From Octopus sinensis (Eukaryota), in NCBI RefSeq assembly GCF_006345805.1, contig NC_043009.1, positions 51,274,001 through 51,338,000 on the forward strand: a stretch of DNA of 64,000 nucleotides, read 5' to 3'. The notes beneath the pieces are model-generated. The model saw only the letters and a list, made by a program, of their open reading frames with translations, ran no database searches and was not told the DNA's origin. Every line of letters starts with the position of its first letter. Positions within the stretch are counted from its first letter, which is position 1. Both the position numbers and the translations under genes were made by a program. Positions 1 through 64,000 of the stretch are shown here, piece by piece.

Positions 1-88
1 GTACTTTTCGAAAGGTAAGAAGGAAGAACAGAAGAAAGGAGAGAGAAATGAACTATCGTAGTTTTGTAAACAACCCATATCTAAGGTA

Positions 89-260
89 CGCTTGACAACC
101 GATACTGGTGTGTTTACGACCCCGTCACTTAGCGGTTCGGCAAAAGAGACCGATAGAATAAGTACTGGGCTTACAAAGAATAAGTCCCGGGATCGAGTTG
201 CTTGACTAAAGGCGGTGCTCCAGCATGGCCGCAGTGAAATGACTGAAACAAGAAAAAGAG
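89..260 (+). mobile_element. SINE family A, 3' half
   Basis: Matches the 3' module (cgcttgacaaccgat...gcggtgctccagcatggccgcagt...gactgaaacaag) of other copies at ~22040, 23000, 42620. Confidence 0.85.
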
Positions 261-899
261 TACAGGGAGAGAGTAAAACCCTTATTAACATAGTTTAAAT
301 TTCGAATTTTTTATTAAATTTCCTTCAACATCTAATATTTCAAAAGCTAAAATGGATTAAATTATAATCATTGGTTTCTGGTTCAAGAGTTTTGAACAGA
401 TTTTCATGGAATTTAAGATTTCTCGTCCTTGACATTACGCAGAAAGTGGTTGATCCTTTTCGCTTTTATCAAAGTTTACGTAACCCTGTTATGAAAAAGT
501 TGCAAGGATTTACTGGTAATCCTAGTCTTGTACTATAATTAATTATATTACTATATTTGCATTTTCATTTACAATACATGGCAGAAATCGGCTACAGTTC
601 CCTGCTGGTTCGTGATTATGTTTATCGCCTCCTAAATAGATCCAAATATTGTATGAAGCATAATAAGGAATGTACATAGAATAAGTACGCAATACATACA
701 CGTTTTGGGTCCCGAACAGTTCTTCTCGACCTCAAATTAATGCTTACGTTGTGCATTCTGGGAGTTTTTGATACCTTGTTAGGAAAGGCATTTATAGCTG
801 TCCCAGATTATAGTAATTTTAATATATCATTACTATACATATAATGGGTTCACCTGCCAATTTCGTTTTTTCCAGATTGAAGGAGACGATTGAAACAGC

Positions 900-1892
900 A
901 TTTTGAACACATCTTTCTCCATGTTACTTGTTACAGGTAACTAGTTTGCAGATGGCAGACAGGACATGAAGACAATTTGGGTGCTCGCTATGTGTTAAAG
1001 TGGGCAAAAACACTACAGATATGCTCCATTTTTTATGCGCCCTTTCCAAGCCTAGCCAGGCTTATGGGCCCGGTTACTCGGTTTCTGTGGCGTATGTGTT
1101 CTCCCCAGCTGGACAGGACACCAGTCCGTCGCAGCATTACTCAAGAAACAGGAAGAGAGAGTGAGAGAAAGTTGGGGCGAAAGAGTACAACAGGGGTCGC
1201 CACCACCCCCTGCCAGAGCCACATGGAGCTTTAGGTGTTTTCGCTCAATAAACACACACAACGCCCGGTCTGAGAATCTAAACCGCGATCCTCCGACCGC
1301 AAGCTCGCTGCCCTAACCACTGAGCCATTGCGGCCCCACAGATATGCTCCATACTTACTATAAATTAAAATGTATGAGCCAAACATCTGTCTTTCGCCGA
1401 CGTAAGAGGACGGTAAAGTAGGTCCACTGAGAATCTCATGATAATCCACTTTTTCAATAGCAAGAGTATTGTCTACATACATTGGGTTCCCTGCAGGGAC
1501 ACGGTCAATAAAGTGTACTTTGCGGAGGTTTTGAAAGATTTCTGGAAGCAATTTCGTTAGGAGAGGCCAATGTCGTCGATTCGGTTTCATCCGCACCAGG
1601 ACAATGCACCAATGGTAACCAACTATTTGATAGTGATGGCCACAGAAACTGTCCCTCTACCATCCATTCCCTGTGACTTGATCGTCTCCTATGCTGAAGG
1701 AGATGATGAAGGAGACTGTGGTAAGAATCTTGGACATCTTCATTTTGGAGGTATTCTATGGGGCGCTTTATGAAGGAGCAGTGCACTGAAGTCAGTGAGT
1801 CTACAATGAGGGTGATTAAGACTTGTATTTCTTTGAATTGAATAAATGGTTCTCCTGAAAAAAACCACAAAATTTCTTGAAAACATCTCGTG
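900..1892 (+). mobile_element. Decayed mariner-like DNA transposon interrupted by a SINE
   Basis: Fragment HQDNAP...NYL in ORF 1570-1773 resembles the mariner HHDNA motif; many stops and frameshifts; boundaries approximate. Confidence 0.6.
1030..1337 (-). mobile_element. tRNA-derived SINE family C with 15-bp target-site duplication
   Basis: Minus-strand head with A-box TGGCTCAGTGG and a B-box-like motif; 5' part shared with 16208-16591; flanking repeat ACAGATATGCTCCAT at 1015-1029 and 1338-1352. Confidence 0.9.
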
Positions 1893-2602
1893 TTTTGGTT
1901 AAACTATTACTGCACTTCCAGTACCTAATCTAGTCGCTCTGTATGTATTCTCTTTTATCTTGTACTTATTTTAGTCATTGAACTACGATGCTGGACAATT
2001 GTGTTAAGGGTTTTAGTCGAACAAATTGATCCTAGTATTTATTTTAAGACTTATCCTATCATCTCTTTTGTCGAAGACGTAAAGAAAGGCTCATCGGTTG
2101 TGAAGTGGCGGTGGGCAACAAACAAAAGACGTCACTCTCTGAGGTCTGTGCTCATACAATGTTGCACCTCTCTCTAGCCTCCACTTCTCGCAGAGTTTCC
2201 AATGTAACACTTTCGCTACTTGATCGTGTCACCACAACTTTTAGTAGTTTTGGGCAAGTCTAGACTATTCATTCGTGATATGGGCATTGGTTTCATCCCT
2301 TCTATTGCCGATGCGGCACAGCGTAGACACGTGCTTATTCCGAAGGTTGACCTTCCAGATCGTGGCCAAAGCTTGGTCTTGCCCTGCCAGTATAGCGTTC
2401 TCGGTTTCTTTTTCTAGTGTTCCTTTCATCAGCCAACCCCACCTATTTTTTCCAGCAACTTGTCTTTTGGCTGCATGGAATTGATTGTGTCTATCTTTGT
2501 ATTTTCCCCCTCATTGTTCACCCTGGTGGCAAATAAAAGAAATCACCACCACCACCAACAACAACAACAACTTCATCATCATCATCATCATCATCCTCAT
2601 TA

Positions 2603-2658
<56 letters not shown>

Positions 2659-4032
2659 TTATTATATAAAATGTCTGCGAAAAAACTCAATTTAGTGAGA
2701 ATATGCAATAATATCCTACTTGACATGCTACAACGAAGTGAAATGGGCAGTACAATGTATCTCTTTAACGTATCGAAACAAGCTCGCGTACGGCGCTTCT
2801 AATAGCTTTGGATATGGAAAGCAATCACAGACGTAATCGAAATATTTACCCTGACGAAACAGTGTTATGAAAATCTCTTAACTACATGCATTAAAATGGA
2901 GAAATGAACATTTGCATAACGTGAAATTCCGTTGCAGTTTAGATATATACAAATGGAGGATATTTGAAGCATCCTTAAAGAATATTATAAGAATAACGAT
3001 TGCTACATTTCCAAACATTTAAAATCTGCACCCATCACAAGAGTAATCATTAAATAATATCTACCTGTAAACAGAAGATCTTCATCGCTTACTTTTCTCC
3101 CTCTCTCTCAATATATATATATGTGTATATATATATATTACTAGAAATGGTAAAACAACAAAAGATTGAAAGAGACCTCGATATTATGTAAATAGGGGAA
3201 TTTATCTGTAAATATAATATGTCACAATTATTCGGATGTCGGGGCGGAAACACACGCCGCCATCTGTTCAGTTATCGGGCCATCGAAAAACATACTATAA
3301 AAATGACCGTTAAACAAAGAGAATTACTGTGTGATTGACCGTTATTAAGACAAAAGAGCTATTAGAATGACCGCTAAGTGAGGGGAGCATGTAAAGGTAA
3401 GGGAGTAAAAATGTTCATAGTATTCGCGTAAGCGCACATGTGCATACATATACATGCGCACCTGCAAACCCACGTACATGTAGCGGGGTCTGGAAAAGCA
3501 GCTTACACCTCGCCACATGTCTAAATTCAAGAACTGAACTTCTCGGATCATGTTCATATGTAGCTAAATATTTCTTACGTTTTTGGTCACCCGAGATTAC
3601 AGATAGGACTTGTTTTCTATAATGTGTCCACGTACAAGCTTTATTTCTCTCTAAACTTTTTAGTTATATTTCTTATATATTTTTAATATATTTTGATATA
3701 TTTTGATATATTTTTTTACATATTTACAGATATATTGTTTTATTGGTTTATTGCTCATATATTTTTTACACATATTTTTTTCTGTATTCTAACTTCCACC
3801 CTGCATTTTTCCTGTGCTTATAGTATCTTTTGTGCGCGCGCGTGGTTGTGTGCGTGTGTGCGAGTATGTACGTATATAGACGTGTGTGAGTGTGCGTACA
3901 TGCGAGTGTGTGCGTATATAGACGTGTTTTACTCTTATTGCTTATTTTTTTTACACTTTTTTAATACATGTTTCTGTATTTTGCCTTTAGCCCTGTTTTT
4001 TCTTGTGCTTGTACGTGTGTATGAAACATTTT

Positions 4033-4068
<36 letters not shown>

Positions 4069-4142
4069 CGTGTATGTGGTTATGTATATACTTTTTGGGC
4101 TAATGTGTAGGTGAGCATGTGTGTGTTTCAAGTGTTTAAAGG

Positions 4143-4271
4143 CTATAGTAGATAACACTTGCCCACGGTACCACGCCGTGGGACTGAACCCAGAACCATC
4201 TGGTTGGTAAGCAAGCTACTTACTACACAGCCACTCCTACGCCAACTTTCCATACAGCCACTCCTGCGCCT
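4143..4271 (-). mobile_element. SINE family A, tRNA-like head
   Basis: Reverse complement of ggcgtaggagtggctgtgtggtaag...ggttcagtccc head seen at 47252 and 42352. Confidence 0.8.
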
Positions 4272-5102
4272 AATAATAATAATGATGTTTCTAATTTTGG
4301 TTCAAAACCTGGAATTGTTGGGATGAGGGGACAATCGATTATATCGACTCCAGTGTTCAACGAGTACATCTTTTATTGACCACAAAAAGATGAAAGGCAG
4401 AACATGATGAGCCGGAGGAAATGAAGGTAACCTTTTTAATCAGTGGCCCCAATGATACAGCCAGCTTAATAATGATGATAATAACCATTTCTATTCTTGA
4501 CACAAGGACTGAAGATTTTAGTGGAAGGGCTTAATCGATTACTACGACTCCGGATGAAATGAAGCTAACCTTTTTAATCAGTAGCCCCAATGATACAGCC
4601 AGCTTAATAATGATGATAATAACCATTTCTATTCTTGACACAAGGACTGAAGATTTTAGTGGAAGGGCTTAATCGATTACTACGACTCCGATGCTTAACT
4701 GCTGTTTGTTTCACCGCCACTGAAAGATTTAAAAGCAAAGTCAGCTTAGGCGGAATTTGAACTTACATGGCAATACGTCCAAAAAAAAAAAAAGAAAATA
4801 CCGCTAAGCATTTTGTCCGGTTCGTTAATGATTTTGGTAGGCCACTGGCAGAATAATAACGGTTTAAAATGTTGTCACAAGAGCAGCCATTTTGGGGAGG
4901 AGATGAATCGATTACATCGATCCCAGTGCTTCACTGGTATTTAATTTATCGAACCCGAAAGGATTGAAAGGCAAAAATCAACCTCGACGGAGTTAGAACT
5001 CAGAACGTAAAGACAGACGAAATGCTGCTAAGCATTTTGCCCAGCGTGCTTACGATTCTGCCAGTTCGCGTCCTTAACAACAACAGCAGCACCAGCAACA
5101 AT

Positions 5103-5191
<89 letters not shown>

Positions 5192-5505
5192 TAATGGTTT
5201 CAAATTTTAGAACAAAACCAGCAATTTCGGAGGAGGGGTAAATCGATTGCGTCGACCCGAGTCTTCAATACGTTCTTAAAAAGGAACGAAATGCAGCTAA
5301 GAATTTTATGCGGCGTGCTAACGATTTTACCAACCTGTCGCCTTAACAACAACAATAGCAACAACATAAATAATCGTTTCTATTATAGGCACAAGGCCAG
5401 AAATACTGGGGAAGGCAGCTACTCAATTACATTAACTAGCACCTATATCATCCATCGTGAAAGGATGAAAACCTAAGTCGACCTTGGCGGAATTTGAACG
5501 CAGAA
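4272..5505 (-). mobile_element. Head-to-tail cluster of decayed SINE family B copies separated by (AAT)n/(AAC)n
   Basis: Repeated motifs aatcgattacatcgac, gaaaggatgaaaggcaaag, ggcggaatttgaactc; includes a ~135-bp direct duplication (about 4418-4552 and 4556-4690). Confidence 0.75.
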
Positions 5506-5520
5506 TGATTTCATCTATCA

Positions 5521-5586
<66 letters not shown>

Positions 5587-5799
5587 GGGACAATCCACTA
5601 ACAAGAAATACTAGAAGAAACCAACCTAGGGTTAGGAATAACTTTTTCTCCCCAGCAACTAGAAGCGTCAAAGGGACTTCCTCTACCCCTGAACGAAGAA
5701 ACTCAACCTACGAATTCTCAACCTAATTGCCCAGATAACATAACCAACTTCTCAACATGCCAAATTTAATTAAGCATGCCCAAGATTTGGGGATGCTTA

Positions 5800-5958
5800 G
5801 CAAGAGGAGCCCAGCAAGTCTACCAGGTAGAAGGAAGAGCATTGTAGAAGATGAAAGAGAGTACATTTAAGATAGAAAAAAAACGTACTTCCTTTGTCTT
5901 AATTTTAAAAAATCTAAGAAGTACAAAAAATCCGCATTATTAATGGGTTGACGCAATA
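5800..5958 (+). mobile_element. 3' end and TIR of a mariner element of the family at 56492-57759
   Basis: gaagagcattgtagaagatgaaagagag...ccgcattattaatggg matches 57640-57750. Confidence 0.7.
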
Positions 5959-6344
5959 TATATAAATACAAATAAATAAATGAATATGCATAGTTACATA
6001 GATACATACATACATATATATATATTTATTATATGTCCTGTTATTATTTTTGTTGTCGTTATATTTGTGTGACATTGTCCGTTTTTTCCGTCCTTGTTTT
6101 TGTATACATTCGCTGCTTCCGAGAAATTTAATGCTGTTAGCTTAGCTTTTCCTTGGGCCTGGCCAGATTAGAGCAATCTCAAGAATAATCAACCGAAATT
6201 GCGAGGATAATCAGGTGCTTGACTGAGGAAAGAAAACTTCGAATGACCCGACCTTGTTTTCTTTGTATCGTCTATCTGGATGTTTTGTTGTTCCTTTTTG
6301 TATCACCTATTGTCCGGAGTTTTGCGTTCTTGTCCCATTTTTTA

Positions 6345-6433
<89 letters not shown>

Positions 6434-6571
6434 GTGTGTGTGTGTGTGTTGTGTGGAGATAGCTAGATTGATAGATAGATAAATTTATATAAATAAGGAT
6501 GTTTTTTTAAATACCGATCAAATCAAGTAGCTAGCATGGGAATAAAAACCTCATATGTAATGATTATTATT

Positions 6572-6858
6572 AAAATTATAATTTTGGGTATCTCAGAGAT
6601 AGCATCATGCTAGAGATAGTCAAAACTTGACTCTAAACCCACATCAAATATTCATAGAGCACCAGGATAGGAGACAACGAGACAAAATAAACTAGCAAAA
6701 AATAATTGGATAATTCCAAAAATTTTAATTGCTAGTTCATTTTATTTTTTTGTCTTCTCTCTTGGTGTTGTATGAATATTTGATGTGTTTTTAGAGTCAA
6801 CTTTTGACTGCTATCTCTAGCATGATGGTATCTCTTAGACTCCCTGAGTTATAATTTT
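6572..6858. mobile_element. MITE-like / fold-back element with ~100-bp imperfect inverted arms
   Basis: catcatgctagagatag...gactctaaa...cacatcaaatattcata mirrored by tatgaatatttgatgtg...tttagagtc...ctatctctagcatgatg. Confidence 0.7.
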
Positions 6859-7226
6859 ATATAGATAGATATCTGTAGACTCAAACATGCATATGTAGAA
6901 AATGAATTCAGTCTCATGAAATTGTGGCACTAGTGGATTTCCAAAGCAATTTTAAGATATCTGTGAGTACAAGACACGGTCCTGAACGCAACGAGAGAGA
7001 GGTAACGCACATCTGCAAATAGCATCTATTTACAAATAGCATCCATGTTGAAATGTTGAAGCACACAACACGTTGCCCTTTGCGAAAGTCGAACCTAACA
7101 CCTGTCTTTCTTAATCCCAAATTCCTAAACCGTTTTTTACACATTCATACATACACAAACACGCACGAACGAACAAGCAAACGCACATATACTATCTCTC
7201 TCTCTCTCGTCCACAAACACATACAC

Positions 7227-7257
<31 letters not shown>

Positions 7258-7565
7258 GAGTAAAAAAAGATTTTATGAGTCTATTTTAATGGGATTATTT
7301 CTTGAGGCGTGATTGGTTATTGCAGAGAAAACGTCACAATATATAATAGCTTCGAAAATATTGTCACGTCATTTGAAAGCTCACTTTCCTAGAAAACGAA
7401 GTCATATCTCAAGTAGAACGAATAGCCGACTTTAACTTTGAACAAATTGGAGGGTTCTTCAAGAGGTAATGCTATACACACTTATATTGAAAAATTTCAA
7501 TCTTCATTTAGTTTAAGATAATTTATAATTGATATTCAGAATTGTAACTGTGTCATTTATGTATG

Positions 7566-7599
<34 letters not shown>

Positions 7600-8287
7600 T
7601 GCATGCATGCATGTATGTATGTATGTATGTATGTATGTGTGTATGTATGTATGTATGTATGTATGCATGTATGCATCTATCTATCTATCTATCTATCTGT
7701 TGCTCCCTTTTCCGCACTTTTCCCCCTCTCTCTCTCTTTTTCCCCTCATTCTCTCTCTGTATATATATATTTACATTTATATATGTATATGATATACATA
7801 CATACCTACATACATATATACATACATACATACATATATATATATATACATACTACATATGGCTGTATATAAATGTCAGATATAATTATAATTTTAATAA
7901 TAATTATTACCTTTGAGGTTTTTATGCTAACCACTTGAGGTTTTTATGCTAACCACTTGATATGATCAGTATTTTTATTAACGATCTTATATATAAAGTT
8001 ATATATGTATATATATACATATGCCTGTATAAAAATGTCATATATATACACCACTACACACTCAATAACACTATAAAAATGGTCAAATTTTTTCACAAGA
8101 ACTTAGTTCTATTTGAAAACCCCACTAGAATGGACGGAAGCGCTAATGTATGATATATGATATATGATGAATAAAAAACAGTAATATACAAATAAATATA
8201 TGTAAATATTAAAACCATCCGAATTTCTGAGTACCTCATTCTTCTAATATAAAATACCTGTACATCATCTCTGAACCTTTTAATATA

Positions 8288-8408
<121 letters not shown>

Positions 8409-9022
8409 TATGCCTGTATATAAATGTCAGACCACTTTGTGTTATTGGTAAAATATAACTCAGTACAACCTGTTGCATGGTCAGACCAGCAGCGATTAAA
8501 CTGGAAATATTTCCAAGATAGCACGTTACATAGGATTGTTTCCATGGAAAGCCTGGAGGGCGAAAAGCAAAAGCCATAGATCAGGTGATCTAAAAGAGTT
8601 AGTGCCCATACAGCAGCTGAGAGTCTGAGAAACCACGCTTTTACTTAGGCATTCATTTATCAGAAGGGAAAATTAAGGTGACAGACTTACGAAAACGTTT
8701 GTATTCAATGGCCTTTGACTCATTCTTCTGTTTCGAGGAAATACATACGTTGCGCAGTGTGGGGGTGGTATTGCCAAAGGCATTTTCACATCTTATAAAG
8801 CTTCAGGTACAGGTAATGCTTGGCTAACACTTCTATTGTGTGTTGTATTATATGTCCTACCGCGAGCATAAAAGGGAAAGATTTTCAAGGAAAATTCCTT
8901 CCTTGGAAAGAAGGCCAGTGTCATCGTTGGAAGTAAGTTCCCTGAAGACGTAATGCGAGAAGCGCCCCTTTATTCCACATCATCGCTGCTCTAAGAAAAA
9001 GCATTTTTCGAAATCTTAACTC

Positions 9023-9024
9023 GT

Positions 9025-9055
<31 letters not shown>

Positions 9056-10306
9056 CGTGTGTGTGCGTGTGTGTATGCGTATGTGTATGCTTGTATGTCG
9101 GTATGGTGGGACAGAAGGCTTAAAGAACGCCTAACACAGAACTCCATACTCGTAAACATGTACTCTCGCTATGTTGATGATATCAACATAGTAGTAAAGG
9201 CACCCCCACAAGAGAGTACTGTTGATATAGTAATAGAAACTAATACTATGGAGGGCATCCAGCAAATAGCTAACTCCATCTACCAGAGTATTAAGGTCAC
9301 AATAGACTACCCAACTAAACACCCCAACCATAGACTACCAGTACTAGACACAGAACTCTGGCTAGAAACTGTGAATAATAAAACCCAAATCCTTCATTCG
9401 TACTATGCCAAACCTATGGCCTCAAAATACTTGATCCACCGGAACTCAGCCATTGCGGACAATGCCAAATTCAATATCTTGATGGTAGACCTCGTCAGAA
9501 TAATGAGAAATGTGTCACGCATGTGCGAGCCTACAGAGTTAAAGAGACACATACAATATTTCATTCACCGCATGCAGTTGTCAGGTTACAGCCATAAAGA
9601 AAGGATCAGAGTATACAAAGGAGTCATGAAGAAATTTGATAATATATTATGTAATGATAGGAATGGGATTTGCCCACTTTATAGGAACAAGTCATGGAAC
9701 ACTATAGAAAGGACAAAAAAGAAAATAGGGAAGGCCAACTCTTGGTATGATAGCCATAAATACCAGAGTGTCATGTTCGTTGACACCACCCCTGGAGGTG
9801 ACCTGGCGTACCGCTTTAGAAGGACCCTAGACAAATTTAAGCTAAGGATTAAGGTTGTTGAAAAGCCAGGCAACCCTATCAAATCTATAATCAGTAGAAC
9901 CTACCCTTTTAGTAGAACCCCCTGTACGGATAAGTACTGTACTGTATGTAGATTTATCCCACAAACAAACTGTAAAGCCAGAAATGTTATCTATAGTATA
10001 AGATGTATAGAAGGACGATGCAGTAACAAGACAACGACATACGTAGGGGAAACGGCAAGAAGCTTTGGAGAGCGGGTAAATGACCATTGGAGAGGACTTA
10101 AGGAAGGTAAAAGCTCATCGATTCTGTACCAACACGCCGAACAGGAACACAGGGGATCAATCAACAACATAGAAATTAAAATATTGTCCACGCATAGAAC
10201 AGATGCAACAATCAGACAAATTACAGAAGCTACACACATAATAGAAGATAAACCTAGCCTGAATAGGAAACTGGAATGGAACACTAGCACACACCACAAC
10301 ATATGA
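9023..10306 (+). mobile_element. Penelope-like retroelement ORF, 5'-truncated: C-terminal reverse transcriptase plus GIY-YIG endonuclease
   Basis: YSRYVDD catalytic motif, LPVLDTEL thumb region, Cys linker CTDKYCTVC, VIYSIRC...YVGETAR...ERVNDH GIY-YIG, terminal KPSLN; element sequence starts ~9100 directly after a (TG)n tract, so the listed N-terminus is microsatellite. Confidence 0.92.
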
Positions 10307-10781
10307 CGGTAGATGATCCACATAAACTGGTTACAATATAAACAAAACCGAAAACATAATAAATAAAATACACAGATAAATAAACAAATAGAAATAAATA
10401 ACTATATAAGTTTTTTAAAATTTATTATTATTATTATTATTATTATTATATTATTATTATTATTATTATTATTATTATCATTATTATTATTACTAGTAAT
10501 GTTGTTATACATACATACATACAAGCATACGTAATGATAATGATAATATGTGGATGTAAACACATGAACAAAATAAGAATAAACAAAAACAACAACAACA
10601 AAAACAAATTACATGAACGTATATAAACAGAAGATACAAATATTACAGGCATCCCCCCACACACTAAATAAACATAGACGCACATAGAGATATAAGCATG
10701 CGCAAATGAAGACATACAATAGAAATACAAAATGGCTGGCGGTTAGTAAAGAGAGACACAAATAAGAAAGAATAAAACAAA

Positions 10782-10826
10782 GGACCACTGATGCGGTCAC
10801 AGGAGTGTGACGAAAGAACTCTGGCC
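10782..10826 (+). ncRNA. Hammerhead-like motif (type I, A9C variant) in the 3' region of the Penelope element
   Basis: GGACCA-CTGATGC-G-GTCAC(aggagt)GTGAC-GAAA-GAAC-TC-TGGCC; stems I and II pair; stem III minimal. Confidence 0.55.
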
Positions 10827-11010
10827 GAAATAAGATTAAGATTAATGTAAAAAATAAATAACACTGAAGCAAAATAACACCAAATATATAGTGCGTGTGT
10901 TTTTATTGGCTAAACTGGCAAAATGACCATTCCGAAATATAACAATATCTGTTTCAACACACGACTTCACATAAAAAATCTTGCGCAACAAATATATAAA
11001 CGTATATATA

Positions 11011-11190
11011 TGTTATCTATAGTATAAGATGTATAGAAGGACAATGCAGTAACAAGACAACGACATACGTAGGAGAAACGGCAAGAAGTATAGGAGAGCG
11101 GGTAAATGACATTGGAGAGGACTTAAGGAAGGTAAAAGCTCATCGATTCTGTACCAACACGCCGAACAGGAACACGGGGATCAATCAACA
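11011..11190 (+). mobile_element. Partial second copy of the Penelope GIY-YIG region
   Basis: Near-identical to 9985-10167 with a few substitutions and small deletions. Confidence 0.9.
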
Positions 11191-11289
11191 ATCAAGTAAG
11201 TATTTATACATCTGTACATACATTGGTGCAATCAGAAGTTTGTATCTATAATTTTTTAAAATTTTTATACATGCACGTGTGTTATATAC

Positions 11290-12410
11290 ACATTGAATTT
11301 ATTGGTGTCTCGTAGGGAAAGAATAGCTCAAACTGGCCATATTAACTTTATTAACTTACATTGTTCTTTGAAATTGCACATGTTAGCAGGGTATTTCTCT
11401 GTTCCTAACGATGGCATTGAGCCCCTATTTAATGAATTTCGAATTCTCTTCGAAAGATCTTCAGGAACATACTGTCTTTTACTCAAATACTTTCACACTG
11501 TGATTTCTGTCAAATCACTTTTCCCGAATACTGTCCTTCTTTGGATGGAGAAGGGTACCGGATTCGGAATGTTCTGTGTTTGGATGGAGAAACACTGAGC
11601 AGCTTAATCCGCTGATTGCTTGGTTTGTTCCCAGACATCTGTGTGATTGAGCATTTTCATGGTGAATGTGGATCGTCTTAAAATTCTTGTTCGATCCTCC
11701 CTCCAAAAATTACGTTAAGCATTTTGGGTATGTCATTCATTCTAACGTTCTCCGCTCATGGAACAAACATGTTCCAGAAAAATCAAAGAGCAACGCCCTT
11801 ATGGTGCAAAGAAAAAAACTACCACCATGATTTTCTTTGTTCACTGGCACTTACGTATTCTTTTGTAGTGCGACGTTACTCTTTGGGATAAGCCTACGTG
11901 TCTAGATTATAATGATACGCACTCGCTTTATTTCCTGTGGCTTCACTGGCATTCAAAATTTTCAGCAGGTTAGTTAATACTACTAAACAGTTCTCTTTCA
12001 AATCGGGTGTCAACTACCGAGAGATTGATATTGCATACATATTACGATACACAGTCTTCCACCATCTTCCGGAACGCATTGTGACCTGAGCAACAACAAG
12101 CTTACGGTTTATGACACGTCTTCCAAAGTGAATAATTCGTGGATTCGCAAGCAAATCGTGTCAGGTGTCACAGCTGAAGACAAAAGAAGTGCGTGGGTTG
12201 GTTTCAGTGCTGATGTCCCCATTAAACTTCATCCATCTCTGCTCAATATACTGTGGCATCTGTGAATGTCGGAATGCGTAACCTATTCATTCACCAAAAG
12301 CTCAACCATGACGTCATTTTGCTTCCACATGGAAGACATAAAATTTTGCAATGGGGAAGAGTTAAGAAGAAAGAAATACTGTACTTGCGTGTGCGATTTG
12401 AACGATTTAT
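11290..12410 (-). mobile_element. Decayed mariner-like transposon
   Basis: IHIHHENAQSH resembles HHDNARPH; similar to 23500-24290; boundaries approximate. Confidence 0.65.
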
Positions 12411-12481
12411 GTCAGCTAACAAGTACTCTGTGCTCGACTTTCAGTTGCAACCATGTGTGTGTTTGTATGCTAATGTGAATG

Positions 12482-12525
<44 letters not shown>

Positions 12526-12733
12526 TATAAACAAGGGTAATAATATAGATTACTACCAGTGGCCCAGCACAAAAGACGAATTAGTCATTAGACAAAATAT
12601 TATTCATACAGAAAAATATTATTCATATAGAAAAATAATTAAGGGCTCCTAAATAAGGATGCCAAGTGCTAGCGGCACAAAAAGGGATAAATTTATCGAG
12701 AGTGAAAATCAAAAACATTTACCATTAACGATA

Positions 12734-12815
12734 CATCTCGGACTGATCAGTTTCTACCTCTTTCTAGCAAAACAAACAGAATATGTTTGCTAAGGCCGGT
12801 TTCATCAGCGAGACG
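12734..12815 (-). ncRNA. Type I hammerhead ribozyme within a ~320-bp insert in (TA)n
   Basis: Minus strand: CGTCTCG-CTGATGA-A-ACC..TAGCAAA..TTTGCTA..GGT-A-GAAAC-TGATCA-GTC-CGAGATG; intact core, 7-bp stem I, palindromic stem III, GUC triplet. Confidence 0.8.
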
Positions 12816-13998
12816 CCTGAGATAAATCGAGATGCGCAGCGCGTTATATATATATATATATATATATATTCTGATATGAGGTCAGTATCTATCGATCTGT
12901 CTGGACATATACATAAATATATACACATGTACACACACACGCATACACACACACGCTCATACACACTTGCGCTCATACACACTCGCAAATACATATACGC
13001 ACACTGGCGCGCGCGTACACACACACACACACACACAAACACACAGGCGCACGCGCGCGTCAAATCCCTTTTAGGGGGGCTGCAGGTAACTTGTAACCCA
13101 GTACAACCTGTAGCATGGTCGGGCTATCGGCAACAAAACTGGCAAGCTTACCAGTCAAGATTGTTTCGATATGACGGTTGCTATCGTTGAATGAAATACA
13201 AGAACACAAAGAAAGGAATGACCATTCATCAGCTGACAATGGGTAATTTCTCATCTTGGATTAAAGACCTCTCAAGGAGAAGAGGAATTCTGATGTAACA
13301 CTTGGGACTTCGTTTTCATCCAAAGAATTGGACTCGTTCCTGTTGGGTAATGCATACGCTGTTTATAGAATGTGACTGGCTCTGTCTAAAACTTTTCCTC
13401 ATTTCAGATAGCTCCAGGCATAACGATTGGCCTTTAATATCCGTGTTGCATAATGTGAACTTGGTCAGCCCTACGCACGATGACGTCTCTGGGGCCATAA
13501 ACTTGGTATCACCACCCGAGCCCCATTAAGCAATAGCATGAAGCAAGCACAATGTGTGCAGATGGCCAATAAAGGTAAAATCTGGTACACACCTTCAGTC
13601 CATGATAAAATGAAGTCTCTGAACACCCACTACACACGGTACCCATTGCTGTCACGGCTGCACAAAGTGTGTCGGTCCGTAGAATGATTGAGAGTACAAA
13701 ACCGTAAACCGAGATTTTCAGGTTCTCAAGTCAATATTCAGATGGCTATGAATACAAATCATGGCGCTTAAGCGGCGCTTGTCCCTGAGAAAGGCGACCT
13801 AAAACTGCAAATGTTATTTTTTGTCAGCTAAATGAAATGATGTATCATGTTCGAAAGCATCGCACAACCATTTACAAAAATCTGGTCGTCTATCGATCGA
13901 TTTTAATACTATCGTTTTAACCCCTTGCTTGCACAATAACTCACATAGAAATACGCACTGTGTAACACACGCGGGCACATAAACCACATTCACACATT

Positions 13999-14050
<52 letters not shown>

Positions 14051-14530
14051 TATTCTTGTATAAATATCATTGAGTGATTATCTTCCCTGTATTGTAATTG
14101 GTTGTTGGAAAAATAAGGTCGCAACATTTAAGAGTGTCAAAAGATTACTACATCATTCGAACACGCGATTCCTCTAAGAAACGAAGTATTTATTCAAAGA
14201 GAATTATTTGTGAATTGAAACTGAACACAACGGACGGTTATTGAAAAAGTAATGCTATAGACACCTATTTTACATAATTTCTGTCTTTATTTTGTTTCAG
14301 CTATAAAGTACTTACATCTGATATTCAAATTCGTAGCTGTGGTCGTATGTATGTATGTATGTATGTATGTATGTATGTATGTATGTATGTATGTATGTAT
14401 GTATGTATGTATGTATGTATGTATGTATGTATGTATGTATGTATGTATCTATGTATGTATGTATGTATCTATGTATGTATGTATGTATGTATGTATGTAT
14501 GTATGTATGTATGTATGTATGTATGTATGT

Positions 14531-14990
14531 GTCAGGTCACTTTCGAGTGCTACTGGTAACATGTAACCCAGTACAACCTGTTGCATGGCCGGGTCGTCGG
14601 CGATTAAACCGGCAACCCCACCAAGCTTGCTTAGTGAGGAGGGTGTTTATTGGATACCCTGCGGGGTGAAAAACAAACCCCGTCAAAGGGCGGAGGAAAT
14701 CTTGAGAGTCAACGACTATCCAATAAATGTCTTAAGGATGTATCATGCGCGGGGTCATAGAAAAAATCGGTCTGATTACCCGATCGCGCGGTTAAACCAT
14801 TGGGAGTAAATGACTCCTAGCCTTTGTTAGGGCATCCCTCTAGAAGGTAACTCAGGTAACTGGGATGACTCCGATATAAACTCTGTGGCTCAGTGGTTAC
14901 CGATGATATTGAATTGTTCTTCTTTTCGGATTATGGCTGCTGTTACTTAGTGAGTGGGATTGACTCAGTGCACAACCTTTCTTCACGTAC
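14531..14990 (+). mobile_element. RTE-related non-autonomous element / RTE 5' UTR
   Basis: 14620-14990 is the reverse complement of 50176-50540, which continues into an RTE-type 3' tail; head shared with 8425, 13070, 19345. Confidence 0.7.
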
Positions 14991-16207
14991 GTGTTATTAC
15001 TATTTCTTGCAAGTTGTGTACTTTTGAGTGTTGTAGCAAAAAAGTGGCTACGAATGAGTATAACATTTTACGAACTGATATTGGTAGTTAAAAATTCACG
15101 TTTAGAAGAGTACCTCTTTCCATCGCTAGCGTTGCAACATGAGCCATTGTTAAGCACTTCTTATTTTCAAAAAATATTTAGCTGCGCTTTGCTGTTCCCA
15201 ATTCTTCCAAGACTCACTCACATCGTGTCTTCTAACAAGTGTTTGTCCCCGAATACTGGCCTTCACATAGAAACTTGGAGGTTGCTGTCGGAAAGTACCA
15301 GAATGTATTACAGATGTGAATCGTTGAGCAGCTGAATTTGTTGATTGCCTGGTTTGTTGCCAAATACGTGTGCTGCCTGGTTCGTTGCCAAATACGTATG
15401 TGGTCGAACATCGTCGCGGTAAATTCGTATCGTCTTCGGATTCTTGTTAGATTTCAAACTCCAAAAGATTTCCTCAAGCATTTTGGCTGTCTCAGTTTGC
15501 TACATCTAATTCATCATACAATAAAATCAAAGAGAAGATGGCCCCATATGCCAATAAATAAATAAATAAATAAATAAATAAAATTGCCACTACGACTTTT
15601 TGAGTTGTTTGCTGGCTTATAAATTCTTGATTTTGGGGAGTATGTTACGATATTCCGCGGGCTAAGCCTTCAATTCTGTATCATAAAGTTACGCCCTCCT
15701 TTAATTTCCTGATCACACAAGGGAACACGGACATGCGGACTGTTTGGCGTCAAATGCTTTCAGCAGGGCAGGCAAGATACCATAGTTACTTCCTTTACGC
15801 CAACTATTGTTGTGTTGACACTGTACAATTTTCGTATATACAAAAAGTTCCATCATATTGTGAATGCTGTATGACCACAGTAGTAAGCTCACATATTGAC
15901 TAGTCTGGCAACACGAAAAATTTGTCCACTTCTTCGTTATTGCTGTCAAAGTTGCAGGCACACAAAGTACGTGGTTTCGATTCGATGCTGCATTCTCCTT
16001 TAAACTTCATTAATCTATGGACATTGGACTTTGAATGGTGTCATCTACTTAAACAAGCTCTAGCCTTTTCTAGATGTTAGAAAGCGTGCAGACCTTGTCA
16101 CCAAAACCTCATTGACGGCATGCTGTTTCGGCTGGGAAGCCATTTTACCTTTAATGAAGGAAAAAAATGAATAGCATTGGGGAGAAGAGGTACTTTATCC
16201 ATAAGTG

Positions 16208-16591
16208 GAAGCACTCCGTCGGTTACGACGATGAGGGTTCCGGTTGATCCGAATCAACGGAACAGCCTGCTCGTGAAATTAACGTGTAAGTGGCTGAGCA
16301 CTCCACAGACACGTGCACCCTTAACGTAGTTCTCGGGGATATTCAGCGTGACACAGAGAGTGACAAGGCCGGGCCCTTGAAATACAGGTACAACAGAAAC
16401 AGGAAGTAAGAGTGAGAGAAAGTTGTGGTGAAAGAGTACAGAAGGGATCACCACCATCCCCTGCCGGAGCCTCGTGGAGCGTTTAGGTGTTTTCGCTCAA
16501 TAAACACTCACAACGCCCGCTCTGGGAATCGAAACCGCGATCGTATGACCGCGAGTCCGCTGCCCTAACCACTGGGCCATTGCACCTCCAC
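16208..16591 (-). mobile_element. Full-length tRNA-derived SINE family C (variant 3' half)
   Basis: A-box TGGCCCAGTGG, B-box GTTTCGATTC; TSD TTATCCAT(A/G)AGTG at 16195-16207 and 16592-16604. Confidence 0.9.
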
Positions 16592-17599
16592 TTATCCATG
16601 AGTGCAATTTGAATGACTTCTATCTGTTAACAAAGTGTTTACGCTCACTTCTGAGTTGCTTTCTTGTATGTGTATGTGCGAGCGCATATGTATGTGTGTT
16701 TGTGTGTATGACCGTTATCTCCTACTTGTTTCAGTCATTAGACTGCAGCCAAGCTGGGGCACCGCCGTGAATAATTTCAGTTGAACGAATCGGCTCCAGT
16801 ACCTATTTTCTTTTAAACCCGGACTTGTTACCGATTCTATCGGTTTATTTTGTCGAACCGCTAACTTATGGACATGTAAACAAACCAACATCACATGTAG
16901 ATCGATGATAGGAGACTATCACAGACACAAACAAGCACACACACACATACACGAAAGGCTATCTATATGTCTGTGTGCGTGTGTTTGTGTGTGTGGGTGT
17001 GTGTGTGTGTGATGGGTGTGTGTGTGTGTGATGGGTGTGTGTGTGTGTGATGGGTGTGTGCGTGTGATGGGTGTGTGTGTGTGTGATGGGTGTGTGTGTG
17101 ATGGGTGTGTGTGTAATATATAGACAGACAAACAGACATATATCCTCAACTTAGTCCATTTGCCAAAAGGTTTGCAAGACACCAGCAGGCCTCAAGAGAC
17201 ACGTTCGTGTCCATAGAACATGATCAATGCTTTATTTTGCTGAACACTAACTTGTTGCTCACGACAAGAGAATCCATCATATGTGTGTATGTGTGTGTGT
17301 GTTTGTGCGTGTGTGTGTGCGTGTGTGTGTGTGCGTGTGTGTGTGCGCGTGTGTGTACCTTATATATCTATATATATAATATATATATATATACATACTT
17401 TTGTTCTTTTACTTGTTTCAGTCATGTGATTGCGGCCATGCTGGAGCACCGCCATAAAGGGTTTTAGTCGAACACATCGACCCAGGACTCATCCTTTATA
17501 ACCCTAGTAATTATTCTATTCTATCATTTTGCTTGAGTGCTTGTGGATAATTTTCTATGAGTTCTCTTGAGTGGACAGCTAGGCCTCCTTTACTTCATG

Positions 17600-19260
17600 T
17601 CACAAAACCACAATGAGGTAAGGTTTACATTTAGAGGAGCAGTGTTTTGCTAGCGTGCCTTCATGCTTGCATTTAGTTGGTCCCAGTCTTGGAGTCGATT
17701 TTCCTCAAATTTTTTAAAGAAGGAGAAGTAGGACTGGCGCCTGGTCCTGCGTTCTGATGTTTTGTTTTCCGATGAAGAAAAGGGAATGTTGATTGTTTCA
17801 GATTGTCTTTTAGTTTGTCCTTGAAGCGCCAGAGTAGCCTTCCAACTGACCTTCTGTTGGGAATTGGCCAAAGAGAGGTTCTGATATCACTCATACGTGA
17901 TAGATGGCTTCACCATCTAAGCTGTATTTTTGATGAAGATGGCTTCAATACCTGATATGCTGCATTTTGTAAGTACCCCACTGATATGAATATGGTCACT
18001 TGGTTTCATGTTGGAGATAGTGTGCAAATATTGCATATGAAAAGCGTCAAACTGATTGATGTGCTTTCGGTATAAAATCCGAGATTCAGCACCATAAAGC
18101 AATGTTGTCAAGACCACCGATTTATATACATTAATCTGCACCTTCAGCGATACATCGTGGCTGATTCATAGCCTGTAATAATGCTTAAGGAAGGCGGAGG
18201 TAGCCTTCCCGATTCTGGACTTGATTTCTTTATCCATCTTTCCATCATTGGACTCAATGGAGCCAAGATACCTGAAGGAGGAAATAGTTTTCAATGCTTT
18301 CCCATCAACATATACAGTAGGGGCAACAGCGGAAAGATAGACTCAAATGGGTTGATGAACAAGCTAATTTTTGTTGATGCTGATGGTCAGACCAACGGCC
18401 TTCGATGCATGCGAGAATTTGTTTAGAATCCATTGCATGTCCTCAAGAGATCGTGTGCTACAAGTGCACAATCGTCTGAGAAGAGCAAATCTTGAACTGT
18501 TTGCACCAAAAATCTTAGATTTTGCTTTGAAGCGCTGTTGGTTGAACGAGCAACCACCAGTTCTGCACTCAAACATTTACTCCTTAAACACCCCCCGAAT
18601 GCTGTTTCCAACATAACGGAGAAATAGAAAGTAAATAAGTGGTGCAAGAACACAGAATTGTTTTGTCCCATTTGAGACGGTAAACAGAAACCATCATAAT
18701 TTGATGGAAAGAAATTATGACACTGAGAATCATTCCTGGAACGCTTAGTTTTCTAAGGACAATCCAAAGAGCATCCCTAGATAAGCTATCGAAAGCGTTA
18801 GATCTACATAAGTGACAAAAAGGTCTCAGTTGTGCTCAAGAGTCACCTGCAGCAGCCTTAGGCTAAAGATCATATCCGCTGTGCCTCTACCAACCCGACA
18901 TCTACACTGATGTTCAGGCAATTCTAAGCTGGGAAGGGCATCATTTAGTCTATTTAAGATAACCCTTCCAAGGATCTTTACAGCAACACACAAAAGGGAG
19001 ATACATCTATGGTTGTCACATTCACATTTGTTACCTTTATTCTTATGACAGTAGACAACAGAAGCGTCTTTGAACTGATCCTGATGAGTTCACATAACTT
19101 GTTCCCCAGTAGACTTCGACCACATTTATATATCTCAGCTGGTATGCCATAATTCCCAGACGAGTTTCCATTCGTGAGTTGTTTCATAACGTCTTTTATC
19201 TCAGCATTTGATGAAGCAACTGACAGTTCTTCAAGGATAGGCCTATCTTGTAGGTTGATG
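17600..19260 (-). mobile_element. Decayed RTE-clade LINE reverse transcriptase region
   Basis: Fragments GIPAEIYK, LLFSDDCAL, VGLTISINK, VYKSVVLTTLLYGAES, RFKDKLKDNLK typical of RTE/BovB-like ORFs; multiple frameshifts. Confidence 0.85.
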
Positions 19261-20139
19261 ATCAAGATATATATATATATAAATGTATATACACTCACAC
19301 AATATTGTCTACATGCTTAAGGCTGTATGTGAATGTATAAAATTGTCAGACCTCTCTTTGTGCTATTGGTAACATATATCCTTGTACAACCTGTAGCATG
19401 GTCGAGCCGCCGGAGACTAAATTGGCAAAAATACCAAGATCGTTTGCTATAAAAGATGGTCCTGGTCCTACTGGGCAACTTACAGGGAAAAAAAAAACAA
19501 TACTTGACAGAAGCCGGACGTATACATTGAAGAAATTACCATATAACAACTAGGAGTCAGGAAAGCACATCACTTTTTCGACATCTGTCTTGGTGATTTC
19601 CTTTGCATTAATACATATGAAAACATACACACACACATTCTGGTTACTCGGACATGGTGACATCCCTTTTATACAAATAATTTGATGTGATTATTTTTCT
19701 TGAGTTGTGATTAATTGCTGGAGAACTAACGTCGCGATGCAATATAGCATCGCCAATCAAACACAATCATTTGGGAAATGGACATGTGATCGAAATGGAT
19801 GGTTCCTGGTGAGGTAATGCAATGCTATAGATACTTGTATTAAATAATTTCTATCATTGTTTTGTTTCAGATATCTCATTTGATAATTTTTACATTTGAT
19901 ATTTACATTTGATAGTTATATTTGAAACTGTCATATGTATGTATTATGTATGTGTGCGTGTATATAGACATGTAGAAACAGGTGTGAGCGTTTGTCTACA
20001 TACATGTATATATGCATCTCTACATCTCTTTGTACCTGACTCACAGTCCCCGGGCTCTAACTCTGTCTCTCTATTCCTCACTACATATATGTGTGCGTGT
20101 GTGTAAGTTTATAGGAATGTATGCATATATATATATATA

Positions 20140-20339
20140 TATTTTTTTAATAATTTTGATATATATTTAAAATAATATAATTTAATTAATCTTATGTATT
20201 GGCTTGAGTTTTTCATTGTATGATTTGCCTAATAGTGGTTTTATCTCTAATTTAATATAATATAATATTTTACTATAAATTTGGATTCAATCCTAAATCT
20301 GATTTTTCCCTGTAAGTTTGGATTTATTCCCTAATATTT

Positions 20340-20345
<6 letters not shown>
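20140..20345 (+). mobile_element. Truncated copy of the (TA)n-inserted element at 32314-32535
   Basis: Near identity: aatcttatgtattggctt...ttggattcaatcctaaatctgatttttccctgtaagtttggatttattccctaata. Confidence 0.85.
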
Positions 20346-20402
<57 letters not shown>

Positions 20403-20634
20403 TACATTCGTATAAACACACATATATATATGTGTGTGTGCACGCGCGCACATATGAAATAATTTGTCCTGGGCATGATTTAAGATGCATCCGGTATCAT
20501 AACGAACTAAAAAAATTGAATAAATAGAAGAAACGCTATGAAGCTGAGAAGGCAGCGTATAGAAAACGCAGACAAAAGTATAGCTACTACGTTGGCTAGC
20601 TACATATGGAGTTTGAAAGATAATGAAAATCCTA

Positions 20635-22233
<1,599 letters not shown>

Positions 22234-22604
22234 TAAACACCGCATGTGATTAAATGGAAAGTAATTAAGAAATTTATACCTTATGTGAATGGATCGAATA
22301 AATGTAGAACTTTTTTGCCTGAAAGAGCGAAGATCCTGTTCAGATCTTAAGATCCCTATGTCTCTATTAAATTCGAGGTCAGAAATTTTCAGTGGTTGCA
22401 TGCATATGTATAAATATATTCTGAAGAATTGGAAAATTCCGCTTATTCCTGACTGAATATTGTATCTCCAGCTGCTTCAGATACCAAGATAACAAAAATT
22501 GTCAAAGTCTAGTACAACGGTTTTGTTATGGAATGGTTAAACCATTTTTTTTTCGTTTTCTGAAAAGGCAACGTTTTGGACTTACGACACTTTTGCATAA
22601 TAGC

Positions 22605-22676
<72 letters not shown>

Positions 22677-22811
22677 CTGGATATAGATATGCATACACGT
22701 ATTACGTACATACCATATAAAGCATTGCAATTTCATACACATTGTACATAGATGTAATGTACCTTAATAAGTAATATATAGCCATAAAGTATTTATTTTT
22801 GTGCGTATGTA

Positions 22812-23176
22812 TCTACTATAGCCTCGGCCCGACCACAGCCTTGCGAGCGGATTTGGTAGACGGAAACTGATAGAAGCCCGTCGTATGTGTGTATGTATGT
22901 ATGTATGCATGTATGTATATATATATATATATATGTGTGTGTGTGGGTGTGTGTGTGTATACTTTTGTGTGTCTGTGTTTGTCCCCCACCCAACATCGCA
23001 TGACAAGAGATGCTGGTGTGTTTACGTCCCCGTAACATAGCGGTTCGGCAAAAGAGACAGATAGAATAAGTACTAGGCTCACAAAGAATAAGTCCTGGGG
23101 TCGATTTGCTCGACTAAAGGCGGTGCTCCAGCATAGCCACAGTGAAATGACTGAAACAAGCAAAAGAATAAAAGAA
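22812..23176 (+). mobile_element. SINE family A, 5'-truncated
   Basis: Same two-module structure with internal microsatellite. Confidence 0.85.
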
Positions 23177-23499
23177 TACATGTACATGTTATAACTGCTT
23201 CTTAGTTATTGTGTATATTTGACTGTTGCAGCAAAAGAATAGCTAAAATGACCGTAACCATTTATGAACTGATATCGTCTGCTTGAATTGCACACGTTAG
23301 CCGAGTAGCTCTTTCCATCACCGGTGATTGAGCTTTTCGTTCAGCTGCAATCATCTTTGCAAAGCTATCAGATGCCTCCTGCTGTAGCTTGTTCTTTCCA
23401 ACCACTTTCGCCTCGTTTCTATTATCAAATCTTAAACTCTGAATACTGTGCTTCGTTGGAACAATGATGTGGAAGCTGGAGATCAGAAATTCAAAATGA

Positions 23500-24290
23500 A
23501 TGGGGTCGCTGGTCAACCTAATTTTTCGATAACTTTTTTTATTCGGAAACCTATGTGTGGTCGAGCATTTTCTTCTTGAAATGTGGATCGTTTACAGATT
23601 CTTTTCCGAGTTATTCCACTAAAGGATTATGCTAAGTTTCTCGGGTTTCTCAATGTACCGTTTGCCATTCATGTTTTAATCCTTTTAAAGGACATGAAAG
23701 GGAAGCAGTTATACTTCAAAAGTGAAATCCAGTCGTGATAATTATATCTGTCATTCGCCAGCTCTTGAAATTTTGTTACCTTGATAATGTTCCACAGTTC
23801 TGTGGATAAAATTTCATTTCTGGACTATGCAGATACAACTTCGTTTCATTTCCTGTCACCAGATTGGAAAAGAACTCACATGGCTTCATTGACGTCAGAT
23901 ATTCCCAGTACGTCGCTCCAGACAACACACTTCTTTCCATTAAATCGAGCGTCGACCACAGAGGCTACGACTTTGCACACACTTTCTGATGCCCAAAATG
24001 TTTCCCCATTTCTTAAGTGTACACTGCGAAAAGATTCAGCAATTTCACAAATTATCACATGTTCCTTGCTCGAATAATTTGTCCACGCGCTGGCGATTCT
24101 TTTCAGGGCCCAACGTTTAAGACAAAGCCAACTGCATGGAGTGTATTCAATACTGGTTTCTCCTTTAAGCGCGCTTCTACGGTGTACGTTGCTTTTGGAT
24201 ATATTGATATCACAGTGGACAAGCCGTGAGCGTGTGCTGTTCATTCGTCAAAAATTCAATGACATCATATTGCTTGGCTTTGGACCCCGT
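23500..24290 (-). mobile_element. Decayed mariner-like transposon
   Basis: Similarity to 11290-12410 at the upstream end and in the HHDNA-like region; HTH-like fragment in ORF 23876-24244. Confidence 0.6.
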
Positions 24291-24659
24291 AATTTTTCTG
24301 CAAAGAAGAAGAGGAAGCAGGGTTAATACAACGGAAAGATTTACTCAGCCACTATGTGCAATGTGAAAACTTGTCACAGTAAGCAAAAAAGCTTATTGTC
24401 ACTTTTACGTTGCTTACGTTTGCGCGCACTCGCGTTTGGTGTTGTGTGCTTTCATTTTTGTGAGTGTTTACATATATTAGTATTTTGTGCATGTGTCTGG
24501 GTATATACGTATGAGTGATGCTATCAATATTATTCTCTATGTATGCAGGTATGCAACTATTCATATACATGTGTATATGTATATACATACATACATACAT
24601 ACATACATATATGTGTGTGTGTGTATTTATATATATATAGGTAAATATATATATATATG

Positions 24660-24875
24660 TACACTCAGATACCCATTCTATCAATGTGCTATTGGAACAC
24701 CAACACAAATTAGATTAAACAAGGAAACATTCTTCATTGAAAAATATAAGCCTAAACTTAACCATTCTAACATTCTTATACAGAGAAACTCACCCCATTA
24801 AATAAGGGAAAAGAAATATAAAGCGATTATCTCCCTTATACCGGAAGAAATCGCTTATTACCTCTCCCTATAAAT
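24660..24875 (+). mobile_element. 3' fragment of a second Penelope-like element in (TA)n
   Basis: Translation YPFYQC...IRLNKETFFIEKYKPKLN matches the R..xE..FI....P.LN end of PLE GIY-YIG domains. Confidence 0.65.
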
Positions 24876-24896
24876 ATATATGTGTATATATATATA

Positions 24897-24929
<33 letters not shown>

Positions 24930-24931
<2 letters not shown>

Positions 24932-26373
24932 CCTTAAATCCTTTAAAATGTTTTAGCCCGAAGGCCACGGCCATGCTGGGGCACCACCGCTGAATGAGCT
25001 ACACTAATATGCGAATCCACCTCTGATACGTGGCACTTGGTCAACAAGGGAGTTCAATGCCGCTGCCCGCATCTGTGTCTCCTGTCCGACAAAAAGAGAT
25101 CCAGTTTAGTTTTAAAGAAACCCACATCCACACCATGCAAGTCTCTCAGGCATTTAGGGAGGATGTTAAAGAGCTGTGGTCCTCTGAAACCCAAGCTGCT
25201 GCAGTATCTGGTCCTGTATTTTGATGGTGATGCTGGAATCTTTGACACCATGCAGTGGCGCCCCGTTCTGCGGTTGGGGTAACTTTGAATGCCAAAGTTT
25301 GGGACAAGACCCTCCAGGATTTTACGGATGTATATCACCGCATATCTCTCCCGCCTTCGCTATAGGGAGAAGAGTTTTAATACTTTCAGACTTTCCCAGT
25401 AGCTGATATGTTGCATTGAGACGATATTCTTTGTGTAGCTTCTTTGAATTGCTTCGAGTTCTGCTGTTAGTTTTATATTGTGTGGTGACCATAGTTTGGA
25501 GCAGTAGTCCAAGCGGCTGAGGACGAAAGTTTTCCACAGGACCATCCATCAATGTCTCCTCTCTTGTTCTGAAAGTTCGGAGAATCCATCTAGCTAGCCA
25601 TCTGCATTTTATCACCAGATTAGTAATATGCACTTGGAAAGATGCATCATTGCTCATGTCAATGCCCAGGTCACGCACTGATTTTGACTCAGGGATTGCA
25701 ATTCTTCCCGGGCAGTGTATCCAGTCTGCATGTCGTTTACCTTTGTGTGCCGGTAGCGCAGGGCCTGGAACTTACCTGTGCTAAACTGCATGTTGTTGTC
25801 CTCAGCCCACATGTATATTGTATCCAATTCCTGTTGCAGATGTGCAATATTTCCAGGGTTTTGTATTGTGTGGAAGACTTTTGTGTCATCTGCATAGCTA
25901 GCAAGGGTGGCCATCTTAGCAACTGAGGGCATGTCTGAAAGGGCCACTATGAACAGCAGTGGCCTCAAGACAGTGCCCTATGGAATACCGCTTGTTATTT
26001 GTGTTTCCTTGGAGGTGGCTCCATTGGTCACAACTGCCTGCCTTCTATCTTTTAGGAAGTTGTGCAGCCACTCTCCAAGTTTTCCGCCTATGCCGAGACC
26101 ACGCAGTTCGTGGTCGACTTTATCAAAGGCCTTTGCAAAGTCGAGATATATCACATCCACATTTGAGCCATTTAGTAGCTGTTTTAATACCCAGTCATAG
26201 TGTTGCAGGAGCTGTGTTAGGCAGCCTCTACCTGGTCGAAATCCATGCTGGGTGTCAGTCAGCAAGTCATTTTCTTCAAGGAACATGATTAGTTTCTTGC
26301 GGACTATTCGTTCCATGACTTTGCTGATATGTGAGGTCAGATAGATAGGCCTATAATTTTTAGCATCTGCTCT
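24930..26373 (-). mobile_element. CR1-group LINE, 5'-truncated, frameshifted RT
   Basis: QHGFRPGR, YLDFAKAFDKVDH, YADDTK, RDLG, RLDYCSKLWSPH, LEAIQR motifs across ORFs 25978-26316, 25654-25968, 25360-25545. Confidence 0.92.
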
Positions 26374-26389
26374 ATATATATATGTATAT

Positions 26390-26970
26390 GTCGTCTGGAC
26401 TACTGTTTCCAGTTATGGACACCACATTGTGCCAAACTAACAGCGACGCTTGAAGCAGTCCAACGCCACTACACTAAAAAGTTTGAAACAGCTGCATGGA
26501 GTGGTTGAGAAAACTACAACTTTACTCCCTGGAGCAAAGGCGCGACAGATATGCAATAACCTACATATGGAAAACTCTTGAATGGCTAGTACCTAATTTC
26601 GGCATTCAGTGTTATTCAAATACTAGAGATGGCCGCCCCATCCACTCTATCTAGATTCAAGGTCAGGTGCTGCAATAATCTAGGGTTCAAAGACTCACAG
26701 CTCTTCAATGACCTTCTACAAAAACTAAGAAATCAGCATAAAGTGAAAGTAGATATCTTCAAAACGGCACTAGACATCCTCCTCTCCACAATACGGGATG
26801 AATCAACAGCTCAGCATAAGATGCAGACGAGGGCAGCGGAATAATTAGGGAGTTCCCTTATGCAACAAATAGACCAACAGCAGTGACAAAGGCACATGCA
26901 AGAGTGGGGATGTCAAACACCTCAGAATGAGAAAATCAGGAAGACCACGGTGTTGCTCCAGCATGACCGC
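26390..26970 (+). mobile_element. Older CR1-group LINE 3' fragment, opposite orientation
   Basis: RLDYCFQLWTPH..., LGFKDSQLFNDL..., FKTALD homologous to the adjacent minus-strand copy but diverged. Confidence 0.75.
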
Positions 26971-27039
26971 AGCAGCATGTTTGGATTCGGGATACTTAGC
27001 ATCGTATGTATGTATATACGTATATTAAATGTTTGTATG

Positions 27040-27314
27040 TCTTCTTCTTCTTCTTCTTCTTCTTCTTCTTCTTCTTCTTCTTCTTCTTCTTCTTCATCTC
27101 CTTCTTCTTCATCATCATCATCATCTCCTTCTTCTTCTTCTTCTTCTTCTTCTTCTTCTTCCTCACCTTCTTCTTCCTTCTTTTCTTCTTCTTCTTCTTC
27201 TTCTTCTTTCTTCTTCTTTCTTCTTCTTCATCATCTTCTTCATCATCTTCTTCTTCTTCTTCTTTTTCGTTTTCGGCTTCTTCTTTTTCTTCTTCTTCTT
27301 TTCTTCTTCTTCTT

Positions 27315-27345
<31 letters not shown>

Positions 27346-27372
27346 TTTTATTATTATTATTATTATTATTAT
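27040..27372. repeat. (TTC)n / (TCA)n / (TTA)n compound microsatellite
   Basis: Direct reading. Confidence 0.95.
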
Positions 27373-27428
27373 AAATGTGTGTGTATATATGTATGTGCAC
27401 ACATACATATTACTATATACACACAAAT

Positions 27429-27468
<40 letters not shown>

Positions 27469-28433
27469 ATATATATACATGTATAGCGATTGATAGATCG
27501 GCAGACAAATATATACATGCATACAAAGTTAAATGTCGCCGTTCCAAACATCTCAGGGTATCCAAGGAATTTTTTTAGACGATTGTGATTACAGCACTTA
27601 ACCCCTGAAAGAGTTCGCCCGTCCGCAAGAGAGGTAACATTCAACTGCAAATAACATTCATTTTCGACGAAGAATTTTCGTGAAACAATGAACCATTTTC
27701 ACGGAATCAACACGATGCCGCTCATTAAGGAAATTGAACCCAACATATATACATATATATATACACATATATACATATATACATATATACACATATATAC
27801 ATACATAAATATATATATATATATATATCTATATATACATATATAGATATACATATATGTATATATACACATATATACATATACATGCATACATAAATAC
27901 ACACATGTATGTATCAGCAAGCACGCATACACACACACATTCTCTCTCTCTCTCTCTCTCTCATATACTCACATGCAATTCTTATTTTATTATTTTTGGT
28001 GTTTTTATCTCGATTTGCATAATGGCGTCAAAATTGTTGTTAGTTCATTTGAACACAGGTCCTCTAAGCAAACAGGGTGACGACTCGACGAGAATCTTTT
28101 GTAATGTGAATCTTTGAACACAAGAATTGGTTCCTGAAGTAGTAAAACTATGGACACTTATATTAATTAATTTCTATCTTTATTTAATTCCAGACTATAT
28201 GAAGTTGTTTGATATTTATATTAGGAAATGACAAGTATATGTATGTGTGGGGTGTATTTGTGTGTGTTTATGTATATATATATATGTATATATATATTAT
28301 ATATATAAATATATATGTATGTATGTATATATGTATTCATCTGACTGTTCTTTGTTTTGTTTTCCTGGTTCATTTTCGCTGCGTCTATCTCCTCCAACCT
28401 CTCCCTCTGTCCAACAATTATATATATATTATA

Positions 28434-28485
<52 letters not shown>

Positions 28486-28543
28486 ATATATATCTATATA
28501 TATATATTATATATATACACAATATATATAAATATATACATAC

Positions 28544-31500
28544 TCAAAGAGTGTGCCGCCAAAGATCAAAGCCGGTGCCGATTCAAACGGAACCAAACCG
28601 AACCAAACCGGTTCAAACCGGATCAATCCGGTTCAAAACTGATCATATCGGTTCAAACAAGATCAGAACGGTTCGAAGCGGATCAAACCAATTAAAACCG
28701 GTTCAAACCGGTTCAAACGTGATCAGACCGGATCAAACCGGATCAAGCCTGATCAAACCGGTTCAAATGTCAGGAATGTCCGGAATGTCAGAAACCTCAG
28801 GAATGACAGGATATCTGGAATGTCAGGAATGACTGGAATGTCAGGAATGACTGGAATGTCAGGAATGTCTGGAATGTCAGGAATGTCAGGAATATCAGGA
28901 ATGTCTGGAATGTCAGGAATGTCTGGAATGTCAGGAATGTCTGGAATGTCTGGAATGTCAGCGATCTCTGTCAGCACACTCTTTGATCTCAGTCGACAAG
29001 GATCAAAAACGGTGCCGACAGAGATCAAAGAGTGTGCCGACAGAGATCAAAGACGGTTGCCGACGAACCGGTTGAAACCGGATCAAACAGGCTGAGACCG
29101 GATCAAACCGGTCCAAACCAGATCAAACCGGTTCAAACCTGATCAAACCGGTTCAAACAGGATCAAACCGTATCAGACCGGTTCAAACTGGATCAAGCCT
29201 GATCAAACCGGTTCAAATGTCAGGAATGTCAGGTATGTCTGAAATGTCTAGAATGTCAGGAATGTCTGGAATGTCAGGAATGTCTGGAATGTCAGGAATG
29301 TCTGGAATGTCTGGAATGTCAGGAATGTCGGGAATGTCTGGAATGTCAGGAATGGCAGGAATGTCTGGAATGTCAGGAATGTTTGGAATGTCAGGAATGT
29401 CTGGAATATCAGGAATGTTTGAAATATGAGGAATATCAGAGATCAAAGACGATGCCGACAGAGATCAAAGAGTGTGCCGACAAAGATCAAAGAGTGTGCC
29501 GACAAAGACCAAAGACGGTGCCGACAGAGATAAAAGAGTGTGTCGACAAAGATCAAAGACGGTGCCGACATAGATCAAAGACGGTGCCGACAAACCAGTT
29601 CAAACCACATCAAACCGGATCAAACCGGTTCAAACCGGTTCAGACCGGTTCAATCCGGTTCAATCCCCTTCAAACCGGTTTAAATCGGTTCAAACCGGTT
29701 CAAACCGGTCCAAATACGGTACTGACAGAGATCAAAGGCGGTGCCGACAAATATCCAAGACGGGGCCGACAGAGATCAAAGAATGTGCCGACAAATATCC
29801 AAGACGGGGCCGACAGAGATCAAGAGTGTGCCGACAAAGATCAAAAACGGTGTCGACAAAGATCAAAGAGTGTGCCGACAAAGATCAAAGACGGTGCCGA
29901 CAGAGATCAAAGAGTGTGCCGACAAAGATCAAAGACGGTGCCGACAGAGATAAAAGAGTGTGTCGACAAAGATCAAAGACGATGCCGACAGAGATAAAAG
30001 AGTGTGTCGACAAAGATCAAAGACGGTGCCGACATAGATCAAAGACGGTGCCGACAAACCAGTTCAAACCACATCAAACCGGATCAAACCGGTTCAAACC
30101 GGTTCAGACCGGTTCAATCCGGTTCAATCCCCTTCAAACCGGTTTAAATCGGTTCAAACCGGTTCAAACCGGTCCAAATACGGTACTGACAGAGATCAAA
30201 GGCGGTGCCGACAAATATCCAAGACGGGGCCGACAGAGATCAAAGAGTATGCCAACAAAGATCAAAGACGGTGCCGACAGAGATCAAAGACGGTGCCGAC
30301 AGAGATCAAAGAGTGTGCCGACAAAGATCAAAAACGGTGTCGACAAAGATCAAAGACGGTGTCGACAGAGATCAAAGAATGTGCCGACAAATATCAATGA
30401 CGGTGCCGACAGAGATCAAAGAGTGTGCCAACAAAGATCAAAGACGGTGCCGAAAAACCGGTTCAAACCGGGTCAAATCGCATCAAATCAGTTTAAACCA
30501 GGTCAAACCGGTTTAAACCGGTTCAAACCGGTTCAATGCGGTTCAAACCGGTTCAATCAGGTTCAGACCGGTTCAATCCGGTTCAAACAGGTTCAATCCG
30601 GTTCAATCCGGTTCAAACCGGTTCAATCCGGTTCAATCCGGTTCAATCCGGTTCAATCCGTTCCAAACCGGTCAAGATACGGTGCCGTCAGAGATCAAAG
30701 AATGTGCCGACAAAGATCAAAGACGGTGCCGACAGAGATCAAAGGCGGTGCCGACAGAGATCAAAGGCGGTGTCGGCAGAGATCAAAGACGGTGCCGACA
30801 GAGATCAAAGACGGTGCCGACAAAGATCAAAGGCGGTGCCGACAGAGATCAAAGACGGTGCCGACAGATATCAAAGGGTGTCCCGACAGAGATCAAAGAC
30901 GGTGCCGACAGAGATCAAAGACGGTGCCGACAAAGATCAAAGAATGTGCCGACAAAGATCAAAGACGGTGCCGACAGAGATCAAATACGGTGCCGACAGA
31001 GATCAAAGACGGTGCCGACAGAGATCAAATACGGTGCCGACAGAGATCAAAGACGGTGCCGACAGAGATCAAATACGGTGCCGACAGATATCAAAAGGTG
31101 TGCCGATAGAGATCAAAGACGGTGCCGACAGAGATCAAATACGGTGCCGACAAAGATCAAAGGCGGTGCCGACAAAGATCAAAGGCGGTGCCGACAAAGA
31201 TCAAAGGCGGTGCCGGCAGAGATCAAAGAATGTGCCGACAAAGATCAAAGACGGTGCCGACAGAGATCAAAGACGGTGCCGACCGATATCAAATACGGTG
31301 CCGACCGATATCAAAAGGTGTGCCGACAGAGATCAAAGACGGTGCCGACAGAGATCAAAGGCGGTGCCGACAGAGATCAAAGACGGTGCCGACAGAGATC
31401 AAATACGGTGCCGACAAAGATCAAATGCGGTGCCGACAGAGATCAAAGAATGTGTCGACAAAGATCAAAGTCGGTGCCGACAGAGATCAAATACGGTGCC

Positions 31501-31583
31501 GACAAAGATCAGAGGCGGTGCCGACAGAGATCAAAGACGGTGCCGACAGAGATCAAAGTCGGTGCCGACAGAGATCAAAGAGT
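28544..31583. repeat. Composite satellite of 22-bp (GGTGCCGACAGAGATCAAAGAC), 10-bp (AAACCGGTTC/AAACCGGATC) and 9-bp (GGAATGTCA/GGAATGTCT) blocks
   Basis: Approximate blocks: 22:28544-28581, 10:28582-28766, 9:28767-28960, 22:28963-29064 (first part inverted), 10:29065-29216, 9:29217-29438, 22:29439-29590, 10:29591-29712, 22:29713-30054, 10:30055-30176, 22:30177-30453, 10:30454-30672, 22:30673-31583. Confidence 0.97.
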
Positions 31584-32116
31584 ACACGCCTATGTGTGTA
31601 TATGTATATATACATATGTATGTGTGTGTGTGTGTGAGAGAGAGAAAGAGTACGTTTTTGTGTGTGCGTGTCCTGGTCCGAGATTTTCAGGGTTTTGAGG
31701 ATTATGGAACCATCCCTTAACCACTATTGTTCCAGGTGTCCACTGATTCGTAGTAATACCACCAGTCAGTGTCCTGTAGTAATACCACCAGCCAGTGTCG
31801 TACCTATGAGCTAACCAGCATCTTATGGCTTGCCTACCTATTCGTTTGAAAACTGGTTTCGGCAGGACTCTGTGAAAGAATCCCTGATGATTCCGTATAC
31901 ACGAAAACAGCATCACATCACTTCATACTTTGTTAGCTTGATGTTTTTTGCCACTGGATTGAAGATGTTCAAGGACGAGAGACTGGTCGACGGAATGCAA
32001 ATCTTCTTCACTTTAAAGAAATACACTGCATAAGTCTTGGGTCATCTGGATTATCTGTATGGTTCACATCACTCCGACATAAGAACATTTCACGTAGATC
32101 TGTATAAGCATTGTAC

Positions 32117-32153
<37 letters not shown>

Positions 32154-32533
32154 TTAGAGACAAAACCACTATTAGGCAAATCATACAATGAAAAACTTAA
32201 GCCAATACATAAGATTATTTAATTTATATTATTTAAATATATAACAAAATTATTAAAAAAATATAATTAATATAACACTACGATCGTTTCATGGCTGTTA
32301 ATCTCTTTAAATTTAGTGTTATATTAATTATATTTTTTTAATAATTTTGTTATATATTTAAATAATATAAATTAAATAATCTTATGTATTGGCTTAAGTT
32401 TTTCATTGTATGATTTGCCTAATAGTGGTTTTGTCTCTAAATTAATATAATATAATATTTTACTATAAAATTGGATTCAATCCTAAATCTGATTTTTCCC
32501 TGTAAGTTTGGATTTATTCCCTAATATTTATTA

Positions 32534-32535
<2 letters not shown>
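32154..32535. mobile_element. (TA)n-inserted fold-back element with 127-bp inverted arms
   Basis: 32154-32280 is the reverse complement of 32314-32440 with a 33-bp spacer; right part recurs at 20140-20345. Confidence 0.85.
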
Positions 32536-32576
<41 letters not shown>

Positions 32577-32578
<2 letters not shown>

Positions 32579-33769
32579 CAGGGTGCTTATATGATAACAG
32601 ATAGCTTTATTTTTCAAAAATGCAATGAGGATAAACATTAACCCCCTTTTTTTTGATAATGTTATTCAATAAATCCAACTTCAGCTTCAACAACTGCTTC
32701 TATATGAGATTTAAATCATCTACATGCTCAAATCAAGTGGTCCAGGTTCATTTTCGACATTACACTGACTATGGCGGCTTTCAAAGAAACTTTGGTGTTA
32801 TAGGCGTGTTCATTGACCTCTCTCTTAATATCTCTCCATATGTAATAGTCCAATGGATTAAGATCTGGGGAATTAAGAAGTCAAATGTTAGGGTTTATGT
32901 GATCATGAAAATGTTCAACCATCCATTCCTTTGTTACTAGAGCCATGTGTGATAGTGCAGAGTCTTACTGAAAAACATATGGCCTTCCATTGCAGACACT
33001 GTCTATCCAGGGCTTAACAATTATTTCCGGGACCTCAATGTAGGCAGCAGAGTTAACGCTAAGGCCTTGTGGAAAGAAGTAAGGAGGCATCACATGTCTT
33101 TCATTGCTGACAACCCCTAAAACCATGACAGTTGTAGGAAATTTTGTATCTTGGAACTTCAGAAAGGTCTGCATATAACCGTCTATCACTTCTTCTGTTA
33201 ACCTTTTGATCTTGGTCGAAGTTTTTCTCGTTTGAGAACACCAAATTAAATCTTCTTCTGCTGGATCTTTCAGTTTAAGAGCCTTTTAGATCTGATGTAG
33301 TGATTTTCTTTCACTTTTTCGGACAAATTGACCTTTCCTCATCATATAAGACATATCTGATGTCTTTGTGGACAACATTTCTGACTATTCCTTCTGACAC
33401 ATGGAGATCTTTTGCAACTGACCTCATGGACATTCTTGGATTGTAATCAATGGTCTGTTGAACTTACTGGATAAATTCGTGTGTTCTGAAGATTTCAGAT
33501 TTAGAATGCGTTGATACTGGTGATAGGTTTCTCTCAGCTTCCAGCTCCTTTCAAACTTTGTAGACGAAAGATCTGGCAATTTTTAAAACTCGATATATTT
33601 CTAAATATTCACTATGCTCAGCCTTTATAACCACAATAACAGTATGCTTCTTCATTTCTTGAGAAAGCTGAGGGTTTGCCATTATTATTTTCTGAAACAA
33701 AAATTATAGAGTTAGCAGAAAATGCAGCATGACCCAAAATTTTATCTCCAATACCTTGCGCACCCTGTA
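32577..33769 (-). mobile_element. Decayed Tc1/mariner-superfamily transposon
   Basis: Ends TA-CAGGGTGC ... GCACCCTG-TA; minus-strand TKFPTTVMVLGVVS...YVFQ followed by a QDSA-like second Asp motif. Confidence 0.8.
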
Positions 33770-33848
33770 TATATATATATAATATATTATATATATATAT
33801 ATTTATATGTATATATATATAATATTATGTAATATATATTATATATAT

Positions 33849-33879
<31 letters not shown>

Positions 33880-34127
33880 TGTATATATATATATAATATA
33901 TATAATATATGTATATATATAATATATATATATCTATATATCCGTAATAATGAAGGGTGAAATTAATTAATTGGAATAATTATCAATTACACCAAGTAGT
34001 CTTCGGCATGTAAAAGCCTCATTCGAGGAAAATTTAGCAGAAAATGCAGCAATGACCCAAAATTTTATCTCCAAGTACCTTGCGCACCCTGTATATATAT
34101 ATATATATATATATATATCATATATAT

Positions 34128-34182
<55 letters not shown>

Positions 34183-34207
34183 TTATATGATATATATATA
34201 TATAATA

Positions 34208-34252
<45 letters not shown>

Positions 34253-34483
34253 ATATATTATATATATATATGTATATATATATTATATATATTATATATC
34301 CGTAATAATGAAGGGTGAAATTAATTAATTTGGAAAATTATCAATTACACCAAGTAGTCTTCGGCATGTAAAAGCCTCATTCGAGGAAAATTTAAGTAAT
34401 ACTAAGCAATAAAGGGTTTATTCTAAATTCGGTCTGTGGTAAGGCAATTCGTTGCTAAACCCTTTATTGCTTAGTATTACTTA

Positions 34484-34544
<61 letters not shown>

Positions 34545-35377
34545 GTATGTATGTATATGTGAATCCGGTGGACTCTGAACATTAATCTGTCTGAGCCTTC
34601 GTTTCTGAATAAAATATGTTCGACCTCGATTTATTTTATGCCACGTGATCGGAGACATTACACGCGGCTTTATTGGCGTCATATGCTTTCAGCAGATCAG
34701 GCTATACATAGATCAGGCTATACATATTTCTTTATATCGAAAGTCAACCCGAGACGCATCTACATTGCTCAGTCGTTCCGATACACAAAGCTTTCCGCAT
34801 TCTTCTGAAGTGCGTTGTGACCACAACAGCAAGCTCAAGGATACTGGCTCATCCATGTGCCAGCAATTCGTATCAGATGTCACAATTGCAAACAGCACAA
34901 CAGCATGGTTTCTGTGTAATGCTGCTTTCCACCTTTAAACCTCTTCATTCATCTGTGCACATTGCACTTGTCAATATTGTCAGCTCTATAAACAAAGCGT
35001 TGCCTTCTCGAGATGTTGGAGCGAGTTTTCGCTTCCTTTGACCAAAACTAAACTGACAGCATGCTGCTTCTGTTCGGAAGGCACAATTTTCTTCCGAAAA
35101 GGAAGAAGAATTGTTACTATAAGTAGAAAGTATTACTTGACTATCGTGTGCAATTTATCATTACTAAAAGCACTGTGTCTGTTAATAAAATGGCTATGCT
35201 TGTTTTACAGCCTGCTTTATAGCTTGCTTTACTATTTGTACATATGTGTGAGTGTGCATTTGCGCGAGCGCATGCCTAATCACCATGATTGGGTTGGGTT
35301 TAGTGTGTGCGTGTATCTATTGCCAACAGTCTATCTCTCTCTCTGTCTGTCCGTCAGTCTGTCGGTATTTCTATCAA

Positions 35378-35610
35378 GGCGGCGAGCTGGCAGAAACGTT
35401 AGCACGCCGGGCGAAATGCGTAGCCGTATTTCGTCTGCAGTTACGTTCTGAGTTCAAATTGCGCCGAGGTCAACTTTGCCTTTCATCCTTTCGGGGTCGA
35501 TAAATTAAGTACCAGTTACGCACTGGGGTCGATGTAATCGACTAAATCCGTTTGTCTGTCCTTGTTTGTCCTCCGTGTTTAGCCCCTCGTGGGTACTAAA
35601 GAAATAGGTA
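35378..35610 (+). mobile_element. SINE family B, full length
   Basis: ggcggcgagctggcagaa head, B-box GAGTTCAAAT, central gcctttcatcctttcggggtcgataaa domain; copies at 39689, 46237, 57920. Confidence 0.88.
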
Positions 35611-35732
35611 TGTCTATCAATGCATCTATCTGTCTGTCTGCCTGTCTGTCTGTCTGTCTATCTGTCTATCTGTCTGTCTATCTATCTATCTATTTATCTC
35701 TCTCCCCCTCTCTCTCTCTCTATCTCTCTCTC

Positions 35733-35811
<79 letters not shown>

Positions 35812-36121
35812 TATATATATATATATACAGATATACATGCATATATATATGCCTACATAGGCTTATACATGTGTGGGTGTGGGTGTGAATTTAAGTATGT
35901 ATAGTGCACATTGTACACTTATAGAAACATGCATATATACGTATACATAAATAAACTCACAGCCACACATGCCTATATATATATAATATTCCTATTTATG
36001 TGAGCGTGTGTATCTGAATGTGGTGTGTGTGTATTTGTGTGTGTGTGTTTATGTGTGTGTGTGTGTCAGATTACTCTCAGTACCACCTTTTGTCTGCTCA
36101 TTTTAACACCAACCCTGTAGA

Positions 36122-36221
36122 NNNNNNNNNNNNNNNNNNNNNNNNNNNNNNNNNNNNNNNNNNNNNNNNNNNNNNNNNNNNNNNNNNNNNNNNNNNNNNN
36201 NNNNNNNNNNNNNNNNNNNNN
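36122..36221. other. Assembly gap (100 N)
   Basis: Run of n. Confidence 0.99.
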
Positions 36222-36363
36222 CACCGAATTTAAATATTTATATAGATTTCCCTTTCCTGAAATGTGTATACATTCTTTTTGGAAACACTCTTGTCTGTCT
36301 CTCTCTATTTATATATATATATATATAATATATATTGATATTTATTATATATATATAATAAAT

Positions 36364-36415
<52 letters not shown>

Positions 36416-36883
36416 ATATCGAAATTTGCTATGATGATCCGGTTTCTGACTGAAGATTAAAGGCTTCGAATGACCGTCTGTTTTCTGTGTTCGTCCCTTT
36501 GTGTATTTCACGTTCTTGTTTCTTTATATATAATTTTTATTCCCATATATATATATATAGAGAGAGAGAGAGAGGGAGAGTGAGAGAAAGAGAGAGAGAT
36601 GTATGTGCATGTGTATGTGCACGTGTGAAGGTGTGTTTGTTTGTGTGAGTGTGTGTGCGGGTGTGAGTAATAACGGATTTTTTTAGAAAAAATATTATAT
36701 GGTTATGGACAGTAGTTCCAATTTCGGCATATTCCGGAGCCTCAGTTTAAATCGCACGTGTCTTGAATGGGCTGGAGTATTTCTATTTTGGATGTATTTG
36801 GGGTACTTAATTGTGCTCATGACTTAGTGTTTTGCTTCTTCCATGGATATGAGTAAGTATCTCATTTATTTCTTTGCCACATT

Positions 36884-36936
36884 TATCACTGACGAAGAGA
36901 GGGTTCTTACGAGCTAAACCTGAAATCGGTCCGATA
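36884..36936 (+). ncRNA. Type I hammerhead-like motif between direct repeats
   Basis: TATCA-CTGACGA-AGAG-AGGGTT..AAACCT-GAAA-TCGG-TC-CGATA. Confidence 0.6.
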
Positions 36937-37810
36937 TGGTAATAACGGAATTTTTTAGAAATTTTTGCCGGCCTTTTTTCGAGTAGCGAGCGTATTGTGA
37001 AAAAATTATATGGTTATGGACGATCGTTCCAATTTCGGCATATTTGGCATTAGAAATTTTTTCGTTTGCTCTAATTTATAAGTTGTTTATAATTTTAAAC
37101 TTTAAAGGTATTTTTTAATATGCTGGCCATTGATGAAAATTTTTTTCGAAAAAAAAATTTATCCTACATTAAATATATATATATGCGGTTCGGCAAAAGT
37201 GACCGATAGAATAAGTACTGGGCTTACAAAGAATAAGTCCCGGGGTCGATTTGCTCGACAAAAGGCGGTGCTCCAGCATGGCCGCAGTCAAATGACTGAA
37301 ACAAGTAAAAAATAAAAGATAAAATATATACATACTTACACAAAAGTATGCATGTATATATGTGTTTGTGTATTTGTGTGTTTGTGTGTCTGTGCATGCA
37401 TGTGGGTGTGTGCGTGCCTGTGTGTGCTTTGTTGGTGCCAGTCTATATGTATACACATATTTGTGTGCGTTCGTTGTATATGTGTAGTTCTCGGTGAATA
37501 TATATAAATATGGCTTCTAGACAACTCCGATGGATAAATCATTGCTTATTTATTGATATTTATTTAGCATATTCTAAAGATTAATATGGAGAATCACACC
37601 TTTATTTATCCAATTCCCCAGGTCATATAAATTTTTGGTTTGTTCGTCATACACGTCAGGATTTATATGAAATTTAATAGAGTCATCTCCCTCGCTGTCA
37701 CACACACAAGTACACACAAACATGAACATACACACATGCATGCACACACACACACACACACACTTTCTTCCTTACTCTCTCTATCTATCCGTATATGCAT
37801 ATATGCACAA

Positions 37811-37849
<39 letters not shown>

Positions 37850-38416
37850 TCCATACACAGTTCATACATATATATAAAGATACATACATATGTATATTCA
37901 TATCTATATGTCTATCTATCTGTCTATCTAGCTGTCTGTCTGTCTATCTGTGTATCTATCTATCTATCTATCTATTTCTATCTATCTATCTATCTATCTA
38001 TCTCTATCTATCTATATAATATATAATATATATATATGCACATACGTCTCTGCCTCATGAGGAAACGTACGCCAAACAGTTGGTATATTCTGTATCGAAG
38101 ACGAGATTTTAATGAATCAAGGACACTCTAATATGTTTTCTTCGTCATACACCTATAACTCTTTGTTGCTAAAGTACAGGCCTGGACCCACTCGAAGATG
38201 CTTTCTACGGTCGTTTTCCTATCATTTATGCACATTATTTGGCGACTGAATCCTTATTATATATACATATATACATACATATATATATAAAATTGGCGTT
38301 TTGGTGAAATTTTTCTTGTGAGCAAAGTCTTCGTGGTATGGCGATTTGACGTCTATATTTAGCACATTAGGAGTCCACTTTGGTGGTCGTTCCTCTTAAT
38401 TTTGTACATAAATATA

Positions 38417-38578
38417 GCGTAGGCGTGGCTGCGTGGTAAGAAGCTTGCTACCCAACAACATGGTACCGGATTCAATCTCGCTACGTGGCACTTCGTGCAA
38501 AGTCTTCTACTATAGCCCTCGAGCCGACCAAACCCTTGTGAGTGGATTCGGTAGACGGAAACTGAAAGAAGCCCGTCG

Positions 38579-38615
<37 letters not shown>

Positions 38616-38835
38616 TTGTATGTTTGTCTTTGCCCCCCCCACTACTACGTGACAGCCGATGTTGGTTTGTTTATGTCCCTGTGTCTTAATAGTTAGGCAA
38701 AAGAGACCGATAGAATAAGTACCAAGCTTACAAAGTATAAGTCCTGGGGCGATTTCTTCGACTAAAAGGAGATGCTCCGGCATGGCCGAAGTCAAATGAC
38801 TGAAGCAAATAACAGAATAAAAGAATGAAAAAGAA
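38417..38835 (+). mobile_element. SINE family A, full length
   Basis: Head, internal TA/TG tract, 3' module and (AAAGAAT)-like tail. Confidence 0.85.
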
Positions 38836-39250
38836 TATATATATATATATATATATATATATTACACTCTGAGCACAAGCTAAGATATTTGCTGTGATTA
38901 TGAAACATTGAGATAGTATCCCTTGTTCGAAACACTCTTCTTGTCTCCTGGAAATATGACTTTTCCGTTACGGTATGCCACTTTTGAAGAATTCTAATTA
39001 TTCAAGATCGTAAAGCCTTCTCACTTGTATTTGGTTCGTATTACTGTACAAGCTCAGGAACTGGAGGTAACTTTATTACATTAAAAAAGGATTTAGTATA
39101 TCATTTAACACATTCTATCTGCATCTGTTGCTAAACTACATGCTATTGCTTTCTCTGAGCTATTTCTTTCAACTAACTATCTTTTTCTGTATGAGAAATA
39201 TCTTTCATCATGCATATATACATCCATATATACATATATACTAATATATA

Positions 39251-39286
<36 letters not shown>

Positions 39287-39351
39287 TGCATATATATATG
39301 CATATATATATGAATATATATATATATATGTTGTGTGTGTGTATGTGTGTG

Positions 39352-39384
<33 letters not shown>

Positions 39385-39688
39385 TGTGTGTGTGTGCATA
39401 AACAATTGCAGTGTGGAAGGTGTTTATAAGCCATTTAAGAAACATAAAAAAACCGGTAGATTCACTTCAGCATTTCAATTTAATTTGCCAAAATATTTTC
39501 GTCGCTTTGAAACCGCGACCTGTTAGCTGACAAAATTCAGTAAGCGTTTGGATCTTTTATCATTAAAGTTTTAAAGACTTATTTCAAAAGTAGAGATAGA
39601 CAGAAGTGGAACTGGGCCGCAAAAGGTTTGTACGTTTTTTATGCGTACACTTGCGCGTGTACACATATACATATTCTGAAATACATAG

Positions 39689-39925
39689 AGGCGGCGAGCT
39701 GGCAGAAACGTTAGCGCGCCGGGCGAAATGCTTAGCGGTATTTCGTCTGTCGTTACGTTCTGAGTTCAAATTCCGCCGAGGTCGACTGTGCCTTTCATCC
39801 TCTCGGGGTCAATAAATAAAGTACCAGTTTCGTTGATGTAAGTACTGGGTTGATGTAATCGACTTAACTCCTTTGTATGTCCTTGTTTGTCCCCTCTATG
39901 TTTAGCCCCTTGTGGGTAGTTAAAA
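39689..39925 (+). mobile_element. SINE family B
   Basis: Homologous to 35378-35610. Confidence 0.88.
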
Positions 39926-40421
39926 AAATATATATTCTGAAATACATAAATACAAACACACATATATATAGCTCCTGAAGGGGTGGGAAGTCGTTGTATT
40001 TCTAATGCACCACTCAATACGAACACCACAATCTAATATTGTAATTTTGATAAAAATGTAAACTTCAAGTGCCTTACTGTTGAAAACACTACGCAAGTGT
40101 TTCAAAGATGAACGTAAATGCAAGGGAATTGTTTTCACGTCCATTCGCTTCCAACATAAATGCTTGAAATATTACACAATATCCATGGTTAAATACATTT
40201 GAGTAGCACACGATTAAGAAAGCAATTTGTCGAGACGCGAGTTCTCCCGCGATTATTCCTAGTTTAAGCAAGTACTACGTTGATATGAGCAATCATGCAT
40301 ACTGCGTACTTTTCCATTTTTACGCGACTTTACAACACAATACTGTTGGAAAGAAATGTTCACAAACAACCTATAGCGATAATAATAGATATATACATAT
40401 AATATATATATATATATATAG

Positions 40422-40480
<59 letters not shown>

Positions 40481-40499
40481 CATACATACATATATATAT

Positions 40500-40535
<36 letters not shown>

Positions 40536-40550
40536 ATATATATATATATA

Positions 40551-40750
40551 TGTAGGGTTCCGGGTTGAGTCGGGGTTAACCACAGTAAATAAGGTACTCA
40601 ACATGGCAGTGTAAATTAATTTATTTTATAGAAGGAGCTTCTACAGGACTAGAACTGTTTCATTCAAATGAAATCATCAGGAAGCTTCCTGATGATTTCA
40701 TTTGAATGAAACAGTTCTAGTCCTGTAGAAGCTCCTTCTATAAAATAAAT
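40551..40750. mobile_element. (TA)n-inserted element ending in a perfect 132-bp spacerless palindrome
   Basis: 40619-40750 self-complementary around GGAAG|CTTCC; contains CTGATGA..GAAAC on both strands. Confidence 0.8.
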
Positions 40751-40761
40751 AAATAAATATA

Positions 40762-40817
<56 letters not shown>

Positions 40818-41594
40818 ATATATACATACATACATATATGCATATATACATACATACATACATATATGCATATATATATATATATGTATTTATCTATATA
40901 TATATATATATATATATATTTGTCTATACTAATATGCATATATTACCTACATATTCACAGAAGTACTAGTACAAACAGATATACATATACGCTCACACAC
41001 TCAGGCACACACATGCAAGCGCGTACACATATTGTCATGTCTATGTCTGTGCCGTTTGACTACCAATGAATTGCACAAATATTTTTTGTATATATCTTGT
41101 TGTCTGCTGTCGCATTTTTTGATGGTAAATAATGTGAAAAACCAACGAACAATAGCAGTAAGAAAATGCTACAAAATGTACGATTATAATAAAATGATAC
41201 CGAGGGAAATATTGCCGTAACTAAGCAGAAATATAACCACATATTTAAACACATAATAGGAAGCACTTACACATATATTCATAAATGACACACAGACACA
41301 CAGACAAACACACATAGATACACACACACACACACACCACACACACACAAACACACACATTTGTGTCTCAGTTTATGTGTGTACCTTTGTGAGTGTGTGA
41401 GTGTGTGTGCATACGCATATGTATACATACTTGAATATATATGCGTGAGTATCTATGTGTCTATACACTTATGTATACTCGGTGGTGAATATATTATTTT
41501 TGAATATATTTCCATGGGGACAGATACTCGCACATGGATATAAATTAACACAAACACCAACACATACACAGACACTCACATATGCATATATATT

Positions 41595-41660
<66 letters not shown>

Positions 41661-42351
41661 GTGTATATATATATACATACATATATATACATATATGTAT
41701 ATATATATATATATATACACGTGTGTGTGTGTATATACTTATGCATTGTTTATGTTCTACTTGTGAAGTAATATCATGGTGTATACATTATTTTTAAGAC
41801 TTCAGCTCATCGTTCATTTCTTTTTTCCATCACCATCTAGAAATCAAGAGAAATCCTCTGCAAGAAGAAAGTAAAATAAAAATTTTGCAGGAAAAAATAT
41901 ATAGACTGACTGCTAAGTAAGCAAAATGTATGTCAATAATTCAGAGCTGAAACACCAGCAATATGTGTTTGCGTGTGTGTGTGATCTTGTTTGTGTCTGT
42001 GTGTGTGTTCTTGTTTGTTTGTTTGTGTGTGTTCTTGTTTGTTTGTGTGTATGTGTGTGTGTTTGTGTCTGTAGTTTTCTACGCATGTGGGTCAAAGTAT
42101 TTTACTGTCGTCTTTTACTCCACATTTTAGTGTTAGTGTCGTCTCCGAGTCACTAGACCTGCTTTGGTTTTGCAAACCAGACGCATCATTGACCCACAAA
42201 ACTTTATAAGAAACTGCATTCGTTTGATCTCGTCTTATATCATCTAGATACTCAGTCATTCTGTTTATACGGCTCAGGAGGCCAAATATATCCTTCACTT
42301 ATTACGGTCAGCATCACATTCCTCAAATTCTGATGCCTTTATTCCAATATA

Positions 42352-42518
42352 GACGCAGGAGTGGCTGTTGTGTGGTAAGTAGCTTGCTTACCAACCACAT
42401 GGTTTCACGTTCAGTCCCACTGCGTGGCACCTTGGGAAAGTGTCCTCTACTATAGCCTCGGGCCGACAAAAGCCTTGTGAGTGTATTTGGTAGACGGAAG
42501 TGAAAGAAGCCCGTCGTA

Positions 42519-42562
<44 letters not shown>

Positions 42563-42797
42563 ATATATATTTATTTCTGTGTATATGTCTGTGTGTCTGT
42601 GTTTGTCCCCCAACATCGCTTGACAATTGATGCTGGTGTGTTTACGTCCCCGTAACTAGCGGTTCGGCAAAAAGAGATCGATAGATTAAGTACTAGGTTT
42701 ACAAAGTATAAGTCCTGGGGGGGTCGATTTGCTCGACAAATGGTGGTGTTCCAGCAAGGCCGCTGTCAAATGACTGAAACAAGTAAAAGAGTAAAAG
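42352..42797 (+). mobile_element. SINE family A, full length
   Basis: Head, internal (TA)n, 3' module. Confidence 0.88.
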
Positions 42798-43139
42798 GGA
42801 GAGAGTATATGCTTCATATTATACTTTTCAGTTTATCGTTGTATCTGAAAGGTCTTCCCACATCTCTCATCCCCGTATGAAGTTGGGCACAAGTGAAATT
42901 TTTCAGCGGTTTTTCATTAATCATCCTAGTAACATCGCCAGCCATCTTAAATTAGACTGACTCAAGAAGGTGTCTATGATTTTATATCACATTTATGAAA
43001 CAACTGTTGTTTAGACAATATATTCGTCTATGTAAAACCGTAGGTATTTCTTAGTAATATTTTCCGGAAAGCATTTAGCCCTGTGATGTTTTCTATATTG
43101 TGTTCACGATCTCTCTATGTATGTATGTATGTATGTATG

Positions 43140-43171
<32 letters not shown>

Positions 43172-43314
43172 TGTATGTATCTATCTATCTATCTATCTAC
43201 GTACCTACCTATCTATCTATCAATCTATCTATCTATCTACCTATCTATCTATCTGCGTGTCTGCGTGTGCGTGCGTGCGTTTGCGTGCGTGGTGTGTTTG
43301 TACGTGTGTGTTGA

Positions 43315-43870
43315 GACTGCATATGCGCGGTAACCTGAGACTTTGGTTTCCAAACTCAGTACTCTCTCATTCCATACACTTGCTCGCGGCTTTCCAAAAT
43401 CATCAATATCCTTGGCGATCCTGTTTACTATTTCATTATCTAAAGCAGCACTAGAATTCATTTTACCTATTAAAGAAAGGAAGGACTTGACATATTTTAG
43501 AGGCTTCTTAATTTGAAGTGATTGACTTCACAGTTCACTTAACTGTACGATAGGTGGTGCTTTCCCTTGTCATTGGATAGGTGTTGGTTTTGCCTGGTTT
43601 ATGATTTCTCTCTTCTTCACACTTATTGTTTGGCTGAACACATTATTCACAGGAGAACACCGGTTTACGATTTCTGTTGTTTCCTGGATATAATTAACTC
43701 CTAGAGCCGAATCATTTCCAAACAAAGAAGACCTAAATATGTTTCGTCCTTGCAAGTTTCCTCACCTTAAATCTTTGGTGATTGGAGAAACCACCTGATG
43801 TTCTAAAATTCAAACAAATTGACATTCTTATAAACATTGAAGCCATGTTCTGGCATAAGCCGAAAGGAAA
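43315..43870 (-). mobile_element. Decayed RTE LINE fragment
   Basis: LDNEIVNRIAK...VWNERVLSLETKVSGYRA and LFGNDSAL resemble RTE RT. Confidence 0.65.
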
Positions 43871-43936
43871 TAGCTTCGCCCACAATAAAATACTATTTTG
43901 CCGCTGCTATTGTTTCTACTACTACTACTGCTACTG

Positions 43937-43994
<58 letters not shown>

Positions 43995-44419
43995 ATGATT
44001 CAGAACCCTTGTCTGGTGCCGGATCGATTCCAAATTTTAATCGATTTGTGTCAGTCACAAGGCCAACCATCTCTGAACGTTACATTCGAATCTATCGACC
44101 GGTTCTTGAGATATCTTGTCCACGGACAAATAAACAAACAAAGAAACACCACTGAAGACAATACCTCTGCCTTCGCTAAAGCGGTGGTAATAATCCTTTC
44201 TACTATTGGCACAAGCCTTGAAAGTTTGGGGGAAGGGACCAGTCGAGTAGGTCGACAGCAGTACGCAACTAGTACATCATTTATCGAACCTGAAATGATG
44301 AAAGGCAAAGTCGATCTCGGTCGAATTTGAATTCAGAAGGTAGCTGCAGACGACATATTACTAAGAATTTCGGCAGGCGTGCCAAATGTTCTGCTAGCTC
44401 ACCGCATTAATAATTTTGA

Positions 44420-44464
<45 letters not shown>

Positions 44465-44502
44465 AATGATGATGATGATGATGATGATGATGATAGTAAT
44501 AC

Positions 44503-44609
<107 letters not shown>

Positions 44610-46236
44610 CGGAAAAAAACGGAGGTGAAGGAAGACGTCGAAGAGGAAGAAGTAGAAGGAAAGACGACGAACGGTGTAAGTAGGGAAGAGAAATCACTGG
44701 ATGTACGAAAACAACAGCAAATGATGATGTAATGTCCACACACACACACGCACATATATATATATATATATATATACATGTCTCTATATATATGTGTGTA
44801 TATATGTATGTATGTATATATACGCACATATGGGCAGTGTACAGATTAGAGACGTACAAAAAATATAAAGACACGCAAGAGGAGAATAAAAGAAAAAAAA
44901 ACAGGAACAATAACAAGAACGAAAAACAACTGCTATAACGAGCACGGCAACAAAAACAGCAACCTTTTCCACCATGACGGCAACAAGGGATATCCGTCTG
45001 ATCGTGGATCTAGTTTCATTTGAAAGTCATTTATTCAGAATCTGATTGAATTTTTGCCAGGAAACTGTTTTTGCTACAAGATTTTGGCCTCTTTTCAATT
45101 GGCGACGATGAAAATCGTCTGGAAGACCTAGTGCAATTCAGACAATGATGTATACATACATACATAGATACATAGATACATACATAAATACATACATGCA
45201 TACATGCAAACACACACACATACATACATACATACAGATATATATGCATACACACATACGCATACACACACACACCGCACACACATATATCTATATATAT
45301 ATATATATACATACTCGTTACAGTGTCCTTGTTTATGATGTGGACCACAGCAGACTCTCCTTTAACAGTTATCGTTTAATAATATCGAGCTTTACCTCGT
45401 TCATATATATATATATATATATATGTGTATATTGAGAAAAAGACGGAGGGAGAGAGGGAGAGCGAGAGGGAGAAAAAGAGTGAGAGATAGAAAGTGAGAG
45501 CTAGATACATGTATAGATTCATGGATGAGAATATGGAAGTTTTCAGTGCTTAGATGAATTCAACTACCTACTTATCATATTACTAAATATGAAGTAACCG
45601 AGTGATGCAATGCAAACACATATACAGTTGACGTATTTCTCAAGAAAAATCCAGTAAAAAAACCTTAGATAGTTGCATCAAATATACAGAACATTTCCTT
45701 CCACAAAACATTATTCAAAATGCTTGTTGTGTCCCAAGATTCACTTTTTTTATCATTGATTTCAGTCACTAGGCTGCAGCCATTGTGGGGGAACCTCTTT
45801 GAAAATTTAGTCTGTATACTAATGTTTAGACAGACAGACCCAATAAATATATTTTAAAGTTTGTTACTTATTCTATCGATCTGTTTGGCCGAATCGCTAG
45901 AGTACGAGAAACTAGGAAATTAAACTAACATCGATTGCCAAGAGTTGTTGTGTTATAGAAAAAAACACTCTAAGACGAACGCGCATTTAAGTTCACTTAC
46001 AAAGAATTGGTAGTGTCAAGAATATAGCAAGAGTAACTTGCCCAAGATGCCGCACTTTTGAACAAAAGTCAATATATTGTGGTTCCAAGGTTAGCCATGC
46101 CAGCTATGGTCCAGACATTTGAATAAGAAGCTATGCAATTCGATACTGTTCGTGATCAATTGGTTGCAAGCCGAAATTCTGAGAACCAAAATGATATTAA
46201 TGATAACAATACTAGTAGCATTAACAATACTTTCTT

Positions 46237-46467
46237 ATTTCTTTATTACCCACAAGGGGCTAAACACAGAGGGGACAAACAAGGGCAGACAAATGGATTA
46301 AATCGATTATATCGACCCTAGTGCGTAACTGGTACTTATTTAATCGACCCCGAAAGGATGAAAGGCAAAGTCCATCTCGGCGGAATTTGAACTCAGAACG
46401 TAGCGGCAGACGAAATACCGCTAATCATTTCGCCCGGAGTGCTAACGTTTCTGCCAGCGCGCCGCCT
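46237..46467 (-). mobile_element. SINE family B
   Basis: Reverse complement of 35378-35610. Confidence 0.88.
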
Positions 46468-47157
46468 TTTTACAATGCTTTCTACTATAGGTTGAAGTGC
46501 TAAGATTTTGGTGGGTGAGGCGAATAGTGGTTTACAATGACCCCCGTACTCATCAGGTATTTATTATGTTGATCCCGAAAGAAGAAATGTTAAAATCCAT
46601 GGGTTTTGAACTTAGAACGTTGAGAGTCGGAAGAAAGAGCACTGAGTATTTAGCTCGACGCTTAATCGAATCCCGGATAACAAGAATGATGATGATAATG
46701 ATAATGATGATGTTAAAGAGGAGGAGGACGGCTACGACGATGATGACGATGATGGGGAGGAGACCATGGCTACGATGATGATGATGATGACCATGATGAT
46801 GGTCGTGATCACGATGACGACGGTGATGAAGTTGATGGAGATGTTTGGCAAAAGAATTATAGAGAATAGTATACATTATACAGAATACTACCATTTAATG
46901 TAACAGTTAAACATCACTAATGCTCCATGACTACAAGAGTCATGCTTCATTTAAGAGATCACCATGTGGTGCCGATTTGGCCGGAAGGAGTATAGAGAAC
47001 CGGATGCCTAAATTTTTGTTTTCAGTGAATGCCACAATCCATGCTAATATATTCACAGTTGGGTGCGCTTGGTCTTATATTTCTTATACTCCAAATTTTA
47101 TTTTTGCTTGTGCCATACAGTGTGTGTACATATATATATATATATAATATATATATA

Positions 47158-47202
<45 letters not shown>

Positions 47203-47251
47203 CAATAGGTAGATTAGATAGATAACACATATTTATATATCTATACATATA

Positions 47252-47520
47252 GGCGTAGGAGTGGCTGTGTGGTAAGTAGATTGCTTACGAACCACATGGT
47301 TCTGGGTTCAGACTCACTGCGTGGCACCTTGGGGAAGTGTCTTCTACTGTAGCCTCGGGCCGACCAAAGCCTTGAGAGTGGATTTAGTAGACGGAAACTG
47401 AAAAGAAGCCCGTCGTATATATGACGAACCTCCCAGAGAACTACATCAAGTATATTTGCGTCGGTGGAGTGCTCACGTTAATTTCATGAGTATGCTGTTC
47501 CGTTGATCGGATGAACCGAA
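47252..47520 (+). mobile_element. SINE family A head joined to a decayed family C 3' fragment
   Basis: 47252-47420 family A; 47432-47520 resembles the reverse complement of ~16240-16340. Confidence 0.65.
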
Positions 47521-48599
47521 AGTAAAGACCATAAAAACAGATGAAATAACGTTAAGCACTTTGCCTTGTGGGCAAACGATTCTGCCAGCTCACCAACTTA
47601 ATGATAATAATCATTATTTCTAATTCACATACAGTGGCAGCTGTTCTGGGGAAACGTTCAGGATTAGTCGACACCTTGCGTGCTACAATATTTCATCGAG
47701 AATTATAAGAATCTTAAGTTGAAGACACATTTGCCGGGGACAATATCTTGTTTCTGTTAGTCAGATTTATATAAAACACACTCATAATTTTCTTCAGCCA
47801 TAAGACAAATTGTAGAAGACAGAAACAAACAACATAGTATTCACTCGCAGAGCGAAAGACTTTAAACATGAGATTTCGATATTAAATAGTAATTTCACTG
47901 ACTATGAATTTGTATTTCCTCTTTTCGCTCTAAGAAGACCTTCAGCAAAATGCATCAATAAATTCAGATTTTCCCTTTGCTTGCAGCTATAAATTATGTA
48001 TATATAAATAATGGAGCTGTAAATTATGAATATTACTGAATATTCAACCGGAATACATTTTCTGCGAGTCCCGAAACGACTTGATAAACGAAAAGCTTTA
48101 AGATATATAAATTATGTTTCAAATTCGGAACTAAAGAATTATAATCATGTTCAATATATAAGACGATGGAATGGTTGAATCGTTAGGTCGTTGGGAGAAA
48201 AGTCTAACTGTATATCTTCTGATCCAGTTGTATATCTTCTGATCTATCACGTTCAATGTTCAAATTCTTCTGTGATCAACAGTGCCTTCTGTTCCACAGG
48301 GACCCGAAAAACAACACACGATTCAAGTACTTTGGTCGAAACTATCAACCAATATCTTCATTCAAAATTGTCGGATTTATGCCTAAATCATAACTTATCG
48401 CTAGAGTAGTGTCCACGTATGCGCTGGTATAGTCAACTATGTTCACAACTCTAATTTCAAATATGTAAAATGTTTATTGCATATTAACAAAATATTATTA
48501 TACACCAACAAAATGGAAACAAACTCGAGTCTTATATATTAAAATAAACATATTCCTGGGACACAATTGTCATTGTGGTATTTAGGTGTATGTAAAAGC

Positions 48600-49150
48600 G
48601 CATGCTTTGTTTCAATTAGGTGCCTGTATATATATCCAGGCCAATCAAGACCGTCGTCAACGACTATGAAATTTCTCCAGGTGGTCTGATCACAGTCTGA
48701 CTGGTACCACTGGTGATACTTGTGGGAATAGATATATCTTCAAGAATCTGCTTGAAGTTATTCAATTTAATTCTGTCTTTGTTTCAATATTTAATTCTAC
48801 CTTTGTTTCGATAGACATCTATCAGGTGAGATGACAATATTTTGGGGGGTGTCTGTCTGAGTATCAATAGCTAGTGCATGGAGTGAAAGCTAGACTTACT
48901 GAGAACTTATGTTGCCATAATTTGAAGTTCATAATTGGTCACAGAGTTTGTATGACAAAAGCACTGATCCTTTTGATGCGTGTTTTGTAAAGAGTCCATG
49001 TTCCTGATCTAGAGAATAAAGCTGAGGAAAGGAAACATTTTACATTTAACTTTCGTTGAGTTTTTACGCTTTTCCTGCAGTTGGTCAGTATGGCGTCCAA
49101 ATGCAAATGAAGCATTAGCCATACAGTTTTGGAGCTCATTGTGAGAATCA
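48600..49150 (-). mobile_element. Highly decayed RTE-like LINE 3' fragment
   Basis: LFSRSGTWTLYKTRIKRISAF resembles LYGxETWTL..RL.AF. Confidence 0.5.
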
Positions 49151-49719
49151 CGTTGTTACTCGTACAATGCTAACAAGGAGTGACGCTAATTAGTATTTTT
49201 CACTCTATCGCAATTTTGCCTGCCTCCACCTATACATACATACATACATACATACATACATACATACATACATACATACATACATTACATACATACATAC
49301 ATACATACAGAAATATTGATACATATATACATATACACGTGAGAGTTTGTACGTGTGAGTGAGTCCGTATTTTCCTAATGCATTGGAAAACTAACTTACC
49401 AATTTTGACATAAAAGGTATCCAAAGATTCAGTAATCTTTTGGCTACCAAATAAACTTTATTTTCATTTACATATTTTCTACGTTATCTCAATAACCAAC
49501 AATAGCTATTTCAAAGACACTGCTCTACAGCGACCAGGTTTCATAAGAAAGTAAAAATAGTTTCACACTTTTAATTTGAACCAAAATTACAAAGCGTTAA
49601 ATTACGGGAGTGACGATGTGTGAATAATGAAAGTAATGTTTCTCCGAATTAGTCACATCTGTTCTATAATAAACAAAGCTCTTTATCATCTATCTATATA
49701 TATACTACATTATCCTATA

Positions 49720-50040
49720 AGTGATGTGTTTGTTTCTACTGCATGAACTAAAAGTCAGAGGGGGACGGAATAAACTACGTGCATCAACTTGCTATAAAAG
49801 CGGGTAGTAATTTTACCTTGTACTTATTCTTAGTGCAAGTTTTGAAGAGTGCTGTTTTATTTTAGTATTTATTTTTTCAAGGCTATAATGAAAGTGAAAA
49901 AGGAGCATATTAGGCATATTTTGCTTAATGTGTTCAATAAAGGCAGCAACGCCAGGAATAATGCGAGGAATACTAATGCAGTATATAGGGATCGGACGAT
50001 AAGCGTAAACCAACCTCAGCTGTGGTTCCAGAAATTGCTG
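49720..50040 (+). mobile_element. 5' fragment of mariner family seen at 56492-57759
   Basis: MKVKKEHIRHILL..FNKGSNA..ARN.NAVY.D.TISV...Q.WFQK mariner HTH. Confidence 0.8.
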
Positions 50041-50044
50041 GTAT

Positions 50045-50540
50045 ATACATACATATACATACATACATACATACATACATACATGGTGGCTGCCCCCTCG
50101 TTATCGAGTATGGCCATTGCGCGAAGCTTAATCAATGTTGTAATCGTGCAATGCCTGTGCAAGAAAATATTTTTAAAGTGAGGAAAGGCTGTGCACTGAG
50201 TCAATGCCACTCACTAAGCAACAGCAGCCATAATCCGAAAAGAAGAACAACTCAACATCATCGGTAACCACTGAGCCGCAGGTTTTATGTCGGAGTTATC
50301 CCAGTTACCTGAGTTACCTTCTCCTAGAAGGATGCCCTAACCAAGGCCAGGAGTCCTTCACTCCCAATGGTTTAACCGCGCGATCGGGTATTCAGTCCGA
50401 TTATTTCTATTTCCCCGCGCATGATACAGCCTTAAGACATTTATTGGATGGCCGTTGACTCTCAAGAGTTCCTCCGCCCTTTGACGGGTTTTGTTTTTCA
50501 TCCCGCAGGGTGTCCAATAAACACCCTCCTCACCAAGTAT
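50045..50540 (-). mobile_element. Bipartite non-autonomous RTE derivative (5' UTR part fused to 3' tail) with (ATGT)n tail
   Basis: 50176-50540 matches 14620-14990; ~50093-50130 matches the RTE 3' end at ~51833-51870. Confidence 0.75.
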
Positions 50541-50560
50541 ATATATGCTTCTGCGTGAGT

Positions 50561-50592
<32 letters not shown>

Positions 50593-51689
50593 TGTGTGTG
50601 TGCGTGTGTGTGTACTTTATTTCAAATCACCCACCATAGCTACTTTGCTTTTCTTGTTAAACCTGCCACCGGGGAATAGTTTATCTATAAGATTCTACCG
50701 ATTAAAACTATTTGCCTATTTGATTTTGATTTTTTTGATTTTTCCAGTTTCAGCTAATGAGCTGTGGCCATGCTGGGGCACCGCCATGTGTATGTGTGAT
50801 TGTCTTCGTGTGCCTAAGTGATTGTGTGTGTTTAGATGTTTGTATGTATGTGTGTATATGTCTATATGTGTATATGTGTGTATCTGTGTATATCAGTAAA
50901 TAAAGTATGTCGATAAGGAAACGGTATATTAGTACTAGAAAAATTCCCAAAGTAGGTGAGCTCGCAGAATCAATGGGGATATTTATTCTGCCTTTCTATT
51001 CAGAGTTACAAATTCTGCCTAGATCGACTTTATCTCCCTTTTGAAGTCGATAAAATTACTAGAATCAATTACCAAGTTCGATCTAATCGACTACAAGGTT
51101 CCAAAAAACGTTAGGCCTTAGAAATATCCTCAGATAGGATATAAAGAATATTTCAAATATTGGCAGAAATTTGCAAATTTTCTTACGAGCTATGTTTCTC
51201 TAAAATCGATTTTGAATCTCATCATTTAACTATAAACCAACAATAAAATAAAATCCATCTTAAAACGACAATAGAAGACAAATGTAAAATAGATATGTTT
51301 TCGACAAGAAAAATACACGGGAGTCACCGATCTACTGCCTGCCGTTGCATGAAGTAGCGTCAACCTCACCCCGAGCCTTCTTTATGACATCTTTAAATGT
51401 CCATAATTTATTGTGTTTAATATTTAATCAACGCATGTGTATCACAATGACAGATGACTTTAATTAAGAAGCATTTGCAAAGGAATTCCAAATATTTTGG
51501 TATCATTCCTGTAAAGCTGTCTATCATTAAGATGTATACGAGGTGATAAGAACATCTGCGTCGTGAACTCCGAATATATATTTAGTACTGTAAATGACGT
51601 CTGCTTTTCTGATTGTAGGAAGCTAGCGTCATATCTTGCAGACACATACATACAAACATACATACAAACATACATACATATGCGTAAAT

Positions 51690-52030
51690 GCATACATACA
51701 TACATACATACATACATACATACATACATACATACATACATACATACATGCATGCATGCATGCATGCATGCATGCATACATACATACATACATACATACA
51801 TACATACATACATACATACATTTTATGGGTGTCCCCTCGTTATCGAGTATGGCCATTGCACGAAGCTTAACTGTTACTGGTGTTGTGATCGAATGTAACT
51901 TTTTAGCCCAGCCAAAGATCTACAATGTCTTGTACAGAATTGGCAACTAAAACCTTTACCGGTAATAACCGGCTGTAGTTGTAACTGGGCTTCATGTACT
52001 TTTGCATGTCGTTCAAGCCCTCCTGCTGAA
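51690..52030 (-). mobile_element. RTE LINE 3' terminus with C2H2-like finger and (ATGT)n tail
   Basis: FSCQFCTRHCRSLAGLKSYIRSQH then short UTR and (ATGT)n. Confidence 0.7.
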
Positions 52031-52186
52031 TTACATACATACGCACATACATACATACACACTCATACATACATACATACATACATACATACATACATAC
52101 ATACATACATACATACATACATACATCATCCATCCGTCTCTCTCTCTCTCTGTATATATATATATAATATATATATATATATATGA

Positions 52187-52510
52187 TGGAGCACCGCCTG
52201 TAGTCGAACAGATCGACTTCAGGACTCATTCTTTGTAAACATAGTACTTATTCTATCAGTGCCTAATGACGAACCACTAAGTTACGGTGACGTAAACATA
52301 CTAGCATCAGCAAACACGCGCGCACATACACACAGACACACACACACACATATACAGCGGGCTTCTTTCAGTTTCCGTCTACCAGATACACTCACAAGGT
52401 TTTAGTCGGCCCGAAGGTATAGTAGAAAATCCTTTCCCAAGGTGCCACGCAGTGGGACTGAACCCGGAACTAAGTGGTTGGGAAGCAAGCTTCTTACCAC
52501 ACAGCCACTC
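52187..52510 (-). mobile_element. SINE family A
   Basis: Reverse complement of family A head and 3' module. Confidence 0.8.
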
Positions 52511-52889
52511 TTCCTCTCCTATACTTTCTTTGTTTTTTTTTGTTTCTTTCGTTCTCTACCTCTCTCTCTTTCTCAATATATACATATATATATAATGTGG
52601 GTGGCTAATTTGCAATTTTATTTCTGCCTTTAAATTATATATATTTATTTCTGAAATTGACGTCTGCTTTTCTTAGTGTCATATTTTGTATACATACATG
52701 CATATACACATATGTATATACACATACGTACATGCATGCAAACATACATACATACATACATACATATATACATACATGTATATATATATATACATATATT
52801 TATACACGCACATACATATGTATATATACATAAAATTGTATTTGCGTGCACATATATATGTGGTGGTCTGTGTATGCATATATGTGTGT

Positions 52890-52938
<49 letters not shown>

Positions 52939-53384
52939 GTGTGTGTGTGTGTGTGTGTGGTGTATGAGTGTGTGTATGTGTGTACGTATAGAGTGAGAGA
53001 GAGAGATAGAGAGGCAGAGAAATAAAGAAGTAAAGACTGAAAGGAGAGGAGAGTGGAGACATAGATAGATTAAGAGAGAGGAGGAGATAGAGGAGAAGCA
53101 GAGGGGAAGCGGAGGAAGAGAGAGAGGACACTTATCGTGGCAAGAACAGTTATCTTGCATTGTTGTGACTAAGAATATATTCCTGATTTCATGTCCGTTT
53201 CTGATTACTTCTTAACGAGAAACGATACAAGTTTTGGTATAGAAATTTAATTGCCATATATATATAAGTTAACGAGTGAGCCATTCAATGGATATTTTGC
53301 TTGCATGAAATAGAAGCCACGCCGCAACGTTTTCTCTCTGATAAGAGAAATACAAAGCTAAACCACAAGAACAACGTCAACAAA

Positions 53385-53633
53385 AGCACTACTACTGCTA
53401 CAACTACTACTACCACCACCACCACCACCACCACTACTATTACTACTACTACTACTACTACTAGTACTACTACTACTACAACTACTGCTGCTGCTGCTGC
53501 TGCTGCAACTACTACTACTACTACTACTACTACTGCTACTACTACTACTACTACTACCACTACTGCTGCTGCTGCCCTGCTGCAACTACTAACTACTACT
53601 ACTACTACTACAACTACCACTACAACTACTACA

Positions 53634-53689
<56 letters not shown>

Positions 53690-53700
53690 CACTGCTACTG
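53385..53700. repeat. (ACT)n/(GCT)n/(ACC)n compound microsatellite
   Basis: Direct reading. Confidence 0.95.
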
Positions 53701-54061
53701 CTGATGCTTCTCTTTGGAATTTACTACCTTAATCTCTCTTAAATTATCTTTAAGATAGGAAAACCTATCAGGCAATGTGCTTTAGGTACAAGATGTCTGA
53801 AAGAAAGCGGGGTGATCGACATTCAAATCTCACAGACACACAGTACTCGTGTAGTGGCATACAGGTTGACCCAGGGCTAAACAACAACAACCGTAACGAC
53901 AATGATCACCACCACAACAAGAACAACAACAGCATACATAAGTATAACATAATATACTACCTGAAACTGTATTTCTTTTCAGGACGGTAGGTAAGACGGT
54001 CTACATGCGTGACCCAAAACGTTGGAAACATAAACACATGTTACACGCGCACATGTATGAA

Positions 54062-54210
54062 GACGCAGGAGTGGCTGTTTGGTAAGTAGCTTGCTTACCA
54101 TCCACATGGTTCCGGTTTCAGTCCCACTTGGGTAAGTGTCTTCTACTATAGCCTCGGGCCGACCAAAGCCATGTGAGTGGATTTGGTAGACGGAAGCTGA
54201 AAGAAGCCCG

Positions 54211-54263
<53 letters not shown>

Positions 54264-54578
54264 AAATGTGACCGCGTGTGTACCGTTGGCGATTTTTTTC
54301 CTCCGTCTTTCCTTCTCTGGATCATTCCTTCCCCTATGTTTCCGACGAAGAGCTCCGCTCGAAACGTTAAACCCTCCTTCTTTCCTTCTTTCATCAGCGT
54401 CCAATAATACTATATTCGTTCCACGTCCTCTCGTTGTTGTGTTTTTTTGTGCTTTCTTGTTTGGATTAACTATATATATATATATATGATTGTGTGTCTG
54501 TGTTTGTCCCCCAATATCGCTTGACAACCGATGAAAGGTGGTGCTCCAATATGGCCGGTCAAAAGAATGAAAGAATAA
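54062..54578 (+). mobile_element. SINE family A with a ~210-bp nested insert in its internal (TA)n
   Basis: Head 54062-54212, insert ~54262-54470, deleted 3' module 54495-54578. Confidence 0.8.
54338..54372 (+). ncRNA. Minimal type I hammerhead (U4C variant)
   Basis: GTTT-CCGACGA-A-GAGC(tcc)GCTC-GAAA-CG-TT-AAAC; palindromic ACGT stem III. Confidence 0.7.
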
Positions 54579-55416
54579 CAGACCATCTTAGAAATGTCAC
54601 CCACAAACACCTAGAAGCGCGTGCCCTCATGGTGACAGTGTTTGTCAAGTATTATCTATCGAGTGGTTCTGTTCCTGGAGTGAGCAATGTTGTATTATGG
54701 ATTTGCACTTATATTGATATTTACTCAACTTTCATCTGGTCGAGTCAGTAGTAATGATTAAAAGCTGAGTGCGGATGTAGACTTCTTTAATCACGGTTGT
54801 CACATCCTGCATGTATCCCTATACAAATTTCTAGGTATGCTCCTGATAAAAGAATTAGCGAAAGCGTGGTATTATCTGCCAAGTCATACTCGCTCGCGTG
54901 TGACGGCTCTGCCTAATTTGTTTCTGAACAATCTTTTGAATCTGAACACCAAGATTTTCAACACAACCACACAGACACACACACACACACACACACATGA
55001 ATACACACACACACACATACACACATGAATATACACACACACATATACGCACCCACACTAACACACAAGCACAAACGCACTTACAAATAGACTTTACTAC
55101 GTACATAGATGTGTGTGTATGTATAAATGTATATCTATTACATGCATAGATATGTATCGATTTATATATACCTATATATGTCTATGCGTATGTAGGCGTG
55201 TGTATGTGTCTCTCTCTTAATCTCTTTCTCTCTCTTTGTATATATATACATTTATATATAAATATATATGTATGTATACATATACATATACATACATATA
55301 TATATATGTATATATATACATATATATATACACACTATATATATATGTATATATATGTCATATGTATGTATGTATGTATGTATATATATATTATAATATA
55401 TATATACTATATATAT

Positions 55417-55449
<33 letters not shown>

Positions 55450-56491
55450 ATTTATATATGTACCTATATATCAGATTTGAATCTTTTTTCATCTCTGATC
55501 ATAATATCTCCATTTCTTGTTTCAGATAGTAATTATCCATATTCATTGTTTCAGATATGATGACTTTCTTTTCCTTGTGCCAAATTTCGAAACTAACATA
55601 GAATAAGAGAGTAATGCGAAGGTTTCTTACAAAGTACAAATGTTTTTTTTTTGTTTTTTTTTTTTTTAAATACTTTGAAGAATTACATGAGATTCATTCG
55701 AAAAGCTAGGCTGAATATCTTGTTTGTCATTTTAGTAGAACTCCACATATTGTGTAGCTGGTAATCATTTTACTTATAGCAGCGTTGGCAATGCTACTGT
55801 TGCTACGCACACATTTCCAAACATCAAAGACATCTTAAAAAAAAAGGTCATTCACCTTTGTGCTGAAGATTTATTCAGTAATACATCTTCATCGATTAAT
55901 CACATTTTGGTTTTTTTTTATTTAAATCTCGTATTAAAAAAAAACAACCTTCTAATAGTACTTCTTTACTTGTAACCTAACCAGATTATCTGTTTACCCA
56001 GATACGTTAGATACGTTTAGCAAAGCTGTTCATTCACCTGTCTTCTTTCGACCACATTTCCCGCTCTCCTGCAACACTAGGTCTCGAATAAAACTGACTC
56101 TGGTATCTGCCGTATTTAATTCCACAATGGCTGTAAAACATCTAATTCTATTTTAACTAAATCATATTAAACAAAATGGGCGTACATTGTTTTACTTTGG
56201 AGAGGTCACTTGATGATGATGGCGCATTCTGAAATCATCCACAAAATATTATATTCCTTGGGACTTTTCAACCAATTTTCATGTAGTCGGTTTATTAAAA
56301 GACAGCCCTAATGGAACTTACTTATATTCATAAGCATTTTATGCCTTGACCAACACATTATATTTCCACGAATATTAAACCTGTGTCATTCTTAATGTAG
56401 ACAGTAATTTGAGACACTTCGATGTGTTGGTTGCTTTTTATAGTTGATCTGACACTACGTAGAGGTTTTCTCTCATTCACAGGTATGGAAA

Positions 56492-57759
56492 CTATTGAGT
56501 CATCCCATAAATAATGCGGTTTTTCCATTTGTATGAGCTACAAGTCGAAGAGGGATTAACTACCTTCATAAACTTACTATAAAAGTACGTGGTAATTCTA
56601 TCTTGTCCATATTCTTTGTGCAAGTTTTGAAGAGTGCATTTCCATTAACAGCTATATTTTAAAGCTATAATGGACGTGACGAAGGGGCGTATTCGGCATA
56701 TTTTGTTTTATGAGTTGAATAAAGGTAACAATGCAACGGAAAGTGCGAGGAATATTAATGCGGTATATGGGGATCGAACAATAAGCATAAGCCAGTGTCT
56801 ACAGTGTTTCTAGAAATTCCGAGCCGGAAACTACAGTCTAGAAGACGAGTCTCATCCTGGAAGATCTGTAGAGCTCGACGAGGAAATCCTGCAAACTCTA
56901 GTGAAACAAAATCCGATCGTAACTGTTGAGGAACTACCAGAAAATATTGGATTTGGTCATTCAACCATTCATCGACACCTGCGTGCCATCGGAAAAGTCA
57001 CATTGGGTCAATGTGTTCCTCGAAAACTTTCCGAGTCTAATCGCTGGCAGAGAGTGAAATGTCTGCTCTTCTTTGCCGTCTCGTCTCACGAATGAACCTT
57101 TTTTGGATGGAATAGTGACCTGTGAAGAGAAATAGATTCTCTATAAAAATGTCAAGCGCCGAAAAGTGAGCAGTCAAAGGAGAAACACCGGCACCCCAGA
57201 CTAAAGAACTTCCTTACTCACGTAAGGTGTTGTTATCTGTTTCGTGGTATAAAAAAGATTTAGTCCATTTTGAAATTTTAAACCCCAACCAAACGATAGC
57301 AAACATTTACTGCGAGCAGCTTGAGCGGCTTAAGTCAGCGCTAGAAGAAAAATAACCATCTTTTGTTTCAAGACGAAAGGTGTTCTTCCATCAGGATAAT
57401 GCTCGGCCACATACAGCGAGGATGACATTCCAAAGGCTGGAGCAGTTTGAATAGGAAACGATGCCCCACCCACCATATTCACCGGACATTGCCTCATCTG
57501 ATTTATCTCGTAGTCTTCAAAATGATTTGGACGGAAAGAATATGAATTCTGTAGACGAGGTCAGAAGAGTATAGGAGAAGTATTTTTCGTCACAGACAAG
57601 TGAATTTTGGAAGAGGGGGTCTTGCAAGTCTATTAGATAAATGGAAGAGCATTGTAGAGAATGAAGGAGAATATATATTAGATTAAAAAATAACTGTTTA
57701 TCTTAATTTTGAAAAATATAAGTATACAAAACCGCTTTATTTATGGGATAACTCAACAT
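56492..57759 (+). mobile_element. Full-length mariner transposon with pseudogenised transposase
   Basis: TIRs ttgagtcatcccataaataatgcggtttt / aaaaccgctttatttatgggataactcaa; QCVPRKL (WVPxxL-like), IVTCEEK, HQDNARPH, HPPYSPDIA motifs with stops. Confidence 0.93.
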
Positions 57760-57919
57760 ATGTATCTTGCACTTAATGAAATTTCCAAAGTATGTTTTTA
57801 TAGTGTTTTACTAAAGCATGAACAGTTGATGTAACACGATGAACAAAAGAAGAAAACAAGCGACAACATCTATCTTGTGAAGAAATAATCAATTTCTGAT
57901 TATTACTTAGCTTCAGATA

Positions 57920-58140
57920 AGGCGGATCGCTGGCAGAATCGTTAGCACGAGGGCAAAATGCCCGATAAAGTTGGCTTAGCGGCATTTCGTTCATCTTCAC
58001 CTTCTGAGTTCAAATTTCTCCTAGGTCGAATTTGCTTTTCCTCCATTCGGAGTCAATAAATTAAGTACAAGTTGACTGGGGTCGAGGTATTCGACTTATC
58101 CCCTCCCCCAAATTTCAGGTCTTGTGCTTTTAATAGAAAG
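57920..58140 (+). mobile_element. SINE family B, diverged
   Basis: Homologous head and central domain. Confidence 0.75.
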
Positions 58141-58624
58141 GTTTATTTAGCTTGATCTACTACATTTTCTAATGTGCAGCTCCGATTTTATTTTAAAGGC
58201 ATAGTATGAGCTGGAGTATTATGGTGTGATTAGCGTGATTTTGTCGTGACTAGTTTTCTTACAATCAGAGTTTTGCTGTATTACATGTCGCTGTGAAAAA
58301 TTACCTCAGTGCACATAGGTATGATAGCCTCTTCATAGATACTCAACACTATTTTTGCCATGAGCCTAATCTTGTCATTGACCTTCATCCATCAAGCCTG
58401 ATCAGAACATCAGTCAAACATTAATTCGACAATTCAAAGAATTAGATACTGAAATGATAATTTTTTCATCCAGTGAATCGAGGCGCGTGGCTTAGTGGTT
58501 ATGATAACGGTGCTCGTTATCATACGATTGAGGTTTCTTATCCTCAGCTGGCGAATGCGATGTGTTTTTGAGCGAAACTCTTAATTTCACGTTGCTGTAG
58601 TCCACTGAGCTATCAAAAATGTGT

Positions 58625-59080
58625 AATAACGACCTAAACATTAGCTTCAAGGTTCATCCAAGACTTGGACCACGGGCTATACGTCCCCTGCCAAATTCAA
58701 GATCACAACATACATGTACATTGCAACATAATTTCTTTTCCTCAACAGGCCCTGCCCTATTTAACATTGTCCCGAGGGAGATCAAAGAGGAAAAGGATCC
58801 CATCAACTTTAAACAAAGTCTGGATAGATTCCTTCAAAGAATACCAGATAAGCCACCCATAATTGGATACAACTCACCCAACAAGAACTCACTACTTGAA
58901 CAAAACTGGATACAACTCACCCAACAAGAACTCACTACTTGAACAAAACTTGACTTAAACAAAACTTGACTTAAACAGGATTCGAATAATCCTATCAGGT
59001 GGTGCTATTAAGTTAGACATGGCCTGGACCAATCTTTGGTCGAAACATATCTAAGTTTATCTAAGTCTAAGTTTATCTAA
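58625..59080 (+). mobile_element. CR1-group LINE 3' end with tandem tail
   Basis: GPALFNIVPREIK...FKQSLDRFLQRIPD; 43-bp direct duplication 58864-58949; tail (TCTAAGTTTA)-like. Confidence 0.75.
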
Positions 59081-59972
59081 TATGGTGAAACTGCAAAAGG
59101 CCTGACAGGCCACTACCAAGCGATGATGGTTGACATGCAAAAACCAAAAAAAAAAGAAAAAGAAAAGCTAAAAAAACAGCAGAATACTTCTGGACGGATA
59201 GGCCACAGCTCGACTTTGATGTTGGGTATTACTTTTACCTAGCCAGCCAATCAATCAGTTTACTCAGTAAGATGGTCGATCATTCAATTGATAAAGCAGT
59301 CACACAAACAAGCAGTCAAATAATCAAGTAGTCACTTCATGAAGCAGCCAATGATCCTGTTGCCCATCAACCGTTTAATCAATTTCGTCAGTCAATCAAT
59401 CAATCCAGTATTCAATATGGGTGTGATTAATTCAGTCAATCAATCAGCAATATTATCGATCAGTCTGTAAGTTAATAATTTAGAGTAACATTTATTCGGT
59501 TAGTGTTCTGCATAAACTGATAATGTCCTAAAATACCCATCGCTTATGAATTAATAATATGCCATGTCGTAATGAGGAAAATCTGGAAGAAGACAACAAA
59601 ATGTAACCAAGAATAGTACAACTGCTCCTCTAAAAGCAAAAATAATGTTAGAATTAGCAAAAATAATAACGACCATTACCGCAAGCGCGATATGGGAGTA
59701 GGGGAAATAGTATAAAGACAAAACGTATATCATTTGAAATAGAATTATATTGTATTTCTTGTTTTTTATAATGCAATGGAATGGGAGAGAAAAAAAACGA
59801 AACTACAAGTCATGACGGAAAAAGACATAGATAGCACCATAACAAATGATCCATCCTAATTTATCATAAGTGAAAGAATTTAGCGAAAAGGAAGATGGTA
59901 CAGCAAATATGTAAGTGCCTTATGCGAGTAAGTGTATACGTATATATGTGTGTGCCTATATATATACATATA

Positions 59973-60061
<89 letters not shown>

Positions 60062-60269
60062 CAGATATATATACACATATATATGTATACATGTATATAT
60101 TTATAAACATACATATAGGTATAGGTATATGCATGTGTGTGTATATATATATATATATATATAATATATATATATATATACGACAAAAATTATATATCCA
60201 TGTATCTATTTACATATATAGATGTATAAAATATATGTATATATATATATATATATAAGTATATATATG

Positions 60270-60301
<32 letters not shown>

Positions 60302-61114
60302 GTGTGTGTGTGTACATATATTTAAACTCATATATATAAATATATATATATATATGTATATATATATAACATTTTAGCTTATATATATAAAGGGAGAGTT
60401 TACGGGAGGTGCAAAAGAAGAGATTCGTGGCGCATATATCATTACTAGTATATTATTGAAGGAGCAATTATGAGAAATAGAATGAAATGACAAGATATTT
60501 GGGAGATGTAGGGTGATAGGGTTGTTGTTTTTCTTGTTTACTATGATTATAGAAGATATGGAGGGTGATGGTGGTGGCATTATAAGTTATGGCCGTGGTT
60601 GGGACAGTGATACTGGAAGTAGGAGGAACGAGATGTAATTAGATTCATACTTCTACGTTGTATATATGTATATATACTATGTATATATGTATGTATATAT
60701 TTATGTATATACGTACATATCTATATACGTATATACATAAATGTGTATATGTATATATTTATATATATATATGTGTGTGTATATATATATATAAATATAT
60801 GTATATACACCCACACATATGTATGTATGTATGTATGTATGTATATATGTATGTATGTATGTATGTGAGTATGCAGTTTCATTTTTATTGGCAACTTGAT
60901 AGCATCTCTTATTAGCGATCCATTGACCTGCCGACTAAGCAATCCATTATAATATATGGTGCAATAATGTGTGTGGTGTGATGTGTGGGGAGGTATTGCA
61001 GACATGTAAAACAGACAATCATAGCAATAAATGTATAATTAAGACGGTGAATCAGAAAACTAACCAAATCACCGAAGCTACTCACAATATATACATATAC
61101 ACACACACACACAC

Positions 61115-61207
<93 letters not shown>

Positions 61208-61518
61208 ATATATATGCATGCACAGGCATTTACAAACGCATACAATAGTGTGTAGATAAGTGGTCTGATGACCGTTATAAACATGAAAATGAAAATTGGA
61301 TAGGGCTAATAAAAATTTATTGTCAGTGTAGAATTGTGTAGATAATTCATATTATGCGTGTATACTCATATTATTTACTGTTGTTTAAAGTGATACACCA
61401 ACATATATAAGTATATCTATATCGTTCACAGGCCTCTCTTTCTCGCTCACACACATATATATGTGCATATATGAATTTGTGTGCCTGTATGTTATATATA
61501 TAATATATATATTATATA

Positions 61519-61594
<76 letters not shown>

Positions 61595-61630
61595 TGGATA
61601 GAATGTTATATACATGTGGATATATGTTAG

Positions 61631-62230
61631 TATACGAGGTTTGATCGAATAAGTATCCAGACTGTTGCCGTAGTAGCGAAGCTAAAGCATGCAGAGTAAA
61701 GCCGCTTGGCACAGATTGACCTTGAACTCCGCCGTGCATGAGCTCTAAGTTTTAACGTTCTAGGTCACTTCCGCTGTGTCCAGCAGTGCTTCAAAGAAGG
61801 TGTGTAGAGTGTAATCGTTTATATTGACCATGGCAGCGAAAGTTATCGTGGTGCTACCTGCTCAGAGGCCCACGCAAGGTTGCAGAAAGTGTATGGAGAG
61901 GAGTGTATGAACTGCACTCACGTCTACGAGTGCTTCAGATGTTTCCAAGATGGCTGAAAAAGTGTCGATATTGATGAACGTTATGGGAGACCCGCAACCG
62001 GAAGAACAGATAAAATCATCACAGATGCGTGTGCAACTCTTAGGGGTATTCGTCGAATTACCATCCGTGTGTTATCAGAAGATATACAGATTAGTTACGG
62101 TTCAGTTCAATTCATTATCACTGAAGATTTGGGTATGAGACGCGTGTCTGCTAAGTTTGTGCCAAAATTGATTTCAGCTGACGAAGAAAACACTCGGGTT
62201 GCACAAAATCTCATTGTTTGTGTTGTGAAC
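61631..62230 (+). mobile_element. Decayed mariner 5' half
   Basis: TACGAGG-type start; VYGEECM, ITIRVLSED, LGMRRVSAKFVPKL fragments. Confidence 0.75.
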
Positions 62231-62807
62231 GTCAAATAAAGCAAAACATATAATTCTTTCCAAAATTGGCACAAGTCCAGTAATGTTCAGGGAAGAGAAA
62301 ATCCATTACATTGACCCAAGTACTAGGTAGGTAGACTATTTTATCTGCCATGAAACGATGAAAGGCAAAGTAATCGCAGCAGGATTTGAGCCCTACCAAG
62401 ACATATAATGGCAAATGAGGAAATACAATTAACACGTGAAAGAATTATTTATAATAATAACCGGTAAACATTTTGAATACACAAACGGGTCATTGTCTTC
62501 ATATGAGGGATCACCGAAAAGTTCTTGGCTTCAAGGGTATCGCAAAAGGCCTGATTCGAGGCCGAAACTTCCGCTTGAGAGAGAGAGGGGGGGAGAGAAA
62601 GTGAACGGTGAAGAGGGAGGAAAAGAAATGGAGAAAGGGTGAGATAAGACACACTTTTGCCTATCTCCTGCCAAAACTCGTTTCTCCAGTGTTCACCACT
62701 TCAACTCGTTAAGGCTTAGCAGTCTTTACCGTTTGTTTTTTAGTTTTGTCCTTACTGTCCTGTTTTTGTTTGTTTCATTTTGTTCACGGTTTTTTGACGT
62801 CCTGTAC

Positions 62808-62870
<63 letters not shown>

Positions 62871-62964
62871 CGGTATGTACATATATGAATCTATATATTC
62901 ATATATATATATTATTTATATTATTATAAGATCGAACGCCATGCATCCATTTCCGAGGTAAGTT

Positions 62965-63028
<64 letters not shown>

Positions 63029-63506
63029 ATATATATATATATAAGGGAGAAAGAGAGAGAGAGAGACCGTTGTTCTTCTTTATAAAATTTGGATGGATGT
63101 GATTTGAATTTTATATTATTGCTATATCTAGCAGACACAGATGTTCCCTAGATACTGACTTCTAAGATATCAATCTACTACGTTGTCACCCCGTCAACAA
63201 TTGGGATTTGTGCTTAATGTTTATGACAATATGTTAAAACTGTAAACTACTCAATTAGAGATAAGTTAGAAAACAACAACACCATAACTAGAAAAAAAGT
63301 ATTCCAGCCAGCACACACTTGTAAACGTAACACTTGTAGTATACGCACACACGTATATTAGTAAACTATTGCTACTATTATTGTTGTTGTTGTTGTTATG
63401 ATTATTTTTGTTATTAACACTGTTATTATTTCTATCATAGCTGCGTCGAGTGAAGAGAAAAAATGTGATGAGGCGTGAAAGAGTGAACAGAACAATTACA
63501 ATAAAT

Positions 63507-63554
<48 letters not shown>

Positions 63555-63565
63555 ACACACACACA

Positions 63566-63597
<32 letters not shown>

Positions 63598-63781
63598 ACA
63601 CACACACACATATATATATATGTATGTATGTATGTTTGTGTATATATATGTATATATGTATGTCTATATATGTATATATATATGTATATATATATGTATA
63701 TATATATATGTATATAGACATATATATATATATATATGCACTTACATATATATAATATATATACATACACATTTTTCGATA

Positions 63782-63823
<42 letters not shown>

Positions 63824-64000
63824 ATTCTACGTATACACGTATACACACACTCACTCATACACATACACACATATAAACACGAAAGAAAAAAACGAGAAAA
63901 GAAAGTTAGGAATCTTGTTTTGTTGTTATCTAGGTTAGTTGGTGCTGCTACTGCTGCTTCTAATGTTGTTGTTGATTGTGGTTGTCATGATAATGTTTGA

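Follow-up and report, generated by a model that had tools for sequence, protein, structure and literature searches.

A 3,040-bp tandem-repeat array was found at positions 28544-31583 (+ strand) of the window, by which we mean the whole 64,000-nucleotide stretch of Octopus sinensis DNA analysed here. It belongs to a dispersed family of mosaic satellites, and the Wnt site varies less than any other part of the repeat unit that contains it. This low variability suggests that the repeats are probably bound by factors, and it is likely, judging from the sites they spell, that Wnt, Hippo, and other signalling factors bind them. The explanation that we prefer, and to which we give about an even chance, is a satellite that would spread by templated repair and would be bound by factors (most clearly by TCF), the binding favouring both intact sites and the mixing of units.

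Structure of the array in the window

The array was resolved into 79 units of 22 bp (A), 81 units of 10 bp (B; this count includes a single misfit of 11 bp at the left edge), 47 units of 9 bp (C), and one inverted A unit. These figures agree with those of an earlier note on this DNA, which had put the numbers at about 80, 80, and 45, and the block parse likewise bears out its description of three different units in alternating blocks, the order being A-B-C-(inverted A)-A-B-C-A-B-A-B-A-B-A. The B unit is AAACCGGTTC, the C unit is GGAATGTCA or GGAATGTCT, and an example of the A unit is AGATCAAAGACGGTGCCGACAG (30780-30801). The array begins and ends in mid-unit, and neither a terminal repeat nor a target-site duplication was seen. 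Its left flank is a (TA)n microsatellite (28419-28542, assigned to neither strand), which is target DNA outside the family.

From left to right on the + strand, a partial A block (28544-28581) is followed by a B block of about 18 units (28582-28765) and a C block of about 22 units (28766-28961), the junction between the latter two being common to other loci. An inverted A unit on the - strand (28962-28993) marks a strand switch, and beyond it lies a second A-B-C copy on the + strand (28994-29436), composed of A at 28994-29063, B at 29064-29215, and C at 29216-29436. The region 29437-30671 (+) consists of alternating A and B blocks: A at 29437-29590, B at 29591-29709, and A at 29710-30054 in its first half, and B at 30055-30173, A at 30174-30453, and B at 30454-30671 in its second half. 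The array is closed by a terminal A block of 41 units (30672-31582, +), in which the unit layout is the HMG site AGATCAAAG with the Helper core RCCG 4 bp on. A 233-bp segment occurs twice with 100% identity (29550-29782 and 30014-30246), and this perfect duplication points to later, recent growth of the array in place.

The motif names given in the earlier note (TCF/LEF, Grainyhead, and TEAD) are correct, with 56, 22, and 36 exact occurrences in the array, respectively. The HMG site AGATCAAAG is found 55 times in the forward and once in the reverse orientation, and once in the remaining 61 kb of the window; the Grainyhead octamer AACCGGTT is absent from the rest of the window and is perfect in only 22 of the 81 B units; GGAATG, counted on both strands, occurs 21 times elsewhere in the window. 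When the units were shuffled (20,000 tries), 0.06% of the A, 0.085% of the B, and 0.67% of the C shuffles contained their own motif, although these rates alone are an unfair test because the motifs had been picked after the units were seen. The array had also been called a GC- and CpG-rich island. It is indeed richer than its surroundings in both respects (GC, 48.6% versus 35.3% in the remainder of the window; CpG observed/expected, 1.16 versus 0.83), but its GC content is still below 50%. As a whole, the earlier description caught the units and the motifs but passed over the Helper site, the inverted A unit, the 233-bp duplication, and the remainder of the family.

Arrangement of the TCF and TEAD sites and variability of the motif positions

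The arrangement of the TCF and TEAD sites goes beyond what the earlier note had noticed. In the window, an RCCG Helper core is found 4-5 bp after the HMG site in 49 of 56 cases, which gives the two-part TCF site of an HMG site with a nearby Helper, RCCG being the short form of the Helper site that the C-clamp recognises (PMC4154663; PMC4267635). Of 4240 HMG-Helper pairs across the family, 3342 have a spacing of 4 and 744 a spacing of 5. The TEAD cores of the C units are 9 bp apart, with 23 such doubles in the window, a distance that also characterises the cooperative Tead double motif (PMC12008814).

The comparison of motif positions with the other unit positions, a check that the earlier note had proposed, came out in favour of the TCF unit, weakly in favour of the TEAD unit (position 9 only), and against the Grainyhead unit. 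Among 6,998 A units from 55 loci, constancy is 93-98% in the HMG site, 79-88% at the spacer positions 10-13, and 93-95% in the Helper CG. When positions were matched for base class, the HMG site was less variable than the rest of the unit in 49 of 55 loci for G/C and in 48 of 55 for A/T, and the Helper positions were so in 48 of 55, but these counts are non-independent and the sign tests overstate the evidence, since the loci are related and have variants in common by descent. At the first Helper base, the commonest change is one that preserves RCCG. In the 15 loci having both A and B, CpG transitions amount to 2-4% in the Helper versus 9% in the CpG of the B unit.

In the B unit, two critical bases were less variable in 16 of 17 loci than the central CG, which is the part of the Grainyhead site where changes are best tolerated (PMC13105062); CpG decay alone suffices to explain this difference. 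Compared with positions outside it, the B motif was no better kept (7 of 17 loci and 0 of 17), its A/T positions were more variable than the single outside position in 17 of 17 loci, and at position 8 T and A have similar frequencies. As for the C unit, position 9 alone is free and more variable, and the G/C positions showed no conservation gain (10 of 23 loci).

The dispersed family and the common ancestry of its units

The genome searched comprises 2.72 Gb in 13,516 contigs. With the last A block as the query, at least 221 matches were obtained on many chromosomes (40 of 152 candidates were scored), and about 39 loci were fetched from these matches. A 27-letter A pattern occurs exactly 785 times in the genome, 614 of them within the loci retrieved over the whole analysis, which contain 171 kb of A. 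Scaled from this value, the 22-mer totals about 0.2 Mb in the assembly, which is a lower bound because satellites collapse in assembly and variant units are missed. Before counting, C8469, C9506, L046, L061, and L103-L105 were dropped as likely duplicates (L061 proved to be a paralogue at 82%), and L106 was dropped because it has no array. The 59 arrays counted consist of 27 with A only, 13 with A, B, and C, 12 with A and C, 3 with A and B, 3 with B, and 1 with B and C; A or C lies on both strands in 27 of them. The 44 simple arrays measure 0.9-9.6 kb, with a median of 2.9 kb. These are the features of a dispersed satellite: tandem arrays occur at many loci on several chromosomes, are inserted into other satellites, and have junction types in common. 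Array words were also indexed in sequencing runs from five coded organisms; their share exceeded 0.2 in only three runs (two organisms) and was at most 0.2 in 17 of the 20 rows of runs containing array words. No RNA run appeared among the rows listed, which speaks neither for nor against expression.

At a locus on C17 (G000:C17:14.50 Mb), a repeat made of 88 bp of A, 100-170 bp of B, and 100-300 bp of C occurs about 12 times, and the two A-B-C copies of the window are 86-87% identical to this ~440-bp repeat (87% for the copy at 28994-29436). For each of three joint types one phase predominates, being seen in 62 of 87 A>B joints (12 loci), 35 of 48 B>C joints (10 loci), and 47 of 64 C>A joints (10 loci); other joints are more varied. 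One dominant phase for each joint indicates that A, B, and C are passed on together, new switches being occasional. Judged by these junctions, the three units are inherited as one block rather than assembled in the window by chance.

Partner units adjoining the arrays

The arrays adjoin other short units: a 13-mer with CTATAAATAG, an 18-mer with CTAAAAATAG, a 21-mer with ATGCAAAT, a second TEAD unit in the form of a 58/59-mer that carries two GGAATG in inverted orientation, and, beside the 58-mer, a 52-mer with TTCCCGGAA. We take CTATAAATAG and CTAAAAATAG to be MEF2 sites, ATGCAAAT is presumably a POU site, and TTCCCGGAA is presumably a STAT site. Mosaic blocks extend over about 58 kb on C9081, more than 60 kb on C13:56.60-56.66 Mb, and more than 39 kb on C14:52.285-52.324 Mb; these blocks and another at C8:96.64 Mb mix MEF2-, POU-, TEAD-, TCF-, and Grainyhead-like units, with inversions. 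Some 70 kb upstream of the window there is a 35.7-kb B-unit array (G000:C13:51168742-51204449; L097, L107-L109, L098), with C and A blocks in front of it. The 17 control stretches (170 kb) contained six short minisatellites and none of the mosaic units.

A match of at least 16 bits to the motif of a well-known factor was found in 6 of the 16 units, and 8 of the 16 match none of the six motifs considered. The look-elsewhere test was analytic and was based on six motifs of our own choice, among them standard consensus sites for MEF2, POU, and STAT. For 30, 100, 200, and 400 motif classes, it predicts 0.4, 1.2, 2.3, and 4.1 units with such a match, with P values for the enrichment of 7e-7, 5e-4, 0.015, and 0.19, respectively; if the two MEF2 units are counted as one, P is 0.058-0.39 for 200-400 classes. 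B has GATCAAA in common with A, and C has GGAATGT in common with the 58/59-mer, so the units are perhaps non-independent.

Conservation support is modest for the 18-mer MEF2 unit and was not found for the 13-mer MEF2 unit, whose least constant letters are C, T, and G (66-74%) and whose site is intact in 40-56% of the units; the 21-mer POU unit showed no conservation gain. For the STAT unit, a test set before 20 new loci were fetched failed, the core being less variable in 10 of 20 and 12 of 20 of them; post hoc, the free central base was seen to be among the most variable positions (52%). The 52-bp STAT-site satellite (L167-L186) is itself dispersed, occupies 0.5-4.9 kb per locus, and likewise inserts with free ends.

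Other partner units observed are a 34-mer (L067, L178, L179), a 26-mer (L047), and a 13-mer with GCCAA (L093). At L054, an 18-mer with TACGTG stands inverted on either side of the A array, and L087-L090 carry a 73-bp spacer with TGACGTAA. Separately, an HMG-box search of the genome gave several HMG-box genes with identical scores in 309- or 185-aa frames on unplaced contigs such as C12601, C10384, C9323, C9587, and C9748; identical scores in such long frames suggest an expanded intronless HMG-box family.

Insertion sites and mode of spread

The flanks differ between the loci, save for a few pairs that were duplicated together with their flank. L038 and L048 have about 300 bp of flank in common (87%), and L056 and L061 have 4.7 kb in common (82%), which indicates that arrays were also duplicated along with their surroundings. 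Among 44 arrays, 24 unit phases are found at the starts and 27 at the ends, and no shared terminus appears in the junction lists. No target-site duplication was detected: a direct repeat of at least 6 bp is present at 2 of 44 arrays versus 2.2% for the null of mismatched pairs, and one of the two (L032) sits in a dinucleotide repeat. Of 47 insertions tested for empty sites, nine had a paralogous site in the fetched DNA, and two of these were readable. The empty site of L062 is a short interspersed repeat that suffered almost no loss and whose letters match at both joints, while 117 bp were lost at the insertion of L059; for microhomology, one clean empty site and one with a deletion could be read among the 47. 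The copies have free ends and lie within interspersed repeats, other satellites, or microsatellites.

Several other modes of origin were considered and rejected or set aside. Targeting of microsatellites does not hold, as 8 of 44 arrays lie at microsatellites versus 18% locally. A telomere origin seems less likely, as the last 10 kb of C1 contains no A, B, or C block; degenerate CCCTAA tracts join three interior A arrays (oriented coordinates L034:8000-9800, L040:4198-4406, and L043:6500-7615). Conserved termini and target-site duplications, which would mark a transposon carrier, were not found. The suggestion in the earlier note of a mobile element holds as far as dispersal is concerned (at least 221 matches), but termini and a target-site duplication were not found, nor was a coding part in the window. 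A Penelope-mobilised retrozyme does not fit, given the absence of an Rfam match, the many end phases, and the 8 of 44 arrays at microsatellites. Rfam gave no match in the window, which also removes the structured-RNA reading, and one U6 match among 14 other loci. This U6 snRNA gene (L135:6004-6108, + strand) lies about 40 kb from the C9081 mosaic block. A protein-coding repeat was likewise rejected: neither 22 nor 10 is divisible by 3, and the Pfam hits are driven by the repeats only. One Pfam hit in the overlapping frames of the array exceeds the cut-off, and no stretch passes alone; the long open frames across the array result from stop-poor units. No host gene was found among the 13 ORFs scanned in the window.

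The window also holds a Penelope-like element with a 428-aa open frame (9020-10306, +), whose weak GIY-YIG match is below the cut-off, a broken LINE reverse transcriptase in two frames (25654-26412, -), a remnant of a mariner transposase HTH (49846-50181, +), and two long TA tracts (20798-21991, 1.2 kb; 33768-34558, 0.8 kb with a 358-bp period).

Comparison with known systems

Human Satellite 3 (HSat3), which is bound by TEAD/YAP, is likewise a tandem satellite whose sequence contains GGAATG along with motifs of other factors. By itself it shows enrichment for 42 of 828 JASPAR motifs, and it has been proposed as a platform for a growth pathway (bioRxiv 10.1101/2024.10.22.616524). It is a pentamer in megabase blocks near the rDNA, and its binding has been shown (same source), whereas the octopus family has 9-59-bp units with a different site in each, forms mosaics and scattered kb-sized copies, and is a putative binding platform. 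The octopus units resemble HSat3 in spelling a factor motif at high density. Megabase arrays with a large share of the genomic sites were not found, the 22-mer amounting to at least about 0.2 Mb in the assembly, and no rRNA match was present in the window or the 14 loci scanned.

The MORC3-restricted tandem-repeat enhancers (such as IFNB1-MRE) likewise carry dozens of homotypic sites in kb-sized, slippage-amplified repeats (PMC13373173). They are single-locus, one-factor repeats with little mutual sequence likeness and a known target gene, in contrast to the octopus family, which is one dispersed family combining the units of several factors. Zebrafish MOSAT_DR is likewise a dispersed mosaic satellite, located in introns and intergenic DNA (PMC7736785). 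It is CG-poor and carries H3K9me3 and non-CG methylation (PMC7736785), and its likeness to the octopus family is one of description only; its silencing marks indicate that such repeats can be silent.

Scattered arrays with common junction types, insertion into satellites, microhomology, and a proposed spread by repair or circles are described for the euchromatic satellites Rsp-like/1.688 of Drosophila (PMC7403614) and Cast1-9 of Tribolium (10.1101/2023.04.24.538079). The spread of Rsp-like is attributed to microhomology-mediated repair and circles (PMC7403614). The portions of these two sources that were consulted report no multimerised signalling-factor sites; circles were shown there and are hypothetical for the octopus arrays (PMC7403614; 10.1101/2023.04.24.538079). 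The octopus arrays follow the insertion pattern of Rsp-like, and by this analogy the same repair or circle mechanism may operate here.

Set beside the TCF/Pangolin pairs, RCCG lies 4 bp from the HMG site in what is apparently the Akimbo layout, as inferred from the text of that paper, and directly adjoins the following HMG site of the array (0 bp), as in the Knock-knee layout (PMC4154663). The A-unit Helper fits 6 of 7 letters of GCCGCCR, and its spacing of 4 compares with a fly optimum of 6 and falls inside the human range of 2-9 (PMC4154663). The Tead double motif has TEAD cores at a period of 9, like the C unit (PMC12008814). In these sources, TCF/Pangolin pairs and Tead doubles are single enhancer sites or synthetic reporters (PMC4154663; PMC12008814).

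The earlier note knew of no such element. In the literature covered, which took in few subscription journals and no supplements, no report of a dispersed mosaic with separate units for several signalling pathways was found, nor any account of such an octopus satellite, whose units could be contained in the repeat libraries supplementing genome papers. Factor-bound satellites are known (HSat3-TEAD and the MORC3-restricted repeats) and give the idea a precedent. Factor-bound, scattered, and mosaic satellites and tandem-repeat enhancers are all already known; the octopus array is real, and the function of its motifs is putative.

Possible explanations of the family

The preferred explanation, a factor-bound satellite spreading by repair, would start from one ancestral ~440-bp A-B-C repeat. 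The array would likely be a copy of another array, inserted at a DNA break, new copies arising by microhomology-primed, template-switching repair or from re-inserted circles, and its blocks would afterwards expand and contract through slippage and unequal exchange. Binding by factors, chiefly TCF, would take place in dividing cells or in the germ line, and this is probably why the motifs are kept intact. Bound arrays would remain open, come together in the nucleus, and be used more often as templates; such frequent use would favour intact sites and join different units into mosaics, with local and incidental effects on host genes. A bolder version, which seems to us possible but doubtful, is a self-spreading library of multimerised sites for Wnt (TCF plus Helper), Hippo (TEAD doubles), JAK/STAT, MEF2, POU, and Grainyhead, free of transposase and termini, in which binding would drive both the copying and the mixing of the arrays and every new insertion would be a ready-made, signal-responsive enhancer.

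The two-part TCF grammar, the low CpG decay in the Helper, and the TEAD period speak against a neutral dispersed satellite, in which the motif likeness would be chance plus pattern-seeking and the variation would reflect a few old amplified variants; so do the long matches of six units to sites of well-known factors (P = 7e-7 at 30 and 5e-4 at 100 classes). Such a satellite, which we think unlikely, nevertheless accords with the failed conservation tests of the B, POU, and STAT units, with the 8 of 16 units matching no chosen motif and the P of 0.19 at 400 classes, and with the A/B and C/58-59-mer overlaps, by which the units are perhaps non-independent; spread by microhomology, moreover, requires no function (PMC7403614).

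Selection by the host, acting on signal-responsive enhancers of nearby genes or on HSat3-like factor stores, is also rather improbable. The density is reporter-like (56 HMG sites and 23 TEAD doubles in 3 kb), mammalian tandem-repeat enhancers with 45-61 sites exist (PMC13373173), mosaic blocks are from 39 to over 60 kb long, with the 35.7-kb B block about 70 kb upstream of the window, and the true repeat amount may exceed that of the assembly. However, the copies lie free-ended in interspersed repeats, other satellites, and microsatellites, the 13 window ORFs include no host gene, the window and 14 loci gave no rRNA match, and about 10,000 TCF units in the assembly face about 600,000 ATCAAAG sites expected by chance (a manual estimate for 35% GC). 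The factor sink proposed in the earlier note is doubtful in this assembly, because the TCF units are few against the chance 7-mer sites, while HSat3 holds 72% of human TEAD cores (bioRxiv 10.1101/2024.10.22.616524). The super-enhancer suggested in that note is a hypothetical role. That a mobile element (foldback, a Helitron or MITE carrier, or LINE/Penelope retroposition) has the arrays as its internal repeats or tails, with the motifs as its own enhancer, appears very unlikely: shared termini were not found in the junction lists, nor were target-site duplications, 24 start and 27 end phases occur in 44 arrays, microsatellites are not targeted (8 of 44 versus 18%), and Rfam gave no match. The points in its favour are the common inversions (27 of 59 arrays), the Penelope-like and LINE remnants in the window, and the arrays that moved with their flank (L038/L048, about 300 bp; L056/L061, 4.7 kb, 82%).

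If the repeats are unbound, the family is an ordinary scattered satellite and a caution on motif matches in short repeats. If they are bound, the octopus genome would hold natural multimer reporters at dozens of loci, and both the selection of a satellite for factor binding and an enzyme-free spread of repeats aided by binding would become testable questions; since motif and spacer positions lie adjacent in thousands of copies, the unit supplies its own built-in control. Bound arrays would also offer a route to the rapid rewiring of cephalopod growth and regeneration genes.

What the first reader, a model, noticed from the sequence alone, without database searches (positions are those of the whole stretch)
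30673..31583. 22-bp unit pairs a TCF HMG site with GC-rich helper-like sites
About 41 consecutive units place AGATCAAAG next to (A/G)CGGTGCCG, which holds RCCG on both strands; the AAAGGCGGT variant gives ACCGCC abutting the HMG site, and the first unit of the whole array has GCCGCCA (28555-28561). Invertebrate TCFs use a C-clamp to bind GCCGCCR/RCCG helper sites beside the HMG site, so the unit resembles a bipartite Wnt response element at ~two-turn spacing. Variation concentrates in the bases just after AAAG.
Basis: partly seen in the sequence, partly recalled or inferred. Interest (0 to 1): 0.7.

Follow-up and report, generated by a model that had tools for sequence, protein, structure and literature searches.

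The report
Octopus repeat resembling Wnt/Hippo reporter
A 3-kb stretch of short tandem repeats, most likely from an octopus genome, is built almost entirely from near-ideal binding sites for the Wnt and Hippo pathway transcription factors, like the artificial reporters biologists build, but whether the animal uses it as a switch is untested.

Summary
The array is real: 41 units of 22 bp. It is the last block of a 3.04-kb compound minisatellite (28541-31583) of three units. A (22 bp, ~79 copies) is an 11-bp TCF HMG site, a 4-bp spacer and GCCGACA. That places a helper at AK4 and KK0, one spacer base from the synthetic 6xHMG-Helper reporter unit (AK5). C (9 bp, 43 copies) gives 29 TEAD double motifs at the known cooperative spacing. 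Protection of core positions is weak: copy-weighted p 0.004-0.02, event-weighted p about 0.11, and the G of AAAG is the most mutated base. One relative was found, a repeat-derived Octopus vulgaris predicted protein (A and B units). No host exon, element ends or transposase is attached. Best reading: an enhancer-like repeat shaped for TCF and TEAD binding (0.5); rival: neutral minisatellite (0.35). No binding or activity was tested.

The parts
28541..31583 (+). Whole compound minisatellite, 3043 bp, GC 48.5% (window 36.0%), CpG o/e 1.15 (rest 0.83), set between TA/CA microsatellites; all units but one face the same way
30670..31583 (+). The finding: 41 A units (22 bp, AGATCAAAG-ACGGT-GCCGACA-G/A); 26 with intact WWCAAAG plus GCCG at AK4, 27 with a KK0 pair
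28541..28584 (+). First two A units; the junction 28555-28571 equals the core of the fly KK0 EMSA probe (GCCGCCA then AAGATCAAAG)
28583..28767 (+). B block 1 (10-bp unit AAACCGGTTC / AAACCGGATC, about 18 copies)
28766..28961 (+). C block 1 (9-bp unit WGGAATGTC, about 21 copies): chained TEAD double motifs GGAATG-NNN-GGAATG
28964..28993 (-). Single inverted A unit; forms a ~30-bp stem with 29019-29048
   Evidence: z -8.6
29000..29065 (+). A block, 3 units
29066..29217 (+). B block 2 (about 15 copies)
29216..29437 (+). C block 2 (about 23 copies). The module 29044-29439 is a duplicate of 28563-28960 (322 of 366 aligned bases identical)
29440..30456 (+). A blocks (7, about 16 and about 13 units) split by B blocks at 29591-29714 and 30055-30178; 29440-29903 and 29904-30368 are a 464-bp duplication (435 of 464 identical)
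30455..30672 (+). B block 5 (about 21 copies) leading into the finding

Best explanation
An octopus compound minisatellite whose units were shaped by binding of conserved transcription factors, so that it works like a multimerised reporter. Mechanism: each A unit takes one TCF, HMG box on AGATCAAAG and C-clamp on GCCGAC at either side, every two helical turns; each C block takes cooperating TEAD pairs at 9-bp spacing; in open, unmethylated chromatin the array would gather beta-catenin and YAP and act as a strong Wnt/Hippo-responsive enhancer, or as a repressive TCF/TEAD sink without signal. Shown: sequence, geometry, match to published sites, growth by slippage and block duplication. Inferred from conserved specificity: binding in vitro (likely). 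Not shown: binding in vivo, activity, a target, and who benefits. It could serve a distant host gene or be the regulatory cargo of a mobile or amplified element whose ends are lost; I cannot separate these two.
For: Geometry equals published pairs: AK6 and AK3 probes and KK0 probe, 6xHMG-Helper reporter unit at AK5. A random 22-mer has WWCAAAG plus GCCG in roughly the preferred layouts at 2.5-3.8e-4, and AGATCAAAG plus GCCRNCR at AK0-6 in 0 and 1 of 1e6 draws; a random 9-mer gives the TEAD double motif at about 4e-3. A and C show no sign of common descent (p 0.46), so these are two separate matches in one array, and C's period is the cooperative TEAD spacing. Amplified variants avoid the cores: A non-consensus 3.9% in HMG+GCCG against 13.5% elsewhere (p 0.021), 3.9% against 17.3% with the 7-bp helper (p 0.004); C 3.5% against 20.2% (p 0.06). 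The helper CpG is kept in 74 of 76 units while the spacer CpG is lost in 20 of 76. The same A consensus and B units occur in an O. vulgaris record. Repeats carrying dense functional TF-site clusters have a precedent (Helitron HSEs).
Against: Counting independent changes on a haplotype network, cores are not significantly protected (A p 0.11-0.38 in five of six partitions, 0.30 in the sixth; C p 0.13; finding block alone p 0.14). The copy-weighted signal rests on a few old variants, and I tried several partitions. The G of AAAG is the most mutated position of A. In B the Grainyhead/CP2-critical C and G are the most mutated by events (p 1.0), B resembles A (p 0.03-0.06), and B-like repeats are common in other genomes. 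The chance figures are for motifs chosen after seeing the sequence; no motif library was available for a look-elsewhere correction. No host exon was found in 298 of 311 ORFs scanned. An octopus C-clamp was not verified.
Confidence: 0.5

Rival explanations
1. Neutral compound minisatellite. One seed unit grew by slippage and unequal exchange, B arose from A (or A from a B dimer), C joined at AATGT microhomology; the motif matches are coincidence picked out of many repeats and many motifs. It may bind TCF in vitro yet do nothing.
For: No significant event-level protection of cores, mutated G9, B critical bases unprotected; A-B similarity and chimeric junctions; setting of microsatellites and decayed elements; 2 of 27 other short repeats in the window also contain WWCAAAG.
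Against: Two unrelated units each match a two-part grammar with the right spacing; high-copy variants fall in spacer and junction. With about 50 redundant sites the per-unit test has little power.
Confidence: 0.35
2. The units are recognition sites for another protein or structure: subterminal transposase sites of a non-autonomous DNA transposon, subrepeats of a displaced rDNA intergenic spacer, or the repeat region of an endogenous virus. The shared element would be WTCAAA followed by CGG, which is what A and B both keep.
For: TCAAA is the least changed part of B (post hoc p 0.004 by events; p 0.13 copy-weighted) and ATCAAA is intact 40 times in the finding's block while the next G varies; GC- and CpG-rich against the window; mixed short subrepeats are typical of rDNA spacers and transposon ends (recalled, not tested).
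Against: No terminal inverted repeats, no Helitron-like end outside the B palindromes near the array and only a 3-4-bp microsatellite-like target duplication, no Rfam match in the window. It does not explain the TEAD-spaced C blocks or the stable GCCGAC.
Confidence: 0.12
3. Artefact: a coding repeat, or vector/reporter or microbial DNA in the assembly.
For: Open frames of 393-511 aa run through the array and an O. vulgaris protein is predicted from a related array.
Against: The A unit has no stop in any + frame, so all frames are open and give one repeating word; P0001 matches window translations only in pieces of up to 23 aa. The array has graded natural divergence and nested duplications. 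No match in GTDB genomes or PLSDB plasmids.
Confidence: 0.03

Closest known systems
Synthetic HMG-Helper multimers (6xHMG-Helper/POPHHOP, AK and KK probes) and TOPflash
   Same: Same-direction repeats of AGATCAAAG with a GCCG helper a few bases downstream; A is AK4, the reporter unit AK5.
   Different: Natural, about 79 units with variants; helper GCCGACA, not GCCGCCA; each helper is also KK0 to the next site; mixed with TEAD and B blocks; no promoter seen; activity untested.
Endogenous bipartite Wnt-responsive elements of fly and worm (nkd, ceh-22, psa-3)
   Same: HMG-helper pairs in an enriched layout; helper fits GCCRAnW.
   Different: [quoted passage not shown] Here WWCAAAG occurs 58 times on the + strand in 3 kb.
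TEAD double motif (CATTCC-NNN-CATTCC; SV40 enhancer, YAP1 peaks)
   Same: 29 overlapping double motifs with the 3-bp spacer.
   Different: Chained into two blocks of about 21-23 sites instead of one pair; beside TCF arrays.
Helitron-borne heat-shock-element clusters in Caenorhabditis (PMC6927752)
   Same: Repetitive DNA supplying tens to over 100 sites for a signal-responsive factor.
   Different: Other factors, two or three kinds of site; no Helitron ends found here; binding and gene effects were shown there, not here.
Grainyhead (AACCGGTT) and CP2/LSF (CNRG-N5/6-CNRG) sites
   Same: 22 exact AACCGGTT; the 10-bp period fits the CP2 tetramer repeat.
   Different: Critical C and G are not protected; the CP2 pattern is met by 24-37% of random 10-mers; B also matches SCTTTGWWS at 8 of 9 positions in 30 places, so it may be a weak TCF site.

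Membership tests
Bipartite TCF Wnt-responsive element | HMG site CTTTGWW / SCTTTGATS | tested here: met
   WWCAAAG 30 times in the 41-unit block, full SCTTTGATS 7 times
Bipartite TCF Wnt-responsive element | Helper site (GCCGCCR, RCCG or GCCRAnW) close to the HMG site in a favoured layout | tested here: met
   GCCG at AK4 in 26 and KK0 in 27 places of the block; GCCRANW 34; exact GCCGCCR 0 in the block, 1 in the array
Bipartite TCF Wnt-responsive element | Sites under constraint relative to spacer | tested here: inconclusive
   copy-weighted p 0.021 and 0.004; event-weighted p 0.11-0.12; G9 most mutated
Bipartite TCF Wnt-responsive element | Host TCF carries a C-clamp | not tested
   reviews say most invertebrate TCFs do; the listing gave nothing on octopus TCF
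Bipartite TCF Wnt-responsive element | Helper-dependent binding and beta-catenin-dependent activation of a gene | not testable with these tools
   needs EMSA, reporter and chromatin data
TEAD double-motif enhancer | Same-direction GGAATG pairs with 3-bp spacer | tested here: met
   29 in the array, 0 on the + strand elsewhere in the window
TEAD double-motif enhancer | Cooperative TEAD binding, YAP-dependent activity | not testable with these tools
   needs bench work
Grainyhead/CP2 site array | AACCGGTT or CNRG-N5/6-CNRG present | tested here: met
   22 and 36 occurrences
Grainyhead/CP2 site array | Critical C and G retained above other positions | tested here: not met
   events p 1.0, copy-weighted p 0.53
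Helitron / Helentron | 5' TC, 3' hairpin plus CTRR, insertion in AT or TT | tested here: not met
   only B-palindrome hits inside the array, none in its near flanks
TIR transposon / MITE / Foldback | Terminal inverted repeats and target-site duplication | tested here: not met
   none among the 25 longest of 1593 inverted pairs shown; TACA on both sides is expected in a TA/CA tract
rDNA intergenic spacer orphon | Same subrepeats upstream of the species' rRNA genes | not testable with these tools
   no rRNA in the window; no octopus genome to search

The most novel reading that the evidence does not exclude
A natural, genome-encoded counterpart of the TOPflash/6xHMG-Helper and TEAD multimer reporters joined in one 3-kb array: a repeat-built Wnt and Hippo coincidence enhancer, tunable by copy number, belonging to an octopus repeat family that can bring this response to new genes.
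Probability: 0.27. Interest if true: 0.85.

Novelty: new variant of a known kind. Interest (0 to 1): 0.6.

Why it matters
Dense arrays of near-perfect TCF sites are said not to occur in natural Wnt-responsive elements. A natural one, with helper geometry and cooperative TEAD spacing in the same array, would show that slippage and unequal exchange can build a multi-signal enhancer whose strength varies with copy number. It would also give cephalopod biology, which has almost no mapped enhancers (my knowledge; one search listed nothing relevant), a ready Wnt/YAP reporter and a direct test of the C-clamp grammar in a mollusc. If neutral, it is a warning that motif-perfect repeats arise by chance.

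Tried and rejected
Protein-coding reading: rejected. Relatives by translated search: one search gave 1 hit of 8000 candidates scored (P0001); (shorter proteins) none of 8000; one search gave 139 hits, of which only P0001 has A-unit words and none has more than one C-unit word; one search gave 120 hits, P0001 first, the rest apparently collagen-like or other low-complexity matches (judged from the listing, not examined). GTDB genomes, two patterns: 0. PLSDB plasmids: 0. Rfam: 0. Pfam on 298 of 311 non-microsatellite ORFs of 48 aa or more: only mobile-element domains above cut-off; 13 ORFs, mostly alternative frames over Penelope and LINE fragments, were left out. A Zn_SUZ12 hit below cut-off is a single zinc finger between microsatellites, most likely a LINE end (recalled). 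TIR, TSD and Helitron ends: not found. Grainyhead/CP2 reading of B: weakened. Smad-type and WGAWAW repressive-site readings were considered by eye and dropped as poor or rare matches. The cluster look-up for P0001 could not be made, so its accession and whether it is the same locus, an allele or a paralogue stay open.

Full report
Observation. The block is there. TRF reports 30679-31581, period 22, 41.0 copies. AGATCAAAG occurs 29 times, (A/G)CGGTGCCG 31 times and AAAGGCGGT 7 times in the finding's coordinates, both exact words together in 21 of 41 units. GCCGCCA at 28555-28561 is correct and is the only such site in the array. ACCGCC overlaps the C of CTTTG by one base. Variation peaks at positions 9-12 and 22 of the unit, and position 9 is the G of AAAG.

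What it belongs to. The block ends a 3043-bp compound minisatellite, 28541-31583, GC 48.5% against 36.0% for the window, CpG o/e 1.15 against 0.83. A parse gives 79 A units (22 bp), 76 B units (10 bp), 44 C units (9 bp) and one inverted A unit; before the statistics I dropped 3 chimeric or misaligned A units and 1 spurious C unit (76, 76, 43). The order is A, B, C, inverted A, A, B, C, A, B, A, B, A, B, A. Two nested duplications of about 400 and 464 bp are 88% and 94% identical over aligned bases, so the array grew by slippage and unequal exchange. No copy of the A consensus lies elsewhere in the window. The surroundings are microsatellites and broken Penelope, LINE and mariner pieces; Pfam found no host-gene domain above cut-off in 298 of 311 ORFs scanned, which does not exclude small exons. 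That the host is an octopus is inferred from the one relative found, P0001, named Octopus vulgaris by its source, and from SINE-like repeats I recognise from memory.

Unit A. Archbold 2014 (PMC4154663; I read the abstract, Results part 1 of 4, the ChIP section, Discussion part 1 of 2 and rows of supplementary Table S1) defines an 11-bp HMG site and a 7-bp helper, with AK as AAGATCAAAGG-spacer-GCCGCCA and KK0 as GCCGCCA-AAGATCAAAGG. Read this way A is 11-bp HMG site, 4-bp spacer, GCCGACA: AK4 to the site before and KK0 to the site after. AK0-6 and FF0-2 were the most enriched layouts in TCF/Pan-bound DNA, KK0 bound with middle affinity, and the first four helper bases mattered most. The reporter unit of POPHHOP is the same layout at AK5, and GCCGACA fits the worm helper GCCRAnW (PMC3916239, passages; PMC4999783, passages). 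Against leaning on geometry: helpers help in any orientation, and human TCF1E peaks showed no clear spacing rule (PMC4267635, passages). In the finding's block 26 places have an intact AK4 pair and 27 a KK0 pair; only 7 HMG sites match the full SCTTTGATS.

Units C and B. C is WGGAATGTC. It yields 29 GGAATG-NNN-GGAATG pairs, the 3-bp-spacer double motif that TEAD binds cooperatively and that drives reporters (PMC4546604, passages; PMC12008814, passages and section 11). B holds 22 AACCGGTT, the Grainyhead-like consensus, at the 10-bp period of the CP2 tetramer site (PMC5829564 and PMC2873413, passages). I give B little weight: the critical C and G are its most mutated positions by events, it aligns to A better than most shuffles (p 0.03-0.06), it also reads as SCTTTGWWS with one mismatch in 30 places, and B-like words fill many unrelated predicted proteins (36 of the other 138 hits had six or more unit words, nearly all of B type).

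Chance. Among 1e6 random units per setting, a 22-mer had WWCAAAG with GCCG in roughly the favoured layouts at 2.5-3.8e-4 and AGATCAAAG with GCCRNCR at AK0-6 in 0 and 1 draws; a 9-mer gave the TEAD double motif at about 4e-3; a 10-mer gave AACCGGTT at 1.1-1.5e-4. A and C are unrelated in sequence (p 0.46). The joint figure for A and C is about 1e-6, but the motifs were chosen after seeing the sequence. Allowing, by my rough assumption, tens to a hundred or more alternative motifs per unit raises it to about 1e-4 to 1e-2 per array, and many arrays were screened upstream. So the match is suggestive, not decisive. As a small local control, 2 of 27 other short repeats in the window contain WWCAAAG and none contains the TEAD or Grainyhead words.

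Constraint. Counting changes on a haplotype network the trend is the same but not significant: A p 0.11 and 0.12 for those two partitions and 0.19-0.38 for four others, C p 0.13, finding block p 0.14. The helper CpG survives in 74 of 76 units, the spacer CpG in 56 of 76. The G of AAAG has the most changes. These tests are several, not independent, and weak for a redundant young array.

Relatives. Three word-based protein searches and one full HMMER search found one A-containing record, P0001, on a 147.5-Mb sequence. It has A and B words, no C words, exact runs of 18-23 aa with window translations, and a different block order. So the unit consensus exists in at least one other octopus locus, allele or assembly; which of these is open, because the cluster look-up could not be made and no octopus genome could be searched. 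GTDB genomes, plasmids and Rfam gave nothing. No terminal inverted repeats, convincing target duplication or Helitron end were found.

How it most likely works. I put 0.5 on the units having been shaped for factor binding: TCF on every A unit through HMG box and C-clamp, TEAD pairs on the C blocks, giving a signal-gated enhancer (or a repressive sink without signal) whose strength scales with copy number. About half of that is a working host enhancer or enhancer-donating family, the rest regulatory cargo of an element with no present role here. Sequence, geometry and mode of growth are shown; binding in vitro is inferred from conserved specificity, and an octopus C-clamp was not verified; activity in vivo is not shown. 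Neutral coincidence gets 0.35, recognition by another protein (transposase, rDNA spacer, virus) 0.12, artefact 0.03.

Novelty. Repeat-borne clusters of functional sites are known (Helitron HSEs, PMC6927752, passages), so this is a variant of a known kind. [quoted passage not shown] Five searches of the open library (listings only) showed no description of this repeat or of a natural TCF-plus-TEAD tandem array; the two hits are unrelated papers, not opened. Subscription papers, repeat databases and bioRxiv supplements were not searched, so the repeat may already be catalogued. It works like a multimerised Wnt and TEAD reporter on paper; membership among Wnt-responsive elements needs the functional tests. 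Interest 0.6.

Noticed in passing
window 28964-29048: An inverted A unit forms a ~30-bp stem with the next units (-61.6 kcal/mol, z -8.6): a fold-back or template-switch scar, or a possible small-RNA hairpin.
   Followed up: partly
window 29773-31460 (A units with spacer AATGT): The AAAGAATGT variant creates AGAATG, a TEAD-like half site (variant specificity recalled), 7 times in the array; AATGT is also the junction word between B and C.
   Followed up: no
window 29528, 29948, 29992: AGATAAAAG variants paired with GTCGAC lose both activating sites and fit the WGAWAW repressive HMG consensus; three copies from one duplication.
   Followed up: no
P0002: An unnamed predicted protein with a 56-aa period looks like a translated 168-bp satellite holding about five B-like 10-mers, so AACCGG-type arrays recur in other genomes.
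   Followed up: no
window 51877-52032 (-): Single zinc finger scoring below cut-off to Zn_SUZ12; probably the end of a LINE ORF, not a SUZ12 exon.
   Followed up: partly
window 9089-10303 (+): 405-aa open frame with a weak GIY-YIG match, Penelope-like.
   Followed up: no
window 32140-32454 and 20128-20345: 141-bp inverted repeat, 97% complementary, with a further copy upstream.
   Followed up: no
window 32575-33735, 49879-50037, 56649-57352, 61808-61954, 18829-19089, 25657-26367: Mariner-type transposase and reverse-transcriptase fragments; assembly gap of 100 N at 36122-36221.
   Followed up: no
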